Assembly: GCA_010405405.1 (NCBI GenBank) | Contig: MU004231.1 | Span: 2,908,401-2,972,400, forward strand | Source of the DNA: Microthyrium microscopicum | Lineage: Eukaryota | DNA: 64,000 nucleotides | Reading direction: 5' to 3' | Notes under the pieces: generated by a model | The model's database searches: none | Seen by the model: only the letters and a program-made list of their open reading frames with translations | What the model was told of the DNA's origin: nothing | Shown here: one piece after another, positions 1 through 64,000 of the stretch | Numbering within the stretch: the stretch's first letter is position 1 | Layout: every line of letters begins with the position of its first letter | Program-made: the position numbers and the translations under genes

Positions 1-2609
1 TTAGTACCGTCATCATCCGGTGCTGTCTTGCCTTTTTTCTTCTTCTCCGCTTTCCTGGCCTTTCTTTGCTTCCTTGCCTTTCTGTGAGCCTTCTTCTGAC
101 GGGCATATTCCTCTTTCTCTTTCTTGATCTGCTCGTCTCTCTTCTTTTTCAGTTCCTCATCCCTCTTCTTCATCTTTTCATCTCTAATCTTCTTTTTCGC
201 TGCCACCTTTTTATCAAGTTCATCTCTCAGGCGCTTATGTCTAGCCTTCTCTCTGTCTCTCTCCTTCTGACGACGAGCTCTTTGCCTGACCATCTCGTCT
301 CGATTGCGCTGCTTATTCTCTTTCAACTCATTGTCATAATTTCCAATTTCAAGCTCGCGCAGTTTGCCTTTGGAGTGAGTGAGATCAAAACTTTTTCCAA
401 TGGCCAGAAGCTTTTCCCGACGATCATCCCGATACTCGCGAATGATCTGATCTGGGGTTCTCTTGTTATCGACGCGTTCCGCAGTGATCTTTAGAAGAAG
501 CTCGTAAGTGCCAGGCTCAAGATCAATTTCAGCATTGCATGACCGCATATTTCCAGACTGCTGCATTGAACGCAGCAGGTAAATATTCTCGCCTTTCTTG
601 TACAGTCTGAAATGTAGGCTATACTTGTAGCGACCAGTCAAGCCCTTGAAATATCGCGTATCTGGTTGCGACAGGACTAAAACGACAGGCCCGGCCTTGG
701 TAACAGTCACCTCAAAGCCAGTGTCAAGATAATCCGTGGTCCAGGGCACATTGACTGAAGTCCATTGCTGCGTTACAGTCCATTCCGGGCCAATAAGGCG
801 AATTCTGTCGATAACAGGATAGTACTTCAAGAAATCCTGATAGGAAATAAAGAATGTTCCATCGTCGCCCATCGTATGATTCAGCTCTTTCAAGACATCT
901 GGCGTCCATTCTTTGCTTCCATCACTCCAAGCTCCGTTCCATTCTTGGTTGCCCCAAGGATTGTGAAGCTTTAGAAGTCTGATCTTGCCATCTTTGGTTA
1001 TCTCCTTCTTCCTCTTCTCTTGCTCTTCCTTCAATTTCTTTTTGGAAAGCTTCCTGCCTTCGAGGGGCGGTGCATCAATCTCGCGGGCTTCTAGAACTGT
1101 ATATGCATGACCTCTCACGAAACCCTCGTCATCAGCCGAATCACTATCACGACCTTTCCGAGTTCCACATCCGAAGAGAAACTTGTCATTGACTTGCATC
1201 AATTCGCCCCAGAGTTGGGCCTTGTCCAAGACATTCTCTGAGCGAACATAGCTTGCAACACCGCCAGTCAGATCTTCGATTCCTTCACTACACAGTGTGA
1301 GTTGAAATAACAGGTCGAGACTGACTTGACTTACCCAGTGACTCCGCCATCAATTGATTGATAGTCGCCGTGCGCTTTCGCGTATGCTTTCTCGATCAAT
1401 GGTAGCCAGGTCTCATTCGACTCTCGACAACTGCCAAAGTACAGCGCATTACTTCCTCGACGTAGAGTTTGCGAAAAGTCCTTGGGCAGCACTTGGACGA
1501 CATGCCCCATTTCTTGCAAAGAATGTGTAAGAGCATTCTTATCACCTCGAGTGATAACCAAAAAGTCTGTAGGATGTTGTTGCTGGTCGTCGGAATATCG
1601 AAGAGCAAGTCTATCATCCACAACCTCCGATATCCATTCACCATCTATATCATTAGTTGACGCTCCTTAAAACTGCTTGTATGCTCTTACCGCGGAAGAA
1701 AACAAATCCATACACTCCAACCTTTTCATCTCTGGCGACACAGAGCTTTTCGATCAGCTCTGGCTTTCCACTCAGTGCTGTGATTGCTGCTAGAAACCAA
1801 CAGTCTCCGACATTGCCTTGTCGAATGTCGTTGGCGCTAGGCCCATCTTCGAAGAATTCCGGCTCGTCAAATATATCCTATAAAAATAAGCCCATGCTCC
1901 TGTGACTTTCAATAATCCTTACCTCGACTCTCTTGACCGCTCCAACTCCCACCACATCCTTCACAGATGAAGGTTGCTCATCAGCGCCCAGGGATACAAG
2001 TGTGTCCCATTCGGGCAAACAAAACATCCTGTCATGATATTTCTGGTTGAGTCGTTTGCACTCGCGTACGATCGCTTCGACTTTGGCTTTGCAGGAATCC
2101 GCAGCCTCTTTATACGATGTCCATGCCTTTTGACTATCAACGTTTTAGTAAACGTAAAGCTAAAGAGCAATAGCAAAATATATATACCTGCTCTCAACAC
2201 CTTCTTCGTTGATATTCACAGCATGACCTGGCTGACCCTCAATATCCGTATCCAAGCTTGGTACCGGCCTAACAACCTTATTTTTGTCCTTAAATTTGCC
2301 AGCTCTCCCCTCTCCAACCTCCTCCTTCTTGCTGCGCTGCTTTTGCAACGTGAAGCGATCCCATGCTCGATAGAACTGATCGTTTTTATACCGTCGGCGA
2401 CTGATTATAGATCCTGGAGGTGGTGGAGGGGGTGGGCCGAGTTTATTCAATCTATGGCGTGGTTCATGGATTGGAGATGGGGGAAGTGGAATAGGGAGCG
2501 GCGGTGGCGGATGGGGATAGTCCGTGATAAGTCGTATAGTAATAGGCGCAGGGATGGGATACATCGGTTTGGGAGGTGGTGGTGGTAAGGGATCTCTTCG
2601 AGGGGGCAT
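1..2609 (-). CDS. Calpain-like cysteine protease (peptidase C2), multi-exon, runs off the window start
   Basis: Spliced minus-strand reading gives DIRQGNVGDCWFLAA (catalytic Cys, ~1790-1830), TWLPLIEKAYAKAHGDY, GHAYTVL (His, ~1100) and KLHNPWG (Asn, ~960). Pro-rich exon 1 starts at ATG 2609, with a GT-AG intron at 2187-2134. Confidence 0.88.
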
Positions 2610-3709
2610 GTTCTCTAGTACTTCCTCCACGATGGAAGTCCTCGACAGCAGTATTGATACAGCGGGAGAAGAATAAGGTCTCGAAATCACAATGAAATGT
2701 GGTCGGAGTCAACCAAAAGAAGAGCTCCTTCAAACGAAGCGTAGTACTCGCAATTGCAATATAATCGCGTGGAAAAAATGGTGTTGAGTTTCAACTTTCA
2801 ACATGAAGATCACCAAAAACAAAATCGTGAACAGAGGAGCATAGAAGCGGCCTCAGTGGTATGGATGAACGGAAGATGCAGTCAGACCATTCGCGACTTG
2901 AATACGGACAGCAGATATCGGTCTACTCCAAGACTCAAGCCAAGCTCGCATTGCCTGGAAATCCAGCCAGCAACATCAGGCTGTGCTTCAAAGCGGCTGA
3001 GAACTGCACTCCCATGCGAGAGTACACATCGCGCGACCACAAAATCTAGGCCACAGAGTCCAAGCCTGGCGAATAAAGGCCAAGATCGGGGGCGCCTTGA
3101 GCGGGGCAGCGAATTGAATTGGTGGCGTCTGACCTGCAGGTAGGTCTTTTGGCATATTTTCGTGCCTTTGACCGGTCTGATAACTCTTGTCCGTGGAATA
3201 TCAAGGTTTGGCGCTGATAAAAGATTCATATTTCGATCCGCGTTAGCAAAACTTGCTCCCAGAACTTGATTTGTTTGCGCTTGCTCTCAGGAGATATGCT
3301 AGACTGAACGTTAAATGCCTCACGTTGAACTTGTATATAGTCGGACACAATTATGTGGCGTAACTATTTTTGGAAAGTTAGAGAAAACACGAACTAAGTT
3401 TATCTGTCTGCGCTCTTGGCTAAGAGGGGATTAAAACTTAGTCTCATATCGCCTATAGAAAAGATTGGCGGACAGAGATCTGAAACAGTGTAAAACCTCT
3501 ATTGGTAACTTCACAGCTTCATCTGTCCATGTTTCTACAAGAGCATACCAGGGATATCAGCAACGCACGATCTGGAGCTTTGAGTAATTCAAAAAGCCAA
3601 GGTATCTGGCTCAACTGGATGTCCTATCATTTCGAAAAGGTCAAACTGCTGTAATACAGTATAGGCCTTGACCATTGAAGCTCAAATATTCTGATTGAGC
3701 GTCATTATT

Positions 3710-4828
3710 CTATGTCTCCCATCTCGTCCTTTGTGGAGAAACATACTCTCTGGCTCCCTCAGTGCACAGAAGCACAACAGTAGCATCTGGTCCAAGTTGC
3801 TCTTTTAACAAGCCGTCCTTGACGAGTCGATACAAGGCCGCAAGACTCGCAGCACCGCAAGGACCAGCAGCGATACCATAAGAGCGAAGTTTCTTTACAG
3901 ATTCGTCTGCTTCGACATCGGAAATGATCATGCTAGCGTCGACTCCTGCTTCCAGAATCTCCCATGCCGTGAGTGATACAGTTCCGCAATTCATACCGTC
4001 CATGATTGTCTGCGAAGTCTCCACACACACGGTCTTTCCTTCCTTGAGACTTTCATGGAGACAAGGAGAACTCTCTGGTTCTACCGTTATTACTGAAGTT
4101 TGTAACGAAGCCTTGGACTTGTAGTGTGAGACGACAGCTTGGGCGAGAGATCCAACTCCGACAGGTGTAATAATCATGCTTGCGGTCAAATGTTGCTCAT
4201 TTAGCTGTTCGTCAATTTCGCGTAGCATAGTTGAATATCCCTCGACAATCCACGATGGGATTTGTTCATAACCTTCAAAAGCGGTGTCCTGAATAAGTAG
4301 ATTCCTTGGATCTTTCTGAGCTGCTTCATAAGCGATATGCACCGCCGCGTCATATGATCCTTTGACTGCAGTGACTGTGGCCCCTTCGCCGGCAATGATG
4401 GCTTTGGTTGCATCATCCGTGAACTGTGGGACGAATACTTCAGCATCGATGCCGAGTATCTTCGCCATACGGGCCAGTGCACGTCCGTGATTGCCATCGG
4501 TAGCCGTAACCAACTTGATGGACCGTTTGACCGCTTCTTGAGATAAGTGCTCCAGTGATGAGTTCAGAGGAAGGCCGGCTTTGTCAGCAATGGCACGAAA
4601 GGTTCCCCAGGAAGCGCCTAGTATCTTAAAGGACGGTAGGCCAAGACGATCGCCCTCATATTTTACAAGTACATTCTTTACACCAAGGTCTTGAGTGACC
4701 TGATCCAATTTCAAAAGAGGGGTTGTCGTGTATAGCGGAAGGCTTTGGTGGTATGATCGTATGACTCCTGGGTCTTTAGGGGCCAGAAAGAGTTTCCCGA
4801 CCCGTTTCGGAGATGTATTGATATACAT
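3710..4828 (-). CDS. PLP-dependent diaminopropionate ammonia-lyase family enzyme (fold type II), intronless
   Basis: 372-aa ORF with RLGLPSFKILGASW (PLP lysine), TATDGNHGRA, PVGVGSLA and TIMDGMNCG motifs. Confidence 0.85.
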   Translation of the reverse strand: MYINTSPKRVGKLFLAPKDPGVIRSYHQSLPLYTTTPLLKLDQVTQDLGVKNVLVKYEGDRLGLPSFKILGASWGTFRAIADKAGLPLNSSLEHLSQEAVKRSIKLVTATDGNHGRALARMAKILGIDAEVFVPQFTDDATKAIIAGEGATVTAVKGSYDAAVHIAYEAAQKDPRNLLIQDTAFEGYEQIPSWIVEGYSTMLREIDEQLNEQHLTASMIITPVGVGSLAQAVVSHYKSKASLQTSVITVEPESSPCLHESLKEGKTVCVETSQTIMDGMNCGTVSLTAWEILEAGVDASMIISDVEADESVKKLRSYGIAAGPCGAASLAALYRLVKDGLLKEQLGPDATVVLLCTEGAREYVSPQRTRWET

Positions 4829-5233
4829 TTCAAATTGTGACTTTGAATCGAGCCATAGTATTGTTGCTGGTATAACTTGAGCATAGACAGGTAGGTAGAA
4901 ACGAGGAGGTGTTGGTTGCTCTGACAGTCAATAAAGTTTTAAGTGGAGCCTGGCCCACGCCATTTTCAGTCCAAGCTGATGTTGGAGTGTCAGTCAAGAA
5001 GAAAAATAAACATATAGGGATGAAAACGAGATTTACTAAAATAAACAATACGGCAAAGTAACAGGAGAAGCATTCAGAGCTGAGAAAGCGTGACGGGAGA
5101 ATTGTAAGGATGCTCTTTGCATACGCTTGTATATATACAAAAAAAAGGCAATTCTTCGATGATTATTCGCAAGAACCTTGAGAAAGGAACATGTAAATCT
5201 TTGCCATATTATACATGTGGACTAACCGAAAAC

Positions 5234-5305
5234 GGACTGTTGGCGCAATGGTAGCGCGTTGGTTTTCGGCACCAAAGGTTGCGCGTTCGAGCCGCGTGCA
5301 GTCCT
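5234..5305 (+). tRNA. tRNA-Arg, anticodon TCG, intronless
   Basis: Cloverleaf: acceptor GGACTGT/GCAGTCC, D arm GCGC-AATGGTA-GCGC, anticodon stem TTGGT/ACCAA with loop TT-TCG-GC, T arm GCGCG-TTCGAGC-CGCGT. A T10 Pol III terminator follows at 5315-5324. Confidence 0.92.
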
Positions 5306-5448
5306 TGACGAATCTTTTTTTTTTACATTTGGAAGAAGTACTGCTTTCTGGACTATCTTCACAGTGCAGGCAGTATATTTTTTTGCTACTGTCTATCGCT
5401 CACAACTCGATCTCTAAGGATTAAGTGTGAATGATACTTCCTAACTTG

Positions 5449-5662
5449 CAAGGGGTAGACAAAATACCTACATGGCGCGCTCTCAGCGAATGCGCTGTCT
5501 ACCACCGCACCTTTAAAACATCAGATTCTCTTAATCCCATCGAATTCGATATTCAGAGCTTTTTTTTCGCCTTAGAAAGGAAACGAAGTAGTTTCATCGG
5601 AATGTAGTGGATAGGAGCCAACGAAGGTAATGGAGCGCGCCATTTATTTTGTCCTCCGGTTG
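5449..5662. mobile_element. MITE-like non-autonomous element, copy 1 (214 bp)
   Basis: Imperfect TIRs CAAGGGGTAGACAAAATACCTACATGGCGCGCTC ... GGAGCGCGCCATTTATTTTGTCCTCCGGTTG. Flanked by a 5-bp direct repeat ACTTG (5444-5448 / 5663-5667). Homologous to 28954-29166. Confidence 0.75.
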
Positions 5663-6064
5663 ACTTGGTACGCTTGACATGGCTGCTCCTCGAGCATTAT
5701 TCTATTCGTATCAATGCATCTTGACAGAGCTATTGACCAGATATTTTGGTACATTGGATTTGCCATCCAATATCTGCTGTCGCTAAGTTCTCAAACTTTT
5801 GCTAATACAAATCAAGCTCTACCTCAAGCCAAACTCAAGCTCTTCAGCTCATCAGGCTGAACTACTCTATCTTAGTGATGCAATATTTCTCACTTACGCG
5901 GTATACTAAGATCCGTCGTATACCGCCGTTATTTATAGTATACCAATCCGCGGCCGTATACAGCATATAATTGGTGTAATAAGAAGACACGTATTTGTAT
6001 AAGAAACTTAATTGCTAAATAGGGATTAGCGTACCTTTAAATTAGATCTTTTCACAACATCTTA

Positions 6065-7867
6065 ACGTAAGGGGATAGGATCCTAGCAGGCATAGTAACT
6101 AGCAGCCCTACTACCTTAAAATTAAATAGATCTAGATAACTTCAAACTACTATAAATTAATTAAATAATGCTTAAATTTAATAATTTAAAATAAAAAACT
6201 CTTTAGCTAATATAGCTAATGCCGTAGATTAATTTAAAAATAGAGAATTTACTTTAGTTACTACTTACTTATAGATTACTAGAATTCCTCGTAGAACGAT
6301 TTAGAATAGACTAAATAGGGTATTACCTTAAAAACTAGCCTATAGATCTTAGTAGAAAATACCTCCTAATATAGAGAATTATCTTATAGACTAGATACTA
6401 GCAAAAGATCGTACTAGATACTTACCTACTTATATATATATCTATATTTTTACTTAAGAAATACTTAAATCTACTAGCCTACTATTTAATCTTAGAGAGA
6501 AGTAGTATTAATACTTTATTAATAAATATAATGAAGTTAAATTAGTTTTATTACGTAAGATTAATTTAGATTATATTAATAGATATAATTTAGCTATAAT
6601 AAATAAGTTTTTTAATTACCTAGAAGTAATTTAAAAGGAATATTATATTATACTAATAAATAAGTATAATATAAATGAATCTAGCCTCTAAATAAGCAAT
6701 ACTAGTAACGAATAAGTTATTATAATATCTAAATCTACTATAAAGTAAGTAGTAGTTAAAATACCTACTAGAGTTAAATAAAACACTACTCTAAAAATAA
6801 TTTCTACCCTTAGGGCTTACCTTAATCTACTAGTTATCTTTATAAGCAAATCTATATAGAGTACCTAGATTCTGAATTAATTTAATACTAAGGATTATAA
6901 AAATTAGCAATTTACATATTCTTAAAATAATTAGACTTCTAACGACATAGGCGTTTACTAGCTTTAGGAATACTTTATACTATAAACTAAACCTTCTTAT
7001 CGTAAGATATAGCGTCTTTTAATCCTTAATAATTATAAATTACATTATTTTTTTTGCTTTATACGTATTTGCTTTAAAAATTAGATTATTTTACTATATA
7101 TTCTACTATATACTTCCTATATTTTATAGCCGCTAGATCTTAGTATATTTAGACCTATTAAGACATTATATTATTATAAACTTAGTAAGTTTACTAGAAT
7201 ATTTAATAAAGCTTTAATTCCTAAAGCTAGATTTATTAAAATATATTATAAAATCTATCCTAAGGCTATTATAAAAGCTAACGCTTTATCTAGCTTTAAA
7301 AAGGTAAGAATTTAGCCTTTAAATTACGAAAAACCACTCTTATCTTACTTTGTTAAGGAATCTAGACTAATAGAGATAATTACTACCTAAATTACTATTA
7401 GAGGACTTTTTGTTTCCTAGATTCTAAAGCTAATTAAGCAATTAGCGAGTAATTATAATTATAGGAAGTAGATCCGCGATATATAAGCTAAAATTTAGCG
7501 TCTTTAAGCTAAACTTTCCTACACCAAAATATTATTATCTACTATAGAATAAAGGATATCTTTAATAAAAGCTTTAAAGAAGCGTAAAAGGATAAGTAAA
7601 ATAGATTCTACTAAGAAACTATATACTATATAGGAATTTTTAGGTACTTAGGAATTAGTACGCTTAAAGGTAGAGGAAGAGCGTAAAAGAGCTAAAAGGA
7701 GAGCTAAAAAGACAAAGAAATAAAAGTCTAGATTCACCGCTATATAATACATTTAATTTTATAATTATATCTTATGTTTTAGTTATTTAATTATAAAGTA
7801 AAGCAGTTTAGATTATTTAATTTAGGGTGCTAGTTACTATGCCTACTAAGATCCTATCTCCTTACGT
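6065..7867 (+). mobile_element. RIP-inactivated Tc1/mariner (Fot1/Pot2, pogo-like) DNA transposon nested in the hAT
   Basis: ~45-bp TIRs starting ACGTAAGGGGATAGGATCC and ending GATCCTATCTCCTTACGT, with a TA TSD; 1803 bp long. De-RIPped DDE_1 transposase motifs: YNMDESG (~6665), GWTSND (~6930), LLILDGH (~7015), PHTSHILQPLD (~7105-7140). Confidence 0.92.
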
Positions 7868-8721
7868 TATATCTTTTTATCTACTAAGAATATACCTAAC
7901 TTTACTAGATAATTACTCTAGTATTTAGCTCCTAAATAATAAAGATTTTAATAGCTATATATTCTTCTCGTTTAGCTCTACATAGTAGTATTAGATTTAA
8001 TATAATTTAAGTAATATTTATAATTCTAATCTACCTCTAGAAACACTATAATCTTTTAGCTAAAATAGCTCTAAGACGAGTAAATTAAACTTAAAATAAA
8101 TAAGTATATATATTATAATATTAGGTATTATTACCTAATCCTAATCCTATTATAAAGAAGCAATAGTAATGCTATTATTATACTTATTCTCTTTAAGAAT
8201 ATCTTAAACAATAAGAAGAATATTTTTATAAAGAGAGATAAATTTTAGCTATTTCTATTATAGCTCCTATTATTAGTTAATCTTTTATAGCAATTTTATA
8301 TACTTAGTAGTAAATTAAATAGGATTAATAATATATAAAGAGAGTAATTTAAGAAGCTCTACTACTTAATACGTATAATAAAATATTATATTTAATAACT
8401 TACGCGTATAAAATTAAATATATAAATTTAGTAGGTATTCTTACTTATTTACCTCTATAGAGAGGGTAAATGCTAGCTCTTATTAAAGAGCTCTATAATA
8501 AAGATCTACTAAAGCTAAAAAGTATACTTAGGAATTAATCTCTTCTTAACTTCTCTCTAGACAAAACTATAAATAAAGTAGGTTACTAAATAGCTAATTT
8601 CTATATTATTATACTATTACTTAGTTCCTTCTTTCTTAAAAATATTAATTTAGGTAGAGAATATATAATATCTTTAAATCTAGCTTTATATCTTTTAGAA
8701 GCTTTTAATTAATAAATAGAG

Positions 8722-8883
8722 TATTAGGGGTTAAACTCCTTAAAGCTATGCCCGTTTGGGCTACCTCTATTATATATAAACACCTTAATTAAAGAGTCTC
8801 TTAACTTTTCTTTCTCTCTAAGTTACCTTCCTATTTAGTAAGCTTATAATATAACTTATCTTTTCGTTATCTAACCTATAATA
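8722..8883 (+). repeat. 5' LTR of gypsy element
   Basis: Direct repeat of 16139-16300. The TA...TA ends are consistent with RIP of TG...CA. Confidence 0.92.
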
Positions 8884-11800
8884 TTAGGTAACTTTAAAAC
8901 TAACTTCTCTTTTTTACTTACTTTCTCTCTATCTATTAATAAATAGCTAAAATAGTAAACTAAGATTTCTCTCGCCTAATAACTACTAAATAGGATAAAG
9001 AAATATTTTCTAAGAGCTTTATTTATAAGAACGTAGAAGCGTACTTTATGTATATTAATTAATAATAAATAAAGCTATAGAGATACTTAAACGTATTTTA
9101 AGAGGTAACTAATAATAGCTTATAATAAGTAATAAATAGTATTTTACTACTTAGTAATATGCTAGGTTTATTTATCTTATAGTTATATATAGCTACTACT
9201 AGTTATAGATAAGCTCTTAAGTAGCTAAATACCTTAAATAATAAAATTTATATATAATTAAATAAGAATACGTAATAAATTATAATAGTCTATACTAAAC
9301 TCTAAGCTTAAATTAATAGCTAGAATAAATAACTTACTAATATCTATACTAGTAGTAAAATCCTTATATAGTAAGTAAATAATACTACTTATAATATATT
9401 ATCTTAATAGTAATAATAAAAATAAGAATAACTTTAGAGGGAATCTATAATACTTAGCATAACTCTTTCTTTAATACTAGCTATATTCTTTACTAAAGAG
9501 ACCTTTAATTATAGCTATTATCCTTCTTTAATTCTAAGAGCTAATCTTTTTTAAATTTTAATTATAATAGCTAGATTAATAAGTCCTTCTCTACCTTCTT
9601 TAATAAATCTTTTAGCTACTTAGTATAAGCTACTTTAACTATTATTATAAAACTTTTAACTAGCTTTCTTAAATCTAGAATAATATTCTTATAAAAATCT
9701 AATTCTCTATCCTAGCTTTTACTAAATAATTAAAGTAAAATTATATATTAATAGATAGATTTATATAAATAACTATACCTAAATCTATTATATATTTAGC
9801 TAGCTAATTAGAGACGCTATTTAATAAGTTTTCTCTTAGATTTAGAATCCTACTAGCTATAGTATTATAAGTTTTAGTAAGTTTATAGAATAAATAGACC
9901 TTCTCTTTTATAATCTATATAAAGAAATAAGAGCTTTAGTAAACCTTTAAAGGATTTAGTAAAGAAGTAGAGAATAGAGAATCTTTTAAGCTAAGTTTTA
10001 GTAGTATTTTATCTATACTAGAGTATAATTTTAGGCTACTTTTATCTAGATATAGTTCTTAGAAAATACTATAGATTTAAGCCTTAAAATAGCTCTAATT
10101 ATTTACTTTTAGCTTAATAACTTAGATACTTTTACCTAAAAAGCTTTAGAGACCTAGAATTAAATAGTTTAAGCCTATATAAGCTATTATAGCCTAAGAG
10201 GCCTAAGTACTAAAATAAATACTTAGTAGACTTAGCTATTTAGGAATTAGGACCTAGATATAATAGAAAATATTTAGATTAGAGCTAGCTAAGCCTAGTA
10301 TAACTATTATAAGTAAAATAATCTTTATTTTTACTATAGCTTAGCTAATTATAGAATTTAAAATTATAAATAGGTGCTCTAAGCATTATTTAGAAATTAG
10401 AATTTCTTCTATAGCTAGGCTAGCTATAAATAAAGATAAAGTAAAAGAAATACTACTAGAAGTAGATACTTATAGAATAATACTAGTAGATTCTAGGCTA
10501 GTGCTACTAATACTTTAAATACCTTCTAAGGTAGCTAGCTAGTAAGGGCTACTACTACTTAGCTAAGAAATAATAATCTTTATAATAATCTATATAATAT
10601 TATTAATATAAAATTAAAAAACTAGTAAGCTTAGATTAAAAACGTAATACTAAGCTAGAAAATTATAAAAATATTATTTTAGAATAGTATTAAAAGTTCT
10701 TTACTTAAGATATAGTTATAAAGCTCTTTTTAATATTTTTAATAGTAAATTAACTTTCTTTATATATAGGCTTTATTAATAATAGCTACTTAACCTATTC
10801 TTTTATAAGTCTCTACTTTACTTAAAGATATAAATTTAAACGTATACTACTACTTTAAGTAATTCCTATTAAAGAAATAAATAATAAAGCTAAAGAAATT
10901 TATAAAATAGTAATTATAAAGATTAATATTAAAGGCTATAAAGAAACTATTTAAGCCTTTATAGTAAAAAAGACCCTAGGTTATAATATAATTCTTAGCT
11001 TACTTTAGATAAAAAAATAAGATATTATTCTTTATATAAAACCTAAGAAGCTAGTTTTTAATAAAATAGATTATATAGTTATAAGTCTAAAGACTCTTTA
11101 GAAGAAGTATAATTATATAGTAATTAGAGCTATAGTATTTAAGATATTTATCTAATAAGCTAAAAAGTAGACAAAATAGTCTTAAAAAGACTTAATACTA
11201 ATTATATAAGTCTTTACTATAAGTCTTTATAACTTATAAAAAGCCTTTACTCTAAAAAAGTATATTAATCCTTATAAAAAGCTTTTTAAATAGTATTTAG
11301 ATTACCTTAACCTTTTTTAAAGAAAGCTAGCTAATAAGTAGCTACCTATCTAAGACCCTTTTATAGACTATAAGATTAACCTAATCCTAGACGCTAATAG
11401 AAAAGAATCTTAGTTATCCTAGTAAGTATTATATTCTATAAATTAAGATAAGTTATTAGCTCTTAAAAGAATCCTTAATAATCTATTAGAAAGTAGGTTT
11501 ATTTAAGTAAATAACTTACTTATTAGAGTACTAGTTTTTTTTATTTATAAAGTAGATAGATTAATTTAGTTTTATTATAACTACTATATATTAAATAAGT
11601 TAACTATAAAGAACTATTACCTCTTACTACTTATTTATAAGATACTAAATACTTTAAGAAAAGTATAATAGTTTACTAAACTAAATATATCTTAAGTATT
11701 CTATAAGATTTAGATATATAAGAGTAATAAATAAAAGATAGCCTTTTAAATATAATATAGCTTATTTAAATAAATAGTAATACTATTTAAGTTATTAAAT

Positions 11801-14800
11801 ACTCTAAGTACTTTTTAAAGGTTTATTAACTTTACTCTTTAGAATATTTTAAATAACTACGTTTCTATATACTTAGATAACGTCTTAATTTTTAGCTTAA
11901 GTACTAGGAAGTAATATAAAGCCTATATTTATAAAGTCCTTAAGTAGCTATAAAAAGTAAGACTCTACTTTAATATCTAGAAGTATAAATTTATAATTAC
12001 TTAGATAATATATCTAAGCTATATTATTAAGGCTAAATAAAGAATCTTAATAAACCTAGCTAAAGTTAAAGTAATCTAAGAATAAGAAACTCTTAAGAAT
12101 ATTTATAGAGTTTAAGCTTTCTTTAGCTTTACTAATTTCTATTATAAGTTTATACTAAACTTTTAAATAATTATAAAACCTCTTATTTAACTTATTTAGA
12201 AGAACGTTCTCTTTTTATTTAAAGATTTAAAGAAAGCTATATTTAAGAAGCTAAAATAGCTCTTTACTATTAACTAAATGCTAGTCTTATTTAACTATAA
12301 TAAAGAGACTTTTATCTATATTAACTTTTTTAGTTACTCTTTAGGAACTATATTAGTATAAAAAAATAAGATAGATAAGTTTTAACTAGTAGCCTATTTC
12401 TCTAAAAAGTATAACTCTACTTAAAGTAACTACTTAATTTATAATAAAGAGATACTTATAATTATATTTATTTTAAAAGAATAAAACTTAAAGCTATAAG
12501 TAGTAAAAAAGTTTAAAGTAATATCTAATTATAAAAACCTAAAGTATTTTATAAAACTATAAAAGTTTATAGAAAGATACGTCTAATAATTTATTAAATT
12601 TATAAAGTATAATATAATAATTAAGTACTAACTAGGCCTATAGAATAGCATAATAGATAGTCTCTCTTATTATAAATAAGATATACCTTAAAATATAGCT
12701 AATAAAAAGATCTAGGCTAAAACTTTTTAACTACTTTATACTTAAGAAGATTAATTACTTAAACTACTATAAGCCTTACTTATTTATATTACTATCTTTC
12801 TTATAGTAGTTAAAAATAAATTAGTAGAGACTCTACTAGTTAATAAAGCTTTAATCTCTAGCTTATTACTACTAATACTAAACGTTCTTAAACTATTAGT
12901 AACCTAATAGAATAAGATAGTATAGGCTAATAATACTTATTAAGTAGCCTATTAAATAATTAAAGCTAATAAATAGAAGTTTCCTCTATTAATTATAGGT
13001 ATTAAAATCTCTATCCCTAACTACTTAATTAATAGTAAGAATTACCTTTACTAAAGAGAATAACTATAGATTCTAAATTTAGAATCTTTATAAATAGTAA
13101 TACTATAAGTAGCTTATACGTCCTTAACTTAAAACTATTCTAACTATAAAAAAACTTACTAAGCTTTATAGCTATACTTCTTCTAGTCTAGAATTATAGC
13201 TAATATAAGGCGTTTTATAAGAAATTATAGTATATATAGCTAATTAAAGATTAGTTATAAGTAGAAAAGAGGCTTTCTAAAGCCTTTATTTATCTTAAAC
13301 TAATAATAGTAAGAACTATTTATAGATTTTATAATAAACCTTTCTTTATTAAATAGATATATAATTTTAATAGTTATTACTAATTAACTAAGTAAAAGAG
13401 TAATTCTAATTTTCTTTACTTAAAAAGAAGCTAAAGATATTATAGCTATTTTTTTATAATATATTTATTCTTTTTATAGTATTTCTAACGTAATTATCTA
13501 TAATTATAACTTAATATTTATAAGAGACTTTTAGATAAAGTTCTATATACTATTATAAATAGAGCTATAGTTATTAACTATATTTTATCCCTAAATAAAT
13601 AGCTCTATAGAATAGTAAAACTTAGATATTAAAACTAAAATATAAATATATATAAATTATATATAATTAAACTAGTTCTTATTAATATTAATACTTTAAC
13701 TTATACTTAACTTATAATACTTATTTATAATAAAATTCTTACCCTTTTTTTTATTCTATAACTTTAAAAACTTTACCTTCTTAAACTTCCTTAAGTAAGC
13801 TCCTTTATCTAAATAGAAAGATACTCTAAAAGAGAGAAAAAAAGAAGCTACTTATATAATTTTAAAAGCTATAAAATAGGCTTAAGATACTATAACTTTT
13901 ACTTAAGAAAAGATATAAGAATAAGCTAACTAAATAAGGATCTAAATACTTAAGTATAAAGTTAACGATTAGGTTTAACTAGACCTAAAGAATACTAAGA
14001 CTAAATAAGTAAAAAAGAAGTTTAATTATTATTACTCTAAGTTCTAAGTTATAAAGGTAGTAAGCTTATATATAATTATACTAAATACGCTATAAAGAAC
14101 TAAGAAATTTTATATTAACCTACTTAGACTAGTAATAAATAACTTATTTTTAAGTTAAGATACTAATAATTCTTATTTACTACTAATCTTAGTTAAGGAC
14201 TTAAATAAAAAGAAATAAGAGAAGTAGCTAATAAAAGAGATTATAGCTAAAAAATATAAGAAGATAATAAAAAGTAAACTTTATATAGTCTATATTATTA
14301 AATAGATAGGTTATTTAAATATAATAAAAGAATTAATTAATTTTATTAAATAGTTAAAAGCTTATATAAAGTAAATAAAAAAAATAAAGTATATATAAGA
14401 TAATTATAAAAAATTAATACTAAACTAGTTTATTTTTTAAGTATAACTAAGATTAAAAACTAATCCTCTTATTATAATAATTAACTTTATAGAGATATAA
14501 TTAAAAGTACTATTTATAACCTATATATAGAAATACTTTTCTTTTATCTATATTAAGATCTTCTTTTTTACTAAATAAAATTAGAAAATTATAAAAATAT
14601 AAGAAAACTAAAGAAATAAGATATACTTAATAAACCTTTACTATTAAGAAAAAAAAACTTAAGTAATACTTTAAAGTATAAGAAGACTAAAGTAAATAGT
14701 TAATAATAAAGAATTCTTATTCTTCTTAGTAACCTTCTTTTTATTATTATAAGGATACTTCTTACCTAAGCTAATATTATTATTATAGATATAGTTTAAA

Positions 14801-15578
14801 TATATATTATTATAAAATCTTAGAAGCTAAATATAACTAATATACTATAGCTAATTCTTAGAATTAGAATAGCTAACATAGTAAGTATAATACTACTTCT
14901 TATAAACCTTAGTTTTCTTAAGTTATAAAATACTTATATAATAAATACCTAAGGCCTTAAAATAACTAACTTAGCTACTAGTTAACTAAATTATAATAAG
15001 AGTACCTTAATAAATTATAATACTATAAATATTAGGCTATAAACTATTAGTAAACCTCTTAAAGAAGGCGTTTAATAAGTTAAAATAGTTATTAAAAGAA
15101 TTAAAAAGATAGTTAGCTATAGTATAAATAGCTTTACTCTATAAATACGTTAGTATAAACTAAGAAAAATAAAAGAAATATATATAGTTTAGTTAATATA
15201 AAGTACCTTAAATAAAGCATAGTTTTATAAATCGTAGTAGTTAATAACTATATATACCTTCTTATAAATAAAAGTAATTAGTAGATAAGGACTTAGGTTA
15301 TAAATAATATTATTCTAGTAATAAAGTAAGACTTAGGCAAGAATACAAAAGCCCTTATTTATATCGTTCTAGCAAGCCTTACGTATAGCTACTACCTTAT
15401 ATATAGTAAGTAGATAAGGTTAAGGAGTATTATAGTTAGTAATATATATATAAGAAGGAGTAATAGCAATAAGGATATAACTATTAAAGCTAATAGTATT
15501 ATTAAAAGTATTAATAATTAAGGTAGCTATCTCTATATAATTAGTAAGGCTATAGCTATTATAACAAATAACTTACCT

Positions 15579-15627
15579 AATTAATTAATAGATTAATTAA
15601 TTAATTAATTAATTAATTAATTAATTA
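15579..15627. repeat. (TAAT)n microsatellite-like run inside the gypsy element
   Basis: Near-perfect TAAT tandem run. It may be a RIP product of a TGAT/CAAT-type repeat. Confidence 0.7.
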
Positions 15628-16138
15628 GGCAAGGAAGAAGAAACTTAATAAGGACTAATTAGAAGAAAAGAAGCTTATTTAAAGTATAATAAAAGAAGAA
15701 TAGTTAACTCTATAAAATAATATTACTTTATATCCTCTAAATATATAGGTAGAAGCATAATAACTTAACTATAGTTATGTTCTTCTAATTTTATCTCTTA
15801 ATATTATAATAGAGCTCTAACTAAGTATAAATAAGATAACCTACTAATTAAGCAACCTTTATAAGATTATAACTAAAAAAAAAAAATATTATACGTTAAG
15901 AAAGAGGCCTTATACTTAGAATTTAGTCTAAAATAGGCAAAATACTAATATAAAACTAATAGTTAATAACCTAAGCTTTATATTTTATACCTAAAAGTAA
16001 ATATATAGATCTATGTGTTATAAATAGAAGCTCTATTATAAACTATAAGAATAGTAAGCATTAGACATAGCTAGATAAGATTAGGATCTTATAATTAACT
16101 TAGTATTTTAGCTAGAATTTTTTAAACAAGGAGGGTAA

Positions 16139-16300
16139 TATTAGGGGTTAAACCCCCTAAAGCTATACTTATTTAGGCTACTCCTATTATATATAAACAC
16201 CTTAATTAAAGAGTCTCTTAACTCTTCTTTCTCTCTAAGTTACCTTCCTATTTAGTAGGCTCACAATATAACTTATCTCTTTATTATCTAACCTATAATA
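16139..16300 (+). repeat. 3' LTR of gypsy element
   Basis: Direct repeat of 8722-8883, preceded by purine-rich AAACAAGGAGGG. Confidence 0.92.
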
Positions 16301-18575
16301 TAGAGGAAGATCTAACGCGCGTAAACTTAATTACTTTTAATACTTATTCTATAATACATACTATTATAAATATTCTTAATAAATATTTTTAATAAGTATT
16401 TAAAAAGTACGTAATAATACTTTATAATTCCTATAGTCTTTAACTATTAATAGGTAATATTTTAAATAAAATTAGACTATTAAAAGCTATTCTATTATAA
16501 ATTACTAAAATAGCTATTTAGTTTAGAATAAAGTTATTATACTTTAAATAACTTTACAAGTTTTAGCTTAATAAGCTTTAAAGGACCTACGGCCTAAGTT
16601 TATTAGTAATTACTTATTAGGGATTATAATTTAGGGTTATATAATTAATAAAGAGAAGTAAATTAGCCTTTAAAGCTTTTACTTACTCTACTTAAGTTCT
16701 TAGAGATACTTACACAGCTTAAGCTAAAAATAAGCCTATTTTTAATACTTTAAAAGACCCTACTAAGTTCTAGCAAGACGTTAAATTCCTTTATTATATC
16801 CTAGAGCCTATTTATATTACTTAAAAGAACTTAGAGGAATTAAAATATTATTTAGGAAGGACAATAAAGAGTTAGTCTAGAGTTAGATCTTACTAGTTAA
16901 ATATTACTAAAGAATATCTTAAAATTAAGAGAATTTATAGTATTTAGTAAGATCTTCTTTATCTTCTTAATAAATAATAATATTAGTAAATTACTATTAA
17001 TAACTAACTAGCCTACGCCCTTAATCCTACTATTATTAAATATAATTAACCTCTTATAATAATATAGTATAATACTATAATTAAAGCTATCTATAGATAA
17101 TTTAAAGCCTATACTTTTACTAGCAAAATTAATAAAGCAAAAGCTAAGAAAGAAATCTTTAAAATATTCCTTAAATTTAGGGCCTTTAGAAGATAAAAGG
17201 GCGTATTTTTAACCTCTTAGGATAAAAGAGAAGCTTAGACTTATTAATTACTACTTTACTTCTAGGAATATCTTTAAATAGTAATTCCTAGACTTATTAA
17301 CATTACTATTAAACTATTTAAAACTATAGCTAACTTAGTACTATTAGAGAGAGCCTTTTTAGCGCTAAATTAGGTTTAGAATTCTTACTATATATAACTA
17401 TTATATACTTATATAAATATGCTTATTTTTAGCTATATAAATAGAAAGAAGCTTAATTAACTTATAATATAGTTAAGGGCCTATTATATTAGTAGTTTAC
17501 TATTTAAACCTTATTACTAGTATAATATAGATTATCTAGAAGAAGACGCATTAAATAAGCTACTTTTTAAGCGTTAGTAATCTAATTTAATAGAGGAAGA
17601 GCTTAGTAAAGTTAATAAAATAGTAAATAAGCTTATAATTAAAGATGCTATAATAAGGAAGGAATTAACTTAGGTAGTAATAAATATAGCTATAAATTAT
17701 ATACTAGATAGCTAAATAAGTATATAGGGGTCTAAGAGGGATCTTAATATTTAAAATAATACTAAAAACATTGTATTTAGTTAAGTAATTGCAAAGTTGT
17801 AATGGCATTCTAATATTGGTGTTTTTAGTGAAGTAGGATGCTGGATGCTGATTGGATAATTAGTGTCTTGGCGGTATAACGGTACACCACTTACGCGAGG
17901 GCTGCATCTCTACTCTATCTACCTCTCTTTGGAACAGGCGTGTCAGTTGCCCCTGTTTCCAAATGCAAACTTGGAAGCATTGCCACGCATACATTGCATG
18001 TTCACTTCCAGACCCTTTTCTGCCTTGCGAGGCTTGGAGCAGTGGTTCTGACGGCTCAAGGATTACTTCGTGTGGCTACGTCTACCTTCCATAATATCCA
18101 TGTTGTTGATTAGGATCCTGCTAGTGGATGTACATCATTTTGAAAACTGGGCTTCAGATTGACTAGATCTATTCTTCAGTACCTGGCTCCAGGATATGCT
18201 TCATAGCTTTCGAAACTATATCTTTCTTATTATGCATAGTAGAGGCGCTGATCATCGGTTTTCGTAGCGCCCGCTTCACTATTGTGCAAAAGGCTCAACT
18301 ACACTTTGAATGGCCTTGCCAGCCCGTATGTCAGAAGATATACATGCTTCGAAACTGATGGCCGATTACTATAACAGACATTGTTGTCTCCTCACGAACG
18401 CAATTGCTGACATATTCGAAAAGCCACAAAACTTCTGCCTCAGCCTGACGAGCAGAGTCATTATCCTCGCGTTAGGCTGAGCCATATCAAGGACTTGCCT
18501 CACGAGTCCAATTTGTCGGTTCCCACGGTTTGAAACATTTCATCTTTTCACTTTTCGATTCCCAAACTTGACAAG

Positions 18576-21500
18576 ATGCGTAACAACGAACGAATTGCCG
18601 AGTTGCTCATCACTCGAAATGTCGCTCGTTATGCAAAGCCGAGTCCATTAGCCAGACCCTCTCCATTTAATTTCGCAGAGCCAGCTGACCGCGAAGCTGC
18701 GCAACGAAAACTTCAGCAACGGAGAAAGGGTAGTAAGGAGGATCCGCAAAAGGGTTTTAGGGCGAAAGCTGGCCTCAGAAAACAAGCCAAAATTGATAAG
18801 CTCAACACGACTTTTACACTGAATGAACGTCGAGATGCTTTTGACGAGCTCTTGCAAAATCAAGAGCCAGTTGGCATTGCACAAGCAGTTATGGATTTTC
18901 ACCCTGAAGAGCCATACGATGTCAATATTCGACAGGAATTGAAGCCGAAAGGATCTATCCTTAGTCGTGAGAGAGTTACCGAATCCACAATCACTCCTAG
19001 CCGTTGGCTTCAGGTTGCCACTGAACAGGGTCAACGCGATTATGTCCAGCTTCTTGCAAGTCGAAATCCTAAGCAAAACAACCTGGACGAATCGCTCAAA
19101 ATCGCCATTCGAAGAAACTTCATACAAATCATCGAGGATTTACTTCGATATAATGCCAATCCTAATGCCTGTCATGACGACTTCCAGCGTCTCGTGGGAT
19201 CCGAGAATACGACAATGATGAGCCTACTGCTGAGGTCTATTCATAAACTTGAACAAAGTGAGCTGAATAAGGCTCTAATTGTAGCAGTCAGAACCCAATC
19301 TCTCGAAGTGGTCAAACGCTTGCTCGCATTTGGTGCCGATGTCAACAGTTCATCGGGTCAGGTATTTACCATCACCGTTGAACTTCGCGATTGTCGATTA
19401 CTTACCCTTTTGGTTTCAACGCCTGGAGATCTTAGAGCGCAATCTTTGCGAAGTGCTGTTCAGCATGTCTGTACTGGAGCCAACTTTGCACCTGGGGTCC
19501 GGCATGATATTCTGGAAATTCTGCTAGCTGCCGGAGCAACTATTCCTTCTGACATCTCTCAGCCTTTCTTGAATATGTCAGTAGTTGATAATGACATTGA
19601 CGTTGTCTCTCTGCTTGTACACTACAAGCAGATTCCATCTAATTATGCTACTAGAGCATTGAGTCAACTGCCGAAAAACCTGACCGAGGACGAGGCTCTT
19701 GCCATGTCGAATGGTCTTTTCAAAGCCCAAGCTGAAGCAGTATTATTAGGCTCAATACTTGCTTGGGTAACTGAAAAGAGCTATACTCGGATGATCGCAC
19801 GGTTTGTAGAGCTTGGAGTTTCACTCGATTATAAAGATGCACAGGCAGTCTGCTTTGCGCTTCGTCGACAAGACCTCCGGTTACTCAATCAGCTCCTGAA
19901 TGGCAACGGCAGGTCAGGTACTAGCACGCGCACGCCATCTGTTCTTGCCAAAGCGCTAAAACCGGCGCTCGAAATTAACAATAAAGCTACACGACATCAA
20001 GCAGTGAGCTTGCTTCTACAAAAAGGTGTCTCGGGGCCGGACTTGGACCGGGCATTACTGGACGTAGTCAGTAGGCCAGACATTTGTGATCTTGATCTGA
20101 TCCACGCTTTATTGGCCGGAGGCGCGCAATTGTCACCAGGCAATGGAATTGGAAGCTGCATTCTAGTTGCAGCCAGGGATAGCAATCTGGCGGCTCTAGA
20201 TCTGCTCTCGGCTCCTGACTGGAGTCCATCATATCACGACTTGACGACTGCTGTCTCATTGGTCTTCGATTCGAGAAGCAAATCAGCCCATTCTGAGGTT
20301 GTTAGATCAATGTCAAGGCTCCTACAACGAGGTGCCGACTGCAACAGTGATACTGTGTCCCAGACACTGGTCAAAGCAATTGAAAGCGCTGATGACAACG
20401 AAAGCCTCGAAATTGCCCAGCTGCTCCTGAGTTCGGGTGCAAATGTCAACTACAATTATGGGCAGGCTATTGAAGCAGCTTTGAAGCTGAACAGACACAA
20501 TGTTCTTGAAAGCATCTGCTTGACCGATCGAATCTCTCAGGTCTCTTTCTCTACCAACCTTCAACTGGCCATTTTTGTCTCTAGGGAAAACCCATCCAAG
20601 GCTAGAACCCTACTTAACCGATGCCAAACCTTCAAAGATGTCATTAGCAAGGCATTAGTAGATGAGGTGGCTAGCACACAGTTCGGTGGGCAAGATGGGA
20701 TTGTCGACCTTCTCTTGAGTAATGGCGCAGATGTGAACTATCACGATGGTGCCATATTCACAAAGGTAGCCGCCATAGAAACGCCAGCCAAATCCATAGC
20801 GCGACTTGATCTTTTTCTAGGCAAGAATCCGCAGCAAATAGCACTGGGTACTGCTTTCAATACAGCTAGGAGACTTCAGTTCCCGCTAGGTCATCGTTTG
20901 ACCTACTTCAAGTTGATTCTTGAAGCTGGATACAAAGGGCCTAGCATCCATCCGGCACTGATCGAAGTCATAAATGTTGACAAGGACGACGTCGGCATTC
21001 CGAGCCTTTTACTCCTACATGGAGCATCTGTTAATCATGACAATGGCACAGCACTGTCTTTAGCAGCAGAATCGGGAAATGCCCGGTTACTAAACACACT
21101 CTTGGCACACGGGCCTGAGAAGACTTCCGCCGAAAGAGCATTGATATCATCTTGTCTTGTGAATATGGCTGTGGATCGCAGAATCGATATATTCAAGTGT
21201 TTGTTAAAGTCTCGCGTCATATCGCCGCAATGTGTCACTCATGCCTTGACACATGTTGTAGTGCACGGCACCACGGATCAGACCCTTCTGAAGCTTCTCA
21301 CGGATCATGGTGGATTGCTTGAAGTTGAAGCACTGCTGGCGCTTATTGGCAGAGAAGATGTTGCGACTACACAGTCACTGTTCAAATCTCAGACTCCGAG
21401 TCGAGAAATCCGATCACAGGCTTTTCATGCGTGCTTAACTTTAGATAGGACAGTCCGCCTAGCATTTGCTGCGTTATTTCTTCCTATAGAGGTCGATACT

Positions 21501-23722
21501 ATAGTATGGACACCTGGTCTTCATATATCAATCCAAGATCACGACCATGATCTTCTCACCATGCTTCTGGAGAACAGAAGGAATGGAGAGTTTCAGGTTG
21601 GAGAGGCTCTGACCATGGCAGCTACAACTCTCGATCCCACCACTGTTGGTATCTTGCTCAGTAACGGAACAAATGACGGGCAGAGGAATACAGCTTTTCG
21701 GAGTATGCTCCTATCAGAGAGAATGCACCACTCTACAGAGTCGAGACAGGTAAGTGAGCTTATGACCATGCCAATAACCAAGTCCTTTTAACACTAATAA
21801 CAGGCTGCCACATTACTTCTCGATCAAGGAATTGATCAGAGCCTCAAAGATCAAGCACTCGTTCAAAGCCTGCAATTCTACCGTGTGATTTCATCCGACT
21901 TCTACAAAACATTGATCGCGCGTGGAGGCGACGTTAATACGAGATCCTGCCTCTGTTTTTACCTTGCCAGTCAATTTGATAATAGCGAGGTTTTTCGGCA
22001 TTTGTTGGACCACGGCCCTGACTATGACACAGTGGTAGAAATTCTTGTAGGGAACTTCCCTCAGCAATTTGGAGATCGTCTTGTCGAACATCTCTTCCTT
22101 ACGTTAGAACACAATAGCTATCGTAGTAAGCACTTGAAAGTCGAGATCGTATTTGAAGCTATGCGCCGGTTCCCAAACGGCAAAGGCTTGCTTCGATTGC
22201 TCTTGGAGCATGGTTATCCGGCTGGAGACACTATAATCGCCAAAGGTGGACATAATGTAAACAGTGAAGCTGTGACACCTCTTATCTGGGCACTTGCGCA
22301 GCCTGATAAGTTCATAAGCGACACTGTAATACTTGCCCTACTCGAAGAAGGGGAAAAGGGTAAGTGCAAAGTTCCTTCAGTTGTCATCAGCAATCCTGCA
22401 TCATCCTAAGAAAGCGCTGACATTCCCAAGCACACCCAAGTTTCTCGACAACACAGTCAGGCATCACGGCCGTCAGCCTTGCAGCTCAGTTCAGTAGACA
22501 TGACGTGATAGACAGGCTTCTTGAGCTCAAAGTTGATACATCTGCCAAAGATAGCCTTGAGAAATCGCCCCTCTACTACGCCGCTGCTAACAACGACGTA
22601 ATGGCGGTTCACCTGCTCTCTGACAGAGCGCAGGCGAACGATGGGAGCCTTCACGAAGCTGCTCGCCACTCTGAGTGGAAATTGCTGGCAATGCTAATGG
22701 AAAGGCACGATCCGGACTTTCCCTCTGATCTCCATGGTGGTAGAACCGCTCTTGGAGAGTTGTGCTTCAGAAGCACCGTTGTCAACGGAGCTCAAGAATC
22801 ACAAGCCTATAAAGCCATGGAACTGCTTCTAAACAGACCCGTAGATCTTGGCCTCAGAAATGAGGGAAGAACTATTCTGCATCTTGCTCTTGAGAATATT
22901 CAGCCGGTCGTTGTGCTGAAAACGTTGTTACGGTTTCCGCAGATTTATGAGGACATTCGAGGAGATTCAGATAAGTTTACATTTGAAGACTCTCGAGGTA
23001 TAACCATGTCTCCTGATCGTTATGTCAGCGAATGCTGCAAGCACGACGAAAATGTGAAGCACAAGCTCAAAGAAATGCTCAGCAAGAAGTCATGCAAGGA
23101 GAAATGGTTCAAGTTGAAAGGCCAGCAGCTACCGGATTGCGTAGGACTGCCCCCAGGCTTGAAAGAAGAGCACGATCAGCAGGACCTTGCCGACCAAGTT
23201 GAACTTCGTGCGATTGACAGACGTCGTATGAGTGCGAGGGCTGACATCGATATTGAGCGAAGAACCAATAACTTCAGATTGGAAGAGAGCAAACGGCAGA
23301 CGGCACAAACCCTGGAAAATACCCAAAGAATTCACAGCCAACAGCTCGAAAATGACAACGCTCGTGCAATACAAGATCGGCAGAACGCCAAAGCTCAGAG
23401 GTCTGACGAAAGGTCACATCGTCAGAGTATGGCACAGATCGAGTACAATTCTCGAAATTCTATACTGCAGTTAGAGTATTCTTCACAACAACAGAAGGAA
23501 AACTCTCGTCTTTCTGCAATGGGTCGGGAGCAGGCATTGCGAAGTAAAATGCTTTCTATTGAGCAAGATGCCGAGTCTAGTAGCCATAGACGTGCAATCG
23601 AGAGGTATAATCGACAGGACGCAAGTGCCAGAACCATTGCTGCAGAGCAGAGATCACTGTTGCAGGCAGCAAGGGCGGCAAATGTCAACCCACCGCAGCT
23701 GGCGATAGAGCATCCAGACTGA
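18576..23722 (+). CDS. Large ankyrin-repeat protein (~1670 aa) with C-terminal Q/R/E-rich coiled coil; 3 exons
   Basis: Exons 18576-21749, 21804-22359 and 22431-23722 join in frame through GT-AG introns. Many LLxxGA(D/N)VN ankyrin-type repeats, plus SPLYYAA, GRTALGEL and GRTILHLAL. Confidence 0.85.
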
Positions 23723-24858
23723 CGCTGGAATGTGGTGCTTGATGGTGACGGATCTGTCAACAACGTACATTAGTATTTTTCGTATTTCAGAAGCGCAGCT
23801 GTATGAAGCGGTAATCGTCATCTTATCCACCTGCACACTTACCTTAGCACTTCACTCCGTGGTTAATTACATTCAGATCTGTTTTTTGAATGATGACGCA
23901 CAAATTAAACATCTCGCATTCATGTTGAACAGCTTAATCGGCCTCAAAACGCTTTGGTGTAGCAACTGAAACTGATCACATTCCTATGGTCTCGTTTGAC
24001 GGCTCGTGCTGAACTGATTGGGGTAATTGCCCAAGCATACTCTCTCCAGTTTCTTTGGGACTCAGCTTCGAAATCTGCGCAGTTCAATTTAATGGGAGGC
24101 ATTGTATGGCAATAAATGTGGTTCGAAACAGAAGAAGGCAGAACTGGCGTGACTGGGTTGATACTGCCCCCTATTTCTGAGTCTAAGCCTAAACGAGAGC
24201 AACAAACCGCTGACTCGCGTTGGTCCACAGTTGAAGACCTCTCGACTCGAGTCTTCACATCCTTTTCAGTCCATCTCGACTTTTTCTAATAGCGACTGTG
24301 CTGTGGTTCCACCTCCGACTTCGGCCCATCGAAGAGTGAGGCGACTATCTACAGATATCGTTGGCTTCTGGTACAGGGAAGAAGATCCATAATGAGGCTT
24401 GGCTCCACCGCTCTCTATTCTGTCAATCAAAGCTATTGGGTACTCATCAGAGGTGCAGGTATAAGGTACAAAGGTATTACAGGATTGCATTTGTCATTTG
24501 ACATCATCACAGCTCTGAAGCCACCGTCGCAGTAAATCAAATGTTCTACGAACTGTCCGATGACACTCCAACTTGTTGTGATTTAGAAAGGCTTTCCGCG
24601 GCTTGAGGGAAGCCTTTTAAGTATTAGGCTGGGGCTTATTGAATATCGGATATGTTGCAGAATGCCTTGCGTGCCATGTAGTCTGCGAACCATGCAAAGG
24701 CAGACTCGCATATCCCACCTCGCGTATTGATTCTGGACCTCTAACCTCAGCCTGATCATGATAATGATCTTATCAACTCTACCCTTCAACTTGATCATCT
24801 ACATACCTTAATCAAAATACCCAGATCATGCAAGTCGTAATGCCTCGAAGCAGAAGAA

Positions 24859-27800
24859 ATGGAACCTTTTGGCCAACAGTCATCTACACCGCGAAGAAGA
24901 ACTCAAGATACACATGATCGACAATTAGACTCGCATCCTAATTCCCGGTCTCAGCGGCCTCCAAGAAGCTCCAAGAAGCTTTCGGACTATCTTTCCACGG
25001 CTCAAGATGGGTCAGCTTCTATATCACCCAGGACAAGAGGATTCGAACAGACTACCAGTTCTTTTCTGGGCTCGTTTGTGGTCTTTCCTGCGAGCAAGGA
25101 GACAAACGACACGAAACCTTTGAATGCTATCGACGACTTCAGTGCTATTCCGCTTCGCAGGCACACCACCGCCGAGAGCGCTTTCTCGAGTCGCACTCAC
25201 TATGATCAACTCACTTCGCGTTCGTCACTTTCAACATCACAGGTCCCTTCTTCGTGGAAATCCAGCTCAACAAACGCTAATCCAGGGAGCGGAATTGCGC
25301 AGACCGCAGGCCTAGCGCAGCAGCAGCAACGACACCCGACTCAGACCCCTTGCCAACAGTATCATGCGGTGGGAACCCATTTCCTGGCCTCGAATATTCA
25401 AAGCTTAAACTATCAGTCCTACGAGTCAACCATCACCAGAAACCATGATGATGAGCCTAAGCCATGCTCCCACTGGGACCGGCGATCCTCTGATAAGATC
25501 CTTGTATCTCCAGAAACCATCTTTGGGGATATCTCTAATATTGTAGAGTCACCTCTGTCCTCACCTGCCTTCAATACGTCGAGCCTGCATCCTCAGACCA
25601 CATCTCCTTCAAAGCGGCCACGATACCAAGACCAGTCAGTAGGAATGAACCCGCCGTATCCTATGAATCTCCCTCCACCTTCACAGACACCGCAGGAGAT
25701 GCCAACTCCTATCGAAACACAGCCTTGGGCTCTGCCATCTGCCTCTGAGGTCATACCACCAGTTCCGCCTAAGCCTACAGAATACTCTCGGCTGAACTCG
25801 CGACAACTTCACTCTGAAGGGCCTCAGCAAAAGGAAGCGGGGTCGTTCTTTGGCACTAGCCTTTCTTTTGACCATAGTGCCACTTCATATTCGTACAATA
25901 ACCTCGAGAGTGACAATCCATCTGTTGAACCTTTCGTATCTTTCCCAAAGACTGAGACCCAACCGGGTGAAGACTCAAGCCAAAAGGTTTACGACACCTT
26001 TTATACACCTTTAAATGAGACCTTTTACTCAGCATTTCCTTATGACCAGTTGGGCGAAAAGCATCAGGAGATTCGATTGCTTAAAGTGTTCCCTCGGAGA
26101 CCGCTGTGGCAACATATCAACGCGAATCCCCAGTGGGATTCACCTCATATTAAGAGCTTGGATAAAAATCAAAGTCTGATAGCTTGCGAGATGAGCAAAA
26201 CCGCCTTGCATAGAGTGAATGGCAGCTACAGCACGCTCTCTTACTGTGCTGGTGATCCGAAAAAGACCTCTATGATCTTAGTAAATGGTATCCCATTCAA
26301 TGCTTTTGCCAGTTTAGAGTCTGCGTTGGACAATGTATTGACTCATTGGTCAGCAATTGACTCGACGAGAGAGACAATTCAGCTTTGGATCGATCAGATC
26401 AGCATTAACCAGAGTGACAAGAAGGAGCGCGGGGACCAAGTCAAAGTCATGCGTGAGATATATCGACGAAGTGAACACACATTTGCCTGCTTGCCGACCT
26501 CGCAGAATCAAGATTGTTTATCCTGGATCCCGCGTTTACCTGGCCGGATGAAACAGTTTGATGCTTTGGCGATACAAGGGGGTGAATTCTTCTTTCTTCA
26601 CTCACTTTTCTCACTGATTTGTATATAGATCCACCAGGGGTGATACTTCTTAAGCATGCTCTACTGGACCATCTCGTCGGAAAAGACCAGGGTGGAGCCT
26701 TACGTCCCAGCCTGCCTCAATCATGTGTCGCAGCAGGCGACCAGCAATCTCAATTCAACTCAGTCAATCACCCCCTAAGGGCGGTTCAGTCGCGCTTAAG
26801 TATGATAGGTCTATCACAGCACAACAACAGCTCCCTCTCGCTACGACCTTCTAGATTTTCAGGACAATCAATTATGAGCAGAGACAGCCTTATCACTGAA
26901 GAGGCTAGCCCGGGCGTTGCGAATTCTCCCACCGAGTTCCAGAACAGCCTAGTATTGTTTATGACAAACAACTGGTGGCGTCGATCTTGGATCTATCAGG
27001 AGTTCATTTCAAATGAATTCATATACTTCCTATCCGGAAGCGTTTTGATACCATGGTGGGAATTATCGCCCCTTGTTGACTTCATTTGCAACGGTCTAGA
27101 TCGATTTCTCGAGGAAATTCGTCTACATTTTGATTCCAGAATCACACAAGAAATGCAAGAAAAAGAACGAGAAAGGCGACAGGAGCACAATAGACGAGTC
27201 GAACAACAGCGAGAAGAGCAAAGAAGACTGAAGCAGAAGAGAGATAGACAAGCGAGAGAGAGGCAGAAGAAGGTGAAAGAGCAAATGGAAGAACAAGCGC
27301 GCCAAAAGCGCAAGATCGCAGCACAAAAGGAAGCCCAACGACGATATCAAGAGCATTGGGACACTTATCGCTCCGAGAAACGACAATTTGAAGATGGAAA
27401 GCTGGCTCAGTGGCGAGATGCTTGGCAAAGTCAATGCGAAGCACGAGGGGAATATGAAGCGCAGCAACGCCATGAAGTGCGAAGAGAATTAGTAAACCTG
27501 AAGGACCAGAGAGCATCCCTTGGCACCAAGAAGAAAATCCTGGCAATAGTGTCCCTCTTAGGAGAGGAGAAGAAGCTAAGGAGCTTTCAGAGAGAAGTGA
27601 TGAAGCCAATCGACGAGCAGATTAGCAAGGTGTGCTTTGGAGGTCATTCCCCGGTGCATGATCAAGAAGCTGATGATAAATGTGGCGGGCGATTATTTCA
27701 ACTCGGCAGAGTCGAAAGATTGAGAAGTCTCACTACTGTGCCTTCAGATCCAAAGCGGTTCTCTACTCATTCTCTCGTTCCACCAAGACTTCCTCCTGCC

Positions 27801-28919
27801 ACACCTCCATCGCTACGTCAAAGTGACAGGCCATTCTCTTTCGGGGCTGAAGATCGAGAACAGACTAATCAACATCGATCGAGGAGCAGAGACAATGCAA
27901 ACAATCACTCGCTCGATCCATGCCACCAATTCCAAGAACAGACAGAGTACGATGCAGTCTATGATGGACATGATCAATCCTATTCTGAGCCAGCGGAAAA
28001 TACCTCTTCCTCTGAAGAGGTCCCAATCAGCCAGTTAGAATTGAGCTCGCCGCAATTTGAAGCACACGAAATCGAGCATCGCGACAAAATAGCCCGCATA
28101 CAAGCCGACTTCCACCAACTCGATAGATCCGCAATCGCCTCCATGGCCAAAGGCAAAGCAGACGCCCTGCGAGCCACAGATAGCCTCAAGCGCACATCAG
28201 ATCTCATGTCTCTTCTGCAGCATTCACGAAACTGCGAAGCTTCTGATTCACGCGATCGAATCTACGCTTTCCTTGGACTCGCTCACGAAGAATACACCAT
28301 AAAGCCCGACTACGGAACGAACAACACGATAGAGAAGGTACTCGTTGAAACAGCAAAAAGTATTCTCAAGCACGATAAATCCCTCGCTCTCTTGCAACAT
28401 GTTCACCGCGGCCGCGAAAATCTCATGACGAAACTTCCGTCTTGGGTGCCAGATTGGACGAGCAAAGAGAATATGTACAATCTCGATCAGTACAAGTTGG
28501 ATCCATTAAAGCCATTTGACGCAGCGAAAGGTAAAGCTGCATCAATAACATTTACTGTTGACAGCGAAGATAGCTCGTACGAGTATCTCAAAGTCAAGGG
28601 TGTTTATGTGGGCAAAATAAAGCATGTCCAATTTGAGCTGCCCGAATATGAGTTTGAGTCGTCCTTTACTACATTTGAAGGTCACTGCATCATTGGACCA
28701 AAGACTACGTTGCTTGATGACGAGATATGGGTATTGTATGGCTTTTCGAAGCCTGTCGCTTTACGTCCGGAGCGGAATGATATGTTTAGCTATCTTGGAG
28801 ATGCTCTTGTGTGCAACAAGGATGATACAGAGATGGGGTTTTCACCTGTCATGTTTGGAGAGATGATGAATAAGGTTGCAAGAGGTGATACAGAAGAGAG
28901 GGATATTTGGATTATTTGA
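24859..28919 (+). CDS. HET-domain (HET-6-like heterokaryon incompatibility) protein, ~1337 aa, with disordered N-terminus and internal coiled-coil insertion
   Basis: Intron 26582-26628 joins the two ORFs in frame. Motifs EIRLL, YSTLSYCAG, LWIDQISINQ..ERGDQVKVMREIY, WWRRSWIYQE, DSRDRIYAFLGL and LPSWVPDW. Confidence 0.88.
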
Positions 28920-28953
28920 GCATAATCAAGTTTTCTACATGGAGACTAAGTGC

Positions 28954-29166
28954 CAACGGCATGGCAAAATGAATGGCGCTCTCCCATCAACTCTGATGGC
29001 TGCCATCAGCGCTCTTAAGCAAAAGGTGCTATATCTCCCATTGTATTCGATAAGCCATTCGAATCTAGATAGCCTTCATGGCAAATAAAGCACTCGACTA
29101 AAGATCGTAGCCTCTAGGACCCAACGAGGCTGATGGGAGCGCGCCATTTATTTTGCCGACCTCTTG
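28954..29166. mobile_element. MITE-like non-autonomous element, copy 2 (213 bp)
   Basis: TIRs CAACGGCATGGCAAAATGAATGGCGCTCTCCCATCA ... TGATGGGAGCGCGCCATTTATTTTGCCGACCTCTTG. 5-bp TSD AGTGC (28949-28953 / 29167-29171). Shares internal blocks with copy 1. Confidence 0.8.
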
Positions 29167-31484
29167 AGTGCGAAGGGATGTATCATTGTCACTAAATAGT
29201 TGGTACTCCGTAGTTCAGCCTTGGTGCAAGTGATAGGAGCAACATAATTGGAAACATTAGATCATATGTACTGAAACCACATACTAAGCTATGATCTCAG
29301 GGTACGCTGCTCCATACATCAGATCAATCAAGATCTAGAGTACTTTTTACACTTGACAGGTGAAGGTTATATCAATGCTCCGTATCAATGAACGAGCACG
29401 TTGCACGCCACAATGCTCAATCTAGAAGCACTGTTTATCTGCAGCCTTGTCAGGATAAGGTGCGGTCCGTGTGCTACCTTGAGCTTCCAGCAGCTCCCGG
29501 TGGCTGATTCCCAAACACGAGGCATCGAGTGTGGGAATTGAGTGTGGCATAAGTGTGGTGATTGTGGGATAGAAAACGCCGTCTGACGTGTCTACCCATT
29601 TCACGACAGATAAAGGCTTGTAGTACCCACTTCAAGCTATCGGGATATCAAATCAAAGGAGGTGAAATCCCCCATGTGCTCGCGAACTCTAAAGCTGGGA
29701 GCTCGAGGTTGAATGAGAAAAGTGGATTCGGGGATTCTTGGAAACACGAGGGGTTCTTCTCGTCATTGACATCCTGTCTGATACTGCAAAGTCCATTGGA
29801 GGGAGTAGTCGAACCGTTAACCCAGTCTGGGTTCTTGATGCGATAGATATAGAAGAGTTACGTGGAAGATAAGGCAGGATTAGGCTGCTGCGTCAAGACT
29901 CCTGTTTTTTCGAAGAGAGAACCGTTGGTCCCCCTGGTTCTGGAGCTGCGTCAAGCAAGCTCAATCCAAGCATGACGTGCATGTCCACCCAGTTGTGGAT
30001 ACAGTTTAGACAGGCGTACAGATAATGGGCGTCTGCGGCATGATAAACAACCTACATAATGAATCAGCAGTAACCTTGTTCAATAATGTTGTCAAGTTGA
30101 CGAGTTGAAGTTGAAGGGATATCCCTCGAAGAACCGGAATAAAGATCGGACCGCGAAATGATTCTGGAAGCCGCAAAGAATTGGACGTTGCGCTGGAAGC
30201 TTGGGCGCCACAGGGTCCTGGATCCCAAGGCGGTGAAGATTGGCGATCTGCAAAAGCCTGGCCAGATCAGAGATTGTTTCCAAATTCCCGCTTGTTTTAC
30301 AATCTGTTCAGTGGCAATTTGTGTAGGAATTGTTGTTCAAATTACAGCGTAAAGCACGAAAGCTAAAATCGCAAGCTTCACAAAGATCTAGCGGCGGAAG
30401 CAGGATCAATAGGCTCTGTGGGCTGAAACTTACCAGCATCCACCCTCTGAAAAGCCATAAAGGTCCACAATCGCGAAAGAATTAGGAGGGCGTTTCCTGG
30501 ATGCTCCGAAAGGAACGACAGCTTAAGGTACAAGTGGATCAACGCTGCATGGGATATTATGCACGCTAACGAAGCATGTCGGAGCATCCAGGCACACCTT
30601 CAAAGAAGAATTGGCCAATCTAGAGACTGTAAATTGATCTACCACGGATGTGAATAGGTAATACATCTGTTTAGCTACTGAGAGGTAATATATTTGCTCC
30701 ATGCCAGGACAGCCGGGGTATCTTGGCCGACACATGCAGAGGCAATCAAAAGCAGCAGCCTGGGATATTGAGAAACCTCGGACGAAGAGAGAGGAAAGGG
30801 TTCTCATGTGCTGGAGTGGAAAGAGACTGATGTGATAGGCCCTTGAAGGCGCATTGGAGGAGGATTGCTATCTACTATGTTGATGAGCACTGTATAATGC
30901 CCAGTACAGACTACGGAGGCTCAGAAGGAGCAAGATAGCCCCTCAATTCAGTAGAATGCAAGTCCAGGGACGAAGCAGATATCGGATGACTGGATCGTCG
31001 AGGCTCTAGAGTCTGAAATGATCAAGTTTACTCACGCGACGTGAATGGTGAGAAAGTCATGTCTCGCACATAAAGTTGATGGGCAGATATTACTTTGGTA
31101 GTTATTAATTAAGGGTTCTAGAAAGATATACAAAGTTATAGACCACAGACAGAGAAGAGGTACAGCCGTACAGCAGCAAATTACAGGAAAAGAGGCAGGC
31201 GCGAACCCCTCGCTTGCCGTTTTTTTGGCGTTGACCCCCAGACCCCCCCGGCTCTTTCCCTGAGCCCAGACACTAACGCAGGCGAAACAAACCACGCCAC
31301 ACCCTAAAGTATCCCAGGTCCCTTCCCTTTTAAAGCTTCGAGATTTTTCTTCTCTCATTCCGCCGCCCTGCAATCGCTTCAATCCTCCCCTCCCTCCCTT
31401 TATCTACCTCCTCTTCTCTCCTAGGTCAATTATCATTTATCTAATTGACTATCACCTTCTGCTTGCGTGCCCATAATCTTCGCC

Positions 31485-32991
31485 ATGAGCTCCACCAAGG
31501 CAGAGGCTCGCCCAAAGCCCCATATTACCGACACTCCCATTACCTGGGCAAACTGGCATCAACATGTCAACTGGCTCAATTGCGTCTTCATCATTGGAAT
31601 TCCTCTTAGCGGCTGCATTGCTGCCATATGGACTCCTTTGAAATGGCAAACAGCTCTTTGGGCAGTTATCTACTACTTCTGTACCGGTCTCGGTAAGCTA
31701 CTTCTTCATACAAACACTTGTCGACAAACAACTAATCTGGCTCAGGAATTACTGCAGGATATCACCGCCTCTGGGCACACAAGAGTTACTCAGCATCACG
31801 CCCGTTAGAGCTTTTCCTCGCCCTATGTGGTGGTGGAGCAGTTGAAGGTTCAATTCGCTGGTGGAGTCGGGATCAGTATGTCTCAAATTTTGCCGCTTTG
31901 TATACATTGGCCCTAACCTGAATAGCCGAGCCCACCACCGCTACACCGACACCAATAAAGATCCATACAGCGTCCGCAAGGGTCTTCTATACTCACATTT
32001 CGGATGGATGGTCATGAAACGTATGTTCAGATTTTCCGATAATTCAGAATACCACTAATGAGTTGTAGAAAACCCCAAGCGAATTGGCCGAACTGATATT
32101 TCCGATCTCAACGAAAACGCAATTGTTGTATGGCAACACAAGAACTATGTTCACGTCGCTCTGGGTATGGGTGTCATTTTCCCTGCTGCTGTTTCTGGTC
32201 TTCTCTGGAACGACTGGGTCGGTGGCTTAGTCTATGCCGGCATCATGCGTATTCTTTTCGTTCAGCAAGCCACTTTCTGCGTCAACTCCCTCGCCCATTG
32301 GCTCGGAGACCAACCTTTCGACGACCGAAACTCGCCCCGTGATCATGTTCTTACCGCCCTCGTCACCCTTGGAGAAGGATATCACAATTTCCATCACGAA
32401 TTCCCTTCAGATTACCGAAATGCTATTGAGTGGTGGCAGTATGATCCTACCAAGTGGTTCATCTGGATCAACAAGAAGATGGGTCTTGCCTACAACCTGA
32501 AGCAATTCCGCTCCAACGAAATCGAAAAGGGCCGTGTTCAACAATTGCAAAAGAAGATTGACCAGAAGCGTACCACTCTCGACTGGGGTACACCACTAGA
32601 GCAACTTCCCGTTATGGAATGGGACGATTTCAAAGAGCAAGCTCAAACTGAAGGTCGAGCTCTCGTGGCTATTGCCGGAGTCGTCCACGATGTTTCTGGA
32701 TTTATTGCTGATCACCCTGGTGGAAAAGCCCTCATTCAATCTGGTGTCGGCAAGGATGCTACCGCCATGTTCAACGGTGGTGTTTATAACCATTCCAACG
32801 CAGCCCACAATCTGCTCAGTACCATGCGTATTGGTGTGATTCGTGGTGGCATGGAAGTCGAGATCTGGAAACGAGCCCAGGCCGAAAAGGAGGGAATCCC
32901 AGCTAAGGACGAGAACGGTCAACGGATCGTCCGAGCTGGAGATCAAGTTACACGGTTGTCAGAACCATTTGTTAGCGCTGGTGCTGCATGA
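31485..32991 (+). CDS. OLE1: Delta-9 fatty acyl-CoA desaturase with fused C-terminal cytochrome b5 domain; 4 exons
   Basis: His boxes HRLWAH, HRAHH (across an intron) and HNFHH. Cytochrome b5 HPGG motif. Short GT-AG introns. Confidence 0.95.
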
Positions 32992-33379
32992 TTTCATCAT
33001 GCTTTTTGATTGTTGAGCATGGTTTTCAGAAACAAAAGGAGTTACAGTATTGGCGTTGGTGGTGAAATTGGTTTATGGATGTTTTCACGATCAAGCTACT
33101 CCAAAAGCCAAAAACATGGTTCTTGCGTCCTGGATGACGGTGGATAGCATCTTTTTGCGATTAATGACTGAGCTTGGCATCACATAGACCGCGTGGACAT
33201 TTTTCATATCCCCTAGATACTAGTTCCACGAAGCGAAATCCTATTAGGAATATCAAATTATTCAATCATCAATCTGTTTAACCGCGCATGAAACTATTCT
33301 TGATAAACAGAAAAAAAATTATTCTTAATATAGAACGGAAGTATGGCTCAATGATAGTACATATATCATTTTAAGCGTC

Positions 33380-33426
33380 GAGGTGACTAGAGCCTAGAGG
33401 TGACTAGAGCCTAGAGGTGACTAGAG
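33380..33426. repeat. 17-bp tandem repeat (GAGGTGACTAGAGCCTA, ~2.7 copies)
   Basis: Directly visible in the OLE1-TDP1 intergenic region. Confidence 0.9.
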
Positions 33427-33602
33427 TACGGAGCTGCTTGCCTGTTCCTTTGTTGCTCCCAAACAACCTGAAGTTACCCTAGGTGGCAACCAAGACCTGA
33501 TACGGAGTACAGTGTGAGATTTCTCATACCACAACTTATGTACCAATTCAAAATCATTCGTTTCTTTTTTCTTGTCCGACTGGCTACAATCATCATCACA
33601 TA

Positions 33603-35189
33603 ATGGAGCGTCCCAACAAGCGCCGAAAATTAGAGAGCTTCGAACGACCCATCAGCCCACCACCTCGCAAATCACGAGATCCAAATATTGTCCCATCACC
33701 AACTGTCGGTACAAAAGATACGTCTGAAAAAAACACAGCCAAAGCAACCTCATCTTCAGATATACCTCGAAAGAGCGCATTCCGATTAACCACCATCTCC
33801 GACCTCGATGACGCTAGCAACATCGACACAATCTCCATCCAGGATATCCTCGGTGACCCACTCTTGAAAGAAGTATGGCTTTTCGACTATCTCTTCAATC
33901 TAGACTTTTGCATGAGCCAGTTCGATCGCGATGCCTTAGTCCAAGTCAAGATTGTCCACGGAAACTGGAAGACGGAATCGCCTATGCGTCAGCACCTGGA
34001 GGAGGCGTCCAAGAAATTTGACAATGTGGAAATTATATGTGCTTACATGCCTGAGCCGTTTGGGACTCATCATTCGAAAATGATGGTGCTGTTTCGACAT
34101 GATGGTTTTGCGCAGGTTGTTGTTCATACGGCGAATTTGATTCCGTTTGATTGTGAGAATATGACGCAGGGTGTGTGGTTGTCGCCTTTGCTGCCGGGTT
34201 TGAAGGACGACGGCCGGGATGAAGAAGGCGAAGAGCATGCGTTGGGGACGGGGGAGCGGTTTAAGGTTGATCTGTTGAGATATCTGAAGCAGTATGGTCG
34301 GAAGACGAAAGAGCTGGTGACTCAGCTTGAGGCTTTTGACTTTGCGGCCATACGGGCTGCGTTCATTGCCAGTGCGCCGACAAAGGAGATGCTGAACGAG
34401 AGTTCAACTTCAGATTATACGGCTTTTGGCTGGCCTGGATTGAAGCAGGTGCTGAAGACTATCAATAAGGCTTCGAAAGCTGATGATACTGTGGTCATGC
34501 AAGTATCTTCTATTGCTACGCTGAACGAGAAGTGGATTGATAATTTCAACGAAGTACTGCACACGCAAACCAAACAAGCGAGCCTTGGTATCAAGAGCAA
34601 AACACGACTAGTATGGCCGACAGTAGAGGATGTTCGACTCTCCTTAAATGGATACGAATCTGGTGGAAGCATTCACCTCAAAGGCACCAGCAAGGCTCAA
34701 AAGAAGCAGATCATTTCTCTAAGATCCATGATGTATCGATGGAGTGGAAGCTCAGTACCACCGGCAAGTAGCTCTGCATCAACCACCGGTAATGCCATGC
34801 GTTCCCTAGCCGCGCCGCATATCAAGACCTTCATACGATACTCGCAAGACTTTGGCAACATTCGCTGGGCGCTGTTGAGCTCCGCCAATCTAAGTACGCA
34901 GGCTTGGGGTGCTTTACCTGATAAGGAGGGACGAGTGAGAATATGCTCATGGGAAGTTGGAGTTATGATCTGGCCCAAGCTGTTTGAGACTGAAGATGAA
35001 AGCCTAGACATGGTACCAGTATTTGGTCAAGATGGTTTGGATGGCGACGATTCAAGCCCCAAGTCTATCCCACTACGTATACCATACGATCTTCCCCTTC
35101 AGCGCTATACTCAAGACGATGAACCATGGTGCACCACAGAAGCACACTCTGAGCCCGACCACAATGGCATGGCATGGCCAGCACGGTAG
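33603..35189 (+). CDS. TDP1: Tyrosyl-DNA phosphodiesterase 1
   Basis: 528-aa ORF with two HxK catalytic motifs (FGTHHSKMMV, APHIKT), plus SANLSTQAWG and SWEVGV. Confidence 0.95.
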   Translation: MERPNKRRKLESFERPISPPPRKSRDPNIVPSPTVGTKDTSEKNTAKATSSSDIPRKSAFRLTTISDLDDASNIDTISIQDILGDPLLKEVWLFDYLFNLDFCMSQFDRDALVQVKIVHGNWKTESPMRQHLEEASKKFDNVEIICAYMPEPFGTHHSKMMVLFRHDGFAQVVVHTANLIPFDCENMTQGVWLSPLLPGLKDDGRDEEGEEHALGTGERFKVDLLRYLKQYGRKTKELVTQLEAFDFAAIRAAFIASAPTKEMLNESSTSDYTAFGWPGLKQVLKTINKASKADDTVVMQVSSIATLNEKWIDNFNEVLHTQTKQASLGIKSKTRLVWPTVEDVRLSLNGYESGGSIHLKGTSKAQKKQIISLRSMMYRWSGSSVPPASSSASTTGNAMRSLAAPHIKTFIRYSQDFGNIRWALLSSANLSTQAWGALPDKEGRVRICSWEVGVMIWPKLFETEDESLDMVPVFGQDGLDGDDSSPKSIPLRIPYDLPLQRYTQDDEPWCTTEAHSEPDHNGMAWPAR

Positions 35190-35334
35190 ACAGTCAAGCA
35201 GTACACAGGTACAAGAATAAGAGTATTCAATGAACATGATATTTCCTAGATATTTCTAGTACATTCCTCTTTCCGCATGATGCCAAACACTGGCGATATT
35301 TTTGCTCCAGATTTTACGCCTTGCTGATCATAAC

Positions 35335-35786
35335 TTAAGCCTTGGCCTTAGCAAGCTTCTCCTTCTCCTCAGCAGTGAGCTTATCCTCTGGCTTGATGCC
35401 ATACTTTGTCTTGTACTCGTTGACAAGCTCGACGTATTGCTTGTCGGCATCGGCAGCGGAGATGCCCTCATCGGCGAGCTTCTTCCATGCGTTGTACTTC
35501 TCCTTGGCCTATAGCAACACTGATCAGTACAAGCTGTTTTTGTGGGAAGAGGGGGAGGTGGTAGAACGTACGACAAAGTTGAACATGCCTGGGGCAGACT
35601 TTGTGCTGATGTCCTCGCCCTGAGCGATTTTGGCAAGTCCGTAGAGCTATAGCAGCAATTAGTGACTTGGCATGGTTGGTTGGTTGAGAGGGGTTGATCT
35701 CATACCTTGAGCATCTCAGCTTGCTCTGGGGCCTTTTCGAGGAGGCCGATCTCGACGTAGGCGACGTTGAATGCTTTGGAAGGCAT
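35335..35786 (-). CDS. ACB1: Acyl-CoA-binding protein; 3 exons
   Basis: Spliced product MPSKAF...EMLK/LYGLAKIAQGEDISTKSAPGMFNF/..KEKYNAWKKL...YVELV matches the ACBP pattern. Confidence 0.85.
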
Positions 35787-37232
35787 GATGATTGAGTTGT
35801 ATTGGGAAAGTGTGTGTGGAGGATTGTACGGAGTATGAAGGGTAGATTTGATGTGCGTTTTTGAAGATAGTCGGAGGATGTGCACGCTATATATACTACG
35901 GCAGTTCCTTTCACTCAATCAATCACGGTCACGGTTCAATTTGCTACAAGGGCAGCAGCGGGGCGTCGTTGGAAGCGAAGATCCACTTTGGCGGGGCAAC
36001 AATTTTGGTGATGAAAGCTGTGGGCTTAGCCTGCCGCGTTGCTGAGATGATACACAATTATAGCAATGAGAACGTGCACTCGTAGCTTTTGAATACTCTA
36101 GGTTCTTTGTTTGCTGAAAGGAGTAACAGTGGGTCTGACTATCTAAAAGCCTTATGCCCCTGGGAGATTTTTGAGGATGAGCATTGGCTTACACCATCTT
36201 CCAGAAGCACAAGTGCCCGTTGCCAATCGTGCGATTTAATCTCCGACATAGAATAGAAGCAATGAGCTTCTATCTTAGAGCTTGTGGGGGCGTAGATTCT
36301 GGAGCTATGCCCTGAAAGCCATGAGCCTCAAACGTGATGTGGATACGCTACGAAATTAAAGAGGCTGCCGGGGCTGTTACAGAGGCTGCTACATGAGGCG
36401 TTGATGTGTAGATGGCAAGGGATTAAGAAGAAGGATCGAATAACGTCGCTGAATTCTATGGGGCCGAAATTAACTCTCATGGCCACCTGGGACTCAAAAT
36501 GTATCTTGGATGTATTGTCTGCAGTTACTGTAAGGTGGTCAATGAAGATTCGACACTATCTAAATGATGACTTGAGAAAGAAAAACAAAGACAATTGAAA
36601 ATAAGATGACCTCCAATCAGGGAAAGCTTTATTATCCTATTCAATCTGAGGGCTATGAGCCTATGACCCAGTCGAAATGTATAGAATATCCTAGAGTGTT
36701 TATAGCACTGTCAACATGACTGTGAAGTTGAATGTCGAGTAAACATGAACGCAAATCAGTATGGTCTCGACTCTCGAAGTGTTTTACGATATTTCATCCT
36801 GAAATAAAAGTTCAAGAACTTAGCAATCAAAGACAATGGCTTGAGCAAAGGACTGCGTCGTCTGAAAGAAAGGAAGCCGTTGTAGAATTGATTTTGATAA
36901 CTTTGCATTTCTCAAGTTGATTCAGCCTGATGGTGACTTCGTATCCCAATTCAGCGTTTAGTGATAACTCCACCCATTCAAAGCAAAGTCGACCAGCCAC
37001 ATCGGGTCAGCTCTCGACGATAGCCTAGACCATCTAACTCTGACTATTTACTACCTATTGCGATTCTCGAGTCGAAGAATGAGCCGGCTTTCTTCTATGG
37101 ATATGATATTCGACAGTCACAACGCAGGTTAATAGATTTTGCTGCCGTATTGTCCTACCTTTTACACTATTCTACAGCAAGTTCTCCTCGTTGTTATGAA
37201 ATCAAACCTTTTCCTCGTCCAAGACCTTCAAA

Positions 37233-37935
37233 ATGCTCAAGCAAATGCAATTACTTACTTTATTCTTCGGTCTGCCAATTACTCAAGCTATAGCCCAATC
37301 AGGCACAATTAGCGTAGGCCCTCTTCTCACTTGTGGACTCACGACATTCTCCTGTCCTGGTGTTAACGGCTGCTGTACAGTTGCAGGCTGTTGTGGAAGC
37401 GGATGTTGCGCGAACGGATATACTTGTATCAACGAGGGTACTTCGGCACAAACCTGTTGCCCATCCAGTGATACCACCAAATGCGGCACAGTGACAGCAG
37501 TAAGTTGACTCAAACCAGTCACCAGGCTGTGAAACATCGCATATCCAATCTAATTCCAATGCGTCAGTCTTCTGGATCTGGATCTGGATCTAGCTCTGGC
37601 TCTGGTAGCAAGACTTGCACTGGAATCGACAATTGCCCTCGAGACCCAGTCCGGGGGTTGGCATGGACGTGTCCTTGGGACAGACTTGTGGTTTCTCCTA
37701 TCCCGACTGCAATCCTTGTCCTTATGCAGCAACTTCGGGAAGTGGTTCTGGCTCATCAAGCAGTGGCTCTAGCTCGTCGTCCTCAGGTAGCTCGTCGTCC
37801 TCAGGTAGTACATCATCCTCAAGCAGTGCCTCGGGAAGCATCTCATCGTCGTCTTCTTTCGGACATCGATCAAAAGAGTTGAGTGCTGGACTACATTGGC
37901 TGTCGGCGGTTGGTATGGGGGCTTGTTTACTGTAA
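37233..37935 (+). CDS. Small secreted Cys-rich, Ser/Gly-rich, probably GPI-anchored protein; apparent 1-nt frameshift at ~37674
   Basis: Signal peptide followed by a CC-rich domain (GCCTVAGCCGSGCCANGYTC). Intron 37500-37567. A second Cys module is split across two frames, followed by a Ser-rich stalk and hydrophobic C-terminus. Confidence 0.7.
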
Positions 37936-38298
37936 CTCTCTTCAATAAACTCCCAACGCTCTGGGATTTGGCATGAACTGCTCTTTATCTCCTTACGCTT
38001 GATGTATCGTTTCGCATAACATATTTAGTTATCGATGCCAGAGTAAAACCAACAATAAGGAATCATTGAAGGCTGGAAGAAAGCGCGACTGTTGGCCTTC
38101 GGAGAAATGGCAATAACGGATGACGCGACATCGTGATAGTTGCTTTTTCCCTTCCCCACCTGTTAGCCAAGACAACATAAACTTCATCAAACTTTTTCCC
38201 ATCTCAACAGGATTGAAACGTTTCCTCTAATCATCAGTTTACGTTATTCGTTGATTTATACTACAACAATATCTTTTTCTTACTCATCCTTCGATACC

Positions 38299-40586
38299 AT
38301 GGCTCACGATTCTGAGCTCATGAAAGGCAAGCCCGTTGAGGACAACAACGATCCGACGCTGCACTCCCCCGAAGATGGCGACAGCATGACTTCAGATGAA
38401 CGATACTTGGTAAGATCAACAACATGAGCAGCAACAAGTCAAGAATTCAGATACAGCCTTCCACCATATACGCGCAGATAGCAGGTAAGTATAGCCTCCG
38501 GTCGAAGCTAATTCATTGGTGATGATTCTATCTCTGGCGAGAGAGAATTTTGCGTGAACAGCTTTGATCTCAAATTGGCAACGCGGGTGTCCCTAATTGC
38601 CGTCTCTTGTCATGAGAGCGGCGATATGGGTCTGAGATTATACCGCATGAACTTGATCGCTATCATGAGCGCGTAAGGAGTAGCTATGAGATCTTTCGAC
38701 AACTTCTGTTCCCATCACGGTGAGAGATATTCTAACAACCAGGTAGCAATCTCTCGGCTACAAGCAAGTAAGTGATTACGAGAGATTGTACCTGATTGCG
38801 CTAATTGAGAAGCTCCTTCATCGACAATGGAGTCTTTTTGAAAGCTTCGCTGCAAGTTTTGGTGCGTTGCGAAAAGACTACTTTCATCGGACAGTTTCTT
38901 ACTGATGTAGCTGCACTTTACTCCGTCGGAGGTGTTCGAGTGACTTTCACTATTGGTGTCGGTGCTGGTGGACCGGCCGCCTACTGGCACGTCTATTTCT
39001 ACTTCGGCGAACTCTTCTTGCTAATAACAGAACAGGTCAAGCTATGTTGTTACTTGTTTTTTCGTAACTATCACAGCAGCCGTGCTGGCAGAGATCTGTT
39101 CTGCACTTCCTGCTGCAGGATCTATCTACTTGTTTGTATTCTGCGATCCTCGAAAAGTCAGCTTCTGACTAGGTTATAGCTGGGCAGCTGAGGCTGGTGG
39201 CCCCAAATATGGCAGACTCTTCGGTTTCATTGTTGCTTGGTGGAGCACCACTGCATGGACAACCTTTGTGGCCTCAAATAGCCAAGCGGCAGCCAACTTT
39301 CTCCTATCGGAAATCTCGGTCTTCAATCTGGACTTCTCAACTGATGTTAACGACATCAAGTTTCGCGCCGTCCAATGGATTGTAGCAGAAGTGATCCTGT
39401 TCATCAGTATCGGCACAAACTATTTTGGACCAAAGCTGTACAAATGGATCTTCAAGGCGTCTGTCGGTATCATTTTGCTGGATTTCCTTCTGAACATCAT
39501 CTGGCTGCCAATTGCTGTATCAAAAACTTATGGATTTCAGGATGCCAAATTTGTGTTCACCGAAACTCGCAATGAAACTGGAGCTCCACCGGTCTGGAAT
39601 TGGATGCTTTCCTATTATGTTACTGCCGGCATCTTGGTTGGCTTCGAAGCAAGCGGACATATATCTGAAGAGACCAAGAACGCAAGTATCACTTCCGCCC
39701 GAGGTATCTTTACTTCCGCAGTTGCCTCTGCTTTAATAGGGTTTCCGTTGGTGATCTTGTTCCTTTTCAGTATGCCAAGTTTGGACATCATCTATGGCTT
39801 GGGTGCTCCCCAACCATTCGTTCAGCTTTATGCTATGTCAATGGGACGTGGAGGACATATCTTCATGAATATTGTCTGCATAGCTGGGCTCATGCTCGTA
39901 AGTTTGTCCTAGTTTCCAGGTACGCGTAGCTCATCTTGAACAGAACACCTCTATTGCGGGTATTGCGGCATCCCGACTCATCTGGGCTGTTGCCAGAGAC
40001 GGAGTCTTGCCATGCTCAGGCTGGATTTCGAAAGTATCAGACAAGAAGGAGCCCAAAAATGCTGTAACGGTCATGTTGATTGTTGCGGCACTCCTCCTGT
40101 GCACAATTCTACCCTCTCCAGTAGCCTTTACGTCTTTGGTCAGCGCAGCTGGCGTGCCAACTATCACTGCATATGCTTTGATATCATGTAAGGGTCTTCC
40201 AAACTCTCAACAACCGATACTAACCTTCTCAGTTGGTCGAACTTTCCTGACACCTCACGGCTTCAAGAATGCTCGTTGGTCACTAGGCCGCTGGTCACGA
40301 CCATTGAATTTCATCGCCTTCGTCTGGAACCTATATTTGGCTGCCATCCTATTCTCGCCACTTTACTTCCCGGTGACTGGAGCAACACTCAATTGTAGGC
40401 CAAGGCTGTGCAACTATAACTATTGCCGAGATGTGCTAACGTCGTCTAGATTCGCCTGTCATCTTTGGTGCCATAACCATTTTTGGCTTCATTTCCTGGC
40501 TGGTTGTTCCAGATGATAAGTGGCTGCCATCTGAGCGCATTGGACGACTCCAGAAGACTGTTGAAGCTGATCCTCACCTCGATTGA
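38299..40586 (+). CDS. APC-superfamily (amino acid/GABA/choline-type) permease, probable Thi9-like thiamine or thiamine-precursor transporter; multi-exon
   Basis: Spliced motifs LGYKQ, LAEICSALPAAGSIY, GFEASGHISEETKNA, SRLIWAVARDGVLP and WSLGRWS. A TPP aptamer lies in intron 1. Confidence 0.88.
38566..38693 (+). promoter_or_regulatory. TPP (thiamine pyrophosphate) riboswitch aptamer within intron 1 (38410-38746)
   Basis: Conserved core GCGGGTG...CTGAGATTATACCGC-ATGAACTTGAT-CGCT-ATCATG-AGCG-CGTAAGGA. P2 GCGG/CCGC; P3 CCC..ATTGCCG..TCTC/GAGA..CGGCGAT..GGG; P5 CGCT/AGCG; P1 TGGCAAC/GTAGCTA extended by GATCTCA/TGAGATC. Confidence 0.92.
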
Positions 40587-40832
40587 GCTATAATCACCAA
40601 CTTGAGTCTAGAATCGGCTCACTCCATCAATTGGCACAAAACAATACACAAACATAGACACAGAAAGTACATGCGGCTCTGTAGCTTCGGCGGATTTCGG
40701 AGGTTCACCTCCCACACATACACGTTTTGCTTTCCTTATAATGCTTCCTTTTCACAACAAATTGATACTCCACACTCTTCACACCCTCTAAAAACTACTA
40801 TACATCCTCAGCAATAGAATAGATTCGTAATT

Positions 40833-42392
40833 CTAATTTGATGGAGTCCACTTCTCCTTGTCTGGTATCTTATTGTACACGTGCTCTCCATGCTTGTAGA
40901 AGACGACCTCATCGCCAACGCGAATCTCTTTATGAAGGCTATCCGCATACGCAATCGCCATCATCCCGAGAATTCCACTACTAGCGCCAGGATCAATTCT
41001 CCATTCTTTGTTGAGATAACTGAGTGGCTGGAATACATCATCGTCGCGCACACCAAGAAGCGGGTCGTTGTTGGGCATTTTGCATCGGGGTATTCTACAT
41101 GGTAGAGCAAACACTATAGGCTCTGGCGGTTCCGATGACTTCTGATCCTCGGCGTCGCTGGTCGATCTTCCCTGGATGGCTAGTCTCTTCATGTGTACTT
41201 CCGAAAATGCCGTAGGCCCGGAGATGTAGATATTCGATCGAAATCGTCGTGAATCAGGTCTATAAGATTTTCCTTTCTTCTTGGCTACCTCCTGTACCTT
41301 TTTCTCGACTTCGTATATGCTAGACATATTCTGTACTGATATAGGGTAGGCATCCTGTAGTCCAACCTTGGTCTGAAATCCTATATCTTCCACACTCGGT
41401 GCATTTTTGTACAATTCTCGTTCAAACCCATCCCGCACTCGGAAAAGAGTAACAGAGTTCGAGATCCCCAGTGTATACGCGAGTTTGCGGAGGATTATTG
41501 GATCAATCTCGCTAGCCATGTCCCAAGATTCTGGAAATTCCTTCCATATCCGCATCTGGTCCAGTTGATACGCCTTCTCCTTGATGCGTTCTTCACAGGG
41601 GACGAGAGGGACGCGAAACTCCACCATATTCCCGACTCTGCCTTTTGATCGACGTCTGAGGAGCATTTCGCTGATAAAGGCGCGGATGCCGGTGCGGTTG
41701 TATTCATAGTCGGACGTGAATGGGAAGCGCACGATGATACAGCCACCGTTTTTCACCCAAATGCTGTCTTCATCGTAGTCTTCTGCGTCGGGATCAGGGA
41801 TCCAGAGCTCCGTTTGAACTAGAGCGAGTTGCGCGGACTCGCGTTGGGTGATGAAATGCCAGGAGTGTTCGGTATTGCCGTCCAGGTCAGGCAGTTTGCT
41901 CTCGAGATGAGCAAATGAGAACAAGCGATCATGAGCTAGTCCAAGGGGCGTGACTGTGGCAGAATCAACTTCAATGGGAGCTGTCGATTTGATGGGATGG
42001 AGGTAGAGAGCCTCGATTCTTCCTTCAAGTCCGGTATTTGCGTACTCCTTTGATATTGAATTTTCCAGATCACTTTCGGATGGTTTTGGAAATGAAGCAG
42101 ATCGAGGGACCTCCTTATATCCTAAAGTGAAGGTCTCGTCGCTAAGATTCCGTTCTGCTTTCCTTCCAAGTCGTCGGCATCCTTCTGGTCGTTTTGGTGG
42201 TCCCAGGTCCTGTCGTACGCCAGATATGATGTCCCAAAGGAATAACCAAGTCCATCTGTAGATAAATGGAATGCCAATTACTAAGAAGACCATTCCTGCA
42301 GACATCCAATAAAAAGCAGTTGGTAATTCAGCATCGTCGTCTAGAGCCTGGAGACGCTCCTTTATGGGCGCATTGTGGGCGGGACACGACAT
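40833..42392 (-). CDS. MOSC-domain (mARC-like, molybdenum cofactor-associated) protein with N-terminal TM segment
   Basis: IEALYLHPIKS, GLAHDRLFSFA, RRFRSNIYISG, CRIPRCKMPN and IRVGD motifs. Confidence 0.85.
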   Translation of the reverse strand: MSCPAHNAPIKERLQALDDDAELPTAFYWMSAGMVFLVIGIPFIYRWTWLFLWDIISGVRQDLGPPKRPEGCRRLGRKAERNLSDETFTLGYKEVPRSASFPKPSESDLENSISKEYANTGLEGRIEALYLHPIKSTAPIEVDSATVTPLGLAHDRLFSFAHLESKLPDLDGNTEHSWHFITQRESAQLALVQTELWIPDPDAEDYDEDSIWVKNGGCIIVRFPFTSDYEYNRTGIRAFISEMLLRRRSKGRVGNMVEFRVPLVPCEERIKEKAYQLDQMRIWKEFPESWDMASEIDPIILRKLAYTLGISNSVTLFRVRDGFERELYKNAPSVEDIGFQTKVGLQDAYPISVQNMSSIYEVEKKVQEVAKKKGKSYRPDSRRFRSNIYISGPTAFSEVHMKRLAIQGRSTSDAEDQKSSEPPEPIVFALPCRIPRCKMPNNDPLLGVRDDDVFQPLSYLNKEWRIDPGASSGILGMMAIAYADSLHKEIRVGDEVVFYKHGEHVYNKIPDKEKWTPSN

Positions 42393-42823
42393 GCTGCTGG
42401 CAACAACGGGTGCCAGACCAGTTGAAGAATAATTACTAGGAGGATCTTTCAGAAAGAAAGGAAAGAGGCCAGCTCATGATGAAAAAAGACCAGCAATTTA
42501 GTGTTTGGCGGTTATTCAGGAGTAGCAGACTGCAGTGGGTTGGCGGAGGTAGCTGACGTTTCAGACCTCAGTCTCGTTTAGCCTCTCCAAACCAACCCGC
42601 TGTCACCTTTCAGCTTTGCGACATCCACCACTCAGCATCAATCGACGCGATTTATCTGTCGCCAACGCGTCTTCGAGTACGGCCTTCACGTTGATTGCCT
42701 CATCACCGTACAATGTTTGGCAGCTTGCGGTGTGCATCTTCCAAGGCAGAATCTCGAGACCTCGAATGAATGCGATGCAGGGGTCAACCACCTCGAATTT
42801 CCTGAGCAGACTGCCGTTCCCAA

Positions 42824-44140
42824 ATGGGTAGCCAAGTGCCCTCTACTGGGAACATTCCATCCTCATCGCGTACGTTCCTACCATGATGATGTAATAACCA
42901 TGATACTGATGCTGTCCCCCAGATCGCCTACCTGCCATATCTGCATCCGACGCGCTTCGCCAACTACGAGATTCCACAGCGAAACCAATACCGACTGGTC
43001 TTCCTAATCTTGATAATATCCTTGTAGGGTCTGGACTAGCAAAGTATGGGAGAGGAGGTCTTGTTCGTGGTCAATTGACCGAGATATTTGCGCCTCCTGG
43101 TTCTGGAAAGACCGCGCTGTGGTATGTGGTGGTTTATACTGCGTTTGAGCACCAGCTTACCATGAAATCTTTAGTCTTTCCGCCGCAACATCTGTACTAG
43201 TCGATGGCGGACATGTAGTCTGGATAGGTATTTCGAACATTGAAGGCTTCTCAGCGTGTTCTGACAGATTTTAGATTGTTTATATTCACTTCCACTACTA
43301 CGACTACAAGCTGCTAGCTCTGTTACTTCATCCGATATAGAGAACAAATTTCACCGTTATCAAGCTCCCACGCTGGCGCACCTTTTGGCTTTGGTCCATC
43401 GACAGAAAAAAGGATTCCCTCCCGAAAACACCGCACTCATCGTTCTAGAAGATGTCTCGTGTCTTTTTCCTCTACCGCCGGCCAAGACACCAGGCCAGAA
43501 ACCTGCTGGAACGCCAATGAAGTCCACACAGTCTATATTACAGTCCACACTTCTGTCCGCACTCAGCAGAATCGCATCGACTCACAATATTGCTGTCCTC
43601 ATTACCAGCCAAGTCAGCACTCGGATTCGCCAGTTCGGCGGCGCTTTGCTAGTGACATCCATGTCAAGCAGAGACTGGGATGAGCCTATTGCATCACGAA
43701 TAGTCCTTTTTCGCGACTTTCCGCCCCCGAGCCTTGACAAGGAAGAGTTTGAAGAAGAGCGCGGACCAGCCATACTGCAAAAGCTGCGATATGCTGGCAT
43801 TATGAAAGCGCATGGTGTCGGTATGATTGAAAACGACAGGTTCAAGGATGTTTATCCTTTCAGCATAACTAGCACCGGTGTTGTAGAGTCTGTTGTGTTT
43901 CCGACGATCTCATCTGCGCCGGCACTCATACGTTCTCCTGCTCCTACGAGAAAGCGGAAGCTGGATCAGGTAATTCCTGATTCGGATGAGGAATGGGATG
44001 CGGAAGTGGATAGTTTGGATGGTTATGACTTTGATGAAAACGAAGAGCAGGTGCTTGCTGTGAGACCGCTTGTGGAAATACCTGGTCTCAAAGGCAAGAA
44101 AGTTAAGGTAAATGAAGACAATGAAGAAATACAGCTTTGA
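42824..44140 (+). CDS. RAD51 paralog (Rad55/RAD51C-like) recombination protein; multi-exon
   Basis: Spliced HRLPAISASDAL..PTGLPNLD..GGLVRGQLTEIFAPPGSGKT (Walker A). ALIVLEDVS (Walker B), THNIAVLITSQ and an acidic C-terminal tail. Confidence 0.82.
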
Positions 44141-44852
44141 GAGTATTGCACATTTTAATTCCTTCGGTCAACTTGTCCAACTCATCCCCTTCCATGGCAA
44201 GGCTGTATTTCAGCCTTGTATTGTGTAAAAAGGGCTGTGTCATACCAAAGCCAATCAATGGAATTGAACCGAGGGCAGTGCAATGCAACACACCAAATAA
44301 AGATTTCTTACCCATCCACCGTTTGCTGCCAGCTTAGACGTATTATCTCGTCCAGCATTGCCATTGATATCCTCCATTGACACCCGTAATGAGGTGTACC
44401 AATCAGAGCCCGTGCCACTGCAGTACGGTAAGTTGGTGTTGAGACAGTCTAGAACCTTCCAATTCTTTGACCAGCTTAGACCTAAGACGGCCCACGACAT
44501 CCTCAACGGACCACATAAGAGAGCCTTAGAAGGCATATTGCGCGATATTCCCAGATCGTCGCTACCGCTCACGTGCTGCTCTGGGCTATTACTCCTTGTT
44601 CCCGATATCGATTCTGTGAATTAGGAAAGCCCAACGGGGCAACGTTGGAAGCGGCATTTATACTGTCACTTTATTAAGCAATTGGACATCTTACTTGGAG
44701 GCGGATAGCGATAGCGAATTGTCATTTTCTTCTACCTCAACACGAATTTAATTAGCTGTCAAGTTGTCCAGCTCATCCGAGGACCATTATTTTGGATTCT
44801 AGCTCTCTGCGGATGAAGTCAGCCTGAGCCGTTGAGGGTCAGCATATCAAAC

Positions 44853-45883
44853 ATGTCGCTTTATCAAGCAGAACAGCTGAAAGAGCATGGGAACGCACAT
44901 TTCAAAAGAGGAGAATACGATGAGGCGATCGCTCGTTACTCTCAAGCTATTCAGCAAAACTCCAATAATCCACTCTTATACACCAATCGCGCCAACGCCA
45001 GGCTGAAGATGAAGCTTTGGGAGGATGCTATGGACGATTGTATGAGGAGTATTTCCCTCATGGCGGAGAACATGAAGGCTTTTTATTTTCTCGGTAAGTA
45101 CAGAACTCTATTGAGTTCGCTTGTCAAAATCCAATTGGGCGACAAAACGAATGGTGTACTTGAGAATGGTTTTCATAATCAATGTAACCTTATATCTGAC
45201 CACTCCCACAGGTCAAGCTCAACTCGAGCTACACCATCCAAACGAAGCACTATCATCAGCACTCATGGCCTATGACCTGTGTAGCAAATCATCACACCAG
45301 ACCTCCTCGGCATTTGCCATCACAGGCTTTGTCCTAAAATGTAAGAAAGCAAAATGGGATCTTCGGGAGAAAGATCGCGTCAGACGGAGACATGATCTCT
45401 TAGGCGAGCTAGAGTCAAAGCTAGAGGAAGACAAGAAACGCGAAATATCCAGCATAGAAGAGCGGAAAGTCACAGGCGAGCTTGGAAGTGTGGCAGCATC
45501 CGAGGAAACAGAAGCAACAACAGAAACAACTCAACAAAAGATCGAGGAATTACGCAATTCTTTCGCTATCAGCGATCCAAATCACCTGGAAAAACGGGTA
45601 GAATCACTACGTGCTTGGTAACTGAAGAAAACTAATATGTCAACAGGAAGTTCCAGAATATCTTGTGGACGACATTTCATTCGAAATTATGCACGATCCT
45701 GTGGTCACTCGCCATGGCCATTCTTACGAACGAGCTACGATCGTCGAGCATCTCAAGAGGAATCCAGTCGATCCCCTGACAAGAGAGCCGCTTTCTGTTA
45801 GCGATTTAAGACCAAATCTGGCGTTACGAAAAGCTTGTGATGAATTCTGGAACAATAATTCTGGTTGGGCCTTTGACTGGTAG
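44853..45883 (+). CDS. CHIP/STUB1-type TPR + U-box E3 ubiquitin ligase; 3 exons
   Basis: TPR AEQLKEHGNAHFK..YTNRA. U-box VPEYLVDDISFEIMHDPVVTRHGHSYER..DPLTREPL..LRPNLALR. Confidence 0.92.
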
Positions 45884-46460
45884 TAAAACAAGAGATATTC
45901 CTTCCCAAATATTCGTCTATGAAGTTCGGTTCCGACATAGATACCCAGTGGTGTTGCATAACGAGATATGATATTGACATTGTCTATTGCTGCTACACCA
46001 GCACATGCTATGGCATTTTACGAATATGGGGATTTAGCGATGATACGGGAGCTTACCATTGATACGAAAGCATCAGAGTACAAGGTTAATAAAATTGATT
46101 CATTTCGCTCCCAACTCGCTCCCAACTCACAAGCGATCCCCACAATGTAGAGGCGTTCCTTTACATTCATTAATCAAACACCTATACACCATAAATTGGC
46201 CCTTAAGCAATAAGATTCCATGGACCGTGCAGTGAACCATACTATTTACGAGCTAAGGGAAGTAGTACCTTTATACGCAATATTATTTGGCCCTATATCA
46301 ATCATGTCTTCTTAAATGACCACGGCTTACGGTCGAGGAGAACAATCAATATATAGAACCGCTTAACTTCACATACTTGTCAATTGACCCTCGCTTCTTG
46401 GTCGCAGCAAGTCGCACCATACATTCGTTTAACAATACACGTTCGTTACAACTCGACAAA

Positions 46461-47141
46461 ATGGCACCACATCTGTTCGCTCTGCTCGCTCTCCTCCCAC
46501 TGGCGTTCGCCAACCCAGCGGATCCAGCGGCCCAGCTGATGGAGGAGGTTCCCGGTACGCAGACAGCTTACCCTCTACGAATCGCATACTGACACAACTC
46601 GAAGCCATGCCCGTAGCCGTCGAAAGCATGGCAGCCCCCGAGAGCATGACCGCACCAGTCCCTAGCGCAGCGGCCGATCCATCGCCCAGCATCCTTACCC
46701 ACGCACAAGCGCAGTCCGTGATCGAAGCCGCCGTCAAGAAAGCCACTGAGATCAAAGTGCCCAGCAACATCGCCGTCACCGATCCCGCCGGACATTTGCT
46801 CAGCTTCTTGCGAATGGATGGCGCAGTGTTGGTGAGCATTGACGTTGCTCAGAGAAAGGCTCGGACCGTAGCCATGTTTGGTGGGAAATATAGGACTGGA
46901 GATCTATACAATGGTAAGTGTCAACAAGGGACAAAATAAGGATATGACTGATGTGTATACAGCTACGGCACCTGGTGGACCTTTGTATGGAATGCAGTTG
47001 ACCAACAACGGATTGTTATTCTTTGGAGGCGGTGTTCCGCTCAAGTCGAACGGTCAATTCGTCGGCGCTCTGGGTGTTTCTGGTGGATCGGTAGAGCAGG
47101 ATGTGCAGGTTGCTACTGCTGCTGCGGCGTCGTTCAAGTAG
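46461..47141 (+). CDS. Secreted GlcG/HbpS (DUF336) heme-binding-family protein; 3 exons
   Basis: Signal peptide MAPHLFALLALLPLAFA. Motifs NIAVTDPAGHLLSFLRMDGA, AQRKARTVA, FGGGVPL and GALGVSGGSVEQD. Confidence 0.85.
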
Positions 47142-47315
47142 AGCGCCAGCTAGCTGAATTGAATATGAATCGCAATGGCTTATTACTCGGTCATGAACTC
47201 TGTGATTAGTGCAAACATGAAGAATGGTGTGAATAATATGTTTTGCATTAATATTTATACAGAGCTCGGTCATACTCATTGACACATCCATTACCGTACA
47301 GGAAGCACTTGTACA

Positions 47316-50300
47316 CTAAGCGGCTTGATATTTGCGGAGCTATGATATATTAGCATGAGCGAGCATTGTTTGAAAAGGTGTAAACTTACATCGAGGGTCA
47401 GTGTCTTTGAAGAATTCACGGCTTGGTCTCTCATGACTCCGACAAGAGTTTCGCTGCCTTCGAAGAAGCCAGGCTTGAGGGAGATGACAATGAATTGCAT
47501 GTTCGGACCAGCATTGCGCTGGATATAACCAACAAGCTTGGCAACATTGGCATTGTCCAAGGCTGCGTCGACTTCGTCAAGCACAAAGAATGGCGATGGC
47601 TGATATGAATGAACGGCAAATAGAAGAGCGAGGGCGGCCATTGTCTTTTCACCTCCGGAGAGATGTTCCATGTCTCGGAATCGCTTCAGTGGTGGCATAG
47701 CGTGGTACTTGAGACCGGCGAGGTACGGCTCATCAGGATCTTCATTGTCAAGATATCTTTATAGTTGTTAGCTGATATAAATCGAAAGTGGCTGAGGACT
47801 TACGCAGTTCCACCCATAGGTGTTTGCTCGCTCTTGGTGAGATCCTTGTAAACACTCTCGATCTGGCTAGAAATATGATTGAATGCTTTGTTGAAGAGTT
47901 CAAGGCGCTGTTGCTTGACATCGTCGAAGTCATCTCTCGCTCTCTTGGCGTCACGTCGGGCGCGTTCGAGATCTCGTTCTGCGTTGTTAAGTCTGGATTG
48001 GACTCCCTCCAAGCGGTCAGTGGCTTTCATGTTAGGTGCCATCTTCTCCAATTCATTGGTGAGGTCGTCAATCTTCTTCTGCAACATGTCATTCGCGGCC
48101 GGATCATCTTCTTTGAGTTCATCTTCGAGGTTATCAAAGTCGACTTCGATGCCATAGTCATCAACTTGACCGCCGGTTCTACCCTCGTCATCCACGTCCA
48201 TGACATCTTCGTCTTCGTCTTCTTCCTCTGCGTGAATTTCATTCAGTGGCAGAGCACTTAGGGGCTCAGAGTCTTCTGTCAATGGAATCTTGAGATCTTC
48301 CATTCGACTTTGACGAAGCATGGCATTTCGTTCTGTGGCTTTGCTGCGCATCTCGTTCTCGTGGTCGCCGATGGCTGCAATCGTAGAATTGACTTGCTTT
48401 GATTTCTCCTGCACCAATCGACGCTGCTCTTGGTATTTTTCTCCGCGCTCGGTGGCCGTCTCTTGGAGCTCGTTAAGGTTCTCGCTCATGTTCTCAAGCT
48501 CGTCATTGATGGCATCAATCTGTTGCTGTATGTCGTTGCGTTCGGCGGTCAGAGTGTTCAAAGTTTGGTTGCTTTGTACTACTGCTGCTTCCAGACTTTG
48601 CACCCGATCTGACTTCTCTTTAAGAGATTGCTCCTGGTACTCGATCCGACTTGCTAGTAGAGTTTTCTGTTTTACAAACTTGAGCTTCTCTACTGAAGCT
48701 TGCTGCTGAAGGGAGCCAAGCTGAGCATCGTACTCTCGGATATCGTCAAACCCATGCTTTTTACAAAATGATGCAAAGACTTGATCCTCAACTTCAGCGA
48801 TAGAGTCTTCGTGACCTTCGAGGCGACTCTTAATATTCTCCAGGCTCCTAACCTGTTGATTGTATTTTGGTTTCGCCTCTTTGAGTTGGCTCTTAGTCCA
48901 CTCAAGTGCCTTCTTCTTGTCGCTGATGTTCGAGTTGAAGCTCTGGATTTCCTTCTGAAAGAGATTTACTCGAGACTCAAGACCCACTAGTGATCCTTCA
49001 AGGGTTTCCTCCTCTTGAATGCTTCTCTGATCTTCGGATGGATCCAATTTGTGGAATTCTGCTATGAACCCTTCGTGCAATCTCTGTAGTCGGTCCACTT
49101 CAGAATCGTCCCAATTCCGGGACTTGTCGTGATCTCCTTGGCCACCTGTCATTGCACCGCCTTTGGAAATCTTGTCGCCATCCAGAGTCACTGCAGTACT
49201 ACCCTTGTTTTTGTCGTAGCAGATGGCGCGAGCAAGCTTTAGGTTGTCACAGATCAGAGTGCTTCCACATGCATATGCCATGGCACGCTCGTGCGCGGCA
49301 TCATACAATATCGTGTCGATTGCTAGCTGTGCTCCTTTGATGTTCTTGAGGTTGGGGCTAACTTGCTTGACTTGGATATGGTCGAGCGGGAGGAAAGTTG
49401 CTATACCTTTGCGCTGCTCCCGAAGGAAGTCGATACATTCCTTGGCTGTGCTCCAGGTATCAACAACGATAGAATCCAGCTGACGTCCAAGTGCAACACC
49501 AACAGCTCGTTCGAACTTCTTTTGTTTGGGCTTGCACAAATCAATCAGACGACCTTGTACACCGGGGAAGAGTCGCTTCAAACCGGCAACCATCTCCCTA
49601 GCCCGCGCATCGCGTTCGTTTCGTCGGCGTCCTTCCCTGGCACGGCTGAGCTTGTCATGATTTTCCTTAAACTTTTCTTCCAGCTCCTGTTTCTTGAGTT
49701 GGTTTTGCGTGCGCTTGGACTTGAGCTCACCAAGCTTCTTTCGCTGGCTGGCAATATCCTCTTTTGTCTCTTTGAGTTGTTTATTTGTCGCTGCCTTTTC
49801 GCTCTCGAGCTCGGCAATGTCTTCCTCAGCTTTCTGCTGTTGTCTCTCGAGGCTTTCAACTCTACTCTTCAGGGTACTAGCAGTCTGCTCCTCCGAGTTT
49901 AGTTGACGCTTGAGATCTGCGACTTCAGTCTGATCTTTGGCTGTCTGCTTGGTGACCTCGACTCGTAGTCTGTCGTATTCTTGAAGATCGGAGTCGCTCA
50001 GCTGCTTTCCGCCTTGTCGTGTCTTCTGCTTCCACTCATCCTCCGATCGCTGCTGTGCTTTTTCAACAACACTTAGGCTTTTCTTCAGATGATCAATTTC
50101 AGCGGTGAACGCGTCTCTCTCCTTTTTCACAGAGTCAAGACGATCCTGGGTCTTGCTGAGTTTATCGGCGGTGATTTGCATTTTTGTTTCGATAGGCACA
50201 AGCTCGCTGGTTTGCTCAGCCGCATCATTCTCTTTTTGCTTAATGATACGCTCAAGTTTAGAGCATTCACGATTGGCTTTGGCTTGCTGCTGTCTGGCAT

Positions 50301-51312
50301 CCTCTAGACCTTGATCGGCGGCATCTTTATTTCTTCGGTGCTCTTTCAACAAATTCTGATGTTTTGAGATCTCGACACCAGACTCTTCAATCTGCTGTTG
50401 CAAATGATACAGTTTCCACAGGACGTGCGTAACTATGGCGTCGTCCCGTTCAGCTGTCTTTCGCTCGAAAGCATCCGCTTCTTTCTTCTGTTCTTGATAT
50501 TGCTTGATTTCCGAGTTCATGGCTCGACGTTGGTTGAGCTTGAAAGCATGGTCTTCTGCGGCCTTTTCCGACTCGACTTTCAGGCGCTCATATTCTTCCT
50601 TGTATTCCAGACTACCAGAAATCTGTTCAATGAGACGGGTCAAGTCCTTGGGCGACTGCGATGCGATTTGCTCAACATCACCTTGAAACACTAGGAAATT
50701 GCGCGCCTTGATCAGAATGTTCTCGTGCTCCAGGGTATCGTTGTATTGTTTGGCGGTGACAACGCGGTTGTTAATGCGATATTCACTCTGACCTTGGGAC
50801 GTGATTGTTCTCTTCCACATGTGTTCCTCTCCCACATCATCCTCATACACAGCTGTGACATGTGCCGAATTAGGGTCATTACGCTGCGAAGCAGGCTCAG
50901 AGATTATTTCCTCGTCCGACGGAAGGTCGCCATTAGCGTGCCCATTGGTCTGGCCGTTGACCACCTCAGTCGCGTTGCCGTCCGCGTCAATCGTGGCAGT
51001 CTTAAGGACACGACCGCGGTAGACGAGATCCTTGAGTTGACTGGATCGCAAATGTGACGATTTGATGCCTAGAACAAAGGAAATCGCATCCATGCTTTTA
51101 TGTCGTTAGTGGCGGTCTTTGCGACTGGGAATATGCACCTACGAATTGGATTTGCCAGAGCCATTTGGACCGATGATGGACGTGAAGAACGAGTCGCCAA
51201 AGGGAAGGACATGGCTCCCTTTGTATGATTTGAAGTCTACACGAGTTAGATCTCATCAAAGGACTGCCAATTTGATCATACTGTAAAGCTCGAGACGAAT
51301 GAGTTTGCCCAT
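47316..51312 (-). CDS. SMC1: Cohesin subunit Smc1; multi-exon
   Basis: MGKLIRLEL..FKSYKG..IIGPNGSGKSNSMDAISFVLG (Walker A), hinge GVQGRLIDLC, and LSGGEKT / FFVLDEVDAALD (signature and Walker B). Confidence 0.96.
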
Positions 51313-51319
51313 GCTGACG

Positions 51320-51495
51320 GGTCGCGCATGCGCGGGAGCCAAGTAATTGGCCAAAAGTCTTGTCGCGAATTTCGCGCAACGCGTTCGAAAGCTCCAGAAC
51401 TGAGCAAATGCGTTGGAGAGATACTCAATATGGAGGATGGTCCTAGATGGGGAGGACTGGTTTGTCTGGTCGTGCACATTGAACGCGACGCGCCC
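51320..51495. promoter_or_regulatory. Cluster of MCB-like CGCG elements in the divergent SMC1/MIM1 promoter
   Basis: ACGCGT at 51379-51384, plus TCGCGA and ACGCGACGCG variants close upstream of the SMC1 start. Confidence 0.45.
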
Positions 51496-51764
51496 ACCTC
51501 CACCAAAGCACGTGTTTGACAAGGCACCAACTTTTAGGAGCCTAGGGCACCAATATCCATCGATCTGATTGATGTCGAGCTCCAGTTTCCAGTGTTCCCA
51601 ATTTGGAGTTTCTTGTCTCTTCGTGTGTATGTTTAACCGCAATTCTATTCTACACTTGCGCCGTCAACTCCCGATCCTCCATATCCTCAAATCCACCGGT
51701 CCAAGTGCTGCCGAGGCCGCCTCCAGGCCCTCAGCAGCTCAACACCTCCTTCTTCATCACAAAA

Positions 51765-52227
51765 ATGTCGTCGCCTCTAGAGTCCGATCCCCAAGACCGC
51801 AGTGACCTTACTCAATCCGGTGTCACAATACCTTCCGACTCCGAAAACTACGACGCTAATAACGAGTCCTCCTCTCCTCCATCTTCATCCGAGAGTCCAC
51901 CATTAATACTCTACCAACCCCCCACTCTTTGGGGATTATTCAGAGGAGCAGCCATCAATTTGGTGTTACCGTTCATCAATGGCTTGATGCTGGGATTCGG
52001 TGAGCTCTTTGCACATGAGCTCGCTTTTCGGTTAGGGTGGTCCGGCACTAAAGTAAGACTGTTGTTGATAGGATATTTTGCAATAGCTAAAGATGGAACA
52101 GATATTTCCCCGAAGCCGCAGTTCCAATGCTCATGTAGCTGGTCCAGGCGTCATCATTCAAGATGATCCAGTCCGGAGAAGAAGACGGAACGGTGAAGAA
52201 TTGGACATGTTGACTAGTCTCGAGTAA
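51765..52227 (+). CDS. MIM1: Mitochondrial outer membrane import protein Mim1/Tom13; 2 exons
   Basis: Signature AAINLVLPFINGLMLGFGELFAHE, with an intron after GWSGTK. Confidence 0.9.
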
Positions 52228-52452
52228 AGCATTTGCGTCACAGTGTGTCGTTGATTTTCCAGTCTAGCGAGTTTTTGATACAAGGCACGAACACGAAAAT
52301 ATCGGTTGCAGTCCTGCCTAGAGTGCAGTATAGATACAAAGACATGTATGTAAGATATCCAAATATAAGAATGAGCAGCAATCTGGCTTTAGAGCCGTTC
52401 TTACTACCTCATCAGAAGTTCTTTGGCACAGCAGTTGCCTTATGTTCCATTA

Positions 52453-54159
52453 CTAGTAGCCGTATACAAAGGTTCTCTTCCGGTCGCCTCTACGCTCACT
52501 ACTCTCCATCTCCTGCGCGAATTCCTGTTCTGTCCACAATGCAGTCTCGGTTCGTCTCTTGCGATTCACCTGCATATACGACAAGCGGATCAGAAGAAAT
52601 CCTACAACAGCCGCTCCCAGAGAGATTAATGTAACCTTCAATGGATAGTTGTAGGTTGGGGCGTATTTTGCTTTGAAAATTTGACCAGATATCACACCAG
52701 CCAAGTTCGACCACCCATTGATACCCAGTATCACACTTCGCGTACCCTGGGTTAAAGTCAGCCCTCACTCGCTCATGGAAAGATGCTATATCACTTACTC
52801 CACTCGGGCTGTTTCCAGCTAGCCAAGCAGCGACTATGGGTCCTCCAACAAATGCACCAGCCAGACAAACGTGTGTGAAGCCATATCGTAACTTGTTGTC
52901 ACTCGACGTGATCATTACAATAAGTCCAATTATTGCGATTAGTACACCCACAACCAACCACAGGCTGCGTTCTCTAGTTCGGTCGGATAGCTTCATAATG
53001 ATCAAAAGACCAACAAATCCACTGCCACGAGTAAGTTTGCGATCCAAGTTGAAGGAGAGAGACTAACACAACAAAGGGAGGCACGCTCATTAAGCTTGCA
53101 TTTACGCCTTTATATCCCATACCTTGACTTGGTCAGCTCTGTTAAGAATTCTGGTTGAGAAACTCACCTTTGGTCATGACCGGGAGGAATGTAGTAAAAG
53201 CAGTGACGGGCAGAACGATGAAAATATTACAAGCAACAATCGCCAATTTCCTCCAATCTCGAAAGGCGTCCACAATATCTTGTTTTGTCAAAGACGTTGA
53301 TTCCACATGGTCCAAGTCTTGTCCCACGTCCACGTTGATTCTCCGCGAAGCATGCGCCCTCTCCGCGGGAGAGAGAAACCATGCTGTCTCCACTCTACCT
53401 GGCAGTGACACCAAAGACACGAAAGCCATGAGCACTGTCAATCCCCCTTCGAGAAGAAAGAGGATTTGCCAGTTCCGTATGGCACCAGAATGCAGTTTCA
53501 ACACTCCGGTGGCAACAAGACCTGAAAAAGCTCCAGCCACAGCATACATGCCAGTGAACATTCCGCTTCGAAAACCCAGGTATTCTTTTGGATATATCGT
53601 CGAGAGGTAGTAAAATGAAGTCGGTACGAATCCAGCCTCTGCAGCACCAAGCAGTAGTCTCAAAGCCTGGAATGTGCTCTCCTTTCTGGTCGCTGCGTGG
53701 GCCATCGATATTACTCCCCAAATTCCCAGCATCGCAGATATCCAATTCCTCGCACCGACTCGCCTTCCGATCATAGCAGAGAATGGCTGAAGCGTTACGT
53801 ATGTAACCGAGTATAGCGACAGAGCGTTTGCGACTGCATCTTCGCCAAGGTGAGCATCCTTGAGGAAAGCTACGAGAGATATCAGCAGTCGTCGTAGGCG
53901 CAAAGTGAGTTAGCTTACTACTGCTTGCTTGCGCAAAGCCAACGTTCGTCTTGTCAATTCCTTGAAACAGAAAATCGATCGCGAGAACCAACACGATGAA
54001 GAAGTCACATTTGAAGTTGATTGACTTATCCAGTCGCGCTTCTTCTTCATTTTCTGGCTGGTAATGTACTCTTTGTGGACCAGAGCGAGCTGTCTGAAGC
54101 ATTGGCTCAATCCCAATCTCGAGCCGAGATGGCTTTTGATCCGACGAAGACTTGGCCAT
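52453..54159 (-). CDS. MFS transporter, anion:cation symporter (allantoate/nicotinate permease-like) family; multi-exon
   Basis: IDKTNVGFA, RLLLGAAEAGF, WQILFLLEGGLT, AWFLSPAER, WLAGN and the C-terminal GDRKRTFVYGY. Confidence 0.88.
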
Positions 54160-55504
54160 TGAAGACTTCAGGTTCACATAATCATATTGCAGAGTTCGAG
54201 AAAAGCCAAAAGCACAAATACTGCGCGCATTTCTGCTTCTTGGTATATCATCATCACAGCTGTCAGACGCGCGGATTGCAAGGGTTTGTCCGAACGGTTA
54301 ATTGTTCGGTACTAGTATCGCCTTCTGAGGAGTCTTGGAGCAATATACATTGATCGAAGCCAAGGAACTATAGCCGACAATATATAGGACCCTTGCAACG
54401 TGCTAGAGCTTGGGCATCAGTCTTAAATTAGTCGCTGAGGCATCAATTGATTGAGGCACTGAGAAGGCTACTCCAACAGCACCTGAGATAATTGGCTTTT
54501 AGTTTCAATACTGACAGGAGAGAAGTCTATCACTGCTTTATCTGGACTATCCCCAGTCATTCTACGAGGAGCACAATAGTACTGGGGAACATCTATACTG
54601 GCACGATCGGAGAACAGTGAGTCGTCTGATTTCCAACCTGTTAGTACTGTACATCTTCGTCAAACGCCACCTTTTTAAATCTCCTACTTTTGACATGTCG
54701 CTAGTTTGTGGCCAATTGGATCAATTGCTCGATCCGATCATCTGTTTGTTTCGAAACAAGAAGATCTCCAGTCATACTGACCACTTGTTGTTTCGTAAAA
54801 TCAGTACTCAAGTCGGCCTCGCAAAGACAACGTAATTTGGTGGACCCATCTTCAAGGTATGAGTGGTACTCCTTTGTGAAAGCAGTCGATGTTGGTTCCT
54901 ATGCACAATCATATTGGCCAATGAAGATATACCTCCGCCTAGAAAAGCTCCCAGAGTTTGACGCTTACAGCCATTTTGACAAAGATCTGCATAAGGGTCC
55001 AAGGAACGGTCTATCTCTTGAACTGACTTGCCGTTACGAGCCAGGCCAGTGTTTTGATACTCCACCCTGACAGCTTCACCAACAAGCTCTTTCACCCAAC
55101 AGCAGACTCTCTTTCAATAGCACATGGACATTTCTCAGCTTTTGTAAATAGAATATCTTGAGATTTCAAGTGCTTTTTAGTACATATTTCCAGAATATTC
55201 TCAGCAGTATGGAACCACTTGTACATTACTCGATTGGCTGCATGTATCCATGTACTGTGCATAAAAATGTACCTGGTTCGTCATTGTTTCATAGTCCGCG
55301 ACACTGTTCTGCTGCTTCAACACCAATCGTTTCATCGACAAGCCTGATCCAACCTTCCGCTGCAATGTCAATGGTTCCATACTCTTGCATTAAAAAATGG
55401 ATCTTCAATGGTCGTCTCTCCTTTTCATCCTCCCAAAGCCTCGATATTTCACGCTCCTTTGTTGTATTGTCGAAAACACTCTTTTTTCATGAGTTCTTTA
55501 CAGC

Positions 55505-57812
55505 ATGTTATTTTTTGGTAGATCAGTCAGTCTTTTGGCCTCTGCAATTTTCACATTTTTCTTGGTTGCGACTTTGTGGGACAGTTCCAAATCTTATCGC
55601 GCACGGAGAGGCACTTTGTTTGGAGACAATATTCCAGACTCGTTGGAAAATGTCGTGGCGGAGTCTGTTCTAGATTTTGAACATCAGTCACCATTACCTG
55701 ACACAAGTAAACCATCACCTGGCTCCCAACATAATGGCGGAAACGGTGCTGTATCAGCCGGGAAGGTTGGATCGGAAGAGAAGAAGGATGACAAGATTGC
55801 AATGGATGAATATATGAAAGACATACTCAAGTGGCAGAAACCGAAGGACAAAGATAGGCACTGGCCGCAGTACAGTGACTTTGACGGAAAAGACTATGAT
55901 CCAAATCGATGGGAAGGATTTCCAGAGTAAGCTCTGAACAAGATCTGAAGATACATCATGCTCATTTATTTCTAGGGAGAAAGGTTACTACCTTCAATCA
56001 GGACACAAACAATTCGAGGACTCCAGCTCTTCTTTCGAAAGGCTGTATGCCCCATATCCCGATTACCAGTCCTCAGAGTACCGAAGCAAATTCAAAGGGG
56101 ACTTTGTGTCCTGTAATGGACCTCGAGGAAAGCCTCTCAACGAGAGCGATGAAGATTCAATACGCGTATACGATTCGGTTCCCAACGCTTTTCCGGAACC
56201 TTTCATTGGGTCTCACGATGCAGTAGGATTGCACACTGGCATGTGTTTTGATAGAGCACAAAGATACGGACCCTACGGCGTGGAGCCGCTCTCCAAATTC
56301 CCAATAAGCTATGTTGACTGGGACAAGGTGTACTGGGGTCATCTACAGAATGAATGTGTCGCAAAGAACGAGAATCGCTTCGCACCTCAATCTCCACAGT
56401 CAAACGACGAAATGTCCGAATTTATGAGCCATAAAGTATCAGAGCACCGGCCAGGAACATCACAAAGCTCGGAAACGAAGACTAAAGACGGAAAGACCTA
56501 TCAATCGCGGACGGCGATTCTTCTTCGAACTTGGGAAGGTTACGAGTACTCTGATAATGACATTATGGTTATCCGGTCCATGGTTACAGAGTTATCATTA
56601 CAAAGCGGCGGAGAGTTTCAAGTCTTTTTACTGGTCAATATCAAAGATCGGTCACAGCCTATCTTCACCGATGCGAGGGCATATAGGAAGACACTACGAA
56701 AAGTTGTGCCCAGAGAACTTCAGGACATTGCAATTCTCTGGAGTGAAGAAATTTGCGAAAGACTATATCCAGATGTCGGTGACTGGCAAGTTTATTGGCA
56801 ACAGTTCATGCCAGTACAGTGGTTCTCTGAAAGTCATCCCGAATTTGACTATGTCTGGAATTGGGAGATGGATGTTCGATATATCGGCAACCACTACCAC
56901 TTTCTAACTCAAGTGGGCTACTTTGCTGGACAACAGTCTCGAAAATATCTATGGGAGAGAAACGCCAGGTTTTACATCCCATCTTTCCATGGATCCGACT
57001 GGAATACCTACCTCAACGACACAAATGCCATAATCGCAGACTCCGTTGCAAAAGGCGAAATTCCTGAACCAATTTGGGGAGCAAAAACCTACTCTTCCTC
57101 ACAAAAACCTCTAGGCCCAACTCCTCCGCGATCTCAAGATGCCGACAGTTTCGAATGGGGAGTTGGAGAGGAAGCTGACTTTATCACACTTCTTCCTATC
57201 TGGGATCCGGTTAAGACACGTTGGACTATGAAGAACAAAGTATGGAACTACACGCCCGGCATACGGCCACAATTCTCGCGAGATCATCCTACCGATGACG
57301 ATTTCACCCATCCGTCACTGAAGAATCTTCCTCGACGCGGATACATCAATACAGTGGCGCGACTATCCAAACGACTGCTTCACGCCATGCATCTAGAGCA
57401 GATGGCTGGACGAAGCATGCAAGCTGAAATGTGGCCATCGAGTGTAGCGCTACAGCACGGCTTCAAAGCCGTGTATGTTCCACAGCCAGTATATAGCGGT
57501 AGACAATGGCCTGGCCGGTATGCAGATGCAGTGTTCAACTCCAATGGAGGAATAGGAGCACGATGGGGTCAAGAGGATGACAGCATCTACAACCAAGATC
57601 GGGAGCAGAACTTCCGTTCTTGGAGCTGGTATTATCATGCGGAATTTCCAAAAGTCTTGTACCGGCGGTGGATGGGCTGGAAGAGCGAAGATTCGCTGGG
57701 TAATGTAGGCGGACAAGAATGGGAGCAAAAGGATGACGGACCAAAAGGTCGTATGTGCTTGCCGCCGATGCTGTTGCATCCTGTAAAGCGGCGCGATATT
57801 GAGACTTCGTGA
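55505..57812 (+). CDS. Fungal DUF3405-like type II membrane protein; 2 exons
   Basis: N-terminal TM anchor. Motifs RTAILLRTW, ELSLQSGGEFQVFLLV, HPEFDYVWNWEMDVRY, EEADFITL and CLPPMLLHPVK. Confidence 0.78.
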
Positions 57813-58055
57813 GCATAAAAATTTGTACATAGATTTAGCGGCATTGCTTTTTGTTTTTGAAATAGGTCGTCAACAAAAGACTGCACCTTCACAACCTGTT
57901 TGATGTTTTAATGATGACCAAAGTGGTCGATTCTTTCATTCAGTCCACTTTCCAAGTAACAGTACAAAGCTCTCCAAGATGTGAACGATCAATACAGGTA
58001 ACAACAACAGGTGGTTCGACATCCGAGAATATGTTTGAACGCGATGTTATCTGTT

Positions 58056-59218
58056 TCAGCCTGAAAGAGTCGCTTCGAAAGCCTTCACACTTTGCTTCCA
58101 GTACAAGAAGAAACCATCGTCAATCAGTTTCTTGGTACAAGCAAAGGCCATCTGAAAGACATCGGAATACTTGCAGACCGAGTAGAGGGTCAGTACCCGA
58201 TCCAAATTCCCCTGAACTTGACTTGCATCCACGGAACCTCCTGCGCTTGTGTCAGCCAGGTATGATTCCACCAGTCTCATCACCCCATAGCGATGGTCTT
58301 CGGTGCTTCGATCCATTGCACTGCCAGAAAGTTCTTCGAATGTCATCTTGGCGCGGCCGAGTTCCATCGACAACTGAACATGCAACTCTTGAGCAAGTTT
58401 CTCTGCAGTCTCAATATCTGTCATCAACTTGGTGCAGAGCTGACGCCATCTGTTTTCAAGTCCAGACTTGAACATTCCAGCTTGCAGGATTTCGGCGCAG
58501 GTTGTAGGCATGTGTGACTTCACGAGGTACATCTGATATTCCGAAGGGAAGGGTAGGGACAGAGCCGCTCGACCGATTGCGCCCTTGCAGTTTTCGATGT
58601 TTCCGAGGAGTGTCTTCAGTATCCCATGGGAAACCATGCAGGCTAAGGTTGGAGCATCTGGACAATCCGTGAAGCCTCCTGCCATGAAAACTAATCATCT
58701 CGTTAGTGACTGTTGAGGAGACAATCGGAAGAAGATTCAATCGTGATTGGTATGAGAGCGCGTCAATCATTCGCTTATCCCTGGGAAGATGAGGAGGACA
58801 TACCACTAGCACTTGCGGTCTGATAGTCTGGCCAGAGAACCATGTCATTGCTGCTTAGTGCTGAGCCTGCAACATCATTCTCGAACTCGTAGTTGCGAAA
58901 GCCCTCTTTCATACACTCAACAAGAAATGTGGTGATATCGGTGACATCCTCGATCATTTCCCCGCGAAAGTTGTAAGCCGCGGTCAGCATGGTTTCCATC
59001 GAGGCTTTCCATTCATTATGGAATTGCCGACCGAATTGATGGCTAGATGACTCATGAATTAGCAGTTCATCTCCAGAAGCATATGCCAATTGCTCAGAAA
59101 GGATAACTCACGGAACATCGGAAGAAGAGGACTCCTCGCTCAGGTCGGACGAAGATGACAAAGATAGTGCCCGCAGGTTCGTTCGGCCGAATCTCAGCGG
59201 CATTGCTTGAAGAGCCAT
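58056..59218 (-). CDS. Hypothetical protein (~330 aa), 3 exons
   Basis: Three consecutive ORF segments join in frame via GTGAGT..CTAAT..TAG (~59111-59043) and GTATGT..CTAAC..TAG (~58803-58691) introns. No family recognised. Confidence 0.6.
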
Positions 59219-60195
59219 GACTTCAGCCTGGCTAGTTGACCTTGTGAAGGTGAGAATTAAACGAGCGACGAGGGTATGTTGAAAGAGTGAGAAACCGGGT
59301 CGGAGTCTGAGGATGGCAGTGTTACGGCTTAAGTAGAGCCAAACCACCAACTGACTGAACTTTGGACGCCTGCCATATTGGGCAATGCTTATGGAAACTC
59401 GATACAAAAGGAGACGACGTTTTGAACAGCAGTAGCATCAACCTTTCTCCTTCTAGTATCATCACCCATCTATCACCGTCTAGCTTTGCCGGAAAGAGAA
59501 GTTGAAGAGAGGAAACCTCACTTCACATTTCCGGGGTTGATAATAGAGCGATCGAATAAGGCAGGGCCGACTTTCTACATGGCCTCGAAGACAAAATCAT
59601 GGTTTCGTATTGACGTCTGTCTCTTTCAAAGAAGCTAATCCCCTTATGCCCTTGCTCTTCTCAGTAGTATTTGTTTCTGTGATCGAAGTTCTTGGCCATG
59701 ATGGAGATGTCGTTACCGCTTTTAGAAGTGGATAGATTCCGTGTCGATGCTTCGATGAGATTGTAAGAGAAGAATGTCTGCGAGATGCATATGGCGATGA
59801 TGTTGTCGGTGTTGGTCGGACGAGCTCGCTGCTCAAGGGGCTCCTGAAGCCAATTACTTCTTCCCAGCCTCATGGATTCCACTTTGGGCGATTTATTCAT
59901 GGACCCCACCAAACGCCCCACCTCTCAGATGCACCGCATTCACCATCCGACAGTTTGACTGGCTAGACTGGTGTTCCATTTCTTCTTAGATGCATGGCGC
60001 AGCCCGCAAAACGAATACCAAGATGGCGGATTCTCTGGCTAGACGGGGTCGTGCATGAAGCTCAGCTCCTTCAGGGTCTCCTGAGCTTGCGCACAAAAGA
60101 CAGATGCTCTCAAAGCTTTCATTGCCTGCTCTCACGATCTCCAACTTCGGATAGTTCTTTCTCGACTTTTACTGGAAACCGGCTTAATATTCGGA

Positions 60196-61669
60196 ATGCC
60201 TAGCAAAGGAGTCGATGCATACGCATACATTTGTGCCGGTGGATGCGAAGTAGAGTTCTCAGTCCCAGGAGAGAACATTACGAAACGCGACTTGGGAGAC
60301 TGGACTTCTGATCATCTCGAAGTGGACAAATCAAAGCTTCATGGAACATTCAACTTTACAGGCCAGTTCAACTTCAAAGTCACTCGCAATGGCGAAGTCA
60401 TTACAACTCAATGGGCTGATATCAACACCATGACGGGCAACATCGAGAAGTCGTCTATGAGGACGATGTTTGATCAAACCTCCTGGATATCTAACGAACT
60501 CATCATCACATACATCTTCTACGATGCCGGCTCAGGTGAAGTTGGTCTTCCCAACAGCCATCAATGCTATGTGGTTGTGAGCCCCAACTTCTCAAACTGG
60601 ATGGGCGAAGCAGCGCCTCCTGGTAGCGACAAAGGCGGAAAACCATTCTGGAGATTTGCGCTTCCAGCGGTGCACGACGTGGGAATGAATAGTATGAGTG
60701 TCCCGGAAGCTCTGGTTCAGTCCGCCGGTACACCGTTCGTGACTCTACTGAAGCAGGAGAGCAACGTCTTCAACAAGATCGCTGACAATGCGACTTCTGG
60801 GATTGTCTCTGCCATTGCGCCAAACATTATCTCGGGCCTGGCAGTCACGCAGAAAGACAAATTGCCAGATCTTCTAGCTATCGGGTCTCGCTACTTCGAG
60901 TTCCGACCTGCGCGAGTACATGACAAAGTCAAAGGATACAACTGCGTTCCAGATGAATACTACTTCACGCATGGCCCAATCCCTGGGATGATGTACAAGA
61001 GGTAAGTAAACCGATCAATTTCGAGCTCTATTCGCAAAGTCCCACTGACACCTCTCCAGTTTCCTCAACGACGTGGTAGCATTCCTAGTCTCCCACCCAA
61101 CCGAAATCATCGTCGTGCAACTCCGCTGGGACGGCGTCCCCAACGAATGCAACCGCCCCAACGACGACGATCTCCACAACATGCTCAACGAAGCTCTTGG
61201 ACAAGCCAACGGCAGTATCAACATCGGCAACCTCGACGACATGCACCGCGAAAGCATCGACTCCTTACGCAACTCCGGTCGCCGTCTGATCATGCTCAAA
61301 GAAGTAAACAGCCTAAGCAGCTACACCGACGAAGCGAACGCCACCCTCAACGGAGACAGTATGGTCGCAGAATTTGACCGGCTGAACACTGAACGTCAAA
61401 ACGACGTTGCGTTCACCAACATACAGTGCCAAGCGACTGCGACGAATATTCGGGATGTGGTAATCTACAGCGCGCTAAGTGCAGATGTTTCCAATTCTTG
61501 CTTGATGGCGACGAAAAGTATATGTGATCGTAAAACACTTCCTTGGATTCGGAATAATGCGCTGGATAGGCTGAAAGCGGAGCAGAATTTGGTGATTATG
61601 AATGACTTTTTTGATGGGGCGACTGCGGATGTAGCGATCGAGCTGAGTAAGAGAAGACTGGACTGGTGA
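60196..61669 (+). CDS. PLC-like phosphodiesterase (PI-PLC X-domain-like TIM barrel); 2 exons
   Basis: LPAVHDVGM, GSRYFEFRP, FLVSHPTEIIVVQLRWDG and NLVIMNDFFD. Intron ~61002-61059. Confidence 0.75.
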
Positions 61670-62101
61670 AGGCCTTGGCTATATGTTGGGTAGACTAGTT
61701 GTTTAGTGTGATGCTATTCTTGGTAGAGATATCTAGACAACCACGATTAAGAGCAGTTATGACCTTGGTCCAACGTCGACTGGCTTCCATGATCTCAAAT
61801 ATGGTATTGCGAAAGAAAAATCAGGACTCCGCTGGTATTGGTCCTCATTCGGGGTACTGACAGGACTTGCAATGGCTCAGTCGTTTACAAGAGTTTGCAG
61901 TCTTTTACAAGATTTTGAACAAGGACCAGAAGAAATAAATGTTCACGAATGGGACACTGGAGATAGGAAAAAGTTTTGGTCATGTCATTATGTTCATTAT
62001 GTTCAGTCTACTAACATTGGGTCTCTCATGGCCCTGAGACAAGCAAAGCCCGCAAGCTTTTGCAGTCGGCACAGTCGTACTGCTAATAGAAACTTCGTGA
62101 C

Positions 62102-62656
62102 CTATCCCTTGAATGGAAGAGCGACCTTTCCGTCGATCTCCTTCACGTCTTCCTTGCCCTCGAGGAAGGCCTGGAGTTCCGCCTGGGTAGAGTTCGAGTT
62201 GATGGCACCGGGCTCTCCGCGCTTGCGACCATCGTTGCGGCAACAGGCGACGACCTTGTGTCCGTAGCAAGAGCCGGAGTTGGGATCCGAGCGGCAGGCG
62301 TAGTTGTTGCCGTTTTGGTCAATGTAGTTGGTGAAGTGAATCTGGCCTGGGTTAGTGTTCTCCGGATCCATGAGCTCACTGTTCCTTACGTTCGGTCCGG
62401 GAGAGCAGCGCAAGTGACTGTCGTGGCAGATGGCAGAGCTGGGTGAGTGAGGGTACTGGACGGTAGAGTAGGCGACGCGGCAGTCTGGTGCGGTGTTGTA
62501 GACTTCATAGCGCAAGGTCTGGTCGTCAGTGAATTGAAACTCATTAGGATTCATGTTGATGGGCTCAGAGATTCCGTAGTTGAAGCCAGGGCAGATGCCG
62601 GCAGAGGCAACAGCGGCGAGGCCGGTGATGGTGGTTAGTGCAGTGATGAAATGCAT
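62102..62656 (-). CDS. Small secreted cysteine-rich protein (184 aa, 8 Cys), intronless
   Basis: Signal peptide MHFITALTTITGLAAVASA. The 8 Cys end in CCRND, followed by GRKR and a C-terminal extension. Confidence 0.8.
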   Translation of the reverse strand: MHFITALTTITGLAAVASAGICPGFNYGISEPINMNPNEFQFTDDQTLRYEVYNTAPDCRVAYSTVQYPHSPSSAICHDSHLRCSPGPNVRNSELMDPENTNPGQIHFTNYIDQNGNNYACRSDPNSGSCYGHKVVACCRNDGRKRGEPGAINSNSTQAELQAFLEGKEDVKEIDGKVALPFKG

Positions 62657-62792
62657 GTTGAGAGAGTTGAGTTGAAGTTTTTGGTTTGGTATGTGGAGTG
62701 TGAAAAGTAAAAGTTCAGTATGGAGTTTGGACTTGGACTTGAGAGTGGTTTGGAGAAGAGTTGCAGAAAAAGAAGAATCGAGGATGGATGGA

Positions 62793-62891
62793 GAGGCTTT
62801 ATAGTGCTCACTGTGGGGATGTTGATGGCAGCGACTTCCTTCGAGGCTTTATAGCACTCAGTGTGGGATGTTGATGGCAGTGACTTCCTTC
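62793..62891. repeat. ~50-bp tandem duplication upstream of the secreted protein, each unit containing a minus-strand TATAAA
   Basis: GAGGCTTTATAGTGCTCACTGTGGGGATGTTGATGGCAGCGACTTCCTTC is followed by a near-identical GAGGCTTTATAGCACTCAGTGTGGGATGTTGATGGCAGTGACTTCCTTC. Confidence 0.85.
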
Positions 62892-64000
62892 ACTCTTGGG
62901 ACCGTCACTGGGAAAACTAGCAGGTACAAGTGAATAGAGTCTCAGCGTGATGGTTGGTGCCCCAAGATAGGTAGAATTTTGACAGCAGCTTGTCCCCATT
63001 TGGGTACAAGCGTCTGCACCTGACTATATCAACTAGGCTACTGACAAAATAAGAACTCGCGATCCATGGTTGATCTAAAATTTCGCTACAGCATGGTCGA
63101 GTTTATGCTCCTTCCAAGGTTGTCACTAGTTGAGGAGGACTTGATTATCTGGGGACTTCAATAGCAGTAGAAGGAACCTGTCTTAGCGCTGAGCATAAGT
63201 TCAGTATCAACCCGCACCTTCTAACTTTGAACGGTACCTCATCACGCGCACTAGTTGTCATCACCAGTCCACCGCAACATAAAGCAGCATCTACCGACAT
63301 CAGGTAGCTCCAGAGATCATGGATACCGCAAGGGCCATAAAATCACAACAACGGAAAGCCTGCGTTAGAGCCCAAGCAATTTGACGATAATTTTGACATG
63401 GGCAATTTTGTTCCAATAGCTGAAGCTCGAGTCATATCTCTGAAGTTGCAGACCATGCTCTTTGGAATTCCATATCCCAAGCACTAAATGCTAGTAGCAA
63501 TAACCTTTAAAAATTACTTTAGAGTATGTAGAGTTGGACGTCGCAAGTCTGCCTGAACAGCTCGTCACTGCATCATATAATCAAAATAGTTTTGTAAAAT
63601 ATACCTTCTTGTCGACTGTTCAATTCTTTCCAGTAGCAGTCAGGCTCTATAGTTATTTAGGTCTACTAAATCTTGAAATGCTGAAATTATTCCAAATTAT
63701 GCGTTGCAGAGCTGAACCATTTACATTAGCCAGACAAGCAACACCTCCAGCCTGATGGCAACAATACCACTATTCCAAGAGCAACCGTAAGCGATCTGGA
63801 CAACTTTCAGGGTTTCAAAATAGTGAAAACTATTTCTAGTGACCATTTTTCTTCTAATCAATGATGGAAGTTTTAAAAGAAAATAGTTTGACTGATGTAC
63901 ATGTTCAAGTGCGGTTGGATTCTTGAAGTAAACCGTGGTTGCGCAATAGAATATTGCGCTAAGCTGGATATGGCAGGCATAGCAATCGTACATCAAGGAT

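Follow-up and report, generated by a model that had tools for sequence, protein, structure and literature searches.

A probable THI9-class TPP riboswitch in the long first intron of a Thi9-like permease gene of Microthyrium microscopicum

We describe a TPP riboswitch aptamer in the 337-nt first intron of a gene for a Thi9-like permease, located in a 64,000-nucleotide stretch of Microthyrium microscopicum DNA (here called the window, meaning the whole stretch that was analysed). Control of splicing is the most likely reading of an aptamer placed in this intron. We estimate at roughly 0.65 the probability that the element is a THI9-class TPP riboswitch that acts as an OFF switch on the permease through the choice between two intron 1 donors. 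Riboswitches of this type are in print: in the available text of PMC5997356, which cites Moldovan et al. 2018, THI9-type amino-acid-transporter riboswitches are reported for Taphrinomycotina, Pezizomycotina and Basidiomycetes, and the accessible part of PMC11683625 names TPPsw-AA among the groups present in Ascomycota. The text of PMC5882874, as far as it was available, calls the amino-acid-transporter class 'widespread in Basidiomycota but absent in Ascomycota'. Since THI9-type riboswitches have already been published, Pezizomycotina included, the window case belongs to a known class. The initial annotation had implied that an APC permease is a new kind of host for a TPP riboswitch. This part of it has to be given up, given that NCU01977, which it cites, itself encodes a transporter, of the urea-transporter family according to the text available of PMC5882874, and that the THI9-type class is described in the accessible parts of PMC5882874, PMC5997356 and PMC11683625. 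Microthyrium microscopicum is absent from the published class descriptions that we found, and the Type III datasets of PMC5882874, a source available in part, may name closer examples. The supplements of PMC5997356 give coordinates and no THI9 riboswitch sequences, and our search of the full-text literature found no experimental study of a THI9-class riboswitch.

The aptamer and its parts lie as follows.

38566-38693, + strand: TPP aptamer (RF00059 match, base-by-base helix check, isolated fold and the covariance model R1 described below)
38566-38572/38687-38693 plus 38576-38582/38680-38686, + strand: P1 (helix coordinates checked base by base)
38583-38586/38643-38646, + strand: P2
38590-38592/38628-38630, + strand: P3, with an extension hairpin at about 38596-38625
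38652-38655/38674-38677, + strand: P4
38658-38661/38668-38671, + strand: P5, the hairpin CGCT/AGCG (read from the sequence)
38583-38589, + strand: GCGGGTG (read from the sequence)
38632-38637, + strand: CTGAGA, the CUGAGA of J3/2 (read from the sequence)
38640-38646, + strand: ATACCGC (read from the sequence)
38648-38657, + strand: TGAACTTGAT (read from the sequence)
38672-38678, + strand: CGTAAGG (read from the sequence)

When both strands of the entire 64-kb window were scanned with 4227 Rfam families at the gathering score, two matches were returned, a tRNA and, on the + strand from 38573 to 38696, the TPP family RF00059, which scores 54.7 bits (gathering score 54.3; E 5.8e-8). The alignment covers model positions 1-105 of 105 and includes the family core, i.e. 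CUGAGA (J3/2), ACC (P2), GAAC.UGAUC (J2/4-P4) and GCGUA.GGA (P4/J4-1). The margin above the threshold is thin, at 0.4 bits, because P3 carries a 29-nt insertion and P3a is missing (ten positions are deleted where bacterial members have it); the core is undamaged. A P3 insertion together with a missing P3a is the usual eukaryotic form of the TPP aptamer. Against R1, the model of its own class, the window aptamer scores 87.5 bits. Folded in isolation, 38566-38693 has a minimum-free-energy structure of -43.7 kcal/mol that comprises P1, P2, P3 with its extension hairpin, P4 and P5 (z -2.59; an equally good fold was found in 1 of 200 shuffles), and the outer extension of P1, 38566-38572 with 38687-38693, consists of Watson-Crick pairs in 7/7 positions. 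These results bear out the initial annotation, which had listed the core motifs, had judged P1-P5 to be pairable, had set the limits at 38566 and 38693 and had proposed RF00059 as a check: every motif is where it had been placed, all five helices form in the isolated stretch, the limits are the ends of the extended P1, and the gathering score is reached. Judged by its sequence and fold, the stretch is a genuine TPP riboswitch aptamer, and it would be expected to bind TPP.

The gene that hosts the aptamer is laid out as follows.

38299-38409, + strand: coding part of exon 1, from the ATG at 38299 through 37 codons ending ...DERYL (translation and splice model)
38747-38767, + strand: exon 2, 21 nt, QSLGYKQ (contig joints on both sides)
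38813-40586, + strand: exons 3-9 (joints in spliced contigs; PF13520 and PF00324; 537-aa translation)
38862-38910, 38987-39035 (GC-AG) and 39132-39179, + strand: introns within 38813-40586 (spliced contigs)
39898-39943, 40188-40232 and 40395-40449, + strand: further introns within 38813-40586 (spliced contigs)
40584-40586, + strand: stop codon TGA

The contig joints give a gene of nine exons and 537 aa. The deposited gene model of the locus is wrong at two introns. Intron 1 (38410-38746) interrupts the coding region at codons 37/38, and its exceptional length, remarked on at the outset, is real: it measures 337 nt vs 45-55 nt for the other seven introns of the gene, which makes it 6 to 7 times longer. 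Over its full length, the 537-aa protein shares 78% identity with a homologue from Rhizodiscina (P0004). Its assignment to the APC permeases, likewise made at the outset, is borne out by the two largest exons, which match PF13520 AA_permease_2 (E 1.6e-17 and 1.5e-12) and also PF00324 AA_permease, all above cut-offs. For the 240-aa exon, identity is 100% to P0001, whose source name is 'amino acid transporter [Microthyrium microscopicum]', and 82% to proteins of other Dothideomycetes. A homologue search gave 382 matches among 2156 candidates; among the 120 matches listed, from which names were taken, four Aspergillus/Talaromyces homologues with ~61% identity carry the source name 'Thiamine transporter thi9'. 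We refer to the host as an APC-family, Thi9-like permease, for which source names and the literature suggest Thi9 orthology. In the available text of PMC5997356, S. pombe Thi9 is a thiamine transporter (citing Vogl et al. 2008). The host permease is probably a thiamine importer. Its neighbours are Tdp1-like and MOSC-domain genes, which have no link to thiamine.

Intron 1 has two potential donors and one acceptor.

38410-38415, + strand: S1, distal 5' splice site GTAAGA, non-consensus; the sole donor with a continuous reading frame (the putative productive donor)
38425-38427, + strand: in-frame stop TGA, which stays in the S2 isoform and in unspliced RNA (translation)
38479-38481, + strand: in-frame stop TAG, close to S2 on its 5' side (read from the translated S2 isoform)
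38485-38490, + strand: S2, proximal 5' splice site GTAAGT, consensus; seen in a spliced contig; yields a non-productive mRNA
38732-38736, + strand: CTAAC, 10 nt before the 3' splice site, branch-site-like and, going by the fungal consensus, presumably the branch site
38745-38746, + strand: 3' splice site AG, common to S1 and S2 (contig joint and frame of exon 2)

The acceptor lies 53 nt downstream of the end of P1. Transcript evidence comes from one public run (X1), whose label as RNA is a guess; its contigs are spliced, and they bridge all seven other introns with exact joints. Within intron 1, one contig joint leads from 38484 to 38747; the 262 nt that it leaves out begin with GT and end with AG, and S2 is hence used in real RNA. 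The resulting isoform retains 75 nt with the in-frame TGA (38425) and TAG (38479). Among the X1 contigs there is also one that runs unspliced across 38455-38767 and one that is continuous from 38302 to 38484, across S1. The depth figures of the unspliced contig (351) and of the S2-joined contig (369) cannot rank the isoforms, a use to which contig depth is unsuited. Contigs show presence and never absence, so that the lack of the S1 junction 38409 to 38747 among the X1 joints counts neither way. The S2 and unspliced forms in X1 are not assignable to a TPP level. We infer the use of S1 as the productive donor from homology and reading frame, because joining 38409 to 38747 is the only join that restores the conserved ...DERYL/QSLGYKQ... 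frame; ...ERYL/QSLGYKQ... is the conserved N-terminal motif of the homologues.

Looking for the core in orthologous introns had been suggested along with the initial annotation, and the layout of intron 1 is indeed widely shared. A total of 80 loci was obtained when an alignment of 25 homologues was used to scan metagenome contigs, and a covariance model, R1, was built from 18 aligned aptamers with P1-P5 supplied. R1 detects the aptamer in the window and in 53 of the 80 loci, always with E <= 3.7e-11 and with a gap from there to E = 1; counted over the loci that include the 5' region of the gene, this is 53/66. The 27 R1-negative loci comprise 14 without the 5' part of the gene, 12 genomic ones that include the 5' region yet have no aptamer, all of them <=64% identical to P0004, and L004, an intron-free, transcript-like contig without the aptamer. 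(A regex scan, which was not used for counts, caught 44 of the 53 R1-positive loci.) Across the 18 aligned aptamers 37 columns are invariant, including all of CUGAGA, ACCGC and GAACUUGA. The helices are kept as well: 92.3% of cells are paired in the 18 orthologues vs 33-51% with slid partners, and the covariation score is 0.107 (reached by 1/500 shuffles) vs 0.078 +/- 0.010. P5 shows changes on both sides in 3/4 pairs with 100% of cells paired; P2 and P4 are invariant in the same 18 sequences and are uninformative on covariation.

The surroundings of the aptamer are equally regular. The position of the intron is fixed, with GT directly following D-E-x-Y/Q/L-L in 41 of 44 aptamer-bearing loci (the other three have no upstream sequence), and an LGYK-type motif follows 70-130 nt 3' of the aptamer core in related loci. 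S1 is non-consensus in 40/40 distinct loci, none of which has GT[AG]AGT or GTATGT; GTAAGA is commonest. Of the 40 distinct S1-to-aptamer segments, 35 contain a consensus S2, and in all 35 of these loci an in-frame stop separates both donors. The intron-free contig L004 translates as ...DSDERYL, followed by two in-frame stops and then by ...NALGYKQ..., i.e. as an S2-type isoform. The alignment of its retained segment to L026, the closest genomic relative, ends at position 3654, one nucleotide before the consensus donor at 3655. Taken together, L004 and the X1 contigs place the S2-type isoform in at least two organisms.

How might TPP govern the choice between S1 and S2? The proposal that we favour, as an OFF switch, turns on a candidate element that overlaps S2.

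38469-38490, + strand: anti-P4/P5 element over S2; its predicted partner in the TPP-free state is 38651-38675

At low TPP, the surroundings of S2 (38485) would pair with the P4/P5 arm at 38651-38675 and S2 would be masked; the weak distal S1 (38410) would then be joined to the acceptor at 38746, the entire 337-nt intron would be removed, and the 537-aa permease could be made. With TPP bound, P4/P5 would close within the aptamer, leaving S2 free to act as donor. The mRNA would then keep the 75-nt S1-S2 segment with its two in-frame stops, allowing for a peptide of only 42 residues, and such an mRNA would be a probable target of nonsense-mediated decay.

The masking step draws its support from predicted folds. 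In the minimum-free-energy fold of the intron, 38469-38475 pairs with 38669-38675, 38477-38482 with 38659-38664 and 38486-38490 with 38651-38655; these three blocks amount to 18 predicted pairs that bury S2, and P4/P5 is absent from this unconstrained fold. The masking duplex has a predicted energy of -23.7 kcal/mol vs -15.8 +/- 3.6 for 300 length-matched control windows from the same region, 5/300 of which match it. With at most 15/300 controls as good taken as a pass, 18 of the 35 S2-bearing loci pass, many of them close relatives of each other, and in the remaining 17/35 S2-bearing loci the masking duplex is no better than the control windows. Many loci have a recognisable complement to the 3' strand of P4/P5 just upstream of S2. 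When P4/P5 variants were swapped between loci, the upstream region of the window ranked its own P4/P5 1 of 19, over 18 other variants; for 7/22 representatives the cognate came 13th or worse of 19, and among these seven is L042, a close relative of the window, at 18 of 19. The outcome of the swaps across clades is mixed, and we do not take it as proof of covariation. Among the four sequences of the window clade (the window and its three close relatives L037, L042 and L076), the aptamer side of the masking helix is invariant and no compensatory double changes were found in the helix. In a clade formed by L030, L048, L061 and L068-L070, just 17-20 nt separate S2 from the aptamer, a spacing that points to a different geometry there. 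An NMT1-like masking element is thus plausible in the window on the strength of modelled pairing, and it is supported in some clades only.

The predicted energies also bear on how such a switch could work. The alternative fold (-94.7 kcal/mol) lies some 19.5 kcal/mol below the fold in which the aptamer is enforced (-75.2 kcal/mol). This gap is larger than what ligand binding would be expected to repay, as an order of magnitude. Therefore, either the switch would have to be under kinetic control or the stability of the alternative fold is overestimated.

Other explanations of the same intron deserve consideration. TPP could prevent intron 1 from being removed at all, the mode proposed for DUR31 of Candida with its single donor; S2 would then be a constitutive decoy. 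The unspliced contig would fit such intron retention, in that its depth figure is similar to that of the S2-joined contig, but these figures cannot rank isoforms; the available text of PMC5997356 discusses control of access at a single donor, with stops in the unspliced product. Against this stand the weak S1, the consensus S2 and the stops between them, kept in 35/40 loci and needless if S2 were a mere decoy, as well as the complementarity of the S2 region to P4/P5 in the window; we therefore consider intron retention unlikely. Less probable still is a long-range loop of the NCU01977 type, in which sequence between S1 and S2 would pair with the 3' strand of P1 in the absence of TPP and so bring S1 near the acceptor. 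The unconstrained fold does pair 38426-38459 with 38676-38711, including the outer 3' strand of P1, and in NCU01977 the mechanism is experimentally established (PMC3597705, in the part available). However, an alignment of L037, L042 and L076, inspected by eye, shows no complement to the 3' strands of P1, and an intron of 337 nt contrasts with the 650-900 nt and the ~500-nt separation given in the accessible text of PMC5882874, which confines this mechanism to the urea-transporter family.

Finally, the aptamer could be an inherited relic that no longer regulates, with the S2 and unspliced forms being splicing noise of a long intron. PMC8786325, in the part available, raises a possible loss of function for TPPsw-NUC (nucleoside-transporter) and thi9 riboswitches, which are less conserved, and the Rfam score of the window aptamer exceeds the threshold by a mere 0.4 bits. 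The low score is, however, due to the P3 insertion, and the 37 invariant columns in 18 aptamers and the fully paired P5 with its changes on both sides in 3/4 pairs are not what a relic would lead one to expect; nor is a depth figure of the S2 form comparable to that of the main transcript body, even if such figures do not rank isoforms. Of the three alternatives this is the one to which we give the least credence. The THI9-class OFF switch that works through donor choice is the reading that we retain.

The score of the window aptamer raises the question of how often this class passes unseen. Only 3 of the 28 R1-positive loci that were scanned reach the RF00059 gathering score (0/8 and 3/20 in two sets), and when ten R1-positive loci were rescanned at E <= 0.01, seven were recognised as RF00059, at 33.5-47.7 bits. 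Since long P3 insertions depress the score, surveys that apply the Rfam threshold under-count the THI9 class. We would put at about even the odds that the THI9-intron riboswitch is widely shared among filamentous ascomycetes as a tightly conserved module, one that such surveys have largely missed. The module would combine in-frame stops and an anti-P4/P5 element with two donors, the productive one weak and the decoy one of consensus type, and with a long-P3 aptamer. If this is true, missed detection could explain the published absence of the THI9 class from Ascomycota, and the two S2-isoform transcripts would be the first transcript-level support for the mechanism predicted for the class. What is new here are the decoy-donor isoform transcripts in two organisms, the conserved layout of weak S1, stop and strong S2, and a plausible masking element. 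This gives the THI9 class a concrete model open to testing, in which the donors and stops are placed exactly and a masking element is predicted. In the little-studied Dothideomycete Microthyrium microscopicum, a vitamin sensor is coupled directly to what is probably a vitamin importer. The window riboswitch leaves the general picture of eukaryotic riboswitch function as it was.

Among characterised systems, NMT1 and THI4 offer a close mechanistic parallel. According to the available text of PMC3597705, nucleotides of P4/P5 block the proximal 5' splice site of these genes when TPP is absent, and the window intron shares with them the two alternative 5' splice sites and a P4/P5 complementary to the region of the proximal donor. 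NMT1 is an OFF switch at high TPP in the same text, and this is the direction that we propose for the window riboswitch. The two differ in that NMT1 carries its intron in the 5' UTR and is repressed via upstream ORFs, whereas the window intron interrupts the coding region, where repression would act through in-frame stops; moreover, the host is a transporter here and not a biosynthetic enzyme, and the window switch is a predicted one. With NCU01977/DUR31 the window shares a transporter gene as host, a TPP riboswitch placed in one of its coding-region introns, and alternative 5' splice sites that lead to stop-bearing mRNAs. Those genes belong, in contrast, to the urea/DUR3-like family, and their introns of 650-900 nt have several alternative donors and, as the accessible part of PMC3597705 describes for NCU01977, a long-range alpha-alpha' pairing, which involves the 3' strand of P1. 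The Type III arrangement, for which the available text of PMC5882874 specifies a 200-400-nt internal intron with a stop separating its two donors, is matched in layout: the coding-region intron of 337 nt falls within this range and its acceptor is just 3' of the aptamer, S1 at 38410 (its use probable from the reading frame) and S2 at 38485 (seen in RNA) are the two donors, and stops lie at 38425 and 38479. As in the THI9/TPPsw-AA class, a TPP aptamer sits in a 5'-proximal intron of an APC-family, Thi9-type gene, and the predicted switch is of Type III, with two donors and a stop between them; the host organism, a Dothideomycete by the source name of P0001, sets the window apart from the class as presented in the accessible text of PMC5882874, where it is absent from Ascomycota. 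S. pombe Thi9, lastly, is like the window protein a permease of the APC superfamily, and it is the Thi9 name that homologues of the window protein bear in their sources.

The gene model of the Thi9-like permease, an APC-family protein, is supported by transcripts, and both the locus and the rest of the window contain the following features:

38987-39035, + strand: intron 4 of the permease gene, 49 nt long and of the GC-AG type, bridged by a spliced contig
33501-35189, + strand: open frame flanking the permease gene, matching tyrosyl-DNA phosphodiesterase (PF06087, E 1.6e-135)
40833-42473, - strand: open frame flanking the permease gene, matching a MOSC N-terminal domain (PF03476, E 5.3e-10)
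5234-5305, + strand: tRNA-Arg with anticodon TCG (Rfam tRNA, 56.3 bits; ARAGORN)

Neither of the flanking frames, PF06087 or PF03476, has a link to thiamine.

For intron 4 the splice joint is given as GG..CA, but its position has 2 nt of slack and it resolves to GC..AG. In the deposited protein model P0001 (543 aa), intron 2 (38768-38812) is translated as coding sequence, and the region 38987-39131 around the GC-AG intron is mis-spliced, resulting in unrelated residues instead of a conserved transmembrane stretch. The transcript-backed model is 537 aa long and aligns with homologues from end to end.

Among the related metagenome loci, L004 (positions 109-1800 of a 2086-nt contig) lacks introns and retains the segment between the distal, productive donor S1 and the proximal donor S2, with two in-frame stops inside it. 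L004 appears to represent the non-productive isoform, transcribed from a relative of locus L026.

Several relatives have a divergent layout. In a clade of six loci (L030, L048, L061, L068, L069 and L070; ~58-61% identity to the Rhizodiscina homologue P0004), a consensus GTATGT donor lies just 17-20 nt upstream of the start of the aptamer match. The test for a P4/P5 duplex was negative in this clade, and control here may be exerted through P1, not P4/P5. At L017 (2896-3253), S1 and the aptamer are separated by a 358-nt spacer, roughly double the length seen in its relative L012, due to an insertion with repeated segments rich in GTGTC/GACAC; no consensus S2 (GT[AG]AGT or GTATGT) was found in this spacer. 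The most distant aptamer-bearing loci, L071 and L072 (40-43% identity to P0004), score ~46.5 bits with R1, the class-specific covariance model. A consensus S2 is absent from both, and in L072 the sequence upstream of the aptamer contains no in-frame stop; regulation may therefore be different in these two loci.

Finally, we compared R1 with the Rfam TPP riboswitch model. At its gathering score, RF00059 recovered only three of 28 THI9-class aptamer loci scanned (R1-positive, among L001-L080); a rescan of ten R1-positive loci with RF00059 yielded 33.5-47.7 bits for seven. Long P3 insertions appear to underlie this low recovery of THI9-class aptamers by RF00059.

Follow-up and report, generated by a model that had tools for sequence, protein, structure and literature searches.

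Gene structure and features of the locus

The stretch of DNA analysed here (the window, 64,000 nucleotides) comes from Microthyrium microscopicum, a Dothideomycete of the Ascomycota, and contains a transporter gene of nine exons whose first intron carries a riboswitch aptamer together with two 5′ splice sites and a single acceptor (Table 1). Matches to the Pfam family AA_permease_2 (PF13520) occur in two of the exons (E 1.4e-17 and 1.4e-12), and a database protein to which its source gave the name "amino acid transporter [Microthyrium microscopicum]" matches the largest exon at 100% identity. Homologs in Aspergillus and Talaromyces are 61–62% identical over a 239-residue query taken from the large exon (39181–39897), and their source-given name is "Thiamine transporter thi9". 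Judged by its sequence, the gene that hosts the aptamer is an APC-family amino acid permease, thi9-like by the source names of its homologs.

Table 1. Features of the thi9-like gene and of its first intron, in window coordinates.
Feature	Position	Strand	Basis
thi9-like amino acid permease gene, 9 exons (start to stop codon)	38299..40586	+	Pfam, database protein, homologs, 8 intron joints in contigs
Exon 1, 37 codons, phase 0, ending ...SDERYL	38299..38409	+	ATG at 38299
Intron 1, 337 nt, at the codon 37/38 boundary; carries the putative switch	38410..38746	+	acceptor 38745–46 backed by a contig joint
Donor 1, TTG^GTAAGA, productive 5′ splice site	38410..38415	+	conserved protein recovered by join 38409^38747
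In-frame TGA, first premature stop upon donor 2 use or intron retention	38425..38427	+	
Anti-aptamer strand including donor 2, 22 nt	38469..38490	+	pairs with 38651–38675 in both MFE folds
In-frame TAG, second stop between the donors, missed by the initial annotation	38479..38481	+	
Donor 2, CAG^GTAAGT, alternative 5′ splice site	38485..38490	+	contig of run X1 that joins 38484 to 38747
TPP riboswitch aptamer with a 29-nt P3 insertion	38573..38696	+	Rfam RF00059, 54.7 bits, E 5.8e-8
Aptamer stems P4/P5 (pyrophosphate-sensor arm), candidate switching sequence	38651..38677	+	Rfam alignment, pairs checked
Likely branch site TTCTAAC	38730..38736	+	read from the sequence
Exon 2 (QSLGYKQ)	38747..38767	+	contig joint and homologs

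Across the position of intron 1, the homologous proteins read DE[RQ][YL]L-RALGYKQ-SLHRQW, so that the productive join must be 38409^38747. The initial annotation of the locus had put the productive donor at this position, as the homologs demand, and had likewise placed the second consensus donor correctly at 38485. Donor 2 is the sole GT[AG]NG[TC] hexamer within intron 1 according to a script check, and the heptamer listed as the likely branch site fits the fungal branch-site consensus, CTAAC. The in-frame TGA that had been noted between the donors is indeed there, and a further stop, the TAG, can be added to it. In the isoform spliced at donor 2, the frame of exon 1 runs into the TGA after 42 codons and the frame of exon 2 is interrupted by the TAG one codon before the join; this isoform therefore cannot encode the transporter.

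A TPP aptamer in the first intron

To our knowledge, no riboswitch class other than the TPP riboswitch is known from eukaryotes. The aptamer in intron 1 aligns to the full RF00059 model (1–105) and exceeds the gathering score of 54.3 bits by only 0.4 bits, a small margin that is attributable to the P3 insertion. In the Rfam alignment, P4 is formed by 38652–55/38674–77 and P5 by 38658–61/38668–71, which makes the strand 38469–38490 complementary to nearly the whole P4/P5 hairpin. Among related loci (described below), P5 occurs in the compensated versions CGCT/AGCG, CGCA/TGCG, CGTC/GACG and CACT/AGTG, and P2 changes in a compensatory manner from GCGG/CCGC to GCCG/CGGC in three of them (L001, L002 and L008), both series having been read by eye. 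The compensated P5 pairs indicate that the aptamer fold is under selection. By covariance model and compensated helices, 38573–38696 is a TPP aptamer, with TPP binding as its predicted function.

Transcript evidence for the second donor

The locus is contained in a single public run, here called X1, which holds 0.69 of the sampled words of 38200–40700 and whose type label, 'RNA?', is a guess. The contigs of X1 skip eight stretches of 45–262 nt, which are all eight introns of the gene, and hence they stem from spliced RNA. In one of them, 38484 is joined to 38747 (listed as 38482→38745; the GT..AG reading shifts the cut two places to the right), from which it follows that donor 2 and the acceptor at 38746 are used in vivo, giving a message that stops after 42 codons. 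This junction rules out that donor 38485 is never used, one of the outcomes that the initial annotation had named as speaking against its scheme, and the message so spliced stops at the TGA at 38425, as had been expected of an mRNA made from donor 2. Contig 1 of the run is unbroken over 38302–38484, across donor 1. The join 38409^38747 is not among the listed X1 contigs, which can show presence and not absence.

A further X1 contig runs unbroken from 38455 to 38767, with the intron retained downstream of donor 2. The presence of such a contig alongside the donor 2 join is also what would be expected under the main rival explanation, modelled on DUR31 of Candida, in which the riboswitch would mainly govern the usability of donor 1, and so the choice between splicing and retention, while donor 2 would be a constitutive minor or decoy site outside regulation and its complementarity to P4/P5 would be secondary. 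The available sections of Donovan et al. (2018, PMC5997356) report that thiamine raised unspliced DUR31 RNA and that the second donor was used with and without thiamine. We regard this explanation as unlikely at the present locus in view of the pairing and the conservation described in the following sections.

Complementarity of the proximal donor and the aptamer

The P4/P5 nucleotides are complementary to the sequence at the proximal donor, as in masking of the NMT1/THI4 type. Both word pairs given in the initial annotation are exact complements, TACGCGC (38469–75) of GCGCGTA (38669–75) and GATAGC (38477–82) of GCTATC (38659–64). The annotation had further paired GGTAAGT of donor 2 with 38651–58 by means of a bulge; donor 2 does pair in that region, and the part to be revised is the bulged version, in place of which the computed folds give a third helix of five pairs, one of them U·G, between U38486–U38490 and A38651–G38655. 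G38484 and G38485 are paired about half the time in these folds. The minimum free energy is −103.5 kcal/mol for 38400–38760 and −77.2 kcal/mol for 38460–38700, and all three helices (38469–75:38669–75, 38477–82:38659–64 and 38486–90:38651–55) occur in both MFE folds, in which the aptamer stems P2 and P3 remain folded. The pairing by which P4/P5 was proposed to mask donor 2 without TPP is thus part of the ligand-free MFE fold. In the computed ligand-free ensemble, the probability of being unpaired is 0.04–0.14 for the donor 2 bases 38486–90 and 0.55–0.69 for donor 1.

The stability of the 241-nt fold as a whole is unremarkable (z −1.74, with 10 of 200 shuffles equally stable). The duplex of 38465–94 with 38648–78, on its own, does stand out: it has an energy of −22.6 kcal/mol, a value attained by 49 of the 25,588 30-nt windows on both strands of the 64 kb, and these 49 take in the site itself as well as at least six windows of plain antisense to the target. 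The same value was attained by two of 5000 mononucleotide shuffles, and dinucleotide shuffles, with slightly different flanks, reached the duplex in 0/500, 0/300 and 3/400 cases. Enforcing P4/P5 costs 6.8 kcal/mol (from −77.2 to −70.4). TPP aptamers bind their ligand with nanomolar affinity, and ligand binding could cover this cost. For the DUR31-like explanation, a bound-state structure that occludes donor 1 would be expected; none was found, the P4/P5-enforced fold being uninformative on this point.

In the MFE fold of 38400–38760, the helix continues outward, with 38426–38468 pairing with about 38676–38711. This extension would fit an alternative of the kind described for NCU01977 of Neurospora crassa (Type II), in which sequence near donor 1 would pair with the 3′ side of the aptamer or of the intron without TPP and thereby bring donor 1 close to the acceptor. 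The flank of donor 1, set against the 3′ part of the intron, beats 95% of shuffles in 4 of 21 representative introns, and the window is borderline (16/300). We consider this alternative very improbable, because the remaining 17 representatives give no donor 1 flank signal, the intron has 337 nt compared with the 650–900 nt that define the type, the intron offers a single alternative donor instead of several, and the complementarity that was found involves P4/P5 and not P1′.

Proposed splicing switch

Our preferred reading, and in our judgement a likely one, is that the first coding intron of this thi9-like transporter gene contains a TPP riboswitch splicing switch of the NMT1 type, in the arrangement known as 'Type III'. 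In the absence of TPP, P4/P5 (38651–38675), which forms the 3′ arm of the aptamer, would pair with 38469–38490 and bury the strong proximal donor at 38485, and the spliceosome would then take the distal donor at 38410 and remove all 337 nt, joining ...DERYL to QSLGYKQ... in a full-length transporter. With TPP bound, P4/P5 would close inside the aptamer and free the anti-aptamer strand, upon which the consensus donor at 38485 would outcompete donor 1, or the intron would stay in. The resulting message would retain 75 intron bases with the in-frame TGA at 38425 and the TAG at 38479, and could encode a peptide of 42 residues at most. The mechanism put forward in the initial annotation is supported in this form. 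By analogy with NMT1/THI4, the switch would depend on the ligand and operate in this direction, the truncated message would probably be made when vitamin B1 is plentiful, and decay of the stop-containing message may follow.

Conservation of layout and of the proposed mask among related introns

Metagenome contigs were scanned with an alignment of the large exon, which yielded 80 loci. The Rfam gathering score was tried as an aptamer test on 20 related loci and was abandoned, since only L051 passed (59.9 bits) and yet L010, L028 and L029 clearly carry the aptamer. The threshold is too stringent where P3 is long, and aptamers were located by sequence patterns instead (the end of exon 1, the aptamer core and P2), by which some loci may be missed or mis-assigned. 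Donor 1 and the aptamer lie in the same intron before xxLGYKQ in 36 loci (35 metagenomic and the window). Exactly one GT[AG][ATC]GT occurs between donor 1 and the aptamer in 35 of these 36, with 0.19 expected per region, and L014 is the one locus without a second donor. In all 35 loci with a second donor, at least one in-frame stop precedes it, and in 30 of them the two donors are separated by a number of nucleotides that three does not divide. The 5′ strand of P4 contains AACTTG in all 36 loci, compared with AACCUG in the Rfam consensus.

This conservation of layout also bears on the possibility that the aptamer is a decaying relic and that the two donors reflect unregulated alternative splicing. 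The marginal Rfam score and the replacement of the CTGAGA core by TTGAGA in some close relatives would be in keeping with decay, and a published in-silico study, in its available part, speculates on a loss of function of thi9 riboswitches. However, at least 36 loci retain the aptamer at an unchanged intron position, with the compensated P5 and P2 changes given above, and the more distant paralogs (LGYKP type, 44–60% identity) have a short, aptamer-free intron at this position, so that the long intron is not neutral baggage. A relic is, in our estimate, the least probable of the explanations considered.

Conservation of the mask itself was assessed after collapsing the loci to 21 representative introns, in each of which a 62-nt flank of donor 2 was set against the intron's own P4/P5 and compared with 400 dinucleotide shuffles. 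An earlier version with 48 nt upstream of donor 2 only, in which 7 of 17 unique loci gave no signal, was superseded, because the complement lies 3′ of donor 2 in some clades and a two-sided flank was therefore adopted. Of the 21 introns, 11 have a 62-nt flank that pairs better than 95% of its shuffles (the window, L001, L002, L007, L008, L012, L017, L023, L028, L029 and L050). Excess complementarity within this flank is absent in the other 10, three of which are borderline (L020, L022 and L034) and seven far from significance (L005, L010, L056, L058, L067, L071 and, less clearly, L006). When P4/P5 was permuted among the 21, 272 of 50,000 permutations matched or undercut the real summed energy, and 29 of 20,000 did so in an earlier set of 17, a statistic that ignores shared ancestry in both cases.

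Compensatory changes in the masking helix were judged locus by locus, helix spacing varying too much among loci for reliable alignment. In the window and the L022/L023 group the loop reads GCTATC and donor 2 is preceded by G[AG]TAG[CA], and in L012 CGCGCTC stands opposite GAGCGCG. The L003/L028 group combines the P5 version CGCAT…ATGCG with GCGCATA directly 5′ of donor 2, and in addition has TCAAGT 3′ of donor 2 opposite ACTTGA. These comparisons support the view that masking complementarity has been kept, with changes of a compensatory kind, in about half of the representative introns. The 10 introns without a signal indicate that masking is either not universal in the family or located outside the 62 nt tested.

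The same 10 introns also speak for DUR31-like control of donor 1 usability. Against this stand the strength of the complementarity in the window and its covariation in 11 of the 21 representatives, as well as the single strong second donor of 35 of the 36 loci, which would be hard to explain for a site without a role.

Relation to known fungal TPP riboswitches

In NMT1/THI4, P4/P5 nucleotides block a second 5′ splice site without TPP, as described in the available sections of Li and Breaker (2013, PMC3597705) and Donovan et al. (2018, PMC5997356). In N. crassa NMT1 (THI5) and THI4 (Cheah et al., 2007, as cited in PMC5997356 and PMC3597705), P4/P5 pairs around the proximal donor and the distal donor is the productive one, as is the case here, and TPP binding unmasks the proximal donor, as we propose here. 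The layout differs, the NMT1/THI4 intron lying in the 5′ UTR with repression via uORFs, whereas the present intron lies at codon 37/38 of the ORF with in-frame stops between the donors. The likeness to NMT1 masking, transferred to a coding region with a premature stop in place of a uORF, had been recognized in the initial annotation and agrees with these features. The novelty that it implied does not stand, the same design having been described as Type III by Mukherjee et al. (2018, PMC5882874).

According to the available text of that paper, in Type III the riboswitch lies in an internal intron of 200–400 nt that offers two donors (S1 and S2) separated by an in-frame stop, with one acceptor located past the aptamer. 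The locus shows each of these four features, in the form of a 337-nt coding intron, donors at 38410 and 38485, the stops between them and the acceptor at 38746. The same text states that Type III was not observed experimentally (Mukherjee et al., 2018, PMC5882874). Its Data S1 lists 291 rows, 80 of them Type III; in the version available, the 16 rows for amino-acid/GABA transporters are all from Basidiomycota, nine of them being Type III, and an amino-acid transporter appears in none of the 52 Dothideomycete rows. The amino-acid-transporter cases of this table are confined to Basidiomycota, while the present case is from a Dothideomycete. A 2024 survey (PMC11683625), in the sections available, recorded the amino-acid-transporter group from Ascomycota and ranked Type III second among the modes by frequency.

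The association of a TPP aptamer with an APC-family permease is shared with the thi9/TPPsw-AA class (Moldovan et al., 2018, as cited by others; PMC11683625). In the accessible parts of these sources, the permeases of this class are relatives of Thi9, the thiamine transporter of Schizosaccharomyces pombe, and Taphrinomycotina, Pezizomycotina and Basidiomycetes are reported to have the class; Donovan et al. (2018, PMC5997356), citing Moldovan et al. (2018), state that Pezizomycotina Thi9 orthologs also bear riboswitches. A 2022 paper, in its available part, describes thi9 riboswitches as lacking experimental validation, and our literature search found no experimental study of the thi9/amino-acid-transporter riboswitch class.

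Riboswitch introns within the coding sequence of thiamine-related transporters, in which downstream donors or retention give premature stops, have also been described for NCU01977 of N. crassa and DUR31 of Candida, as far as the available sections of the two papers go (PMC3597705; PMC5997356). These two systems have been validated experimentally, and their transporters are of the SSS/urea type, unlike the permease here (PMC3597705; PMC5997356). NCU01977, in addition, has an intron of 650–900 nt with several donors and a long-range alpha–alpha′ pairing with P1′, in contrast to the P4/P5 masking considered here (PMC3597705).

Implications

The locus is a well-supported further example of a design already described for fungi; the mechanism is not new, and the understanding of how fungal TPP riboswitches work is unchanged. 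What it adds is modest: a masking helix that is spelled out for the thi9 class and co-varies in part (with Moldovan et al., 2018, compared through citing papers only), a transcript junction that shows splicing from the second donor, and a correction to the public gene model of the M. microscopicum transporter. It also presents a clean and compact coding-region case, with a 337-nt intron, one alternative donor and a 22-nt anti-aptamer strand, and places amino-acid-permease riboswitches, absent from one survey table, in Dothideomycetes.

Because both Type III and the thi9 class are described in the literature as predictions, the locus and the 35 related introns form a ready set for a reporter test. 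We tentatively suggest, at somewhat less than even probability, that the thi9-class riboswitch is a functional coding-region mask of the NMT1 type with an aptamer adapted to its splice site, the ACUU in P4 being a built-in complement of AAGU/GAGU in donor 2. If this is true, the join 38484^38747 would be the first transcript-level evidence for 'Type III', so far only predicted, and the half of the relatives in which a mask is not detectable would point to at least two different RNA mechanisms operating on one intron layout.

Gene model of the transporter

The structure of the thi9-like amino acid permease (transporter) gene was derived from contigs of the public sequencing run X1, which lack all eight of its introns and are taken as spliced RNA, together with the homologous proteins P0003 and P0004. 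The resulting model agrees with the homologs and differs, in the region 38768-39179, from the public protein model P0001 (543 aa; 100% identical in the large exon), in which intron 2 (VSDYERLYLIALIE) is left in, the model continues into the GC-AG intron and exon 39036-39131 is left out.

The fourth intron (38987-39035, tactg|GCACGT ... aacAG|g) appears to be of the GC-AG type. Its joint in the X1 contig was listed as 38985->39035, with GG..CA ends and two ambiguous letters; moving the joint by one gives GC..AG ends and regains ...PAAYW-SSYVV..., matching the homologs.

The 3' end of intron 1 (38740-38746) carries two AGs, 7 and 11 nt 3' of the putative branch A (38735). With the first (cAG, 38741-42) as acceptor, exon 2 would lose the reading frame; this AG may be too near the branch point for use. 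The second (tAG, 38745-46) keeps exon 2 in frame and is the acceptor used in the X1 contig.

Coordinates of transporter gene features and of other genes in the window
Feature	Position	Strand	Evidence
tRNA-Arg gene, anticodon TCG	5234-5305	+	Rfam, 56.3 bits
Transporter exon 3	start 38813	+	X1 contigs, P0003/P0004
Transporter intron	38862-38910	+	X1 contigs, P0003/P0004
Transporter intron	39132-39179	+	X1 contigs, P0003/P0004
Transporter intron	39898-39943	+	X1 contigs, P0003/P0004
Transporter intron	40188-40232	+	X1 contigs, P0003/P0004
Transporter intron	40395-40449	+	X1 contigs, P0003/P0004
Neighbour gene convergent with transporter, 546-aa open frame	40836-42473	-	MOSC N-terminal beta-barrel domain, E 5.3e-10

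P4 and the second donor among relatives

The 5' strand of P4 (38650-38655) reads AACTTG in all 36 loci, that is, the window and 35 metagenomic relatives with donor 1 and the aptamer, where the Rfam consensus is AACCUG. The opposite strand is UAAG or GAAG in these loci. The ACUU in P4 thus forms a complement to AAGU/GAGU at the second donor.

In the nearest protein relatives (L001, L002 and L008, also L044 and L064; ~80% identity), TTGAGA replaces the CTGAGA core of the aptamer, P2 is compensated (GCCGG/ACGGC) and P5 is shifted (GGCAT..ATGCG). Even so, these relatives retain a second donor that is strong and has a flank complementary to the aptamer arm. The sole exception among the 36 loci is L014 (2610-2878), which has no GT[AG][ATC]GT second donor, only GTAAGA; its donor 1 lies 423 nt from the CTGAGA core, a stretch that holds an internally repetitive insertion of ~200 nt. 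In another relative, L017 (about 2605-2634), exon 1 itself ends in a sequence (…GACGCTGATGAGAGGTATTTG|GTAAGA) with strong complementarity to the P5 region (-21.8 kcal/mol), and pairing of its donor-1 flank with the 3' portion of the intron gave 0/300 shuffles. This locus may represent a variant in which donor 1 is also involved in the switch.
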